DNA from: a virus
DNA length: 64,000 nt
IMG/VR virus record: IMGVR_UViG_3300025326_000018
Location: 14,645 to 78,644 of that record
Direction: 5' to 3' (one strand)
Position numbers and translations under genes: made by a program. The notes under the pieces were generated by a model. That model ran no database searches. It had not been told where the DNA came from and saw nothing but the letters and a program-made list of their open reading frames with translations. Positions within the stretch are counted from its first letter, which is position 1. Every line of letters starts with the position of its first letter. Shown piece after piece: positions 1 through 64,000 of the stretch.

Positions 1-1917
1 GAGGCGATGACCCTCATGGCCAAGGCCGGAATGTCTGCCGGTCAGGTCTACGGTGGTGTTGCGAGTACGCTACAACTTGCAGCCGTTGAGGGTCTCGATC
101 TGGCCACGTCTACTGAAGCCGTTGTCAACATCATGACTGGCATGGGTCTGTCAGTCAAAGACCTCGACCGTGCGGTTAACGTCCTAACCAAAACCAGTAT
201 AGATTCTACTACTGGTGTTACCGAACTTGCGTATGCCTTTAAGTACGCATCGGGGATCTCCGAGACAGCAGGTGTTAGTCTCGAAGAAGTAGCCGCTGCC
301 ATGGGCTTGATGGCGCAAGCGGGTACCAAAGGCTCAACCGCAGGTACAGCCCTCCGCGGTATCATCACACGACTTGTTGGCCCCACAGAGGAAGCCCGCA
401 AGGTGATGAAGGCTTGGGGCATCTCGGTAGTTGATGCCTCAGGGAAGTTTAAGCCTCTTAGCGATGTTATTCGACAGTTCGAACCGATGGCCAAGGCGGG
501 AGCACGCGGCTTAGAGGATATGTTCACTGTCTTCGGCGCTCGACCTTTCCAGGGCATTGCAGCTCTTACGAAAGCGGGCGCGGACGAGTTCGACAAGTTT
601 ACAAAGAACTTGCAGAATACAGGTGATGTCGCCAAACGCGTCTCTGAGATTCAGATGGAGGGTCTCAAAGGCGCGATGCTGCAATTAGGTACAGCGGCAT
701 CCGGACTAGCGGTGGCTATCGGTGAAAGCGGCCTTGGTAAGGCTTTCGAGTATCTCGCTGATAAGGCTACTTCCGCACTCAATGCAATGACTGCCGCTCT
801 AAAGGGCATGGCCCCCCTTCAAGAGCAGTCAGCCGCGGTTCTTCGAAATACATTATCTTCGCAGCAAGCCGAACTCGATCAGGTTGATCGCGCCATTGAG
901 CGTTTGCGGACCAATCGAGCAGGTGCGGGTCAGATCGCAGCTCTTGAAGCCGGTCGCAAGAAGATGGTCGAGAATATGACGACCACGCATGAATTTCTCA
1001 TGCAGCAACAGCAGGTACAAACTGCTCTCAAGGCTCCGGCAGCAAAAGTAAAAGAGCAGCTTGACGATGTTACACCTCCCGCCGCTGTAGATGTTGAAGG
1101 TGGCCTAGCGAAGCGTAAGGCAGCGCAAGAAGCTCTCCAGCGGTTGGAATCTGAATACCTCGAGAGCACTAAACAGAATAAACGTCTTATCGAGGTTGAG
1201 CAAGAACGCGAGCTTGCCAAGTTTAAAGAGCTTCTCGAAAAGAAGTTGATTTCTCAGACGGAGTACGAGAACGCTGTCCGGCAACTGGGTGAAGTCACTC
1301 AGAAGAAGATGGAGGAGCTCCGCCAGAAGGACTTGAAGTTCATTGAGGATATCACCGGAGCGATTTCGAGTGGGCTGGAGGGAGCCTTCCGCTCATTTAT
1401 CGAGACAGGTAAGGTCGACTTTAATGAGTTGACTCGTTCCATCCTCGCCGATATCGCTGTTATCGCTCTCCGCATGGCTGTGCTGCAACCGTTGTTTGGT
1501 GGGGGTGCGGGCGGTGGTGGTGGTGGAGCCATTGGAAGTATGATCGCCTCGTTGTTTCATACGGGTGGTGTCGCCGGTAGCGGTAGTGGTGTGAAGCGTG
1601 AAATGCCGATGGCTGCATTCTTTGGTGCTCCCCGGATGCACAAAGGTGGTCAGATCCTCGGCGCGAATGAGGTGCCTGCGATTCTCAATCGGGGTGAACG
1701 AGTTGTTCCTGCTGGTGCAAATGATAACGGTAAGGTTACTGTTCAGATCATCAATAACTCAAGTGCGCAAGTTAAAGAAGACTCTACTCGGTCATCAGAC
1801 GGCGAAGAGATTCGCAGGTTCGTTATCGAAGAGACGAATAAAGGTATGACCCGTGGAGCCTTCGATGGTTCCATGCGCGGTCGGTACGGTAATCAGGTTG
1901 TTGGTACTCGCCGGTAG
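1..1917 (+). CDS. Tail tape measure protein (TP901-like), 5'-truncated by the window edge
   Basis: Ala/Gly-rich helical repeats (GTKGSTAGTALR), coiled-coil middle and typical C-terminus (HKGG..EVPAILNRGERV); lies upstream of tail-tip genes; frame is open to base 1. Confidence 0.92.
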   Translation, partial: EAMTLMAKAGMSAGQVYGGVASTLQLAAVEGLDLATSTEAVVNIMTGMGLSVKDLDRAVNVLTKTSIDSTTGVTELAYAFKYASGISETAGVSLEEVAAAMGLMAQAGTKGSTAGTALRGIITRLVGPTEEARKVMKAWGISVVDASGKFKPLSDVIRQFEPMAKAGARGLEDMFTVFGARPFQGIAALTKAGADEFDKFTKNLQNTGDVAKRVSEIQMEGLKGAMLQLGTAASGLAVAIGESGLGKAFEYLADKATSALNAMTAALKGMAPLQEQSAAVLRNTLSSQQAELDQVDRAIERLRTNRAGAGQIAALEAGRKKMVENMTTTHEFLMQQQQVQTALKAPAAKVKEQLDDVTPPAAVDVEGGLAKRKAAQEALQRLESEYLESTKQNKRLIEVEQERELAKFKELLEKKLISQTEYENAVRQLGEVTQKKMEELRQKDLKFIEDITGAISSGLEGAFRSFIETGKVDFNELTRSILADIAVIALRMAVLQPLFGGGAGGGGGGAIGSMIASLFHTGGVAGSGSGVKREMPMAAFFGAPRMHKGGQILGANEVPAILNRGERVVPAGANDNGKVTVQIINNSSAQVKEDSTRSSDGEEIRRFVIEETNKGMTRGAFDGSMRGRYGNQVVGTRR

Positions 1918-1927
1918 GGAGTAGGGC

Positions 1928-4225
1928 ATGGCTTACAAAACTAAATTTGGCGGGTACCAAGCGGACAGTGACTTGTCCGCTTCTGACTGGACGAAGCGCT
2001 GGAATACAGCAGCCACCGCCACCGTTCTTGGTATTGGATATGAGTTTATCTCTTCAGCCGTTAGTCCAGTACAATCTCGAGAAAACACGTTCTCGGCGGT
2101 AATCCCAGCATCGGGAACGTATATTATTGCGTTGGAGGGTCGGTCTGTTGATGCTCCAGGTGTGCAGGGAGTATCGATTGATGGTCAACTCGGTCAGGAA
2201 CTTTTCGAAGTAACTAATGGTAGTACTTTCCTAGCTTTCTGGTTGGTGGATCCTACTAGTTTCTCCGCAGGTGATATCAATGTACTTTTGAATTCTACTC
2301 ACAACGGTTTTACTATTTCTGTATGGCAGGTATTCGGTAATGTAACAACATATGGAGATAGCGCTCAAGGATTGACGAGTGGCGCCACTGACTCTTTAGC
2401 TCTTAGCATTCGAAACGTTATTCTTGGTGTAGCGCGTAGTGGTGGATCTGTTGTTGTGGGGAATAGTGGCACCACTAAAGTGATGCTTCACATGGACGGC
2501 GCGGATGCTTCTACAACATTTACGGATGTAAATGCTGGGGGTTCTGCAAAGACTTGGACCGCTGCTGGAAACGCGCAGATTGATACAGCGCAGTCAAAGT
2601 TCGGCGGTGCATCGGCGTTGTTTGATGGCACGGGGGATTACGTTTCGACGTCTGACCATGCGGACTTAGAAGTAGGAACATCAGATTTTACCATTGATTG
2701 TTGGTTTTTCGCCAATCACAGCGGCAGCGGTTCCTTGCATGGCATCTGTGGTAAGGCGACCGATTTTTCAGCGGCCACTCACAGCTACGCGTTGATGATT
2801 AACGCAAGCAACAATTTAGAACTTTCTATATCAAATGGAACCACACGATCAACTATGGCGGGGACAACTCAGTTTAACGACTCAACAAACGTTGGTTGGC
2901 ACCATGTCGCTGCTGTCCGTTCGGGGAGTACGACATTGCTGTTCGTTGACGGCGTCTTGGAAAACAGTCAGACATTTTCAGGAGCAGTTCCAGACCTAGC
3001 GGAAGCATTGGTCGTTGGATCAAATTTCGAATCAAGTGATTTTTTTAACGGCTGGATCGATGAATTCCGCCTGTCGGTCGGCACTGCCAAATGGACCTCG
3101 AATTTCACACCACCAACATCCGAGTACGTAATAAACTCTGGTGCTGGTGCCGTTTCTGATATTCATTTTTGGGCTAATTTAACAGAGAGACTCGATCAGT
3201 TTCTCTCAGGTGCGGCGTACTGGTCGGCTGCTGATCAATTAATTACTACTGATGCTACGTCTCGTGAATTAGTAGTTGAAGCTACTGAGAATCCTACCAC
3301 ACTAACTTGGGCTGCTCTTGCTTTCTATACACCTGCTCCATACTTCCCTTCCGGTCAGGGTGTGCGGTTCGAAAAACAGTCGACGGGCGGTCGCACGTTC
3401 TGGTCTTGGGACACTATTCCACAAATTGCGGATGTAGACGTACTCGCTTTGGTGCGACCTACTGCGCAATCAGGAGCCTTTAACATGGGTGTGTCTGCTC
3501 GCTCGAGTGGCGCCATAGCCTTAGAAACTAACTATTCATTAGCATTGCTACAAAGCGCGCCGGGAGCCCAAGACCTCTTTGAAATGACTCGTCGTGTTGC
3601 TGGTGTACCCACGTCGCTCGGATCAGTTGCATTTAGTTGGAGTTTGAATACTAATTATTGGCTGCGGTTTAGATTGCGCGGCACAACCCTTCAAGGTCGA
3701 GTATGGGCGGACGGGCAAACCGAACCAACCGCGTGGCACCTTGAAACTACTGATTCGGCGAACGCATCGGGATACGTTGGCATCTACTACACAGAGCTTA
3801 GCTCGATCTTGGAAGTCGGGCATTTTGAAGCTCGTGAACTCTTTGCTGAGTGGCCCACGGATACAATTCCGAACAACTGGACTGTCGGTATACAGGGCGG
3901 TCCGCAGCTCAACAAGATTTCCTTTAATCCTGATGTCGGACCTTCGATTGATAGACGTCGCGCAAGCGCTATCGCGAGAAAGTACCAAGTCGACTGCCCT
4001 GGCTTGACTCAAACAGAATACCTCGCCTTTGTAGAGTTCTATCACACAACACTAAAGGAAGGTACGCTTCCGTTTACGGCGATGGATCCGTTCACTGGCG
4101 TGGAGAAGACGTTTAAGTTCGGTTCCGAAGATCCGGCGTATACCGAATCTATTCAAAGGTCTCCCGGACCTGACTACACTAATGGAATCTATCAAGTAGC
4201 ATTCAATGTGGTGAGGTTGGATTAG
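1928..4225 (+). CDS. Distal-tail-like protein with LamG/concanavalin-A-like lectin domains
   Basis: LamG-like segment (DFTIDCWF..WHHVAAVR..FNGWIDEFR); C-terminal Dit-like segment (GPSIDRRR..FYHTTLKEGTLPF); follows TMP. Confidence 0.75.
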   Translation: MAYKTKFGGYQADSDLSASDWTKRWNTAATATVLGIGYEFISSAVSPVQSRENTFSAVIPASGTYIIALEGRSVDAPGVQGVSIDGQLGQELFEVTNGSTFLAFWLVDPTSFSAGDINVLLNSTHNGFTISVWQVFGNVTTYGDSAQGLTSGATDSLALSIRNVILGVARSGGSVVVGNSGTTKVMLHMDGADASTTFTDVNAGGSAKTWTAAGNAQIDTAQSKFGGASALFDGTGDYVSTSDHADLEVGTSDFTIDCWFFANHSGSGSLHGICGKATDFSAATHSYALMINASNNLELSISNGTTRSTMAGTTQFNDSTNVGWHHVAAVRSGSTTLLFVDGVLENSQTFSGAVPDLAEALVVGSNFESSDFFNGWIDEFRLSVGTAKWTSNFTPPTSEYVINSGAGAVSDIHFWANLTERLDQFLSGAAYWSAADQLITTDATSRELVVEATENPTTLTWAALAFYTPAPYFPSGQGVRFEKQSTGGRTFWSWDTIPQIADVDVLALVRPTAQSGAFNMGVSARSSGAIALETNYSLALLQSAPGAQDLFEMTRRVAGVPTSLGSVAFSWSLNTNYWLRFRLRGTTLQGRVWADGQTEPTAWHLETTDSANASGYVGIYYTELSSILEVGHFEARELFAEWPTDTIPNNWTVGIQGGPQLNKISFNPDVGPSIDRRRASAIARKYQVDCPGLTQTEYLAFVEFYHTTLKEGTLPFTAMDPFTGVEKTFKFGSEDPAYTESIQRSPGPDYTNGIYQVAFNVVRLD

Positions 4226-4744
4226 ATGCCGCGTTCAATTCCTCCCGAAGTTATCCGAGAACTCAATCGACAAGATTCACCTGAGTTTTACTTAGTGTTT
4301 CTCACGATAGCGCATCCGCAATTTGCTGATGCGATTCGTGTTGTTTCGGATCCGCGTAACTTCAGGTTGAACAATGAAACTCATATCGGATTTCAATTCG
4401 ATATTCGGCTTCTTACAGATAACGAGGCAGCACCGTTCTCGCAGTTGACTATTCAGAACGTTGATAAGCGGATTCCTGAGGGTATCCTATCCGCGAACTC
4501 ACCTGCGCGTATCCATATCGAGGTTTTTGCAGGTAGCGAATTTAATCTAGATGAGGAACCTGGTACTGAGAAGAATGGTCCAGGTTCCGCAATTCATACG
4601 TACGACGCTCCGCAGTTGTATCTTACTGAGGTTGAGGCTGATGCGATTCAGATTACAGGTCGCATCGTTTCTTGGGATTACACACAAGAAATCTGGCCAG
4701 GTATGATGGCTACCAAAAATAGGTTCCCTGGGTTATTCAGATGA
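4226..4744 (+). CDS. Minor tail protein (DUF1833-like)
   Basis: Size, synteny and motifs (FLTIAHP..IRVVSD..LTIQNVD) of the gene that precedes NlpC/P60 in tail-tip modules. Confidence 0.7.
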   Translation: MPRSIPPEVIRELNRQDSPEFYLVFLTIAHPQFADAIRVVSDPRNFRLNNETHIGFQFDIRLLTDNEAAPFSQLTIQNVDKRIPEGILSANSPARIHIEVFAGSEFNLDEEPGTEKNGPGSAIHTYDAPQLYLTEVEADAIQITGRIVSWDYTQEIWPGMMATKNRFPGLFR

Positions 4745-5160
4745 GTTGGATCAAGAAGTATGTAGGCATTCCCTTCGTCGATAAAGGTCGCGATCTTAAA
4801 GGTTGCGATTGCTGGGGACTCGTCAGGCTTGTATACAAGAATGAACTCAACACTGAACTCCCTACATACGGGGAAATCTCAGCAAAAGACCTTGCAGCTG
4901 TATCCCAAGCTGTTGGAGATAACCACATTCTTGAGCCTTGGTACGAAGTTCGCAAAGAAGATATTCGATCCTTTGATGTTGTTGTTATGCGATTTTACGG
5001 ATCTCGTCAAATAGGGCATGTCGGAGTAATTGTAGCTTCGGGGACGCACGTCCTTCATACTGAGAGAACGGTTGATTCTGTTTTAGTTCCTTTAGGACAC
5101 ATGACAGTACGCGCGCGAATCGTCAGCTTTCGTCGGCATCGAGATTCTGTAGTGAGGTAG
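4741..5160 (+). CDS. NlpC/P60 family tail-associated peptidase
   Basis: YVGIPF..GRD..GCDCWGLV catalytic Cys motif; HVGV His; VLH. Confidence 0.9.
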   Translation: MSWIKKYVGIPFVDKGRDLKGCDCWGLVRLVYKNELNTELPTYGEISAKDLAAVSQAVGDNHILEPWYEVRKEDIRSFDVVVMRFYGSRQIGHVGVIVASGTHVLHTERTVDSVLVPLGHMTVRARIVSFRRHRDSVVR

Positions 5161-5161
5161 C

Positions 5162-8100
5162 ATGGTACATACGCTATATCGTGATCCTTTTTCTTTAGGA
5201 TCTCCGCACATCTCAGAAGCCAGAGAGGGTATAACCCTCTTTGAGATTGTATGTACTAATCCTCATCTTCCTAAAAACTTTCTGGATCAAGGCTCGATAA
5301 CAATCAACGGCGAGCTTGTTCCGCAAGAATACTGGCCGAGGATGAAGCCCAAGCGTGGTACAGTTGTATCGATGCACGCCTACATTGGTGGTGGTGGAGA
5401 GGGTGGGGGTGGTAAAGCGATCTTTGGGTTGATTGCCGCTATCGCCTTAACTGTCATCACTGCTGGTATCGCTGCTGGCGCGTTAGCTCCTCTCCTGGGT
5501 TCAGCATTCGCCGCAGGTACGATTGGTGCCAGCGTTCTTTCCGGTGTTGTTGGTCTTGTTGGGTCGTTGGCTCTCAGTGCTCTAACATCACCGCCAACAG
5601 CGAAACCAGGAGCAGAGCAGGCAGCAGGAGGATTGCGTCTCGAGGCGGCGTCAGTTGAGGGCAACCTTCTTGAAGCGAATACACCTGTTGCTCGTGTGGT
5701 CGGTACGCGTAGAGTGTACCCCGCTTTTCTAACTGAACCGATTATCGAACGTATTGGTCAGAATGAATTTGTTGAAGCTCTGTGGGGACTTGCCGGACCG
5801 CATGATTTGTCAGATATCCGTTTAGGTGACGCTGCGATTGATTTGGATGATGATACAGCAAAAGATATTGAGGTTCAGGTACGTAACGGTTTACCGGGTG
5901 AGGTTGCAGTTACGCTAACCGAAAGGCAGGGACGTACTACTGAACCCAATCTAGAGTTGTCGGTCCACACCGTTGATCCTGAGAACCAGGATACATTGCA
6001 GGGAGAAGATCCGCTTCCCGTTTTTCATACAATCACTACTCGTATCGATCCCGATGAGGATTGGATTCATCTTAATCTGATTGGGTTATCGAGACAGAAT
6101 GCTACGGGATCGCTGCGTATTCCCTTCCGTATGCGTATGCGGCGTCGTGGTTCAGTAACCTGGCGAGATCTTCCTGAATTCCATTATCAAAACGATACCC
6201 AGAATCAGGTAAATCTGCAGATAAAGATTTACTGGGGAGATGCGCTCACTGAGACTCTTCCTCCCGTACCTTCTGCAATTGGCTTTGTCGAAGCACGCAA
6301 GCTTGTACCTGCGCAGAATGTTCAGCCGCTGGGCACAGACTTTAACTCTGACTCGTATTTCTCAGCTGGTGCAGGTAATGACAGACTTATTTCGGGAACG
6401 GAAACAACTACAAATCTAAGGAATGTGGTTTTATTTGCTGAGCACATAGATTTTTACCTTAGTTCCGCTAGCTGGCCGGCTGGAATTTATGATATTGAAA
6501 TCAAGCGTGGTGCTACTTTTATAGCAGCTAACTTTACATCAAGCACGTACACCCATAGCGGAAGTATTCTAGACTTCTTTGGTCGTCGTGATTCCGGAGA
6601 ACTTCCGCTAACACGAGAGGGATTACTCGATACCTTAACGCTAGTACGAATGGTCAATGTATGGAATGAATATCCGGTCATTCAATCCAGCATGACCTTG
6701 ATAGCGATCGTTGCTCGAAATCGTGCAGTTCAGAAATTATCAGCGTTGGCTTCGGGGTACGTCAAGGACCTTCCGCTTGGCCGTGGTATCTGGCTAGTAA
6801 GAACCTCTAGTGTTGTTCGCACAGCTCTTACGTTTGATGCTGCTGGGAGTATGACTGATCCGGAAGTGCTCGCTTTCGTTCGACCGTTTCCTGATCTCAG
6901 TACAGTTGATGTTGATATTCCTGGGGGTATTCTTCTTCGAGTTAGTGGTGCTGCGGGAACTGAACAGTGTTATCGTATCGGATTGCGCACAGCTCCAGCA
7001 GCGGGTACAACGACACTATTTGTCAGTAAGTTTGTTGCTGGTACTTTCACATTTTTATCATCAACACCATTTCCTGTACAGTCAGACAGAAATTATTTTA
7101 TTCGTGCGCAGATGCGCGGAACAACATTGAAGGCCAAAGCATGGCCAGCAACTCTCGCTGAACCAGATGATTGGATGATTACCCTTACTGATGCGAGTAT
7201 TACTACTGCAGGACGTGTCGGTCTTTTTACAAATCAAATAGCTCTTAGTACTCGTGTTAATTGGTTCTCAGCGAGTGATGGAGGTACAGCTCCTTTCCCA
7301 CCAGGACCAGCTCCGGTATCTACAGATTTTTCCGAGAATACCTTGAATGTCAACGCTGTCGGTTGGACGAACTTCTGGAGTACAGCAAACTTTACTTATG
7401 TCGTGGTTGCAGACGTGCGTTTCCCGTATAATGGCAGACAATCGAATTGGGATGAATTCAGAACATCAAGCAATCCCGCATCGCATTTTCGCGACATTCT
7501 TACGGGTGCGCAAAACTTTGATCCTCTGCCGGAAGAACTACTGGATGACGAGTCGCTAGTAGCATGGTGGAGACGATGCGCCGCCTCGGATTTTACTTGT
7601 GATATGGTGGTTGAAGGTCTTGAGGTTCCTGATCTACTTCGTGTTGTCTCTTCATGCGGGTACGGTAGGTTGTACCGATCGGAACTGTTTGGTGTAATTC
7701 AAGATTTTGATCGTAGTGCCGACACTCCAATTCAAATCTTCTCACCAAGGAACAGCTCTGGACTATCGTGGAAGAAGGCGTTTCCACGACTGCCGGCTGG
7801 GTTTCGGATCAACTTTCGATCTGAAGATTTGGATTACGGTAACGATCAAGTTGTCGTCTACAGAACTAATATGGAAGGATCGCAGAACCGGTTAGAGCAA
7901 GTTACCTACGATGGTCTTATTACAGAGGCAAATATTATTCGTAGGGCTAGTTTTGATCTACTACAAGCAGAGCGTCGAGCAGCATTCTACTCGTTAAATG
8001 CCCCTGTCGAATCGATTGTTTGTCGGCGCGGAGATTTAATTGGTGTAACTCACGATATACTACAATCGCATCACGGCTACGCGCGCGTCAGTGACGTAGT

Positions 8101-8533
8101 ATACGACGATGACGAAATAACCAGCATTATTCTTGATGCGCCAATCGATGTAGTTACGGAAGAAGACGTCCTTGCTACCTTTGACATGTTAGAAGTAGAT
8201 GATGTGTTGAATTTAGGTGTGCAGACTGGTATAGCCATCCGTCTTACGAATGGTTCGAATTCCACGCATGCAATATCTACACCTTCTGGTAACACAGATG
8301 AGTTGACGTTTACCACGCCGGTACCAATCAAGTATGGTGTATCATCTTCGTTCGATCGAAGTTTGATCCATACGATCGCTCCAGGATGTTTAGTTGTTGC
8401 CGGCGTCCTTGGTAGTGAATACAAACGACTAGTTGTGTCTGAAGTAGCTCCACAAGTCAATCTGGAAGCCCAGCTTGTATGTGTTGATGAGGCTTCGGAT
8501 ATCTTCACTTCGGTTTTTGGAGTTGTTGTCTAA
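5162..8533 (+). CDS. Tail tip hub / host-specificity protein J-like
   Basis: N-terminal ubiquitin-like tail-assembly segment, hydrophobic Gly/Ala helix, PVARVVGTRRVYP, SSNPA and CRRGDLIGVTHD motifs; 1123 aa. Confidence 0.85.
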   Translation: MVHTLYRDPFSLGSPHISEAREGITLFEIVCTNPHLPKNFLDQGSITINGELVPQEYWPRMKPKRGTVVSMHAYIGGGGEGGGGKAIFGLIAAIALTVITAGIAAGALAPLLGSAFAAGTIGASVLSGVVGLVGSLALSALTSPPTAKPGAEQAAGGLRLEAASVEGNLLEANTPVARVVGTRRVYPAFLTEPIIERIGQNEFVEALWGLAGPHDLSDIRLGDAAIDLDDDTAKDIEVQVRNGLPGEVAVTLTERQGRTTEPNLELSVHTVDPENQDTLQGEDPLPVFHTITTRIDPDEDWIHLNLIGLSRQNATGSLRIPFRMRMRRRGSVTWRDLPEFHYQNDTQNQVNLQIKIYWGDALTETLPPVPSAIGFVEARKLVPAQNVQPLGTDFNSDSYFSAGAGNDRLISGTETTTNLRNVVLFAEHIDFYLSSASWPAGIYDIEIKRGATFIAANFTSSTYTHSGSILDFFGRRDSGELPLTREGLLDTLTLVRMVNVWNEYPVIQSSMTLIAIVARNRAVQKLSALASGYVKDLPLGRGIWLVRTSSVVRTALTFDAAGSMTDPEVLAFVRPFPDLSTVDVDIPGGILLRVSGAAGTEQCYRIGLRTAPAAGTTTLFVSKFVAGTFTFLSSTPFPVQSDRNYFIRAQMRGTTLKAKAWPATLAEPDDWMITLTDASITTAGRVGLFTNQIALSTRVNWFSASDGGTAPFPPGPAPVSTDFSENTLNVNAVGWTNFWSTANFTYVVVADVRFPYNGRQSNWDEFRTSSNPASHFRDILTGAQNFDPLPEELLDDESLVAWWRRCAASDFTCDMVVEGLEVPDLLRVVSSCGYGRLYRSELFGVIQDFDRSADTPIQIFSPRNSSGLSWKKAFPRLPAGFRINFRSEDLDYGNDQVVVYRTNMEGSQNRLEQVTYDGLITEANIIRRASFDLLQAERRAAFYSLNAPVESIVCRRGDLIGVTHDILQSHHGYARVSDVVYDDDEITSIILDAPIDVVTEEDVLATFDMLEVDDVLNLGVQTGIAIRLTNGSNSTHAISTPSGNTDELTFTTPVPIKYGVSSSFDRSLIHTIAPGCLVVAGVLGSEYKRLVVSEVAPQVNLEAQLVCVDEASDIFTSVFGVVV

Positions 8534-9645
8534 TGGCTGATCGTACAACATTTACTTCTTCTAGTACTGCTCCTGTAACAGGAAAAGAGTTACTCGATAA
8601 TCTAGCTGAAAAGATAGATATCCTTTTCGATGCTATAGCTCTTATTCCTACGTCAATTACTAACAGCGGTAACGACTACACCATCGTTATTGATCCTACC
8701 CTTACGGCTGATGTTGTCAACAACATGCTGTTCTGGATCACTCCAAATGTCAATAATACAGGTGCAACACGGCTGCGAGTAACAGCGTCTAATCCGTATT
8801 ATGATTGGGTTCAGGTTAATGGTGATGCTTACGCTACTGGTGAGATTGAAGCTGGAACAACCTATGGTGTGTTGTTCATTGGCGGTGAGTTTAAAACTGT
8901 AACAATTCAATCTGATGCTGCTGCCGCTGCTACTGTTAACTACCAGGAATTTACAGCTTCAGGAACATGGACTAAACCTGAAGGTGTTTCCGTAGATTCT
9001 CTTGTATTCGCGCAATTGTGGGGCGGTGGTGGGGGCGGTGCTCTTAGTACTGCTCAAGGTGGTGGTGGTGGAGGCGGTGGCTACAACTACGGATTTTTCC
9101 AAGCGGCTGATTTAGCACTTACAGTAACGGTTACGGTTGGTGCTGGTGGTACCGCTACTGGGGGCGCTGGCGGGAATTCATCGTTCGGCTCACACTTCTC
9201 AGCCTTTGGCGGAGGATTTGGTGTTGGTAGCGGTACTACCAACGGCGCCGGTGGTGGTGGTGGTGGTCAGCTATCGGCGGGGGGAAATGCTGCTAGTGCT
9301 ACAGGTGGAGCTGGTGGTGATCCGTTCCCTGGTGTTGCTCCCGGTGGTGACGGGAATACCGGAGCTGGTAGCACTACGACTGGAGGTGACGGTCTATTTG
9401 GCGGTGGTGGTGGTGGCAATGCCTCCGGTGCCGGGGGCAATAGCTGGTACGGCGGAGGCGGTGGCGGTGGGGATCAGGATGCTACCGATCAAGCTGGAGG
9501 ACAGAGTGTCTTCGGGGGAGATGGCGGCGCAGGTCAATCTGTCGCAGGTGCTGGTTCTGCTCCTGGTGGTGGCGGCGGCGGTTCCAGCGGAACAAGCGCT
9601 GGTGCCGGCGGTCGCGGTGAGTGTCGTGTTTGGACAATAGGGTAA
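8533..9645 (+). CDS. Glycine-rich tail fibre protein
   Basis: FTASGTWTKP..WGGGGGG glycine-rich repeats typical of phage fibres. Confidence 0.8.
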   Translation: MADRTTFTSSSTAPVTGKELLDNLAEKIDILFDAIALIPTSITNSGNDYTIVIDPTLTADVVNNMLFWITPNVNNTGATRLRVTASNPYYDWVQVNGDAYATGEIEAGTTYGVLFIGGEFKTVTIQSDAAAAATVNYQEFTASGTWTKPEGVSVDSLVFAQLWGGGGGGALSTAQGGGGGGGGYNYGFFQAADLALTVTVTVGAGGTATGGAGGNSSFGSHFSAFGGGFGVGSGTTNGAGGGGGGQLSAGGNAASATGGAGGDPFPGVAPGGDGNTGAGSTTTGGDGLFGGGGGGNASGAGGNSWYGGGGGGGDQDATDQAGGQSVFGGDGGAGQSVAGAGSAPGGGGGGSSGTSAGAGGRGECRVWTIG

Positions 9646-9649
9646 TAAC

Positions 9650-10222
9650 ATGGGACCGATGTATAGACTCGCAGTAATTGCAAATGGTGTGATTGAGAAC
9701 GTCATTCTTGGTGACGAAGATTTCAGCCTCCCCGAGAAGGAACTCGTTCGTTTAGCCGAAGTTGACGATGATGGTCACGACGCCAAACGGCTTATCGAGG
9801 AATCGATAGCGTATCCAGGTATCGGGTGGGCGTATGACGGTTTAGCATTCACACATCCCAATAATTTCGAAAAACCGATAACTGAGTTGAAGAAACATCT
9901 AGCTCAGTACAGGTTTTCTGTTGAGCAGTCGGGTATCATTTGGGAAGGTGAAAGGATTGGCACCTCACGAGATGAGCAAAGGGTCTTTGGGGAAATCAGG
10001 ACGCGCGTAGGGCAATTCCCCGATGAGGAGATGAGCTACAAGACAACGTCGGGGAAATTCATAACTACAACCTTGGTACACCTTCTACCTCTCGCCGAAG
10101 TTGTATACGCGTATGTTCAGAAATGTTTCAAAGCAGAAGCGTATGTATCGAATATGATAGACGACGCTTCTGTCACAACTATCACGCAAGTAGAGGAGGC
10201 CTTCGACTCACAGATGGGATAG
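9650..10222 (+). CDS. Tail fibre assembly protein (DUF4376-like)
   Basis: Follows the fibre gene; YRFSVEQSGI..YVQKCFKAE pattern. Confidence 0.6.
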   Translation: MGPMYRLAVIANGVIENVILGDEDFSLPEKELVRLAEVDDDGHDAKRLIEESIAYPGIGWAYDGLAFTHPNNFEKPITELKKHLAQYRFSVEQSGIIWEGERIGTSRDEQRVFGEIRTRVGQFPDEEMSYKTTSGKFITTTLVHLLPLAEVVYAYVQKCFKAEAYVSNMIDDASVTTITQVEEAFDSQMG

Positions 10223-10379
10223 AAATGTAACTACTCGTTCTCGCACAAGCAAAGATAGAATACGACTCATAGAAAGGTAAAGACTAATGGCAAGACCATT
10301 AGGAGTCTGCGCTGATACAAATCAGTCCTGCTTGGTTAATCAACACCGCAACTCTGTAGATTGGCGAGAATAATCAGCC

Positions 10380-10658
10380 ATGGTAGATGATAGATCGACT
10401 GATCGTCTACTTGGGCAACTCATTGCTGAGGTTAAGTCATTACACGACCGCCTCGATCGCAATGATAAGCATGTGGAAGATATTCGCAACTCCGATCGTG
10501 AAGATATCAAGAAACTTAAGGAGGATGTAGAAACCCTCAAAGACTATATGCTCCGAGTCGAAGGGGGCAAACGGATGCTGTTTAGCATGTTGGCTATAGC
10601 GGCAACCCTGGGTGGTTTCGTGTGGGAGATTCTTTCACGGTACCTTCCCTTCAAGTAA
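10380..10658 (+). CDS. Small membrane protein, holin/antiholin-like
   Basis: Coiled coil (LGQLIAEVKSL) plus one C-terminal TM helix; located after the tail genes. Confidence 0.55.
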   Translation: MVDDRSTDRLLGQLIAEVKSLHDRLDRNDKHVEDIRNSDREDIKKLKEDVETLKDYMLRVEGGKRMLFSMLAIAATLGGFVWEILSRYLPFK

Positions 10659-10680
10659 GCAATACCCACAAATGGAGACT

Positions 10681-10914
10681 ATGATGAACGATACGAAACC
10701 CTGGTACGTCTCAACTACGGTTTGGGCCAGCCTTGTGCAGATCCTGGTAGGGCTGGCCGTCAGCCTTGGATTCGTTGATCAGGCCGCAGGTACAACGATC
10801 GCGGATCAGGCTCCCGGTCTCATTATTGCGATTGTGACATCGCTGTCGGGTGTGCTCACACTGTACGGCCGCGTCACTGCGACGAAGCAGATCACAGCCA
10901 CCAAACAAGCGTAG
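10681..10914 (+). CDS. Holin
   Basis: KPWYVSTTVWASLV and LYGRVTATKQI motifs; two TM helices; GGAG RBS. Confidence 0.7.
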   Translation: MMNDTKPWYVSTTVWASLVQILVGLAVSLGFVDQAAGTTIADQAPGLIIAIVTSLSGVLTLYGRVTATKQITATKQA

Positions 10915-30239: not shown

Positions 30240-30761
30240 TTTATGTTTACTCGAGAAGTGCTGGATTCAGTACTACCACCGGGCGATGCGCTGAACGCTG
30301 CGGTACGTCGTTCGTTGTTTGAATGCTTCAATGTCGATACGCCCTATGCTATTATTGATTTGGAGTTCTTGCTCGCCGCGATGGCTGGTTTCGTAGAAAT
30401 GCATGCGGGTTTTCGGAAGCAAGAGGAGCAGCCTTGGCAGGTATTGCATTCTCCGGAATACGAGTATGACTGGTCGTACACAATTACTGTTCGCGGCGTT
30501 GACTACAAGCCTCGGTCAAATTACTTGACACTTGAAGGTTGGCCGACGGGTACAACCTGTTGGTTTGTTACTGTTGACTACGGATGGCGTGAGAATATTA
30601 CTGCTCCGGGTCCACTTCTAGCTGTACTTCGTGCGATCATTGTTCTCTGTGCAGTAGTTCGTACGAGTAAGACCGCACCCTCGAAACGCCGTGAAGTTCT
30701 CGAAGTGATGAAACAAATTATGCAGGAAGGTGAAGATGCCGCTGGGACCATTCAAGGTTGA
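30240..30761 (+). CDS. Hypothetical protein
   Basis: AGGAGG RBS before ATG 30240. Confidence 0.5.
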   Translation, partial: FMFTREVLDSVLPPGDALNAAVRRSLFECFNVDTPYAIIDLEFLLAAMAGFVEMHAGFRKQEEQPWQVLHSPEYEYDWSYTITVRGVDYKPRSNYLTLEGWPTGTTCWFVTVDYGWRENITAPGPLLAVLRAIIVLCAVVRTSKTAPSKRREVLEVMKQIMQEGEDAAGTIQG

Positions 30762-31260
30762 GTATTTTATTCCGAGTTCCGACGTTCCGCAGCGGCAAGG
30801 ATTCAAGAAAAAGGCTAGGTTGCTGAATCCCCCGAAGATGCATATGATTGCGGTTGCTGGTGTGAGCTATCGGCAATCAGAGGTTCGACAAGCTGTTCGC
30901 GACTTTAAGGCGGCTAACGGAGCGTATGAGCGCCGCGCCGAGCTTGTTTACGAGAATAATAATTCACACGACCAGCTGGCCGTTGCTGTTTATTTTTTGG
31001 AGTATGCTGTCGGGTATCTACCGCGACAGCTATGTAAAGAGTATCGAGATGCTCTGTCGCGCGTAATTCCGAGCGACCTCAATGAACTTCCAATGTTCTG
31101 CCCTGTTATCTTTGTAGGAGGTGGACCTGGGGAGCACATGGGGTTTCGACTTGCGCTCCCCCGATCTAGTCAAGCCGCAGTGGCGCGAACACGGAAAGCC
31201 AAGACAGGCAAGAAGACAACAGCAGTATCGTACGATTCTAAGATGTTTGAGAGGACGTAG
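30730..31260 (+). CDS. HIRAN domain protein
   Basis: VAGVSYR..LVYENNNSHDQLAVAV..VGYLPR. Confidence 0.75.
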   Translation: MKMPLGPFKVEYFIPSSDVPQRQGFKKKARLLNPPKMHMIAVAGVSYRQSEVRQAVRDFKAANGAYERRAELVYENNNSHDQLAVAVYFLEYAVGYLPRQLCKEYRDALSRVIPSDLNELPMFCPVIFVGGGPGEHMGFRLALPRSSQAAVARTRKAKTGKKTTAVSYDSKMFERT

Positions 31261-31270
31261 AGGAAAAGAA

Positions 31271-31990
31271 ATGTTCGGAAAGAATGTAATAACAAAACCG
31301 TATCCCCATGACGATGGTTCATTGAAGGTACACTCGTTTTGGTACACTATTCAGGGTGAGGGTCCTGATGCTGGCCGACCAGCAGTATTCGTGCGGTTAA
31401 GTCATTGCAATTTAAGGTGTTTTTTCTGCGACACTCAATTCGATACCGGTGAGGTGCGTGAGTGCGTGGAGATTGCGTACGATGTAGTTAAGCTTGCGAT
31501 GACCAACAAATGCCCGTTGGTGGTGATTACCGGAGGCGAACCGTTCCTCCAGAACGTGGGACCATTTATTGTTTTGTTGAATCAGGCCGGGATTGCTGTA
31601 TCGATCGAGACGGCCGGCACCGTGTTTCTTCCTAGCATTCCTCGCTTGTTCGCGAAAGATTCGGTAAACAAGATTGTATGCTCGCCGAAGACCCCGCAGT
31701 TGAGCCCGAACCTCATTCCGCACATCCACTCGCTGAAATACATCATTCGAGCCGGAGAGGTTGATGATGAGGACGGCCTTCCTTGTATGTCAACTCAGAT
31801 CCCCGGAAAGATCACGAAGATTTATCGACCTTGTCAAAGTCTTCCCGAAGGTACGCCTATCTACGTTCAGCCGATGGACGAAGAGAATGAGACTGAACGC
31901 ACGAAGAACATAATGGAAACTGCTGCGGTTTGCATGAAGTTTGGTTACCGTTTGTCGATCCAGTTGCACAAGCTTGTGGGGGTAGATTAA
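31271..31990 (+). CDS. queE: 7-carboxy-7-deazaguanine synthase (radical SAM)
   Basis: TIQGEG..GRPAVFVRL, CNLRCFFC (CxxxCxxC), ITGGEP, IETAG, SPK, LSIQLHK. Confidence 0.9.
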   Translation: MFGKNVITKPYPHDDGSLKVHSFWYTIQGEGPDAGRPAVFVRLSHCNLRCFFCDTQFDTGEVRECVEIAYDVVKLAMTNKCPLVVITGGEPFLQNVGPFIVLLNQAGIAVSIETAGTVFLPSIPRLFAKDSVNKIVCSPKTPQLSPNLIPHIHSLKYIIRAGEVDDEDGLPCMSTQIPGKITKIYRPCQSLPEGTPIYVQPMDEENETERTKNIMETAAVCMKFGYRLSIQLHKLVGVD

Positions 31991-32214
31991 TGAAAGCTCT
32001 CATAATCGTTAGTTGTCTGCTCGGCAGCGGCACGGATTGGTATCCCCGAGGACATTACAAGAGCTGGAAGCAGTGCGAGAATAACATTCGTAAATTCGAG
32101 CGTAGGCTGGTTCTGAAAAAACGCACATTATGCTGGTGCCATCGGAAAGACTACGCTTACCCATACCTGGTGAAACCTCCATTACCTCGTCGTACTGATA
32201 CGGATACAAAGTGA
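31990..32214 (+). CDS. Small exported hypothetical protein
   Basis: TAATG overlap; hydrophobic N-terminus; two Cys pairs. Confidence 0.45.
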   Translation: MKALIIVSCLLGSGTDWYPRGHYKSWKQCENNIRKFERRLVLKKRTLCWCHRKDYAYPYLVKPPLPRRTDTDTK

Positions 32215-32215
32215 A

Positions 32216-33802
32216 ATGGGTGTTATTCCTAAGGCGGCCATTCGACAGTTCCTCGCGCGCGAGCGCGGGGACTACCGAAAGTGGAAGAACTACAAATTTA
32301 ACAAGCTCGATGCGCTGATGGAGAAGCTTCCAGCTCGACCTCCCATCTGGCGTAGGTTACGGAAGCACCAACGCGTCTGTCTTCTGTTAGGGGCCCGGCA
32401 TGGTAGCTGGGCCTTCTTCCTTGATACGGGTTGTGGGAAGACTCTGCTGTCGATTGCCCTCGCTCGATACTTTGAAAAGGTGAAGCGCGGTAAGGTGTTC
32501 CTCGTCTTAGTCCCAAATCGAATCAACATGTTCGAGTGGGGAGACGAGATAACCAAGCATTCTCCGAACACGAAGTATACGATCCTAGGAGGATCAAGCA
32601 AGGAGAAGTGGGCAGCGGTTCAGAAAGGTGACTCGCTGCTCTACGTGACGACGTACATGGGCCTGCTGCATATGGTCTGCAAGACGACTGTGACCAAGAA
32701 AGGTGTCACGAAGATGACACCCTGGGATAAGCAGATCAACGCCCTACTCCGTATTGTGGATGGATTCTTCTTCGACGAGTCTACTGAACTCGGCAACCCC
32801 GACAGTTTGACGTATCGCATTTGTAGACGTTTTGCAAAAGCCAAGAACAAGCTTGTATACCCTCTAACGGGTACGCCTTTCGGAAAAGATCCAAAGCCAC
32901 TATGGGCTCAGATGTTCTTGGTAGATCTCGGCCACAGCTTGGGTGAGACCCTAGGTCTGTTCCGGTCCGCGTTCTACTCCGAGACGATGAACCAGATGTC
33001 TGGATTTCCGGAGTATCATTTCGAGAAGAAGAAGGCTAAACTACTTCATGAATTCATTGCAGCGCGGTCGATTACGTACGAGGCCGAGGCGACGTCGCTA
33101 CCTAAGTTGATCCCCGTAGTAAAAGAAGTCAATATGTCTTCTGATGCTGAGGCGCATTACTACGCTGTACAGGATGAGTTTCGTAGTGCCCTAGAGGTTC
33201 AGGGCCCGAAAGACCTAACGGTAATCAAGAACTCTTTTTTACGTCTCCGGCAAATATCTTCTGGGTTCATTGGCTACCACGATGATGAGACGGGCGAGCG
33301 CGCCTCGCTCGAATTCAAAGACAATCCTAAGCTCGATCTGCTGCTGAGCATACTTGATGAGGTTACACCTCGATACAAGGTTGTGGTCTATTGCCAGTTT
33401 ACAATCTCTGGCGCGATGATTTGCCGAGAATTAACTAAGGTGAAGATAGGTCATCAAAGAATTTATGGTGGGACAAAGGATCAGAAAGTTGTATTGGAAG
33501 CTTTTAAGACAGACGAATCCTGTAGAGTGCTCGTGTTGAATAATGACTGCGGCGGTTTTGGTTTGAATCTACAGATAGCGAGATACGGGATATACTTCGA
33601 GAGTCCTATTTCACCTATCATGAGAAAGCAGACTCGAAGACGAGTGGAGCGGCAAGGTTCGGATCACAGTAGTGTTTTCATCTACGACCTAATCACTCGT
33701 GGCACATACGACCACGCAAATCTTGCAGCGCTAGAAGAAGGCAAGAACTTGCTGGAAGAGGTGCTCCGCGGGAAAGCAAAAGATTTTATTTTCGGAAAGT
33801 AG
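32216..33802 (+). CDS. SNF2-family superfamily 2 helicase
   Basis: DTGCGKT, FFFDES, LTGTP, LRQI, GGFGLNLQ, RRVERQG. Confidence 0.88.
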   Translation: MGVIPKAAIRQFLARERGDYRKWKNYKFNKLDALMEKLPARPPIWRRLRKHQRVCLLLGARHGSWAFFLDTGCGKTLLSIALARYFEKVKRGKVFLVLVPNRINMFEWGDEITKHSPNTKYTILGGSSKEKWAAVQKGDSLLYVTTYMGLLHMVCKTTVTKKGVTKMTPWDKQINALLRIVDGFFFDESTELGNPDSLTYRICRRFAKAKNKLVYPLTGTPFGKDPKPLWAQMFLVDLGHSLGETLGLFRSAFYSETMNQMSGFPEYHFEKKKAKLLHEFIAARSITYEAEATSLPKLIPVVKEVNMSSDAEAHYYAVQDEFRSALEVQGPKDLTVIKNSFLRLRQISSGFIGYHDDETGERASLEFKDNPKLDLLLSILDEVTPRYKVVVYCQFTISGAMICRELTKVKIGHQRIYGGTKDQKVVLEAFKTDESCRVLVLNNDCGGFGLNLQIARYGIYFESPISPIMRKQTRRRVERQGSDHSSVFIYDLITRGTYDHANLAALEEGKNLLEEVLRGKAKDFIFGK

Positions 33803-33861
33803 AGCTCCTTCAGCCTAGTCGAAAGATTGGGATTTTTATTTGTTTGAAGTAAAGTATTCTC

Positions 33862-33895
33862 TTGCGTTAGTATGGATTATAGCTTACACATAATG
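33862..33895 (+). promoter_or_regulatory. Early promoter
   Basis: TTGCGT-N17-TACACATAATG. Confidence 0.8.
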
Positions 33896-33929
33896 AGTAG
33901 GCAGTAGCCTATATACACAGGAGAAGAAA

Positions 33930-34214
33930 ATGACCAACCCTACAAATACCCAGATAGCTGCACGCCTTGTTGAACTTGCGGCCGAGATCGAGTTTGCCGA
34001 GCACAACGTGTGTGCGGTGAACGAGGCGGTCGCGCTCACAGCTATCGGGTTAGCGCAGACTCCAGTGAACGGTCTGATCATTTATACAGACCTGGATGCC
34101 GAGCGCATGGAGGCGGCCATTCAGAACTTCGAGAATATCGTGCGGATGTTCAATTGGGAGCGTGAGCAAGCTGCTCACACCGTTTCGAGGATAATCGAAG
34201 TTTTTGGGTGGTAA
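33930..34214 (+). CDS. Early hypothetical protein
   Basis: ACAGGAG RBS; own promoter and terminator. Confidence 0.65.
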   Translation: MTNPTNTQIAARLVELAAEIEFAEHNVCAVNEAVALTAIGLAQTPVNGLIIYTDLDAERMEAAIQNFENIVRMFNWEREQAAHTVSRIIEVFGW

Positions 34215-34236
34215 TAATCGCCCTCGAGTAGAGAGA

Positions 34237-34266
34237 AGCCCTGCCGAAAGGTGGGGCTTTTTCTTT
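34237..34266 (+). terminator. Rho-independent terminator
   Basis: AGCCCTGCC-GAAA-GGTGGGGCT followed by TTTT. Confidence 0.85.
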
Positions 34267-34285
34267 GTTTGATTTAAAGTATTTC

Positions 34286-34319
34286 TTGTGTAAGTAGTAA
34301 TTATACTTTACATATAATG
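34286..34319 (+). promoter_or_regulatory. Early promoter
   Basis: TTGTGT-N17-TACATATAATG. Confidence 0.75.
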
Positions 34320-34350
34320 CATAGGCAGACAAACACAACGGAGAAAGATT

Positions 34351-34521
34351 ATGAACGAAGAGCAAATGAAGATTTTGGATACAGTGCTTGCTCGCATTCT
34401 TCGGAACTTTCCTGACGCTGCTGAGGACGAGGTCCGGCAAGTTATCGAAGAGGGTTTTATGGCCGGTTGCGAAGATGAATATACGCTAAATCGGTACACT
34501 GAAAAACACTTCAGCTTCTGA
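34351..34521 (+). CDS. Small acidic early protein (56 aa, not in ORF track)
   Basis: GGAG RBS; MNEEQMKILDTVLARILRNFPD..KHFSF; bracketed by promoter and terminator. Confidence 0.65.
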   Translation: MNEEQMKILDTVLARILRNFPDAAEDEVRQVIEEGFMAGCEDEYTLNRYTEKHFSF

Positions 34522-34530
34522 TCAAACAGA

Positions 34531-34560
34531 GGCCCTACCGAAAGGTGGGGCTTTTTATTT
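34531..34560 (+). terminator. Rho-independent terminator
   Basis: GGCCCTACC-GAAA-GGTGGGGCT followed by TTTTATTT. Confidence 0.85.
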
Positions 34561-34580
34561 GTATGACGTAAAGTATTTGC

Positions 34581-34614
34581 TTGCGTTGATAGTAACTTTA
34601 GCTTACATATAATG
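34581..34614 (+). promoter_or_regulatory. Early promoter
   Basis: TTGCGT-N17-TACATATAATG. Confidence 0.8.
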
Positions 34615-34653
34615 AGTAGGCAGCAAGCTTACAACAACTCACAGGAGAAGAAA

Positions 34654-34989
34654 ATGACCAAGCATACATTCCGCAGCATTAAGACCGGCGATGTTCTTGA
34701 GGTTGGGTATCGTGGTCACCTCGACCGCTGCGAATTCCTTGGTTTCACGGACAACAAGACGAAGTACAGCGAAACGCCAGTATTTAAAACTGCCGCTGAG
34801 ATGCTTAAGTTCGCAGGCGTAACCAGCTTCCCCGCTTTGGAGGAGTATCAGGATGCGCAAAATCTCGAGTACGGGCATCACTTTTACGCGGTGTTTAAAG
34901 ACCTGTCGACTGGCGATGTTTTCCAAGCTTACCTTTTCAAGGGTCGCTGGGTTCTTGGCACTTCTGCAGACGTCGCAAAGCTGCGCTAG
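34654..34989 (+). CDS. Early hypothetical protein
   Basis: ACAGGAG RBS; followed by a terminator. Confidence 0.65.
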   Translation: MTKHTFRSIKTGDVLEVGYRGHLDRCEFLGFTDNKTKYSETPVFKTAAEMLKFAGVTSFPALEEYQDAQNLEYGHHFYAVFKDLSTGDVFQAYLFKGRWVLGTSADVAKLR

Positions 34990-34997
34990 TTGAAATC

Positions 34998-35030
34998 GGG
35001 TCGGGTGGAAACACCCGGCCTTTTATTTTG
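34998..35030 (+). terminator. Rho-independent terminator
   Basis: GGTCGGGTG-GAAA-CACCCGGCC followed by TTTTATTTT. Confidence 0.85.
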
Positions 35031-35441
35031 TATTCGACAAGGTTTTTTATTGCAAAAGGTTGTAGTTGGTCTTAAATACAACGGATAGACAGCAAAGATA
35101 TTCAAGCAGAGCAAGTATATTCCGGGGTAGTAAAATCTTTTTAGTTTTTTTGCTTTATTTTATATAAAAGGTATTGCATTACTACAAAGAAGTTACTATA
35201 TTGTATTTATCGGAGCTGCAGAGCAAGTGTCGAAAGACCCCTCAAGGCTCCGAAAGGAAAGGCTCCAGGCCCGACCAGCGACTAGAGAAGACGGTAGAGA
35301 GGACTACCGACCCGAGAAGGGGAACCAGGCACCGAACGGAGCGGAAGCTGGGAACATCAAAAGAAGCTCACGATAAAAAGAAAAAGGACTTCCTGGACCT
35401 TAAACCTACCGGCCGCGAAAGCACACCGGAGAAGACGAAAA

Positions 35442-35509
35442 GTCGAAACCTAGAGGAAAAAAATTCCTCGAAGGTCGTCGGGAGATGAGCTACCCGGCTT
35501 GAATAAGAC
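35442..35509 (+). ncRNA. Variant type II hammerhead-like ribozyme
   Basis: GUC-GAAA-CC..stem III..GG-UC / stem I GUCGGG..CCCGGC / UUGAAUAA-GAC (core variant: U3-A8 plus 1-nt insertion). Confidence 0.5.
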
Positions 35510-35531
35510 AGCTCATTCACAGGAGTAGAAG

Positions 35532-35834
35532 ATGCTTAAAGTTATCGCCCTCGCTGCTTCAGTTGTACTGCTTACAGTCCCAACGGTTTTAGCTGGGGAA
35601 GGTACCGAGAGGTGCGGTGAGAAGGTGACCTGGAAAGGCGTCTGGTGTATCGTTAGCCTAAACGACGCGAAGGCACATTGTACCCTAGCTGCAAAGTATG
35701 AGAATAGGGTCAAGCATGCAGAGGTCGACGGTGACCTCGACGCTGCTCAGATGTATCGCAATCGCGCAGCTTACCAAGCTGCCGAGTGCAAGCGCTTCCT
35801 AGAACTGCACGCCGTAAAGTATCCGACGAAGTAA
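35532..35834 (+). CDS. Exported hypothetical protein
   Basis: Signal peptide MLKVIALAASVVLLTVPTVLA; four Cys. Confidence 0.65.
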   Translation: MLKVIALAASVVLLTVPTVLAGEGTERCGEKVTWKGVWCIVSLNDAKAHCTLAAKYENRVKHAEVDGDLDAAQMYRNRAAYQAAECKRFLELHAVKYPTK

Positions 35835-35907
35835 GCCGAAATCTAGGGGGTGGCGAAAGCTGCCCCCGATGATCGCTGAGGTGTGAGAGACCCCGGCCCG
35901 ATGAGGC
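35835..35907 (+). ncRNA. Type II hammerhead-like ribozyme
   Basis: GCC-GAAA-UC..GGGGGUGGC-GAAA-GCUGCCCCC..GA-UC / stem I GCUGAGGU..ACCCCGGC / CCGAUGA-GGC; predicted cut after C35874. Confidence 0.72.
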
Positions 35908-35931
35908 ATCTCAACTACACAGGATTAGAAA

Positions 35932-36345
35932 ATGTTCCTCGGAGAAGCGAAAAACGTCGGTAATCTTCGTCTCTTGCTAAACGCGAAGATGAATCTTTAT
36001 ACGTCGATGCTGGAGAATCTCAAGACTCAAGCAGAGATGGACGCTGCCTATGCCGGCGAGCACGGTGATGTAACTTTTCATCATCAGGCGCATTGGTTGG
36101 GCTGGTATGCCATCGAGCTTCCAGTAGCGGCGTTCACGGCAGATCAGGCGGCGCGGGTCCTTATCGAGATTAAGGATGCTGCCGACGGCGATGCAATTCC
36201 GGAGCGGATTAAGTCTGAGGCGCTTCGGAACGTTCTTTCGAGCATGAAGTTGGGTAGCCGGTCCACATCGGCTGCAAGCAACTTGGCCGAGGACGCTGTT
36301 CGCGCCTTCTGGGTGGAACTTGGTTCCATCGTGCTAACGAAGTAG
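35932..36345 (+). CDS. Early hypothetical protein
   Basis: ACAGGA RBS; lies between two hammerhead-like elements. Confidence 0.6.
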   Translation: MFLGEAKNVGNLRLLLNAKMNLYTSMLENLKTQAEMDAAYAGEHGDVTFHHQAHWLGWYAIELPVAAFTADQAARVLIEIKDAADGDAIPERIKSEALRNVLSSMKLGSRSTSAASNLAEDAVRAFWVELGSIVLTK

Positions 36346-36346
36346 A

Positions 36347-36417
36347 GCCGAAACCTAGGGGAAGCGAAAGCTTCCCCGATGGTCGTTGTGAGGTGGGAGC
36401 TCACGGCCCGATGAGGC
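36347..36417 (+). ncRNA. Type II hammerhead-like ribozyme
   Basis: GCC-GAAA-CC..GGGGAAGC-GAAA-GCUUCCCC..GG-UC / stem I GUUGUGAG..CUCACGGC / CCGAUGA-GGC; predicted cut after C36384. Confidence 0.75.
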
Positions 36418-36441
36418 ATCCCGATCAAGTAGGAGTTAGTC

Positions 36442-37542
36442 ATGAACCAGTCCGCTAAGAAGTCCGTTTCTATCGCCGCAGCTTGGATCTTTGGTACGGT
36501 GATTTTCGCCATCGTGCTCGTAGCCGGTGGCCTAAGCTTGTATATTAACGTCGTCGTCGGTCTGACGATGGGTATCGCTGGTGCGGTGATGTTCGCTATC
36601 GGCGACGTCACGAAGATGGTTCTGCCGGTTGCCATGCAGGCGGTGGGCAAGACGGTGCTGCTGCGCAGCATCTACTGGATGGTCACACTCGTATCTTTCG
36701 TCTGCGCCTTCCTAGCCACTGCCGATATGTTCGGTACGCAGTTTGTAACGACGCACACGGCGCAGAAGATCGAAACGGTTGGTGCTGAGAACCTAAAGGA
36801 CCTCCGCGCTTCTCTCGATGTGGCGCGCGCGATGATGCTCGCTGAGTCGAAGAACAAAGGTTGTAAGGACAAGTGCACCGCTCTTGTTGCTCGCGTAGAC
36901 ATCCTGGAGAAAGAGATTAAGGTCCAGGTTGTGAAGCAGCAAGCGAACACGACCGCAGAGATGTCGGGGAAGGCGATTCTCGGCCAGACGATGTTCGAGG
37001 TTGCTGGAACCAAAATCGACACGTACACGACGGCGATGATTGTCGTCTTCCAGATGGTGATGATGGAGATGATCAGCCTAATGTCCGGCTTTGCTGCTGG
37101 GATGATTGGCCACGCTATGAAGCTTTCCGCAGATAAGAAAGCGGAGATCATTGCCAAGAAGGTTGCTGCTGAGAAGAAGATTGCTGCTGCCGCGAAGAAG
37201 GTAGAGACGGCAAAGAAGAAAGCGGCTGCGGCCCGGAAGTTGGCAGCGGCAGCGAAGAAGAAGGCGGCTACCGAAGGTCAGGATGCTGAGGCGGCGAAGA
37301 AGCTTGCAGCGGCAGAGAAGATTATCGAAGCCAAGAAGATTGCCCTCGAGAAGAAGAACCTTGCTGCCGCGAAACGTCGCGCTGTCGCAGCCGCGAAGAA
37401 GGCAGCGGCCGAGGCCAAGAAGATTGCCGCCGCAGCGAAGAAGGCAGCCGCTCGCAAGGTTGCAGCCGAGAAGAAGGCTACGCGCAAGACCAGCCCGAAG
37501 GTTGTCCAGCTCGTGCGCAGTCAGGAGAAGATCAGCGCCTAG
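36442..37542 (+). CDS. Multi-pass membrane protein with Ala/Lys-rich (TolA/histone-H1-like) tail
   Basis: Several N-terminal TM helices; C-terminal ~130 aa of AAAKK repeats; AGGAG RBS. Confidence 0.7.
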   Translation: MNQSAKKSVSIAAAWIFGTVIFAIVLVAGGLSLYINVVVGLTMGIAGAVMFAIGDVTKMVLPVAMQAVGKTVLLRSIYWMVTLVSFVCAFLATADMFGTQFVTTHTAQKIETVGAENLKDLRASLDVARAMMLAESKNKGCKDKCTALVARVDILEKEIKVQVVKQQANTTAEMSGKAILGQTMFEVAGTKIDTYTTAMIVVFQMVMMEMISLMSGFAAGMIGHAMKLSADKKAEIIAKKVAAEKKIAAAAKKVETAKKKAAAARKLAAAAKKKAATEGQDAEAAKKLAAAEKIIEAKKIALEKKNLAAAKRRAVAAAKKAAAEAKKIAAAAKKAAARKVAAEKKATRKTSPKVVQLVRSQEKISA

Positions 37543-37546
37543 TAAG

Positions 37547-37578
37547 GTGGCCCAGGAGACTGGGCCACTATTTTCTTT
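37547..37578 (+). terminator. Rho-independent terminator
   Basis: GTGGCCCAG-GAGA-CTGGGCCAC followed by TATTTTCTTT. Confidence 0.75.
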
Positions 37579-37595
37579 CATATACAAAAGGGCGC

Positions 37596-37629
37596 TTGCG
37601 TAAGTAGGCGCTTTACCTTACACATAATG
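37596..37629 (+). promoter_or_regulatory. Early promoter
   Basis: TTGCGT-N17-TACACATAATG. Confidence 0.8.
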
Positions 37630-37654
37630 CATAGGCAGACGCACACAACAGGAG

Positions 37655-38077
37655 ATGAAGATGGCAATTCGTGTATACAAATCCTGGGCGAAGGTCCCAG
37701 GCAAGACTGCTCAGAAGAAATGGGACAAGCTTGTTGCCGATCACGGCGATCTTGCTTCTGTTGAGTGCTTCAAGATTATCCTATCCGATCCTGAGTCTTT
37801 CAAGTATGGGGACGGTCGGGCATATGCTGTGGACGATCACGAGGTTGGTGTTCTGATCGCTGCAAAGTATTTCACGACCGTTCGTAACGTCGGCCGAGGC
37901 GTGCCCAAGGACCGTCGTGAATTCAAGACCTTTGCAGAGGCTGTCGCCGATGCGAACAACGATCCTCAGGTGTTAGTTTACGGTGTCGTGACTGAGATCA
38001 ACTCGACCAGCCTGGCTCCGAAGTACTGGGGCTTCTACGCAGTGATTCTAACAGCGCTGGCTGCGCGTAGTATATAG
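37655..38077 (+). CDS. Early hypothetical protein
   Basis: ACAGGAG RBS. Confidence 0.65.
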   Translation: MKMAIRVYKSWAKVPGKTAQKKWDKLVADHGDLASVECFKIILSDPESFKYGDGRAYAVDDHEVGVLIAAKYFTTVRNVGRGVPKDRREFKTFAEAVADANNDPQVLVYGVVTEINSTSLAPKYWGFYAVILTALAARSI

Positions 38078-38086
38078 GAGATTGAA

Positions 38087-38314
38087 ATGCGGTATCCAGG
38101 ACTACCAGACTCAGTGGCTACAGAGCTGGATCGCAGCGGCCTTGATTGGCACGTGCGGCAGCGAACCAACCATGACGCTATTGTTGTCGGGGGTGAGATT
38201 GTCACCTATTTCGGTAGGAGTCAACCGGGCCCAAGAAATGAACGTAATATGGTTGCTGCTGTGCGTAGGTTTGTGCAAGGACGCGCTGTTAACAAGTACC
38301 GGAAAGTTTCTTAG
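38087..38314 (+). CDS. Small hypothetical protein
   Basis: AGGAG RBS; WHVRQRTNHDAIVVGG..RNMVAAVRR. Confidence 0.5.
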   Translation: MRYPGLPDSVATELDRSGLDWHVRQRTNHDAIVVGGEIVTYFGRSQPGPRNERNMVAAVRRFVQGRAVNKYRKVS

Positions 38315-38333
38315 GGCTCAGACAATTTCTGCA

Positions 38334-38367
38334 TTGCGTTAGTAATCGCTTTACCTTACACATAATG
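38334..38367 (+). promoter_or_regulatory. Early promoter
   Basis: TTGCGT-N17-TACACATAATG. Confidence 0.8.
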
Positions 38368-38401
38368 CATAGGTAGACGAAACACATCACAGGAGACGAA
38401 G

Positions 38402-38629
38402 ATGATTCAGGTTACCCCAGCACACGTCAAAGATGTTCTTGATCGTCCGATTGAGATCGCATCCAAAGGCAACAAACAGTATCGGTATCTGTTGGTATTC
38501 ACTGCGCACCGGCTCGCGTTCGAGATTACACGGCGGTCCAATGCCACGGCGAAGACAACCCTCGTAGCATCGTATGGGGAGGATGTTCTCCAGAACGCGC
38601 TTGATCACTACAACGGCATCACGGTTTAA
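38402..38629 (+). CDS. Early hypothetical protein
   Basis: ACAGGAG RBS. Confidence 0.6.
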   Translation: MIQVTPAHVKDVLDRPIEIASKGNKQYRYLLVFTAHRLAFEITRRSNATAKTTLVASYGEDVLQNALDHYNGITV

Positions 38630-38673
38630 TCTACTAGCGGGGGAGAAATCCCCCGCACCACCCACACAGGAGA

Positions 38674-39432
38674 ATGAAAATGACCAAGCCGAAAACGAAG
38701 ATGACGATCCAGGAGAAGATCCGGGCCCTGATCGCGCTGGCCGCTTCCCCAAACGAGAATGAAGCTGCCGCTGCGATGGACAAGGTGCAGGCGCTGCTCG
38801 CGAAGCACAACCTGTCTATCAAGGACGTTACCGACGCGACGTCGGCAGCGAAGTTCAAGATCACGCAGGGCAAGGTGGGCGACGTGTTCGCGCACAAACG
38901 GCAGATCGGTGTCGCAGTTGGGAAGATGTATTTCTGCAAATACTTCTACAGCGTGGTTCACGTTCAGTCGAAGGGCAAGAATATGTACAAGCGCGAGCGG
39001 CATTGCTTCGCCGGTGAGGAGCACAACCTTGATATCGCGAATATGATGTTCGATTACATTGTTGCTACGATCGACCGTCTCGCGAAGGAGGCTGCTGACC
39101 AGATCGAGGACAAGAAGAAGTATTGGAGCTTCATGACAGCATTCAAGACGGCGGCTGCGCATCGAGTTGCCGATCGTGTCATGGCGAAGATTCAGGCTGT
39201 CACGGCTCCGACGACTTCCGGTGGTAATCTTCCGGCCCTCGCGAGCCTCTACGATCGGGCCGACTCTGAGATCCGAGCTTTCCTGGAAAGTCAGATGTCT
39301 CTGAGCCCGGGGAAGACAAAGAAGCAGATGTACGATGCTGCTGGGCTGCGAGCTGGTCGAGTCGCTGGCGATTCGATCGGCCTGGACACTCAGATCGGCG
39401 GAGGTGGCAACACCAGTAATCTGCTGACGTAG
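38674..39432 (+). CDS. DUF2786-like domain protein
   Basis: IQEKIRALIALAASPNENEAAAAMDKVQALLAKHNLS N-terminus; AFKTAAAHRV. Confidence 0.75.
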   Translation: MKMTKPKTKMTIQEKIRALIALAASPNENEAAAAMDKVQALLAKHNLSIKDVTDATSAAKFKITQGKVGDVFAHKRQIGVAVGKMYFCKYFYSVVHVQSKGKNMYKRERHCFAGEEHNLDIANMMFDYIVATIDRLAKEAADQIEDKKKYWSFMTAFKTAAAHRVADRVMAKIQAVTAPTTSGGNLPALASLYDRADSEIRAFLESQMSLSPGKTKKQMYDAAGLRAGRVAGDSIGLDTQIGGGGNTSNLLT

Positions 39433-39486
39433 CCAGTTGTAGCTAAGGTGTGGGGAGGAGACTTTCCACACCTATTCAGGAGAAGA

Positions 39487-39681
39487 ATGATGGCAGTCAA
39501 GAATGCGACAACGAGGAAGAAGATTGCGACCGTGAAGTTTACGGAAGCGGAACTTCAAGTCCTCGCACAGATCCTCCACAGCCTTGAATACGAAGAAGAT
39601 GCGAGGAGTACTGGCATAGCTTTTCAAAGTGCCCAAAAGAAAGTTTTTGAAGCTAAGGGCCTGTTTGGTAAATACACGTAG
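39487..39681 (+). CDS. Small hypothetical protein
   Basis: CAGGAG RBS. Confidence 0.5.
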   Translation: MMAVKNATTRKKIATVKFTEAELQVLAQILHSLEYEEDARSTGIAFQSAQKKVFEAKGLFGKYT

Positions 39682-39692
39682 AAAGGAGAATA

Positions 39693-39922
39693 CAATGAGC
39701 CGCTCCAAGCACGATCAGAAGGGCCGTCGTATCAACGGAGAGATTTGGGGTCGCGGCTGCTACAAGGTTGTCGAGGGTAAGGTGTATCCCGATTGCGGAG
39801 GTGAGCCTGTCGGTTCCCCCAAGAGCAAGAAGCATGCGAAGATGAGTGCGGCTCGCATGCGGCGCCGGAAGTTCCTCCTGGCGCTTCACCTAGAGCAGCT
39901 TTACAGTGATATTGGAGAATGA
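39693..39922 (+). CDS. Small basic hypothetical protein
   Basis: AAGGAG RBS; MSRSKH..EIWGR..RMRRR. Confidence 0.55.
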
Positions 39923-39925
39923 GAG

Positions 39926-39953
39926 GCGGGGCTGGTCCCCGCTTTTTTTTTGT
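39926..39953 (+). terminator. Rho-independent terminator
   Basis: GCGGGG-CTGGT-CCCCGC followed by a T run. Confidence 0.85.
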
Positions 39954-39971
39954 TTGAACTAATTTTTTCCA

Positions 39972-40005
39972 TTGCGTAGGTAGAGTCTATGCCTTACACA
40001 TAATG
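39972..40005 (+). promoter_or_regulatory. Early promoter
   Basis: TTGCGT-N17-TACACATAATG. Confidence 0.8.
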
Positions 40006-40040
40006 CATAGGCAGACGAAGACGACACACAGGAGAAGAAG

Positions 40041-40283
40041 ATGAAGCTCACGGATCTCGAAACGAAAGCCCTTGCCTCCCTCCGCTCCAACGTCGAAGGC
40101 GGAGAAATCAGCCAAGCCGGAAAGATCTGGAAATCGGTTTATATCGACAACGCGTCAGCAAAAGTTGAAATGCCTCGCCGCACTTGGTCAGGAGTCTTGT
40201 CAAGCCTAACCAAGAAAGGTCTTTACCGCCCAGAAGACAACGATCCCAAATCAGCTTTCGGACTTGTGGTGGTGGGGGAATAA
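40041..40283 (+). CDS. Small winged-helix-like hypothetical protein
   Basis: ACAGGAG RBS; WSGVLSSLTKKGLY. Confidence 0.55.
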   Translation: MKLTDLETKALASLRSNVEGGEISQAGKIWKSVYIDNASAKVEMPRRTWSGVLSSLTKKGLYRPEDNDPKSAFGLVVVGE

Positions 40284-40320
40284 CCCCCACCTTTCCCCTT
40301 CCTAATCACAGGAGAAGAAG

Positions 40321-40503
40321 ATGACTAGATACACGATTCTAGAGACGCGCACGGCCACCGGTGAAGTTACTGACCTCCGTACTACGCTGCCTCGTATTCT
40401 CGGCCGCATTGGTAATGATAAGGAGAAGGTGGACGCCATGGCTGTTCGCCTGACCGGAAGCGGTCCAAGGACGTTTACCTACGAAGTTGTCGAAGCGAAG
40501 TAA
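40321..40503 (+). CDS. Small hypothetical protein
   Basis: ACAGGAG RBS. Confidence 0.55.
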   Translation: MTRYTILETRTATGEVTDLRTTLPRILGRIGNDKEKVDAMAVRLTGSGPRTFTYEVVEAK

Positions 40504-40554
40504 CACTTGCGCGGGGGAGAAATCCTCCGCCCCTTCCCACCACAGGAGACTACA

Positions 40555-41532
40555 ATGGCTGATCATGTAGAAACAATGGCGTACGCGGGTGAAACCCCCT
40601 GGCACGGCCTCGGCACAGAAATTCCTCCCGGTGTCAGCACCGACGAGATGTTAAAGCTCTCCGGTCTCGATTGGCTGGTGACCAAGGAGAAGCTTTACCT
40701 TGGTGATAATACCGAGGTTCCGAAGATGCGCGCTATTGTGCGCGACACGGACAAGAAGATCATCTCGATCGTCGGTTCCACCTACAAGGTGACTCAGAAT
40801 TACGAAGTCCTCGGATTCTTTCACAAGTTCGTGGAAGCGGGGAATATGGAACTCGAGACGGCCGGCTCACTACATGGTGGCCAGTATGTCTGGTGTCTGG
40901 CTCGCGTCAAGCGGGATTTTGTCATCGGCAAGGACGACGAGGTTCGTACGTATCTACTCTTCTGCAACCCGCACATCTACGGGTACAGCCGCTCGATCAA
41001 ATTTACAGGCGTGCGTGTGGTGTGCTGGAACACGTTGAACTTTGCACTCGGAGCCAACCTTACGGGGAGGAATACTCGGGGGCTGACTTTCAATATCCCG
41101 CACTCGATCGATTTCGATGAGGTCTCTAGGGCTGCTGCGGAGAAGGCCCTCGGGATTGCGTTGACGCAGTCTGCGGAGTTTGAGGAGGCGACTAAGTTGT
41201 TCGCCAAGACGAAGCTCAAGCAGGAGGCCCTCGATTCATACTTCAACACGATTTTGAAGTTCGATCCAGAAACTGCCAAGCTGCGGAAAGACGGAACGGT
41301 ACGTCTACCCAGCATGTTGAATAAGTTCAACGAGGCTCTCGAGTCCGCTCCCGGCCAGGATTTCAAGTCCTGCAAGGGCACGCTGTGGGGAGCTCTGAAC
41401 GCCGTCACGTACGTCATCGACCACGACATGGGTCGGACTCGTGATAACGGTCTGACTTCGGCTTGGTTCGGCTACACGGGCGATATCAAACGGAAGGCAT
41501 TCGAGATTGCCCTCGAGTTGGTAAAGCGCTAG
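40555..41532 (+). CDS. DUF932/DUF945 family phage protein
   Basis: MADHVETMAYAGETPWHGLG, ETAGSLHGG, VRVVCWNTL, GTLWGALNAVTY. Confidence 0.85.
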   Translation: MADHVETMAYAGETPWHGLGTEIPPGVSTDEMLKLSGLDWLVTKEKLYLGDNTEVPKMRAIVRDTDKKIISIVGSTYKVTQNYEVLGFFHKFVEAGNMELETAGSLHGGQYVWCLARVKRDFVIGKDDEVRTYLLFCNPHIYGYSRSIKFTGVRVVCWNTLNFALGANLTGRNTRGLTFNIPHSIDFDEVSRAAAEKALGIALTQSAEFEEATKLFAKTKLKQEALDSYFNTILKFDPETAKLRKDGTVRLPSMLNKFNEALESAPGQDFKSCKGTLWGALNAVTYVIDHDMGRTRDNGLTSAWFGYTGDIKRKAFEIALELVKR

Positions 41533-41581
41533 AACAGCACTGCGGGGGCGGCAACGCCTCCGCTTCTCAACACAGGAGAAG

Positions 41582-42028
41582 ATGATGGACTGGGAAGTTA
41601 CAGTTAAATTTCCGACACGGCCCTTTCTCGGCAATGTGCTTCAGCTGGCGGAGGCGACATCTATAGTTATGCGGGAGGTTCCCAGCGCTCCGAAAGTGCC
41701 CGGCACGGATACCTATCTCGATCGGACACCCACCGCCTGTACGTACCAGCCTTACGGAGACCCTCGCCCGCGCCACTCTGGGTATGTCCACCGTGATCTC
41801 AAACCTACGGGATCGATGCCTACGTTCGACAAACCAAAGCCGGACGGCATCGTGACTCAAGATGATATCGACGCGGCCGACCTCGAAGGATACTCCGCGT
41901 TCCTCGAAGGAGATACTGCGCGCATGTCTGGGCGGCCGTATGAGTTAGGTTCGACTCTCGATCGAGCTTGGCAGAACGGTTGGGATCGTGCCGAGCACTC
42001 CGACGATTCAGACAAAGACGGAGTTTGA
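41582..42028 (+). CDS. Hypothetical protein
   Basis: ACAGGAG RBS; RAWQNGW motif. Confidence 0.55.
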   Translation: MMDWEVTVKFPTRPFLGNVLQLAEATSIVMREVPSAPKVPGTDTYLDRTPTACTYQPYGDPRPRHSGYVHRDLKPTGSMPTFDKPKPDGIVTQDDIDAADLEGYSAFLEGDTARMSGRPYELGSTLDRAWQNGWDRAEHSDDSDKDGV

Positions 42029-42030
42029 GA

Positions 42031-42678
42031 ATGAAACTCTATCATGGAACAAGTGAGCGGTACGTGGAGTCGATTCTTCGGAACGGCATTACGCCTCGCG
42101 GCAATCGCAAAGGTAATTGGCAGAACACTGTTACCTCGAATAGTCGTGCTGTATACCTCACTACAGCGTATCCCATTCACTTCGCTAAGGCGTGCGTGCG
42201 GAGGGAAGAACGCCTCGCGCTGCTCGAGGTAGACACAGAACTTTTGTCATTCGATTTACTCGCTCCCGATGAGGATTTCCTCGAGCAAGCAACTCGAAAA
42301 GATCCGAAGTACTCGAACTGCGGAAAGGATATGAAAGAGCGTACTCTATGGTTCCGCAAGCGAGCCCTTGTCGAGTTCAAGCAGCATGCTCCCGCATCTG
42401 TTCAGCATATGGGGACCTGTACGTATTTCGGCCGTATCCCGCCCGCAGCACTAACTCGTATCGCCTTTGTTCCGCAAGGGCATGAGCTGTACCAGATGAG
42501 TGATCCTTCCGTCGGCATCGCCAACTACGGGATCATGGGCGCCTTCTATCGCAACCTCACCAGGCTGGCGTTTAAGGATGTCAGCGACCTTGAAGACGAC
42601 GCATATTGGTTGATGAACATGAACGATGAAATACCCGATCTTTCGGAGATCGAAGTCAAGGACCTGGTGAAGAAGTAG
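42031..42678 (+). CDS. ADP-ribosyltransferase-fold (HGT-type) protein
   Basis: N-terminal LYHGTS..SILRNGITPR and VYLT, as seen in Tpt1/KptA-like ART folds; YFGRIPPAAL. Confidence 0.55.
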   Translation: MKLYHGTSERYVESILRNGITPRGNRKGNWQNTVTSNSRAVYLTTAYPIHFAKACVRREERLALLEVDTELLSFDLLAPDEDFLEQATRKDPKYSNCGKDMKERTLWFRKRALVEFKQHAPASVQHMGTCTYFGRIPPAALTRIAFVPQGHELYQMSDPSVGIANYGIMGAFYRNLTRLAFKDVSDLEDDAYWLMNMNDEIPDLSEIEVKDLVKK

Positions 42679-42679
42679 C

Positions 42680-43699
42680 ATGTTTGATTGGCCAGATTTT
42701 TTGGACCGGAACGGGATTGAGTATATCACCACCGGTCCTAACGTTGCTCGGAATAATATCAACGTTCATTGTCCCCTTTGTGGTGCGGGGGATCCCTCGC
42801 ACCACTTAGGCATCTCTCTCGTGGGGCCCTGGTGGGGCTGCTGGCGAGACCATGCGCATCGCGGCACGAGCGTGGCGCGTCTGGTTCAATTGCTTCTCGG
42901 TTGCTCATGGGAGCAAGCCCAGCGTCTTGCCGGCGAGTCCGCGAGTCTACCGGGTGATCTCTTAGGGAGCGTGGAAGCGTTGCTGTCGACGTCCGTTCCA
43001 GACCCTGCGCCTTTGCGTAGCCTAAAAATGCCTGAAGAATTTCTTCCGTTTTCCAATAAACCTGGTGAGCGGTACTACCGATCGTACCTGCTACGGCGTG
43101 GGTATTCCAACAAGAAGATCGACTCCCTGACGGCTAAGTACGGGATCCGGTATTGTAAACATGGTCCATTTCGAGGACGGATCATGTTCCCCATTTTTTA
43201 TGAAGGAAAGCTTGTTACCTGGACAGGGAGATCTATATTTCAGTCTGACACTTTGCGCTATAAAACATTGACCGTCGATCCCGATCGTGCTAGTGTGCTC
43301 GGGCAAGAATCCGCAGCAGGCAACATTAGTGATTTCCTGTTGTGGTATGATGAAGCAAGTGCAGGAACCTTCGAGACCTTGGTGATCGTAGAGGGTCCGT
43401 TTGATGCGCTAAGGCTGAGAGTGTTAGGAGACCGCCATGCTCTAATCGCAACATGCTTTTTCACCGCCCAGCCGTCACATCGGCAAATAGGACTACTGTA
43501 CAGACTGCTACCGAAATACAAGAGAAGATGTTTACTACTGGATGCAGGAACCCTTTCGAAATCTCTTACGCTGAAGACCGAATTTGACTGGGTTCTTGCA
43601 TCTGCTGATATTGAGGTCCTACATCTGCCAGAAGGTGTAAAGGATCCGGGAGAACTGTCTAAAACAGATTTCCTGAAAGTGTTTGCCTTATCTCGATAG
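42680..43699 (+). CDS. DNA primase (Zn finger + TOPRIM)
   Basis: HCPLC..CWRD Zn ribbon; RIMFPI..GR; IVEGPFDA; LLLDAG; KDPGEL. Confidence 0.85.
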   Translation: MFDWPDFLDRNGIEYITTGPNVARNNINVHCPLCGAGDPSHHLGISLVGPWWGCWRDHAHRGTSVARLVQLLLGCSWEQAQRLAGESASLPGDLLGSVEALLSTSVPDPAPLRSLKMPEEFLPFSNKPGERYYRSYLLRRGYSNKKIDSLTAKYGIRYCKHGPFRGRIMFPIFYEGKLVTWTGRSIFQSDTLRYKTLTVDPDRASVLGQESAAGNISDFLLWYDEASAGTFETLVIVEGPFDALRLRVLGDRHALIATCFFTAQPSHRQIGLLYRLLPKYKRRCLLLDAGTLSKSLTLKTEFDWVLASADIEVLHLPEGVKDPGELSKTDFLKVFALSR

Positions 43700-43800
43700 G
43701 CATAACCATGAAGCACATCATGGTTCTCCTGTGGCGGAGCTGGGGGTCCCGTTTATCGAGAAACCCCCAAAGTAATAAGTAATGACAACAAGGCTTGCGT

Positions 43801-44295
43801 ATGTCAAATATCCCGCCAGACCCGAACCGCGGTCACATCTCCACAAAAACGTATATGCATGAAGCAGGACTCTCCTGCTGCTTCCGACAATGGCGGGCCA
43901 ACTCCCATTGTCGGTATTTGCATGGCTACCCTCTAAAAGTAAAGTTCACGTTCGGCGCCTCCGAGCTTGACGATAACAACTGGGTAGTTGACTTTGGCAG
44001 TCTGAAGCCCCTTAAGGCCTACCTGGAAGACATGTTCGATCACACGTGTCTCGTGGCTGCGGATGATCCTCAGTTGGCATTCCTACAAGAGGCTGACCGT
44101 CGTGGCCTTCTTTGTATTCGGGTACTTCCTGCTGTTGGCTGCGAAGCCGTCTCCGTGCTGATTCTTGAGCACGCTGAGCAGTGGCTTGTCGACGTTGGCT
44201 ACAGTCCTCGCTGTTTCCTTATCTCTGTTGAAGTCGCAGAGCACGGCGGCAATTCAGCGGTTTGCTTCAACAAGAGGCACTTCCAACCGCTATAG
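43801..44295 (+). CDS. queD: 6-carboxy-5,6,7,8-tetrahydropterin synthase
   Basis: SHCRYLHGY, WVVDFGSLK, FDH, VGCE, VEVAE. Confidence 0.88.
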   Translation: MSNIPPDPNRGHISTKTYMHEAGLSCCFRQWRANSHCRYLHGYPLKVKFTFGASELDDNNWVVDFGSLKPLKAYLEDMFDHTCLVAADDPQLAFLQEADRRGLLCIRVLPAVGCEAVSVLILEHAEQWLVDVGYSPRCFLISVEVAEHGGNSAVCFNKRHFQPL

Positions 44296-44384
44296 TAACG
44301 CCCTACTGTAGCGTACCTTCCTTACCTATTGCAAAATATAAAAGTACCCTTAAGCTAAGCCTCCGTACGGCGTAGGAGGTTTGT

Positions 44385-44990
44385 ATGGTGGTGAAACTGG
44401 ACGTAGGGGGAACGCGATGGTTGGAAAGGTACGCGTGGAAGAATTATTGGAAGGTTCGTCATATCTACGATGACGTGAACGACCTGATACAAGACGGGCA
44501 TATGTGTTGGGGGATCGTTGTAAACAAGTATACAGACGTCGGCGATCTGACACAGGATGGACGTCTGATGAGCTTGTTCAAGATGACGTTCGTGAATCAT
44601 ATTCGATGGGTCGCTTCACGGGACAAGGACAAAGAATACAACAAATTAAAAGTTCGTATGGACGACTTAGTCCATCCTGGAGAGCATGTATCGTTAGAGC
44701 AGTGGTACGCCTTTCTTGATCGGGTTTGTCTACGGAACGGTCAGTCAGGTGATTTGTTCAGTGACTCCAGCGTGCAGCGGACGATAATTGAAGCCTCAGA
44801 GCCTATTCGGTCAGTCCTGCAATTCTTGGTATCTGATCATGGAATAGATGTGATGCGCCGTCCGTTTCGACGCAGACTTGATGGATCGAGGGAGACCGTA
44901 AACGCTCGCATTCGTCGATACATAGGTAAGGGGGAGAATCTCGACCTCTTGGGAATGACAAAGCAATATCTTCTCGAAGCAACGCACTAG
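44385..44990 (+). CDS. Sigma-factor-like / transcription regulator protein
   Basis: Region-2-like DDVNDLIQDGHMCW..F..FVNHI; similarity is weak. Confidence 0.4.
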   Translation: MVVKLDVGGTRWLERYAWKNYWKVRHIYDDVNDLIQDGHMCWGIVVNKYTDVGDLTQDGRLMSLFKMTFVNHIRWVASRDKDKEYNKLKVRMDDLVHPGEHVSLEQWYAFLDRVCLRNGQSGDLFSDSSVQRTIIEASEPIRSVLQFLVSDHGIDVMRRPFRRRLDGSRETVNARIRRYIGKGENLDLLGMTKQYLLEATH

Positions 44991-44999
44991 GAGTCTAGC

Positions 45000-45710
45000 A
45001 TGTCGAAAGCAGCAGTTTTATTGAGTGGTGGTATCGACAGCACTACAGTTCTGTACATGGCAGCGAAGGAGCACGGCGCGGCGAACGTACTCGGTTTGTC
45101 GCTTACTTATGGTCAGCGCCACCGGAAGGAAATCGAGTACGCGGATCGCAGTTGTGAGGTGCTCGGCGTGCTTCGGAAAGTCGTCGATATCGGCTCGATC
45201 ATTCCCTCGACGATGTTGACCGACGAGTCGCGTGAGGTACCCAGTATCTCTTACAAAGATATTGTCGGCACCTCTCCTACGTATGTTCCGTATCGAAACG
45301 GATTGCTGCTTTCGGCGGCGGCATCTATCTTTCACGGCGGTCTCCTGAATGGTGAATTCGGAGACGTCAGTTCCGTCGAGGATTCTGGTGAGCACATTCT
45401 GTATTACGGTGCTCACGCCGAAGATGCTCAAGGTTGGGCATACCCCGACTGTTCGCCTGAGTTCAATGGTGCGATGGCGAATGCTATCTACATCGGCACC
45501 TACTCTCAGGTGCGGTTGCATACGCCCTTGCAATGGTTGACGAAAGCGGATATCATCCGCAAGGGGCAGGAACTGGGTGTGTGGTGGAGCAACACTTGGA
45601 GTTGTTATAAAGGAGGTGAAATGCATTGCGGAGAGTGTCCCACGTGTCGGGCACGCCGCGCAGGATTCGAATTGGCTGGGGTCGCTGATCCTACTCACTA
45701 CGCCGCTTAG
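45000..45710 (+). CDS. queC: 7-cyano-7-deazaguanine synthase
   Basis: LLSGGIDST, YGQRH, YVPYRN, YPDC, TWSCY..HCGECPTC. Confidence 0.93.
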   Translation: MSKAAVLLSGGIDSTTVLYMAAKEHGAANVLGLSLTYGQRHRKEIEYADRSCEVLGVLRKVVDIGSIIPSTMLTDESREVPSISYKDIVGTSPTYVPYRNGLLLSAAASIFHGGLLNGEFGDVSSVEDSGEHILYYGAHAEDAQGWAYPDCSPEFNGAMANAIYIGTYSQVRLHTPLQWLTKADIIRKGQELGVWWSNTWSCYKGGEMHCGECPTCRARRAGFELAGVADPTHYAA

Positions 45711-45761
45711 GGTTTAAAACTGTTTGTTCTGATTGAACAGCAATAACAAAGGTGAAGTATT

Positions 45762-46580
45762 ATGGTATCGAAAGTCGAAGCCGAACTCGTCAAAGCGCTG
45801 AAACTCAAGAAGCAGAAATCCAGCGAAGGTCGGGACGATTATCTCGCTCGGGCTCTCAAGGCCATCGACGATCTCGACGATGACGGCTGGGCTGAGCTTT
45901 CCGAGGCGGCGCAGAAGTGGGCAAACGACGCGGCCAAGAAGGCCAAGGCGAAGAAGGATATCCCCGACTTCCCGAAGGACAAGGAAGACGAGGAAGAAGA
46001 GGGCGAGGAAGAAGAAGAAGAGAAGCCGGCGAAGAAGAAGTCCAAGAAGGACGACGACGAGGAAGAGGAGACCGAGGAAGAAGAGGACGGCGAGGAAGAA
46101 GAAGAAGAAGAAGAGAAGCCGGCGAAGAAGAAGGGCAAGGAGAAAGCCAAGGAAGATAAGAAGCCGGCGAAGGAAGAGAAGAAGCCGGCGAAGAAGAAGG
46201 CGAAGGACGACGACGAAGAGGAAGAGGAAGAGAAGGAAGAGGAGGAGACCGAGGACGACGACGAAGACGAGGCTCCGAAGAAGAAGGGCAAGAAGGACGA
46301 GAAGTCTGCCAAGTCCGATAAGAAGGCTGCCAAGCCCGAAGCCAAGGCCGGCAAGCGCTCGGGTGCGCAGGGTGTCACGGCGAGCATCAAGAAGATCATG
46401 CTCGGCGACCCGCAGATATCGGTCGAGAACCTCACCGACGCTCTCAAGGAGAAGGGTTTCGATACGATCAGTAATATGACTGTCACGACCGTTCGCGCCG
46501 ACTTCCGCCACACGCTGCGGATCATGAAGGAAGAAGGCGGCCTCAGCAAGGCGCTCTCTTCGAAGATGGACGACGAGTAG
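45762..46580 (+). CDS. Protein with long acidic/lysine charge-block disordered region
   Basis: Folded N- and C-termini joined by EEEE/KPAKKK blocks. Confidence 0.8.
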   Translation: MVSKVEAELVKALKLKKQKSSEGRDDYLARALKAIDDLDDDGWAELSEAAQKWANDAAKKAKAKKDIPDFPKDKEDEEEEGEEEEEEKPAKKKSKKDDDEEEETEEEEDGEEEEEEEEKPAKKKGKEKAKEDKKPAKEEKKPAKKKAKDDDEEEEEEKEEEETEDDDEDEAPKKKGKKDEKSAKSDKKAAKPEAKAGKRSGAQGVTASIKKIMLGDPQISVENLTDALKEKGFDTISNMTVTTVRADFRHTLRIMKEEGGLSKALSSKMDDE

Positions 46581-46670
46581 ACCCACCTGTAGGGCATCTC
46601 GTTTAGAGTTGGGGCCAGGATTGACAAGATCCTGGTCCTGCTACATTGCTAACTTCCCAGGATCTTTTAC

Positions 46671-47285
46671 ATGACCCAACGACTGCCACAGGCGGGCACT
46701 CCTCACGTACTCGGATCTGATTGTATCGAGAATTTTATGGAGCGCCTCGTCGGTCCCGATGAGATGCGTCGGGCGGGTCTTAGTGAGACGCCTGCGCGGT
46801 ACATGAAGGCCATGCAGTCCTTGACGCAGGGTTATCATATTGATCCCACGACGTTCCTAAAGGCGTTTGAGGATGGGGCCGAGGGCTACAACGGTCTTGT
46901 GTTTCAAGGGCAGATTCAGCTCTACAGTTTGTGTGAGCATCATATGCTCCCGTTCTTCGGAGTAGCACACGTTGGCTACATTCCCCGAGGAAAGATTATT
47001 GGCCTGTCGAAGATCGCGCGCATCGTGAATATGTTTGCGCAGCGGTTCCAGGTACAAGAACGATTGACCCGACAAGTCGCCGATGCTCTTGACGAGTATC
47101 TACAACCTGCGGCTGTGGGCGTGGTTATTCGCTGCCGTCATATGTGCATGGAGATGCGAGGCGTCCAGAAGTCGGGGACGGTGACGTACACTTCGCATCT
47201 ATCAGGTGATTTCCTGAATGAGCCTGAGGCCAGGGCTGAATTCATGAAGTTTGTTGAGATGGCAGACTCGGGGTTACATATATGA
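46671..47285 (+). CDS. folE: GTP cyclohydrolase I
   Basis: ETPARY, SLCEHHMLPFFG, GLSKIAR, QVQERLT, HMCMEMRG. Confidence 0.93.
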   Translation: MTQRLPQAGTPHVLGSDCIENFMERLVGPDEMRRAGLSETPARYMKAMQSLTQGYHIDPTTFLKAFEDGAEGYNGLVFQGQIQLYSLCEHHMLPFFGVAHVGYIPRGKIIGLSKIARIVNMFAQRFQVQERLTRQVADALDEYLQPAAVGVVIRCRHMCMEMRGVQKSGTVTYTSHLSGDFLNEPEARAEFMKFVEMADSGLHI

Positions 47286-48508
47286 AAAGAATTCGAGTAC
47301 ATGCTCCCAAGGTGCGAACTGAGGGTTTGCAGCCTATCGATGTAGAGCTCATGCTGGACTCGGGGGCCTTTGGAGCGTGGACTCGCGGCCAGGAAATCAA
47401 GGTCCAGGACTACATTGCGTTCGTCAAGGAGTATGGTCAGTACTTTCATTCCGTCGTCAACCTTGATATTATTCCAGGTGATTTTGGAAGGACGAAGACA
47501 CCCAAGGACGTTGAGATCGGAGCACAACGTTCTTACGACAATCTTCAAGAAATGAAGGCGGCAGGTTTGTCGCCTATTCCTGTGTTTCACCAAGGTGAGG
47601 AATTCCATCACCTTGAGCGACTCCTAGACGACGGTGAACCTTATATTGGGGTATCGCCATCAGGTGATTCCATCTCGCAGAACTCGGGATGGTTCGATAA
47701 GGTGTTCGACTACATCACTGATTCCTCTGGCCGTCCATATGTTAAGACTCATGGGTTCGGCGTCACAGCCGTGCCCGTGCTGCACACGTATCCTTGGTAC
47801 AGCTTCGATAGTGTGACTTGGGTGATCAAGTCAGGATATGGTTGTATCTTCGTTCCTCCTGAGCTGAACGGCAAGGGCTCTGGGTTTAACTACAGCTGCA
47901 ACCCGATATCAGTTTGGGTGACAGGATCTCCTAGAAAGAACGACCGATACGAGATGGAGATGCAGGGTCCAGAGTATCAGAGGTTGGCGCGGCGCTTCAT
48001 CGAAGACGAGGTGAAGACGCAGATGCATTACCTTCGACATGATCCATATGTACGTATGGAAGCCATGGCGATCTATTATCAGAACTTGTCGCGCATGCTT
48101 CCTTACAAACCGTATCGGAAGAAAGGCACGCTGCTACCAAGCCAGAGTACTTACGACCTTCCGACGTGGAAGATGAAGAAAGCGATCTTTGCGGTAGGCC
48201 CTACTGGAAACGTGCGCCGGTCTGCAATTTTAAACAGACTCGGTATCGCCGAGAGGCTTTTGTCTTACTTCGATTTGCGTGATGCCGACCCTGCGGAGAT
48301 TATTGCTTACGCGAAGTATGGGGCAGTGAAGGCGCCGCCGGCTCGAAGGACTCTGAAGTTTAAGAACATCCATCGCGAGGAGTATTGGAATCGTCGGAAG
48401 ATCCAATTAGCTGACAGAGTGTTTCGTAGAGGTTCTACTCCTCCTTACATTGACCCCAAAGATGCCTATTGGCTAGAGCAGATAAAGGATAAACTTGATG
48501 AAGCGTGA
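47282..48508 (+). CDS. dpdA: DpdA/TGT-like 7-deazaguanine DNA transglycosylase
   Basis: MLDSGAF, NLDII, IPVFHQG, HGFGV, YSFDSVTW; adjacent to folE and queC. Confidence 0.72.
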   Translation: MKRIRVHAPKVRTEGLQPIDVELMLDSGAFGAWTRGQEIKVQDYIAFVKEYGQYFHSVVNLDIIPGDFGRTKTPKDVEIGAQRSYDNLQEMKAAGLSPIPVFHQGEEFHHLERLLDDGEPYIGVSPSGDSISQNSGWFDKVFDYITDSSGRPYVKTHGFGVTAVPVLHTYPWYSFDSVTWVIKSGYGCIFVPPELNGKGSGFNYSCNPISVWVTGSPRKNDRYEMEMQGPEYQRLARRFIEDEVKTQMHYLRHDPYVRMEAMAIYYQNLSRMLPYKPYRKKGTLLPSQSTYDLPTWKMKKAIFAVGPTGNVRRSAILNRLGIAERLLSYFDLRDADPAEIIAYAKYGAVKAPPARRTLKFKNIHREEYWNRRKIQLADRVFRRGSTPPYIDPKDAYWLEQIKDKLDEA

Positions 48509-49583
48509 GAGTCTACTAGGAGTCCTTTCTACTGTCGATCCCGCGTTGGCGGCGAACGATCTGATCCCGGTCCTGACCCACTACTGGTTTACGGGTAAGG
48601 CGGTAATGGCATACAACGATGTCGTCGCTATTGCAGCGCCGTACAAGACCGAGTTTAAAGGAGCGATCCGCGGATCACTTCTTGGCGGTGTCCTGAGCAA
48701 GCTCGCCGGCGACGATGTCTTGTTCACACAAGGGGACAACTCTATGGTTATCAAGTCGGGTCGGTCCCGGCTCGAGGTTCCTCTGTTGCCGCCTGATTCC
48801 TTCCTATTCACCTTTCCGAAGGTTGATGAGGACGACGCAATGTTGTCCCTCGATGAGGAAAGCAAGCCGGCTTTGATCCGAGCCTTTGACATTTGCCTGC
48901 AATCGCTCAGCCGGCGTGTATCTGAACCGCAGCGGCTGGGAATTACTGTTGTCCCTGAGTCGAAAAAGGCTCTTACGTTCTACAGCACTGATTCCGTAAC
49001 GTTGTCTTCCGCTCCTGTTGCGGCCGACGGACATGGTCTTGAGAAGCACGTCACCATGTCCAAGTTGTTCTGCGAAAGTGCGCTCAAGTTGATGCAGCGC
49101 AAAGACGTGAAGGAAGTGAAGCTATACCTTGACGATGAGTACGCCCTCATGCTGTTTGACAACGGCGTCAAACTGTATGGCCGACTCATCGATGATCCTA
49201 ATCCTCCGAAGTTCAAGGAGATCGTGGGGAACTATCTCCCGAAGGGCAAGGGCAACGGAATGGTCCCGGTTCCGGCCGGACTGTCGGCAGCACTAGAGCG
49301 CGCCTACCTTGTTGTGCATAAAGCGTTGGAGCCGGTAACGAAGCTTCGGGTGGCTGAGAATTCGAAAGGGAAGAGGCTCCTTCGTATTTCCTCGAAGTCC
49401 GAGACCGGTGAAGTTACGGAATCTGTCGAGATAGGCGATCATCCTGAGGTCAGCTTGAAGATTGACCTGGCACGTTTCCGCGAGTGCGATCTGACGAAGT
49501 TCGATAAGATTATTTTCGATGCCGGCTGTATCGTTCTCGCAAGCGGCCGTGATACGTATCACTTAGTCGCTGTCCAGGGCTGA
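48498..49583 (+). CDS. DNA polymerase sliding clamp (DnaN-like)
   Basis: ~360 aa; AYNDVVAI, YSTDSVTL, three-domain clamp size; directly before polymerase and clamp loader. Confidence 0.7.
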   Translation: MKRESLLGVLSTVDPALAANDLIPVLTHYWFTGKAVMAYNDVVAIAAPYKTEFKGAIRGSLLGGVLSKLAGDDVLFTQGDNSMVIKSGRSRLEVPLLPPDSFLFTFPKVDEDDAMLSLDEESKPALIRAFDICLQSLSRRVSEPQRLGITVVPESKKALTFYSTDSVTLSSAPVAADGHGLEKHVTMSKLFCESALKLMQRKDVKEVKLYLDDEYALMLFDNGVKLYGRLIDDPNPPKFKEIVGNYLPKGKGNGMVPVPAGLSAALERAYLVVHKALEPVTKLRVAENSKGKRLLRISSKSETGEVTESVEIGDHPEVSLKIDLARFRECDLTKFDKIIFDAGCIVLASGRDTYHLVAVQG

Positions 49584-49697
49584 GCGGTCGAGCTCAGCGA
49601 AAGACGGGCGTTCCTCGAGTCCGCTGCCCCTCGCTACCCGGATCGCGCTTCGCCCGTCTCTCGTCCAGATTCGCAGGATCATGAGGGTGGTGGGTAC

Positions 49698-52250
49698 ATG
49701 GGTCTTATTGGCTTCGTCGGATTAGAAACTTCACAGAAGAAATCTAAGCCTAGTGCTGCGAAGTATTCCAAGGAGATGTTGCACAAAGCGGAGTGCTCGG
49801 CATGTCCGTTGAACAGCCAAGTTGGTTTGAAGACCCCGCATATGAAGCCGACGGGCTCGGACACGCCAAAGGTGTACATCCTAGGAGAGGCTCCAGGCAA
49901 GGACGAAGATAGAACCGGAAAACACTTCATTGGCAAATCAGGTGAAGTGCTGCGCGACAGGATCCCGCCTAAGTGGAAGGACCAGATCCGTTGGAACAAT
50001 GTAGTTCGAACTCGTCCGCCAAACAACAAGACACCGACATACATCGAGATTGAGTGCTGCCGGCCCAGCATCGTCCGTGACATCGAGAAGGCCAAGCCCA
50101 AAGCAATATTTGGTTTCGGGAACATCGCCCTAACCTGGGCAACGGGACTATCTGGCATCTCCCGCTGGTGCGGTCGGTACATGCCAGTCAAGATCGGCTT
50201 GCACGTCTGTTGGTACTTCCCGATGTACCATCCTTCTTTTATTGTTCGAGGTGGTGGAGGTCGCGGAGGTGACTCTGCTTACGCCTCCGAGGAAGAGTTC
50301 GCATTCGAGATTCAACTCAAGAAAGCATTCGAGCTTGTAGAAAAGCTGCCAAAGGCTCGAGTGCATTCACGAGAAGAGGCGCTGGCAGATATTCAGATTG
50401 TCGATGGTTCCAACGGCGACGACGATGTTCTGGATATCATTCGAACTTTGAAGCGGTTCGCGAAAGAAGATATCGTCGGGCTTGACTACGAGACGAATGG
50501 CCTCCGCCCCTTCAAAGAGGGATCGAAGATCCTAACGGTTGCTTTGAGTGGGGCTAAACTCACGTACGTATTTCCAATTCGACATAAACAGGCTCCCTGG
50601 ACACCAAAACAACGCAAGCGGCTAGAAGCTGCCTTTGTTGAATTTCTCGAGACTTCGAACTGCGTAAAGGTTTCTCACAACCTTCCATTTGAGCTTGAAT
50701 GGAGTGTGGAGAAATTTGGCGGAGAGACTCTGCGGAACGGTCGGTGGGGATGTTCGCAATCGCAGGCCTACATTCTCGACGAGCGCGCGGGATCGGGTGT
50801 CCTGAGTCTCGATGGCCTATGCCAGCAGTATTTTGGCATCTCCGTAAAATCGATCAATCCGATAGATCGAGCCAATCTCGATAATGCTCCGCTGCGCGAT
50901 GTCCTGCTCTACAATGGTGTTGACTCGAAGTACCATCGGCTGTTGTACATTGTTCAATCCGCGAGGCTAGTCGCCGACGAACTCGTGGAGCAGTATCACC
51001 ACAACCTCGAAAGAGTCGCCGCTCTTGTATTGATGCAAGTCAAGGGTGTTCCTGTCAATGCTCTGAAGGCTGCGACGTTTGATAAGAAGTACACAAAACA
51101 GATCGAGGTGATTGATAAGGATATTATCGAGTACCCTTCTGTTAAGACGTTCCAGAAGCGTTTTCAACGCCCGTTTAAACCGGGGTCCAACGATGACGTC
51201 AAGAAGTTGATGGTTGATGTACTTAAGCACGTAATCACTTCAGCTGATGAAGAGGCGATCAAAGGCCTAGGTGGCGAGGCCACGCTGATCTTGAAGCGCC
51301 GGAAGATTGCGAAGCTTCACTCAACTTATGTGTCGGCAGCATTGCCCGGTTCCCCCGTCTTGTTCGGCAATCGCTTCCACCCAATTGTATCTACTACGAC
51401 TACGCGCACGTGGCGTACGTCTTCGGACTCTCCTAACTCACAGAACTGGCCGAAGTACGATGGCAAGGAGGTTCGTGAGATTGTCGAGCCCGGTGGCGAC
51501 CTTGTTGTGGTCGCGTTTGACTTCGGCGGTATCCAAGCTCGAAATGTTGCGATGGAGTCAAAAGATAAGACTCTCGTCAAGTATTTCAAAGAGCGATATG
51601 ATATTCATACGGACTGGATGGAACGGATCATTCGCAGACATCCGAAATGGGTCACTGAAGGAGCGAAGAAGTTAGCGACGGACAAGAAGCTCGCGAAGCA
51701 CTATCGGCAGCAGTCCAAGAACAAGTTGGTGTTTCCGCTATTCTTCGGAGCGGGCGCCAGAACGACTTCTTCGGGGCTCGGTATTCCTGAATCGATCGGC
51801 CACGATCTCGGTCAAGAGTTCCGCGATGAATTTCCAGGCATCGCGAAGTGGCATAAGACTTTGCGAACCTTCTATCGCAAGAACGGATATGTAACAGGAT
51901 TATCGGGGTTCCGGCGTCGCGCGCCAGTCGCCCCAACGGAGATTATCAACACCCCGATACAGTCAGATGAATCAGTGATTGTTCTCGATGCTCTGATACG
52001 CCTAGCCGACCTTGATGATGATCGATTCATTCCCGTATTCGAAATTCACGATGATTTGACATTCATCTGGCCGAAGAAAGATGTGGACCGTAATGCTGAG
52101 ACTGTGATCACCATTATGCTAGATTCGTCATATGATTGGGTCAAGATAGTCCCGATGAGCGTTGAGATGTCAGTTGGTACAAATTGGGCAAACCTAGAAC
52201 ACGTCGGAGAATACTTCTCTGACGAGTGGAATGGCCGCATCGCTGTATAG
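49698..52250 (+). CDS. polA: Family A DNA polymerase with N-terminal family-4 UDG-like domain and 3'-5' exonuclease
   Basis: CSACPL/GEAPG..HPS (UDG-like); LDYET, HNLPFE, YNGVD (exonuclease); DFGGIQAR, RQQSKNKLVF, NTPIQS, IHDD (polymerase). Confidence 0.92.
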   Translation: MGLIGFVGLETSQKKSKPSAAKYSKEMLHKAECSACPLNSQVGLKTPHMKPTGSDTPKVYILGEAPGKDEDRTGKHFIGKSGEVLRDRIPPKWKDQIRWNNVVRTRPPNNKTPTYIEIECCRPSIVRDIEKAKPKAIFGFGNIALTWATGLSGISRWCGRYMPVKIGLHVCWYFPMYHPSFIVRGGGGRGGDSAYASEEEFAFEIQLKKAFELVEKLPKARVHSREEALADIQIVDGSNGDDDVLDIIRTLKRFAKEDIVGLDYETNGLRPFKEGSKILTVALSGAKLTYVFPIRHKQAPWTPKQRKRLEAAFVEFLETSNCVKVSHNLPFELEWSVEKFGGETLRNGRWGCSQSQAYILDERAGSGVLSLDGLCQQYFGISVKSINPIDRANLDNAPLRDVLLYNGVDSKYHRLLYIVQSARLVADELVEQYHHNLERVAALVLMQVKGVPVNALKAATFDKKYTKQIEVIDKDIIEYPSVKTFQKRFQRPFKPGSNDDVKKLMVDVLKHVITSADEEAIKGLGGEATLILKRRKIAKLHSTYVSAALPGSPVLFGNRFHPIVSTTTTRTWRTSSDSPNSQNWPKYDGKEVREIVEPGGDLVVVAFDFGGIQARNVAMESKDKTLVKYFKERYDIHTDWMERIIRRHPKWVTEGAKKLATDKKLAKHYRQQSKNKLVFPLFFGAGARTTSSGLGIPESIGHDLGQEFRDEFPGIAKWHKTLRTFYRKNGYVTGLSGFRRRAPVAPTEIINTPIQSDESVIVLDALIRLADLDDDRFIPVFEIHDDLTFIWPKKDVDRNAETVITIMLDSSYDWVKIVPMSVEMSVGTNWANLEHVGEYFSDEWNGRIAV

Positions 52251-52259
52251 GAGAGGACC

Positions 52260-52571
52260 ATGTCGTTAGACGATAAGTTAGGCATGGACGAGTTTCTTAC
52301 TAAGATAGCAACGAAGAATTATCGTGTTAACAACTTCTATCAAGCTAACGAGGGTACGTGGTTTATCTCCGTTGGGTTGAACGGTAACTACTATTACGGT
52401 CGTGATAAGGATCTCGGCATCTGTCTACGCCAAGCTTGGCGGCAGGTATCGGGTGAGGGTCGAGCTTGGGTGAGTTACGAGGATTTGATTAAGAATCCTA
52501 ACAAGATGATTACGAAGAAGAAACCATTGCCTCGAGTTCGGATGAACACTCGAGTTAGGCTACGGGGATAA
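52260..52571 (+). CDS. Hypothetical protein
   Basis: AGAGG RBS; operon position. Confidence 0.55.
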   Translation: MSLDDKLGMDEFLTKIATKNYRVNNFYQANEGTWFISVGLNGNYYYGRDKDLGICLRQAWRQVSGEGRAWVSYEDLIKNPNKMITKKKPLPRVRMNTRVRLRG

Positions 52572-52572
52572 G

Positions 52573-53502
52573 ATGACACAATCATTGCCTGTTAAGTATC
52601 GCCCGGCATCCTTTGAAGAGGTTGTTGGGCACAAGGTTATTTTGAAGTCTATCGAGAGCGTAATCAAACGGAAGTCCTCCAGAACCTTCTTGTTCCACGG
52701 ACCCTCAGGAACAGGTAAGACGACTCTGGCGCGTATCATTGCCGCTGAGGTTGGTTGTCTTCCTGAATACATCCTCGAGGTTGACGCCGCGACGAATACG
52801 GGCGTAGAAAACATTCGTGATATTCAGGAGACGCTTCGCTACCTTCCGATGGGAAACAGCAAGAAAGCGATCATCCTCGATGAGGCGCACATGCTGACGA
52901 AGTCGGCGTGGAACTCACTTCTGAAGGTTACTGAGAATCCTCCTCCGCATGTGTACTGGTTCCTCTGCACAACTGAGCTCGACAAGGTTCCGGCGACGAT
53001 CAAGACGCGTTGTAGTGCGTTTGGTCTCAGCCTGCTGTCATCTGATCAGCTGAAGATCGTTGTCAAGCGGGTGATCAAAGCGGAGAAGATGAAGGTCTCT
53101 GATGACGTGCTCGAAGTCATCATTTCTGAGGCTCGCGGCTCTCCGCGCCAGGCGATCGTGAATCTCGACCTGTGTGCTGAGTCCGAGACGAAGAAGCAGG
53201 CTGCTGAGATCCTGAAGTCGGCGATCGCCTCTGACGCGACGATTGAGCTTTGCCGCTTCCTCGTAGGTTCTGGAGGATCATGGGCAAAGGCAATGGAGAT
53301 CGTCAGTCGTCTCAAGGAAGAGAATCCCGAGTCTGTTCGCATCATCATGTGCAACTACGTCGCCGCTGTTCTGAAAGGTGCGAAATCAGATAAGGATGCT
53401 GCTCGACTGCTGGCCATCCTTGAAGCGTTTGAGGGGTACTATAATCCTTCAGAGAAGATGGCTCCGCTACTCCTGTCATTAGGTCGTGTGCTGCTTCAGT
53501 AG
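52573..53502 (+). CDS. Clamp loader AAA+ ATPase (DnaX/RFC-like)
   Basis: KYRPASFEEVVG, GPSGTGKTT, IILDEAH, TIKTRC, GSPRQA. Confidence 0.9.
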   Translation: MTQSLPVKYRPASFEEVVGHKVILKSIESVIKRKSSRTFLFHGPSGTGKTTLARIIAAEVGCLPEYILEVDAATNTGVENIRDIQETLRYLPMGNSKKAIILDEAHMLTKSAWNSLLKVTENPPPHVYWFLCTTELDKVPATIKTRCSAFGLSLLSSDQLKIVVKRVIKAEKMKVSDDVLEVIISEARGSPRQAIVNLDLCAESETKKQAAEILKSAIASDATIELCRFLVGSGGSWAKAMEIVSRLKEENPESVRIIMCNYVAAVLKGAKSDKDAARLLAILEAFEGYYNPSEKMAPLLLSLGRVLLQ

Positions 53503-53541
53503 TTTCTCCGCAGTGATATGTAATATGTGAGAGGTAGCGCC

Positions 53542-54096
53542 ATGGCAAGACGGCCGAAGGTATCTGAGTTGGGTTTCGAGTTTCGGATGCCGATTGTGAG
53601 TACGGAGCACGTTGAATTTATTGAGGAGCACGAGGACGGTCTTCAGATCGATGAGCACGGTTTGGAGGAGGCTCTTCAGCTTCAGGTTACTTCTTATTAT
53701 GCTGTGTCGAAGCAACTCAGTCTCGAGGTATCGAGACGCGATGCTGCTAAGCAGTATTTGAAATCGGTCGAGGCTCGTGTCGATTCTAAGATACGGCGTA
53801 AGGCGAAGGACGATGGTGAGAAGATCACTGAACCAGGAGTTGAGGCTCGCAGGATTTCTGATGAAGAAGTTCTTGCAGCCACTCATATTCTTATGGATGC
53901 GGAAGCGCGAGTGAGAGATATCACCGCGCTGAAGGACGCCTACACACAACGCTCGTATGTGTTGAAGGACATGGTGTCGTTATGGATCTCCAACTACTAT
54001 GGAGGTTCGGAAGATGAGCGGGCCAACAGGACCGTTCGGAATAGTAAGGCGGAGACCACAAAGCAAGCGACTAGAGAACGTCTTCGTCGTCAATAG
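53542..54096 (+). CDS. Coiled-coil recombination-mediator (UvsY-like) protein
   Basis: Helical coiled coil; directly upstream of SSB and RecA; KITEPGVEA..LKDAYTQRSYVLKDM. Confidence 0.5.
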   Translation: MARRPKVSELGFEFRMPIVSTEHVEFIEEHEDGLQIDEHGLEEALQLQVTSYYAVSKQLSLEVSRRDAAKQYLKSVEARVDSKIRRKAKDDGEKITEPGVEARRISDEEVLAATHILMDAEARVRDITALKDAYTQRSYVLKDMVSLWISNYYGGSEDERANRTVRNSKAETTKQATRERLRRQ

Positions 54097-54119
54097 CGTT
54101 AACTGTAAGGAGAAGTAGC

Positions 54120-55373
54120 ATGGCCGTGAAAGACAAGAAGAAGAAAAAGAAGGGCAGTGGTTTTGCGTACAAGGCCACAAGTCCCGAACGCCTGAAGCGC
54201 CAGGCTGAGCAGACTGGGAGTCGTTTCGACGGCATCCTGAAAAACGGCGTTGAGCTGTTCAAGTTTAAGCCTGGCGACAACACCTTCCGCATCCTCCCGC
54301 CGACTTGGGACAACGCGGAATACTACGGCCTGGAAGTTTTCGTGCATCCTTTCGTTGGCGCCAACAACGGCACGTACCTGTGCCTGGCGCATATGAAGAA
54401 GCAGAAGTGCCCGATCTGCGACGCCGCCAAGGATGCTCGCGATGTCGGCGACAAGGAGGAGGCTGCTGAACTTTCGGCAAAGCAGCGTTACCTTTTCTGG
54501 GTCCTCGATCGTGACGATGAGGGCACCGGTCCGAAGATCGCCGATCTCAGTTGGTCGATGGATCAAGCGGTCGCAGCCTTGTGTACGCACAAGCGGTCGG
54601 GGAAGGTAATTGCCATCGATCATCCCGATGATGGTCGCGACGTTACAATCCAGAAGCGCGGGCAGGGAATCAACACGAAATATTTCGGACATAGGATTGA
54701 CAGCGATCCCAGCCCGATCTCCGACGATGAGGATCAGCAGGATTCGATCCTCGAGGAGATTCGTGAGAACCCCCTCCCTGACATTCTGCACTACTATACG
54801 GCGGATTACCTCAAGGGTGTGATCTCTGGCACGGTCTCGGAAGACGACGAGAACGAGGAGGAGGAAGACGACGAGCCGAAGAAGAAAAAGAAGGGCGGCA
54901 AGGTAAAGGACGAGCCCAAGAAGAAAAAGAAGTCCCGTGACGAGGACGAAGACGAAGACGAGGATCCTGACGAGGAAGACGACGAGCCGAAGAAGAAAAA
55001 GAAGTCGTCCAAGCGGCGTGATGATGACGATGAAGACGAGGATCCCTTCGAGGATGAGGATCCCGATGAGGATGATGACGAGGACGAGAAACCCAAGAAG
55101 AAGTCATCTTCCAAGAAGGACGACAAAAAGAAGAAGCGTCGCGATGACGACGATGACGACGACGAGAATGAAGAAGATGAGGATGAGCAGCCTAAGAAGA
55201 AGGCTGGCAAAGCTTCCTCTAAAAAGTCTTCTCGCGATGACGACGATGACGACGATGATGATGAGGATAACGAGGAAGAAGAGGAAGACGAGCGTCCTAA
55301 GAAGAAATCCTCTTCTAAGGAGAGTTCAAGCTCTGGAGGAAAGTCGGCACGCGCGAAGAGATTCGGGCGTTAG
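54120..55373 (+). CDS. Single-stranded DNA-binding protein (gp32-like) with long charge-block tail
   Basis: FRILPP..VFVH..CPIC (Zn), GRDVTI..G..TKY; D/E and K block C-terminus; precedes recA. Confidence 0.75.
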   Translation: MAVKDKKKKKKGSGFAYKATSPERLKRQAEQTGSRFDGILKNGVELFKFKPGDNTFRILPPTWDNAEYYGLEVFVHPFVGANNGTYLCLAHMKKQKCPICDAAKDARDVGDKEEAAELSAKQRYLFWVLDRDDEGTGPKIADLSWSMDQAVAALCTHKRSGKVIAIDHPDDGRDVTIQKRGQGINTKYFGHRIDSDPSPISDDEDQQDSILEEIRENPLPDILHYYTADYLKGVISGTVSEDDENEEEEDDEPKKKKKGGKVKDEPKKKKKSRDEDEDEDEDPDEEDDEPKKKKKSSKRRDDDDEDEDPFEDEDPDEDDDEDEKPKKKSSSKKDDKKKKRRDDDDDDDENEEDEDEQPKKKAGKASSKKSSRDDDDDDDDDEDNEEEEEDERPKKKSSSKESSSSGGKSARAKRFGR

Positions 55374-55442
55374 GATGTGATCTAAGCAGTCTCGGGGGGA
55401 TTCGTTCTCCTCGGGACTTTTTGCACACAGGAGTGGGTATGA

Positions 55443-56456
55443 ATGGTAAAACGCGAACGCTTATTGAAGGAGCGGGTGGAGGGAGCTGGTTCGTATTTTT
55501 CAGCTCCCAAAACTGATCTATCCTTCATACCAACAGGATCCAAGCTGTTGGACTTGGCTCTAGGTGGCGGATGGGTAGAAAACCGTATCGCCAACATCGT
55601 GGGAGATAAGGCTACTGGGAAGAGTTTACTTTGTATTGAGGCTTGCGCTAATTTTGTCGCGAAGCACGACCGAGGGCAAATCAAGTATCGTGAATGCGAA
55701 GCTGCATTCGATCCCGGGTATGCCGAGGCGTTGGGAATGCCTCTGGATCGTGTCGATTTCGGAGCCTCGTTCGATACAGTAGAAGATCTGTTCGTGGACC
55801 TTACTGCTGTAGTTGATAAAGCCAAGGTACCGACGCTGTATATTGTGGACTCGCTGGACTCGCTTTCGGACAAAGCAGAGATGGACCGGGGTCTCGATGA
55901 AGGATCGTACGGGACTGGCAAAGCGAAGATGATGTCGCAGATCTTTCGCAGGCTTGTTCGGAAGATGCAGGACTCCAAGGTGACGCTCATTATCGTGTCG
56001 CAGGTTCGTGACAACATCGGAGTTACCTTCGGCAGGAAGACGACCCGGTCCGGCGGTCGCGCACTTGATTTCTACTCCAGCCAGACGATATTCCTTGCGC
56101 AGCGGGGGACAATCAAGAAGACGATAAAAGGTGTTGAGCGTCCGATCGGAATTGCGTTGCGGGTTAAGGTTGATAAGAACAAAGTCAGCCTGCCTTATCG
56201 AGAAGCTGACTTCGAAGTCTCGTTCGGGTACGGCATTGACGATGTACCATCGTGCGTAGAATGGTTGAAGGCTGTGAAGGCCCTCGACCTTATTGGCGTT
56301 GAGAAGGAGGGAATCAAAGGATACCTGAAGTCGCTCGACCAGATGGGCGATCGTGAGTATCGTGCAGAAGTTAAGAAGCTGCATACGGTAGTCACCGACC
56401 GCTGGTACGACATCGAGAGTTCGTTCATGCCAACGAGGAAAAAATACAAGAGGTAA
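55443..56456 (+). CDS. recA: RecA/UvsX recombinase
   Basis: IPTGSKLLDLALGGG, GDKATGKS, IVDSL, SQVR, GGRALDFYSS, KVDKNKV. Confidence 0.93.
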   Translation: MVKRERLLKERVEGAGSYFSAPKTDLSFIPTGSKLLDLALGGGWVENRIANIVGDKATGKSLLCIEACANFVAKHDRGQIKYRECEAAFDPGYAEALGMPLDRVDFGASFDTVEDLFVDLTAVVDKAKVPTLYIVDSLDSLSDKAEMDRGLDEGSYGTGKAKMMSQIFRRLVRKMQDSKVTLIIVSQVRDNIGVTFGRKTTRSGGRALDFYSSQTIFLAQRGTIKKTIKGVERPIGIALRVKVDKNKVSLPYREADFEVSFGYGIDDVPSCVEWLKAVKALDLIGVEKEGIKGYLKSLDQMGDREYRAEVKKLHTVVTDRWYDIESSFMPTRKKYKR

Positions 56457-56468
56457 TCTACAGATAAG

Positions 56469-56720
56469 ATGCGCAAGCGTAAGAAAGCTCAGACAGGCGA
56501 TCAACCTGATTTCATACTGAAGATGAAATCGAGAGATCGCAAGAAAAAAGGTGCTGTCAGGATCGGCGCAGGCTGGCTGAACAGCGCAGGTGGAATCGGG
56601 ATTAAATTCAACATGGGTGTTGTGCTTAGTTACCGAGATAACGAAGATTACATCTTTACTCTGTGGCCGGAAGAGGAAGAGTTCTCAGAGGATGAAGATG
56701 ATGAGGAGATTGGATTCTAA
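56469..56720 (+). CDS. Small hypothetical protein
   Basis: RIGAGWLNS..IKF; acidic tail ending IGF. Confidence 0.55.
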   Translation: MRKRKKAQTGDQPDFILKMKSRDRKKKGAVRIGAGWLNSAGGIGIKFNMGVVLSYRDNEDYIFTLWPEEEEFSEDEDDEEIGF

Positions 56721-57193
56721 TGGTCACCTTCACAGATCCACTTCGACCCCCGGTAGGCGCCACTCTTGAAACCCTTCGACTTAACGCGACCTGGGCGGTT
56801 GTCAAGAAACGTGATGAAGATCCTGAGCATACAGGGTATCCTCGTCTATCATTCATCAGTACCGCAGCCGCGGAAAAAGTAGGAATCAAGTTCTCAGAGA
56901 GTTCCTACAAGATGGCGTGGGACGTTGAGAGGCATGGGCTCTGGCTTCGCATTATGCCTACGAAGAAGCTCGCGCTTGGATCTGCTGCGAAGTTTGCTCT
57001 CGAGAAGAAACAGACCCGATGCAACTTCAACAAAATGACAGGATTGTTCAAACACATGGGAACAGAGATGCACTACGTCGACGTTGAGATCTGGACGTTT
57101 ACGAAGGCCAGGAAGACGATCTTCTGGCTCTTTGCTCCGATGAAGCATGCGGAGAGTGTCGGGCAGTTCAAAGGAACACGGCTCACGGAGTAA
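56720..57193 (+). CDS. Hypothetical protein
   Basis: TAATG overlap with the upstream gene. Confidence 0.5.
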   Translation: MVTFTDPLRPPVGATLETLRLNATWAVVKKRDEDPEHTGYPRLSFISTAAAEKVGIKFSESSYKMAWDVERHGLWLRIMPTKKLALGSAAKFALEKKQTRCNFNKMTGLFKHMGTEMHYVDVEIWTFTKARKTIFWLFAPMKHAESVGQFKGTRLTE

Positions 57194-57204
57194 CCCCTAT
57201 CGCT

Positions 57205-57291
57205 CTCCGCGAATCTGGCTCAATCGCTCGCGGAAGCGGTATTGTCGGTATGGTAGCAGCGGCGAGCGCGACTCGCCAGTCATTCGCGGAG
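57205..57291. repeat. Intergenic inverted repeat containing a 26-bp element repeated at 18719-18744
   Basis: CTCCGCGAAT..ATTCGCGGAG arms; CCGCGAATCTGGCTCAATCGCTCGCG identical at both loci. Confidence 0.7.
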
Positions 57292-57305
57292 ATTCGTAGG
57301 GTCAT

Positions 57306-57842
57306 ATGGCTATTCAGCAAAAAGGATCACAGTTCGAGCGTGAGATTTGCGTCAAGATGTCTGAGTGGGTTACCGGTGGACAGAAGCAAGACGTCTTTTG
57401 GCGCAATTCCATGTCAGGCGGTCGAGCTACAGTATTCAAGAAGAAGGGTTCACTCTTTCGACAATCGGGAGACATCTGTGCGATAGCTCCAGAAGGTCAT
57501 GCCCTAACTGATACTTACTACTTCGAGCTGAAACACTATAAGAATCTAGATTTCGCACCCTTCCTAGTCAAGGGGAAGGGCGTGTTGACTGAATTCTGGC
57601 GTCGTACAATAGTCGAAGCCAATACGTACAGACTCATCCCAATCTTGATCGTGAAGCAGAATCGGATGCCAATCTTATGGATTTCGCAGATCGGGCAGAC
57701 ACCCTTGCACTGGACTCGGAATTCGCGCAGTTGGCGGCTTGAGGTCGTACATCGAAAATGTATGATCTATCGTTTTCAAGATATCATGGCCTCAGATTAC
57801 GTTGTTACGCCTAGGGCAAAGAATACGCGAATTAGGTTGTAG
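57306..57842 (+). CDS. Holliday junction resolvase (PD-(D/E)XK, Hjc-like)
   Basis: KGSQFEREIC, SGG, GDI, YFELKHY. Confidence 0.82.
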   Translation: MAIQQKGSQFEREICVKMSEWVTGGQKQDVFWRNSMSGGRATVFKKKGSLFRQSGDICAIAPEGHALTDTYYFELKHYKNLDFAPFLVKGKGVLTEFWRRTIVEANTYRLIPILIVKQNRMPILWISQIGQTPLHWTRNSRSWRLEVVHRKCMIYRFQDIMASDYVVTPRAKNTRIRL

Positions 57843-57894
57843 TAATTCGTATTCATATGTTATCGATATCAACCACCTAAGTTAGGAATTAGCT

Positions 57895-58473
57895 ATGAGA
57901 TACAGCACATCTATTGCGATTGCCAAGACCAACCTCGACTGTGCGATCTTCGATATTGATGGCGTACTTGCGGACTGTACGCATCGATTGCACTTTATTG
58001 ATCGCCCTACTCCTGATTGGGAAAGTTTCTTTTCTGCTGTTGATGGTGATACTCCGATTCACCACAACTTGAAGTTGATGCGCGCTTTATCGGATGCGGG
58101 AATTTATATCGCGCTACTTACGGGTCGTAATGAGCGTACGCGTACGTTGACTAATGCATGGTTTGCGGAGGCTCAGTGTAAGCTGGGTGAGGGCTACGAT
58201 GATTTGTTGATGCGGTTTGCCGGTGACTACCGACCCGATTACGTCATCAAGCGCGAGATGTTGAATGAGTTACGGGCCAAAGGTTTGAACGTCTTCATGG
58301 CTTTCGACGATCGCCAAATCGTGGTCGATATGTTTACCGAAGAGGGTGTGCCGTGTCATTTGATCAAGGCCCCCGATGCCAAGAAGATGGAGCTGGTGAA
58401 ACATTATGAAAAAGCTGCCGAAGGCTCCGGGGAAGCGAATCCTCCGGAAGCGGAAACACAAAGTTCTTGTTGA
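57895..58473 (+). CDS. HAD-family phosphatase (PNKP C-terminal-like)
   Basis: IFDIDGVLAD, LLTGR, LLMR..DYRPD..IK, AFDDR. Confidence 0.88.
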   Translation: MRYSTSIAIAKTNLDCAIFDIDGVLADCTHRLHFIDRPTPDWESFFSAVDGDTPIHHNLKLMRALSDAGIYIALLTGRNERTRTLTNAWFAEAQCKLGEGYDDLLMRFAGDYRPDYVIKREMLNELRAKGLNVFMAFDDRQIVVDMFTEEGVPCHLIKAPDAKKMELVKHYEKAAEGSGEANPPEAETQSSC

Positions 58474-58708
58474 TATCAGATTCGGTCAGCCCGTGACCGG
58501 TAGAACCGCAGTAGCACAGGTCCAGCGAATCCTGGACCTGTTTGTGGTTCAGGGACAACAGTTCGTAGTAGATCGTGCTGAAGCTCGTACTACTGACGGG
58601 ACGCGACGTCCGCAGATTTGTACTACATGCAGGCGAGACACACTGGCGCCCATGTTCGACGGCTGCATGACGAATAACTGTCCACGAGGATTTAAGCCGT
58701 GTATGTAG
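58406..58708 (+). CDS. Hypothetical protein
   Basis: Overlapping ORF; CTTC..C..C at the C-terminus. Confidence 0.4.
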   Translation: MKKLPKAPGKRILRKRKHKVLVDIRFGQPVTGRTAVAQVQRILDLFVVQGQQFVVDRAEARTTDGTRRPQICTTCRRDTLAPMFDGCMTNNCPRGFKPCM

Positions 58709-59031
58709 ATCCATTCGATAGATCCTGTAATGCCCTTGTCGCGTTGTTGGTTCCCTACTTGTCAAAGGCGAAAGATGTAGAAGCAGTTCGCCGCGATCGC
58801 TCGGACATTCGAGATGACATTGAGGCTCTACATGAGGAACCCTATCTATTCTGTCTGGAGGTGGGGATCAGGATGCTCGGCGAGTATCTAGATGCCATGG
58901 GAGGTCTACCTGTGATGATAGCAGCACGCGATTGTGCTCTCGATAGATTTAAGGTGACTAACATCCCTCCTAGGCTGATTACCGAAGTTCTTGATAGGAA
59001 ATGGGCTGGCATCGGAAAGTGGAGAGCATGA
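58699..59031 (+). CDS. Hypothetical protein
   Basis: VLDRKWAGIGKWRA end; ATGA overlap with the next gene. Confidence 0.55.
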   Translation: MYVDPFDRSCNALVALLVPYLSKAKDVEAVRRDRSDIRDDIEALHEEPYLFCLEVGIRMLGEYLDAMGGLPVMIAARDCALDRFKVTNIPPRLITEVLDRKWAGIGKWRA

Positions 59032-60038
59032 GCGTACTGATAACTGCTGATTTGCACTTCAGCGACAATCCTCGCGATGCCTATCGTTTTCTGATCACCC
59101 AGACCCTTATCAATTTAATCAATAAGTACGACGTCAAGCATCTGTTGATTCTCGGTGATTTGACTGAACAGAAAGATAACCACGGAGCCTGGCTTACCAA
59201 TAACATCGTGGCTGAGATGGTCGCTCTCGCCTCGTGGTGTCCGATTACAATTCTGCGTGGGAACCATGACGGTGTTGATCCCACGCTTCCCTTCTTTGGT
59301 TTTCTTAGAATCTTTTCCAACATCAGTTTTGTCGTCAATCCTTCTGAGAAAGAAATCCCCGGAATTGGTCAATGCCTGTTCCTTCCTCATTCGACAAACT
59401 ACAAAGAAGATTGGGGAATGATCAATCTGAAGGACACCAAGTACGATTACATCTTCGCGCACAATACATTCAAGGGAGCATCGGGTCAGCATCGAGAATT
59501 GGATGGTATCCCCACTGATATCTTCAACTCGTACACGAACGTCATCGCGGGTGATGTTCATGTCCCGCATACAATCGGCCCGATTACCTATACAGGATCT
59601 CCGTATCTGATCGACTTCGGCGATGACTTCCGTCCGCGTATGCTGCTCATTGATTCTGAGACACTCAAGCGAAAGAGCATCACCGTTCCTGGTCCTCAGA
59701 AGCGATTGGTAGAATGTAGTATTTCCAAAGGCAAGACCATCTGGCCGGAGCAGACTCTGAACGCAGGTGATATCCTTAAGGTTCGAGTTGCTGTGACCTC
59801 AGAGCAGTACGCTAGATGGGCGGCAATCAAGACAGAAATACAGCAATGGGGGCATACGCATGGATACATCATTTACGCGATACAGGCGGTTGCGGATAAA
59901 GCTGTGTCTCGAAAAGTAGACACAGTACAGCGATCGCGTTTGTCTGATGTAGAAGTACTGGAGTCGTATGGAAGTCAGCGCAACCTTGAATCCAGGTTGT
60001 TGGTTCGAGGTAAGAAACTCATGGAGAAGGTGAAGTAG
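59028..60038 (+). CDS. Metallophosphoesterase nuclease (SbcD/Mre11/gp47-like)
   Basis: TADLH, LGDL, GNHD, AHN, GDVH, YTGSP. Confidence 0.88.
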   Translation: MSVLITADLHFSDNPRDAYRFLITQTLINLINKYDVKHLLILGDLTEQKDNHGAWLTNNIVAEMVALASWCPITILRGNHDGVDPTLPFFGFLRIFSNISFVVNPSEKEIPGIGQCLFLPHSTNYKEDWGMINLKDTKYDYIFAHNTFKGASGQHRELDGIPTDIFNSYTNVIAGDVHVPHTIGPITYTGSPYLIDFGDDFRPRMLLIDSETLKRKSITVPGPQKRLVECSISKGKTIWPEQTLNAGDILKVRVAVTSEQYARWAAIKTEIQQWGHTHGYIIYAIQAVADKAVSRKVDTVQRSRLSDVEVLESYGSQRNLESRLLVRGKKLMEKVK

Positions 60039-60188
60039 GATGACTGCAAGAGATTTGGGCGAAAAGGAATTCGATGTATTGATTGACGAATTGATTGCAG
60101 AAGCAGAAACTGCCTCACTCATGCAACAGGCGGCTATTCACCTTCAGATTACCGATTTATATCGTGAGCGGTACGGAAGTAAGTAGTA

Positions 60189-62036
60189 ATGAAAATCCAG
60201 TTTCAACACATCGCGATCCGGAACTTTAGGAGCTTTGTTGGCAATACTCAGAACCTAGACCTTGCAGCTCTACCGCTAGGAGTATGTTTCCTTCGAGGTG
60301 AGAACGATGTCGAGGAAAGCCTCGGCGCAAATGGATCGGGGAAGACTTCTATCTGGAACGCCTTGTCGTGGTGTTTGTTCGGCAAGACACCTGATGGTCT
60401 GCGCAACCCTGATATCGCTCCATGGGGGTTGACGGCATCTCCTAAAGTTACTGTCGCGGTGAATGTTGATGATGTGCTCTACAAGATCAAGCGAACAGCG
60501 GCTCCAAATACGTTGCGCATCAACGATAAAGATGCGAACCAAGAAAAAGTAGAACGACTCATAGGACTCAACTTCGAGACGTTCACGCACACGGTTCTGT
60601 TCGGTCAGGACCGTGATTTGTTTTTTGATTTGTCCGCAAGCGACAAGCTCGGACTCTTCACTGATGCGCTCGATTTGAATAGGTGGGACGAGCGGTCCCA
60701 GCATGCTTCTACAGAAGTTCGTACTCTGGAGATGAAACAAGTAGCAGCCGACCGCGACCTTGTTGCCGCGAAAGCTCAGATTACTCGAACCAAGGAGTTG
60801 TTGGATCGAGCCCAGAAGGAATCTTCTGAGTTCGAGGAGAATCGTCTCGCGGACCTAGACAAGTTGAAAAGCGAGATAAAGAAGCTCGCAGCCGCAAATG
60901 ATTCCGCTGTCGCGAAGCGGGGAACGGCCACGCTTATCGAGGATGGTGCTCTTACTGAGAAGGATGCATTAGATAAGCAGTTCCGTGATCTGTACGACGA
61001 GCTGTTTAAACTTCGCGATAAACTTTCCACAGGCGAAGCACAAGTCGAACAGATTCGGCGACGCGTAGTCGAACTGAAGAAAGAAATTGATGGGTTGGGT
61101 GAGATGGATGACTGTCCTACGTGCGGTCAGTCGCTCGAAGGCACCTCGCTTCTAGAGCATAAGAAGAAGTTGAAAGCGAAGGTTCGCAAACTCATTCAGG
61201 ACTCGCACGATCTGGATCTCCAGACTCTTGAGAAGAAGTACAACGCGCAAGACAAGAAAGTTGAAAGAGTACGCCCAGCTCTAGAAGAAAAAGAAGCGAC
61301 TGCGAAGAAGGCTCGATCCGAGATCGATATGTGGGACATCCGTCTTCGTGAGATCCAGGTTAATCTACTTTCGAAGAAGCGCGAAGCTGCGCGACTGGAG
61401 GCTGACACCAATCCTTATCATGACCAGGTTGGTGGGTTCAAGAAGGATCTGAAGAAACAGAAGATGGTAGCCACCGACCTTGAACAGGAGATTGAGAAAC
61501 GAGCCGCACGACTTGAGCGCACCAAGTTCTGGATTAGAGGTTTCAAGGATGTGCGTCTATTTATCCTGCAGGAGATTCTTACTGAATTACAACTGGCGAC
61601 GAATTCAATGCTCGGTGACGTAGGTCTGCATGATTGGTCTATTGAGTACGATGTAGAGCAGGAGACGAAGTCGGGGACGACAAAGCGTGGTCTCGTTGTT
61701 AAGGTGCTCTCGCCGTATAATACAACACCAGTACGATGGGAATGCTGGTCTGGGGGAGAACGACAGCGCTTACGGCTTGTTGGGGCGATGGCGTTATCTG
61801 AGGTGCTGCTCTCATACGCCTCTGTATCTGTCAACCTAGAGATCTTCGATGAGCCTACGCGTAGTTTGTCCGAAGGTGGTGTGAGAGATTTGTGTGAGTT
61901 CTTACACACTCGGGCCCGTGATCTCCAGAAGCAGATTTGGTACACCGATCACCACACAACGGAGAGCTCATTGTTTTCTGCTGTTGTAACTGTGCGTAAA
62001 ACCGTTGACTGTGGATCACAAATTTTTACCACTTGA
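60189..62036 (+). CDS. SMC-like ATPase (SbcC/Rad50/gp46-like)
   Basis: IRNFRSF, GANGSGKT, CPTC zinc hook, SGGERQR, IFDEP, TDH. Confidence 0.9.
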   Translation: MKIQFQHIAIRNFRSFVGNTQNLDLAALPLGVCFLRGENDVEESLGANGSGKTSIWNALSWCLFGKTPDGLRNPDIAPWGLTASPKVTVAVNVDDVLYKIKRTAAPNTLRINDKDANQEKVERLIGLNFETFTHTVLFGQDRDLFFDLSASDKLGLFTDALDLNRWDERSQHASTEVRTLEMKQVAADRDLVAAKAQITRTKELLDRAQKESSEFEENRLADLDKLKSEIKKLAAANDSAVAKRGTATLIEDGALTEKDALDKQFRDLYDELFKLRDKLSTGEAQVEQIRRRVVELKKEIDGLGEMDDCPTCGQSLEGTSLLEHKKKLKAKVRKLIQDSHDLDLQTLEKKYNAQDKKVERVRPALEEKEATAKKARSEIDMWDIRLREIQVNLLSKKREAARLEADTNPYHDQVGGFKKDLKKQKMVATDLEQEIEKRAARLERTKFWIRGFKDVRLFILQEILTELQLATNSMLGDVGLHDWSIEYDVEQETKSGTTKRGLVVKVLSPYNTTPVRWECWSGGERQRLRLVGAMALSEVLLSYASVSVNLEIFDEPTRSLSEGGVRDLCEFLHTRARDLQKQIWYTDHHTTESSLFSAVVTVRKTVDCGSQIFTT

Positions 62037-62113
62037 CCTATGGTAAAATTGCCGCTAATCCTTGCGTTGGCTCTCGAAGGGAGAGTGGCAAAATCTTAGG
62101 AAGGAGAAAGTTT

Positions 62114-62356
62114 ATGATTATCGTACTCTGGCTTGCTGTCTCGATCCTGTGCGCCTTTGTTGCAGCGCAGAAGAATCGTAATGCATTTGTTTGGTTCCTG
62201 ATCGCGATCTTCCTTACGCCTATCCTGGCGTTGCTGGCGTTGTGTGCTGTTCCGGACGTGGATGTCGTCGCAGGTGTCGTTGCTGAACCCGTCATAGATG
62301 TTACGCCGTCGGATCGGCTTTCCCCGTATATGCAGGCCTTACTAAATCGCGGTTGA
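62114..62356 (+). CDS. Small two-TM membrane protein
   Basis: AAGGAG RBS; AAQKNRNAFVWFLIA..PILALL. Confidence 0.65.
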   Translation: MIIVLWLAVSILCAFVAAQKNRNAFVWFLIAIFLTPILALLALCAVPDVDVVAGVVAEPVIDVTPSDRLSPYMQALLNRG

Positions 62357-62531
62357 CTATTTAGTATTGCATCAAGTATAGTTACTATGAATACTTGTAG
62401 TTGTAGTTGTATATTCTAAGCATTTGTGTTTGTCGTAGACTTCATAAGTAGAATTTTGAACTTGACCTGTGGCTTATTTAAGTTCTATAAGAAATTGCAG
62501 TGCTTCGTCTATGTAGCGTTAGGAGACTCCG

Positions 62532-62912
62532 ATGGCGTTAGTGATGACGTATGATCCCGTTGACTCGCGTGCAATGATGTACCAAGCCAGCTTCCACTCG
62601 CGTATGTTGATGTCGTGTCTTCGCACGGTAATACTACAATCGTTCATGAGTGCCGCGAACGTCGTCCTCGGCGGCATCGATTCTACGGTTTATGCCACTC
62701 TGCAAATCTCCGATCGCGTTTATGATTTCTTTATGCGTCCGTCTGTGAAACACATTCGTCTGCCGGCGAGGTTGCAGTATCATCTGGCGATGATTTGGCG
62801 GTTCTGGCCGACGCTGGCTTCTCGATTTGTATTTGTGTTCTGCTGGTCATTCGTGTTTCAGTTCGCGTTTCAGTTCGCGTTTCAGTTCGCGCGCCTGGCC
62901 GGCTACATCTAG
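62532..62912 (+). CDS. Hypothetical protein with 12-bp triple repeat near its 3' end
   Basis: AGGAG RBS; GTTTCAGTTCGC x3 at 62855-62890. Confidence 0.35.
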   Translation: MALVMTYDPVDSRAMMYQASFHSRMLMSCLRTVILQSFMSAANVVLGGIDSTVYATLQISDRVYDFFMRPSVKHIRLPARLQYHLAMIWRFWPTLASRFVFVFCWSFVFQFAFQFAFQFARLAGYI

Positions 62913-62955
62913 TTTGTTCTGCGTATTGTTGAAACACTAAATAGTGGGGGATTGT

Positions 62956-63228
62956 ATGAAGCTGTTTTCCGTCGCCTTCCTTGTCCTGTTTCCGTTGGCG
63001 ACGATGGTCACCGCTGAGGTACTCGAACCTTTTGAGTATTGCGAGTGTGAGTCAGAGGGCCAGCTCCCCTTGACTACTATCGTCGGTGACAAGAAAGCTC
63101 GTGATGCTGCTCTGCGTCCTGGCGACTGCGATGAAGATGATTTGCTGCGTCCGCAGTATGCTTCTGGCGTAGAACACGTCGAGCCTCGGGGTTGGGATTG
63201 TAAACGGGAAGAGGATATAGAACAGTAG
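62956..63228 (+). CDS. Exported Cys-containing hypothetical protein
   Basis: Signal peptide MKLFSVAFLVLFPLATMVTA; GGGG RBS. Confidence 0.55.
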   Translation: MKLFSVAFLVLFPLATMVTAEVLEPFEYCECESEGQLPLTTIVGDKKARDAALRPGDCDEDDLLRPQYASGVEHVEPRGWDCKREEDIEQ

Positions 63229-63283
63229 ACTACGGAGGTGGGGTGGTCCTACTTCTGAAATAATCTGGGAATTGGGGAATACA

Positions 63284-64000
63284 ATGAGATACGTTCTACG
63301 TGCAGCCATCGTTCTATCGATGGGTATGTTCATTCCACACGGGGCCTCGGCCGCTGACATTACCTCGAAGTCGAGATACGAAGCACCGCTGTCGGCCTAT
63401 GCGGTCGAACCCGCTACCAAGAGCTGGACTGGTTTCTACATCGGTGTCGAGGCGGGCGGTGGCGCCGGCATCTTTGAAGCGATTCGCAATGTCGAGAACG
63501 GCGTCGACTATCAGAAGTTTGACGGCGAGGTGGCTGTCGGCGATCCCATCCGTGTGCTGACTGACTCGCGCCAGGACAAACTCGATCTCGGCCTCGAAGG
63601 ATTCTTCGGCGGCGGCAACATCGGAGCTAAACAACAGCTTGGCTCGACTTTCGTCATCGGCGTCGATGCCTACTTCGACTTCGGCAAGTTCAAGGGATCC
63701 GACTCTTACAGCCGGCAGGTTGTGCTGAATACATCGAACTTCGGATTCGAAGATGATTTTCAGCTCGGCGAAGAGCGTGGCACTCTGTCGGTCGAGCGGG
63801 AGTGGAGCGCTGGCGTTGACTTTACGCCCGGCGCCCTTGTTACTCCGAACACGCTGGTCTATGGCATCATCGGCGCCAACTGGGGTCGGTTCAATGCCAA
63901 AGGCAATTCTGATCTGACGTTGATCGAAGGCATCATTCAGCCGTATCCGGGGTCGTCTTTCAATAAGGATGAGACGCTGGTCGGCCTAGAACATTCTTGT
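63284..64000 (+). CDS. Outer-membrane beta-barrel of Omp25/Omp31/RopB type (3'-truncated; not in ORF track)
   Basis: MRYVLRAAIVLSMGMFIPHGASAAD..SWTGFYIGVEAGGG..FFGGGNIG..FVIGVDA..TLVYGIIG; open to the window end. Confidence 0.85.
   Translation, partial: MRYVLRAAIVLSMGMFIPHGASAADITSKSRYEAPLSAYAVEPATKSWTGFYIGVEAGGGAGIFEAIRNVENGVDYQKFDGEVAVGDPIRVLTDSRQDKLDLGLEGFFGGGNIGAKQQLGSTFVIGVDAYFDFGKFKGSDSYSRQVVLNTSNFGFEDDFQLGEERGTLSVEREWSAGVDFTPGALVTPNTLVYGIIGANWGRFNAKGNSDLTLIEGIIQPYPGSSFNKDETLVGLEHSC

What the first reader, a model, noticed from the sequence alone, without database searches (positions are those of the whole stretch)
35442..36417. Three tandem intergenic type II hammerhead-like ribozymes punctuating an early operon
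Seen: elements at 35442-35509, 35835-35907 and 36347-36417, each shortly upstream of an RBS; the second and third begin right after a stop codon. All read stem II-GAAA-stem III hairpin-NUC-stem I hairpin-core-stem II'. Stem III base pairs covary (UC/GA vs CC/GG) and stem I sequences differ while staying paired. The cores deviate from CUGANGA: CCGAUGA (U4C) in two copies and UUGAAUAA (C3U/G8A plus an insertion) in one. Established: hammerheads cleave after NUH and occur in phage and bacterial intergenic regions. Inference: self-cleavage splits the transcript into monocistronic RNAs with 5'-OH hairpin ends, and the variant cores may tune or gate the rate.
Basis: partly seen in the sequence, partly recalled or inferred. 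Interest (0 to 1): 0.75.

Follow-up and report, generated by a model that had tools for sequence, protein, structure and literature searches.

The report
Variant hammerhead ribozymes punctuating phage operon
Three small self-cutting "hammerhead" RNA motifs sit in front of the three genes of one operon of an uncultivated tailed phage. This arrangement has been known since 2011. All three carry non-standard catalytic cores that a related phage also keeps, and whether they still cut is untested.

Summary
The elements at 35442-35509, 35835-35907 and 36347-36417 each fold as a type II hammerhead: stem II, GAAA, stem III hairpin, UC cleavage site, stem I hairpin, core, stem II. It forms in all nine long-loop family members, with compensatory changes at 4 of 5 pairs.

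A covariance model built only from canonical-core (CUGAUGA) cousins in other viral contigs finds exactly these three sites (49.3, 41.9 and 24.6 bits; next best 9.6). Rfam RF02276 stays below threshold: 20 bits for copy 3, nothing for copies 1 and 2.

A related 101-kb viral contig has the same leader-HH-gene-HH-gene-HH-gene layout with the same odd cores at the same positions (U3/A8, then U4C, U4C). All 39 core sites are unchanged, while the flanking genes are only 53-60% identical.

Most likely these are functional ribozymes that cut the transcript into a leader RNA and three monocistronic mRNAs. Cleavage by the U4C cores is not shown.

Tandem phage hammerheads, U3-A8, the A6a insertion and U4C are all published, and this scan has already met U4C phage hammerheads on other DNA. 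This is a new member of a known kind.

The parts
35174..35202 (+). Sigma-70-like promoter of the operon (-35 TTGCAT at 35174-35179, 17-nt spacer, -10 TATATT at 35197-35202). It follows the terminator of the preceding unit (34998-35021 plus T run).
   Evidence: Read from the sequence; terminator. Both hexamers are kept in relative G001. The consensus scan did not list the promoter, and the transcription start near 35209 is inferred.
35205..35441 (+). Conserved structured, U-poor leader RNA (A 36%, G 29%, C 25%, U 10%) with no credible ORF. Cleavage by HH1 would release it.
   Evidence: 67% identical to G001, with a near-identical block at about 35318-35368 and indels of 14 and 10 nt. Fold z-score -3.3. 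RNAalifold gives 49 pairs, 9 with compensatory double changes. No Rfam family. Composition.
35442..35516 (+). Hammerhead 1 (type II). Stem II GUC/GAC, GAAA 35445-35448, stem III 35449-35474, U35475-C35476 with predicted cut after C35476, stem I 35477-35498, core UUGAAUAA 35499-35506 (U3/A8 plus one extra A after A6). Pseudoknot: loop 35485-35491 with tail 35510-35516 (7 bp).
   Evidence: R2 24.6 bits. The ortholog in G001 has UUGAUAA without the insertion. No Rfam hit.
35532..35834 (+). Gene 1, 100 aa, with an N-terminal signal-peptide-like segment. No Pfam or PHROG family.
   Evidence: 43% aa identity to the G001 ortholog.
35835..35913 (+). Hammerhead 2 (type II). Starts right after the TAA stop. 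Stem II GCC/GGC, predicted cut after C35874, core CCGAUGA (U4C) 35898-35904. Pseudoknot 35884-35888 with 35909-35913 (5 bp).
   Evidence: R2 49.3 bits. 84% identical to the G001 ortholog, against 53-60% for the flanking genes. No Rfam hit.
35932..36345 (+). Gene 2, 137 aa, unknown function.
   Evidence: Homologs P0002 (58%) and P0003 (44%). G001 ortholog 57%.
36347..36423 (+). Hammerhead 3 (type II). Starts one base after the TAG stop. Stem II GCC/GGC, predicted cut after C36384, 8-bp stem I, core CCGAUGA (U4C) 36408-36414. Pseudoknot 36394-36398 with 36419-36423 (5 bp).
   Evidence: The centroid fold is the three-way junction. R2 41.9 bits. Rfam RF02276 gives 20.0 bits, full length but below the gathering score of 37.
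36442..37542 (+). Gene 3, 366 aa. N-terminal membrane-like segments followed by Ala/Lys-rich repeats. No family match.
   Evidence: 59% identity to the G001 ortholog over 228 aa.
37546..37580 (+). Intrinsic-terminator-like hairpin (10 bp, 7 GC) plus T-rich tail that ends the operon. The next promoter repeat starts at 37595.

Best explanation
These are three genuine type II hammerhead ribozymes of a phage-specific subfamily. The subfamily has a long stem III with a conserved internal loop, and part of it also has a loop I / 3'-tail pseudoknot.

Proposed mechanism:
1. One transcript starts at a sigma-70-like promoter near 35200 and ends at the terminator near 37570.
2. As each element is transcribed it folds and cuts itself after C35476, C35874 and C36384 by internal transesterification.
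3. This gives a structured leader RNA of about 268 nt and three single-gene mRNAs of about 398, 510 and 1190 nt.
4. Each upstream product ends in the stable stem III hairpin with a 2',3'-cyclic phosphate.
5. Each downstream mRNA begins with a 5'-OH and the stem I / pseudoknot fold, about 20 nt before its start codon. Such ends should shield against 3' exonucleases and against 5'-monophosphate-dependent RNase attack, and should uncouple the fates of the cistrons.

What is shown: the fold, family membership by homology, and selection on the core. What is inferred: cleavage itself, the nature of the ends, and the stabilising effect.

The non-standard cores (U4C twice; U3-A8 plus an extra A once) are the maintained state in this phage lineage. 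They probably cut more slowly than consensus hammerheads.
For: - Descriptor and coordinates.
- Model R2, built from canonical CUGAUGA cousins only, finds exactly these three sites (49.3, 41.9, 24.6 bits; next 9.6).
- Stem covariation on 23 members: 0 of 500 shuffles reach the observed score, and slide controls collapse.
- Pseudoknot: 5 of 5 pairs form in all 9 long-loop members, with G-C/A-U/C-G exchanges at 4 of 5 positions. Non-cognate loop/tail combinations average 3.4 of 5, and slid registers give 0-3. This is the tertiary contact shown to be needed for fast type II cleavage (PMC3088659, section 7).
- Relative G001 (100,945 bp) has four copies. Three are at orthologous positions with the same core types. 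The hammerheads are 74-84% identical, against 53-60% for the genes between them.
- All 13 unpaired core positions of each of the 3 ortholog pairs (39 sites) are unchanged. The only difference is the one inserted A. At about 60% neutral identity this would happen by chance about 2e-9 of the time (my arithmetic).
- Neither phage has a canonical-core copy, so the variants are not isolated decayed members.
- U4C recurs in unrelated contexts: L128, L139 and L164.
- A truly decayed copy looks different: L146:2866-2945 has a broken core.
- Published: tandem hammerheads flanking phage genes cleave in vitro and in E. coli; U3-A8 is a natural active covariation; an A6a insertion gives low but detectable activity; a viroid U4C variant still supports infectivity (PMC3088659, sections 6, 8, 11).
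Against: - No cleavage data exist for these sequences.
- U4 is part of the CUGA uridine turn. Comprehensive single and double mutagenesis of a type III hammerhead found low activity for all mutants there except the C3/G8 swap (PMC9901934). Perreault et al. describe U4C as considerably decreasing activity in vitro.
- Copy 1 combines two deviations (U3/A8 and an insertion), and its ortholog lacks the insertion, so copy 1 may be impaired.
- None of the three reaches the Rfam gathering score. Only copy 3 gets any RF02276 hit, at 20 bits against 37.
- The minimum-free-energy fold of copy 2 in its local context is not the hammerhead junction.
- The cousins used to build R2 were found with a pattern derived from the window's own elements, so that test is not fully independent.
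Confidence: 0.7

Rival explanations
1. Hammerhead-derived but catalytically dead or nearly dead elements. The fold is kept because the hairpins act as passive punctuation: stabilising 3'/5' structures, translational insulators between cistrons, or recognition sites for a host or phage RNase. In this reading the RNA does not cut itself.
For: The core deviations are at positions where laboratory mutants lose most activity (PMC9901934; PMC3088659, section 11). Copy 1 has two deviations. Rfam scores are sub-threshold or absent. Perreault et al. also list hammerhead-like RNAs from phages with core changes that showed no activity (their Figure S7, PMC3088659).
Against: A purely structural role does not explain why every unpaired catalytic nucleotide (G5, A6, A9, G12, A13, A14, A15.1-U16.1, C17) is unchanged in three ortholog pairs while the genes diverged to 53-60% identity. 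It also does not explain why the pseudoknot that positions stems I and II for catalysis is kept by compensatory changes. The C3-G8 to U3-A8 change is itself a compensatory change inside the catalytic core.
Confidence: 0.2
2. Active ribozymes whose paired cuts serve RNA circularisation or splicing rather than simple processing. The segment between two cuts carries a 5'-OH and a 2',3'-cyclic phosphate. Because copies 2 and 3 share the same stem II strands (GCC/GGC), the ends could reassemble into a chimeric hammerhead and be ligated into a circular mRNA.
For: Copies 2 and 3, and all four copies in G001, share identical stem II strands. Perreault et al. raised this possibility for clustered hammerheads (PMC3088659, section 6).
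Against: Perreault et al. looked for spliced or circular products and found none. Identical stem II strands are expected simply from common descent. Copy 1 has GUC/GAC, which would give a mismatch with copy 2's strand. No evidence here bears on ligation.
Confidence: 0.04
3. A chance resemblance, or a DNA-level repeat (for example a recombination or protein-binding site) with no RNA role.
For: Rfam's curated thresholds are not met.
Against: E-values of 3e-11 to 1.6e-4 with a model built from other contigs. Compensatory changes occur in three stems and a pseudoknot. The elements are strand-specific, sitting between a stop codon and a ribosome-binding site in many unrelated contigs.
Confidence: 0.01

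Closest known systems
Type II hammerhead ribozymes with a loop I / 3'-tail pseudoknot (Rfam RF02276; Perreault et al. 2011, PMC3088659)
   Same: Same circular permutation (stem II open, stems I and III capped). Same GAAA, A15.1-U16.1 and C17. A short 3-bp stem II. A pseudoknot of 5-7 bp between loop I and the nucleotides just after stem II. Located in phage DNA. RF02276 aligns full length to copy 3 and to two copies of the relative.
   Different: Scores are below the gathering threshold: 20-23 bits against 37, and none for copies 1 and 2. Stem III is long, with a conserved 2x3 internal loop. The cores are CCGAUGA or UUGA(A)UAA instead of CUGANGA.
Tandem hammerhead arrays flanking single genes in prophages (Clostridium scindens, Azorhizobium caulinodans, Agrobacterium tumefaciens ardA locus; PMC3088659, section 6 and Figure 3)
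   Same: Several hammerheads on one strand bracket individual small genes of one transcript. The proposed role is processing of a polycistronic RNA into single-gene RNAs. Those arrays cleaved in vitro, and one cleaved in E. coli.
   Different: Different genes and hosts. Here every copy has a non-consensus core. The first copy ends a conserved non-coding leader instead of following a gene.
Canonical-core cousins of the same scaffold in uncultivated viral contigs (L120/L181 with 6 copies, L121, L127, L146, L165, L183)
   Same: Same scaffold: stop codon abutting stem II, GAAA, CCU-internal loop-hairpin, GGUC, GCCGGG/CCCGGC-type stem I, stem II, then a ribosome-binding site and ATG. They retrieve the window's copies as a model.
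   Different: They have CUGAUGA or CUGACGA cores, a 4-bp stem II, a 5-nt loop I and no pseudoknot.
Natural hammerhead core variants: U3-A8 covariation, A6a insertion, A6C (phage Bcep176), and U4C in a viroid (PMC3088659, sections 8 and 11; PMC7151607)
   Same: Copy 1 has U3/A8 plus an extra A after A6. Copies 2 and 3 have U4C. Each change has a published natural precedent, with reduced but detectable or biologically sufficient activity.
   Different: Here U4C is fixed in several copies and kept at orthologous sites in two diverged phages. U3/A8 and the insertion occur together. None of these sequences has been assayed.
HHphage variant hammerhead of haloviruses HF1/HF2, 13 nt upstream of the first ORF of an early polycistronic transcript (PMC3088659, Discussion)
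   Same: A variant-core hammerhead just upstream of the first cistron of a phage transcript, like copy 1, which ends 22 nt before its ATG. In HF1/HF2 the mapped 5' end lies within 3 nt of the cleavage site.
   Different: A different core variation (insertions 2a/2b), an archaeal halophile host, and a single copy.
Synthetic ribozyme insulators such as RiboJ (from my own knowledge, not checked here)
   Same: A hammerhead placed before a ribosome-binding site removes the upstream RNA context and leaves a 5'-OH hairpin on the mRNA.
   Different: An engineered part derived from a satellite-RNA hammerhead, not a natural phage element.

Membership tests
Hammerhead ribozyme (type II) | Three-way junction: stems I and III closed by loops, stem II open, in the order II'-GAAA-III-UH-I-core-II | tested here: met
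   The descriptor scan finds all three at the stated coordinates. Covariation supports all stems. The centroid fold of copy 3 is this junction.
Hammerhead ribozyme (type II) | Core strand C3 U4 G5 A6 N7 G8 A9 | tested here: not met
   Copies 2 and 3 have C at position 4. Copy 1 has U3 and A8 (a known compensatory pair) plus one extra A between A6 and N7. G5, A6 and A9 are present in all.
Hammerhead ribozyme (type II) | G12 A13 A14, the A15.1-U16.1 pair, and a non-G nucleotide (H17) at the cleavage site | tested here: met
   GAAA and UC are present in all three, and invariant or nearly so in the 23-member alignment.
Hammerhead ribozyme (type II) | Tertiary contact aligning stems I and II (for type II: pseudoknot between loop I and the tail 3' of stem II) | tested here: met
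   7, 5 and 5 bp in copies 1-3. 5 of 5 pairs form in all nine long-loop members, with compensatory changes at 4 of 5 pairs. Controls collapse.
Hammerhead ribozyme (type II) | Score at or above the curated Rfam gathering threshold for RF02276 (37 bits) | tested here: not met
   No hit at gathering or at E<=10 on 2 kb. In narrow searches copy 3 scores 20.0 bits and copies 1 and 2 get no hit. Even the canonical-core cousins of this scaffold are missed by Rfam at E<=0.1, so the model is insensitive to this subfamily.
Hammerhead ribozyme (type II) | Homology to hammerheads with a consensus core | tested here: met
   Model R2, built from 14 CUGAYGA members of other contigs, gives 49.3, 41.9 and 24.6 bits, with the next hit at 9.6.
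Hammerhead ribozyme (type II) | Site-specific self-cleavage yielding 2',3'-cyclic phosphate and 5'-OH ends | not testable with these tools
   Needs a transcription/cleavage assay or end-specific RNA-seq.
Tandem hammerhead arrays that process phage polycistronic RNAs | Two or more same-strand hammerheads bracketing single genes within one transcription unit | tested here: met
   One promoter-like site (35174-35202), three hammerhead-gene units and one terminator (37546-37569), with no promoter repeat inside. The relative has the same layout.

The most novel reading that the evidence does not exclude
The non-consensus cores are selected because they make cleavage slow or conditional (dependent on ions, a factor, or folding). 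The operon RNA would then be processed on a timer. The first cut would release the conserved, structured, U-poor leader of about 268 nt as a stand-alone regulatory RNA with a protected 2',3'-cyclic-phosphate hairpin end. That would be a ribozyme-released phage small RNA.
Probability: 0.12. Interest if true: 0.6.

Novelty: new member of a known kind. Interest (0 to 1): 0.33.

Why it matters
The biological role of genome-encoded hammerheads in phages is still open (PMC6765202). This locus is a clean natural test case:

- It is one promoter, one terminator and three genes, each preceded by a hammerhead.
- Neighbouring small genes reach the same single-gene layout with repeated promoter-terminator cassettes instead.
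- Every copy in this phage and in a diverged relative has a core that laboratory mutagenesis would call defective, yet the cores are conserved.

A simple cleavage assay with C4-to-U and U-to-C swaps would show whether pseudoknotted phage scaffolds tolerate U4C. That result would tell database curators whether to admit CCGANGA cores, which current Rfam models miss. It would not change the general picture of hammerhead biology.

Tried and rejected
- **Rfam.** The whole window at gathering gave nothing. A 2-kb search at E<=10 gave nothing relevant, because filters dropped the hits. Narrow searches gave 20 bits for copy 3 only. The weak snoRNA and guanidine-III hits there are chance.
- **Close phage records.** blastn of the operon against 50,697 phage records found no match. 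The neighbouring SNF2 helicase is only about 31% identical to Vibrio and Edwardsiella phage proteins.
- **A bare 14-mer scan of viral contigs.** It gave mostly chance hits, and only L043 was real.
- **The gapped pattern in metagenomes and genomes.** Most of the 101 loci were chance matches. The covariance model kept 28 real sites.
- **More orthologous operons.**
  - The search for related loci with gene 3 and with an alignment of gene 2 homologs found nothing.
  - The search for homologous proteins gave two further homologs of gene 2, P0002 and P0003.
- **Leader RNA.**
  - An exact-pattern scan for its conserved block returned nothing, not even the known relative, so it is uninformative.
  - The idea that the leader is a CsrA/RsmA-type sponge is not supported. 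Its 10 GGA motifs match the dinucleotide-shuffle expectation (9.1, p=0.40).
  - No long antisense match to the rest of the genome was found.
- **Protein families.** Pfam and PHROGs gave nothing for the three operon genes.
- **Coding reading of the leader.** Rejected for the ORFs at 35174-35488 and 35227-35376. The start codon is lost in the relative, and the indels are 14 and 10 nt.

Full report
**What is there.** The window is bases 14645-78644 of a single 78,644-bp viral record, about 79% complete.
- It is a tailed phage with a tape measure protein, J-like tail fibre, ribonucleotide reductase, DnaB, SNF2 helicase, DNA polymerase and SbcC. All genes are on the + strand.
- No close record exists among 50,697 deposited phage genomes.
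- A type II hammerhead descriptor run over the whole genome returns them with the stated boundaries, cores and cut sites. It returns only two other hits, both weak 2-bp-stem hits inside coding DNA.

**More than chance, and what family.** Rfam gives nothing at its curated thresholds or in a 2-kb permissive search.
- In narrow searches, copy 3 aligns full length to RF02276 (Hammerhead_II) at 20.0 bits against a gathering score of 37. Copies 1 and 2 get no hit.
- This says little, because Rfam also misses canonical-core members of the same scaffold.
- Pattern scans found those members in uncultivated viral and metagenome contigs: L120 with six tandem copies, plus L121, L127, L146, L165 and L183. 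All have CUGAUGA or CUGACGA cores and the same layout: stop codon, stem II, GAAA, stem III with an internal loop, GUC, stem I, core, stem II, ribosome-binding site, ATG.
- Model R2, built from 14 of these and containing nothing from the window or its close relative, finds exactly the three sites at 49.3, 41.9 and 24.6 bits. The next hit is 9.6 bits.
- One caveat: the cousins were fished with a pattern derived from the window's elements.
- On the 23-member alignment, 91.7% of cells pair (shuffles 77.9%), 12 pairs show double changes, no shuffle of 500 reaches the covariation score, and slid registers fall to 25-48% paired.

In each copy, the loop of stem I is complementary to the nucleotides directly after stem II.
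- The pairings are 35485-35491 with 35510-35516, 35884-35888 with 35909-35913, and 36394-36398 with 36419-36423.
- In all nine long-loop family members, the same five alignment columns pair 5 of 5, with exchanges at four of the five pairs. Non-cognate loop/tail combinations average 3.4 of 5, and slid registers give 0-3.
- This is the pseudoknot that Perreault et al. found in most type II hammerheads and showed to be needed for fast cleavage (PMC3088659, sections 6-7).

**The relative.** A 100,945-bp viral contig (G001; loci L043 and L231) carries the same unit: terminator, promoter, leader, HH, gene, HH, gene, HH, gene.
- The proteins are 43%, 57% and 59% identical to those of the window.
- At the DNA level, the genes are 53-60% identical and the hammerheads 74-84%.
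- The core types match position by position: U3/A8 first, then U4C, then U4C.
- All 39 unpaired core sites are unchanged. The only difference is that the window's copy 1 has one extra A (UUGAAUAA against UUGAUAA).
- G001 has a fourth copy (U3/A8) in front of the ortholog of the window's ORF 38087-38314. The window has only 9 nt there.
- Neither phage has a consensus-core copy.
- U4C also occurs in unrelated contexts: L128 (followed about 310 nt downstream by a near-threshold canonical type III hammerhead), L139, and L164.
- L164's element shares loop I and tail with copy 2 but sits between unrelated genes.
- A truly decayed copy (L146:2866-2945) shows what loss of function looks like: the core is broken.

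**Transcription unit.**
- The terminator of the preceding unit is at 34998-35021.
- A sigma-70-like promoter follows: TTGCAT at 35174-35179, a 17-nt spacer, and TATATT at 35197-35202. It is conserved in G001.
- No promoter repeat lies inside the unit, and a terminator sits at 37546-37569.
- The neighbouring small genes each have their own copy of a repeated promoter-terminator cassette, at 33820, 34244, 34539, 37595 and 38292.
- So this phage reaches a single-gene RNA layout in two ways: cassettes, or hammerheads.

**Mechanism.**
- Shown: the fold, homology to hammerheads, and purifying selection on the catalytic nucleotides and the tertiary contact.
- Established for the family: self-cleavage after position 17, giving 2',3'-cyclic phosphate and 5'-OH ends. 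Tandem prophage arrays cleave in vitro, and one cleaves in E. coli (PMC3088659).
- Inferred here: cuts after C35476, C35874 and C36384, giving fragments of about 268, 398, 510 and 1190 nt.
- Also inferred: 3' ends protected by the stem III hairpin and cyclic phosphate, 5'-OH ends with the stem I / pseudoknot fold about 20 nt before each start codon, and independent stability and translation of the three mRNAs.

**The cores.** U3-A8 is a published natural compensatory pair. An insertion after A6 gave low activity. A viroid U4C variant cleaves poorly in vitro yet remains infectious (PMC3088659, sections 8 and 11). Comprehensive mutagenesis of a type III hammerhead found low activity for every CUGA-turn mutant except the C3/G8 swap (PMC9901934). 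The conserved C4 is therefore the one real tension. The possibilities are:
- the pseudoknotted scaffold tolerates it;
- slow cleavage is sufficient or preferred;
- the elements no longer cut (rival reading, 0.2).
Conservation of all catalytic positions argues against the last. I put 0.7 on functional self-cleaving processing elements.

**Comparison and novelty.** The kind of element, the type II permutation, the pseudoknot, the tandem gene-flanking arrangement and each core variation are all described in Perreault et al. 2011. The review PMC6765202 still lists the function as unresolved. Earlier notes of this scan report U4C hammerheads in several other phage genomes. My own loci confirm the recurrence (L128, L139, L164). 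This is a new member of a known kind. It is modestly notable because all copies are variant and are conserved as such.

**Limits.** There is no assay. Model E-values are rough.

Noticed in passing
window 35205-35441: The operon's leader, about 230 nt, is a conserved structured RNA and not coding. It is 67% identical to the relative, with a near-identical block at about 35318-35368. Its fold z-score is -3.3, and 9 of 49 predicted pairs show compensatory double changes. It is U-poor (10% against a genome mean of 24%) and matches no Rfam family. HH1 cleavage would release it with a hairpin and cyclic-phosphate 3' end. Its function is unknown, and a CsrA-sponge idea was not supported.
   Followed up: partly
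L231:4296-4382 (- strand; G001) compared with window 38078-38086: The related phage has a fourth hammerhead (U3/A8 core) directly upstream of the ortholog of the window's ORF 38087-38314. The window has only a 9-nt gap there. Copies are therefore gained or lost between close relatives.
   Followed up: partly
L164:1218-1298: A U4C hammerhead has the same loop I and pseudoknot tail as the window's copy 2, with compensatory changes in stems I and III. It sits between genes unrelated to the window's operon. The stop-hammerhead-RBS cassette seems to move, or to persist, independently of the genes.
   Followed up: partly
alignment A1 columns 13-14 and 40-42 (window examples 35451-35452 / 35470-35472; 36356-36357 / 36378-36380): Stem III of the whole subfamily carries a conserved asymmetric internal loop: 5' U-N opposite 3' N-A-Y, with a nearly invariant U and A. 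This is not part of the hammerhead consensus, and its role is unexplained.
   Followed up: no
L128:471-525 (- strand): A canonical-core type III hammerhead (RF00008, 43.8 bits, just under the gathering score of 48.5) lies about 310 nt downstream of a U4C type II copy on the same strand. Mixed-type arrays therefore include C4 members.
   Followed up: no
L146:2866-2945 (- strand): A decayed family member with a broken core strand (the positions matching G8 and A9 are changed, and stem II is lost) sits next to an intact copy. It is a useful contrast for what loss of function looks like.
   Followed up: no
window 33820-33915, 34244-34339, 34539-34634, 37595-37649, 38292-38387: A repeated cassette of terminator hairpin, T run, promoter-like TTGCGT...CATAAT and a conserved CACAGGAG ribosome-binding region precedes several small ORFs around the hammerhead operon.
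   Followed up: no
window 45762-46580: A 272-aa ORF contains a stretch of about 350 nt that is almost free of T (under 1%) and 87% purine. It encodes a Glu/Lys/Asp-rich low-complexity protein and is the most extreme composition in the genome.
   Followed up: no
protein P0001 (identical to window 35932-36342): The identical protein is recorded on 4 contigs, the longest 102,297 bp. A longer, probably complete, version of this phage genome therefore exists in public assemblies.
   Followed up: no
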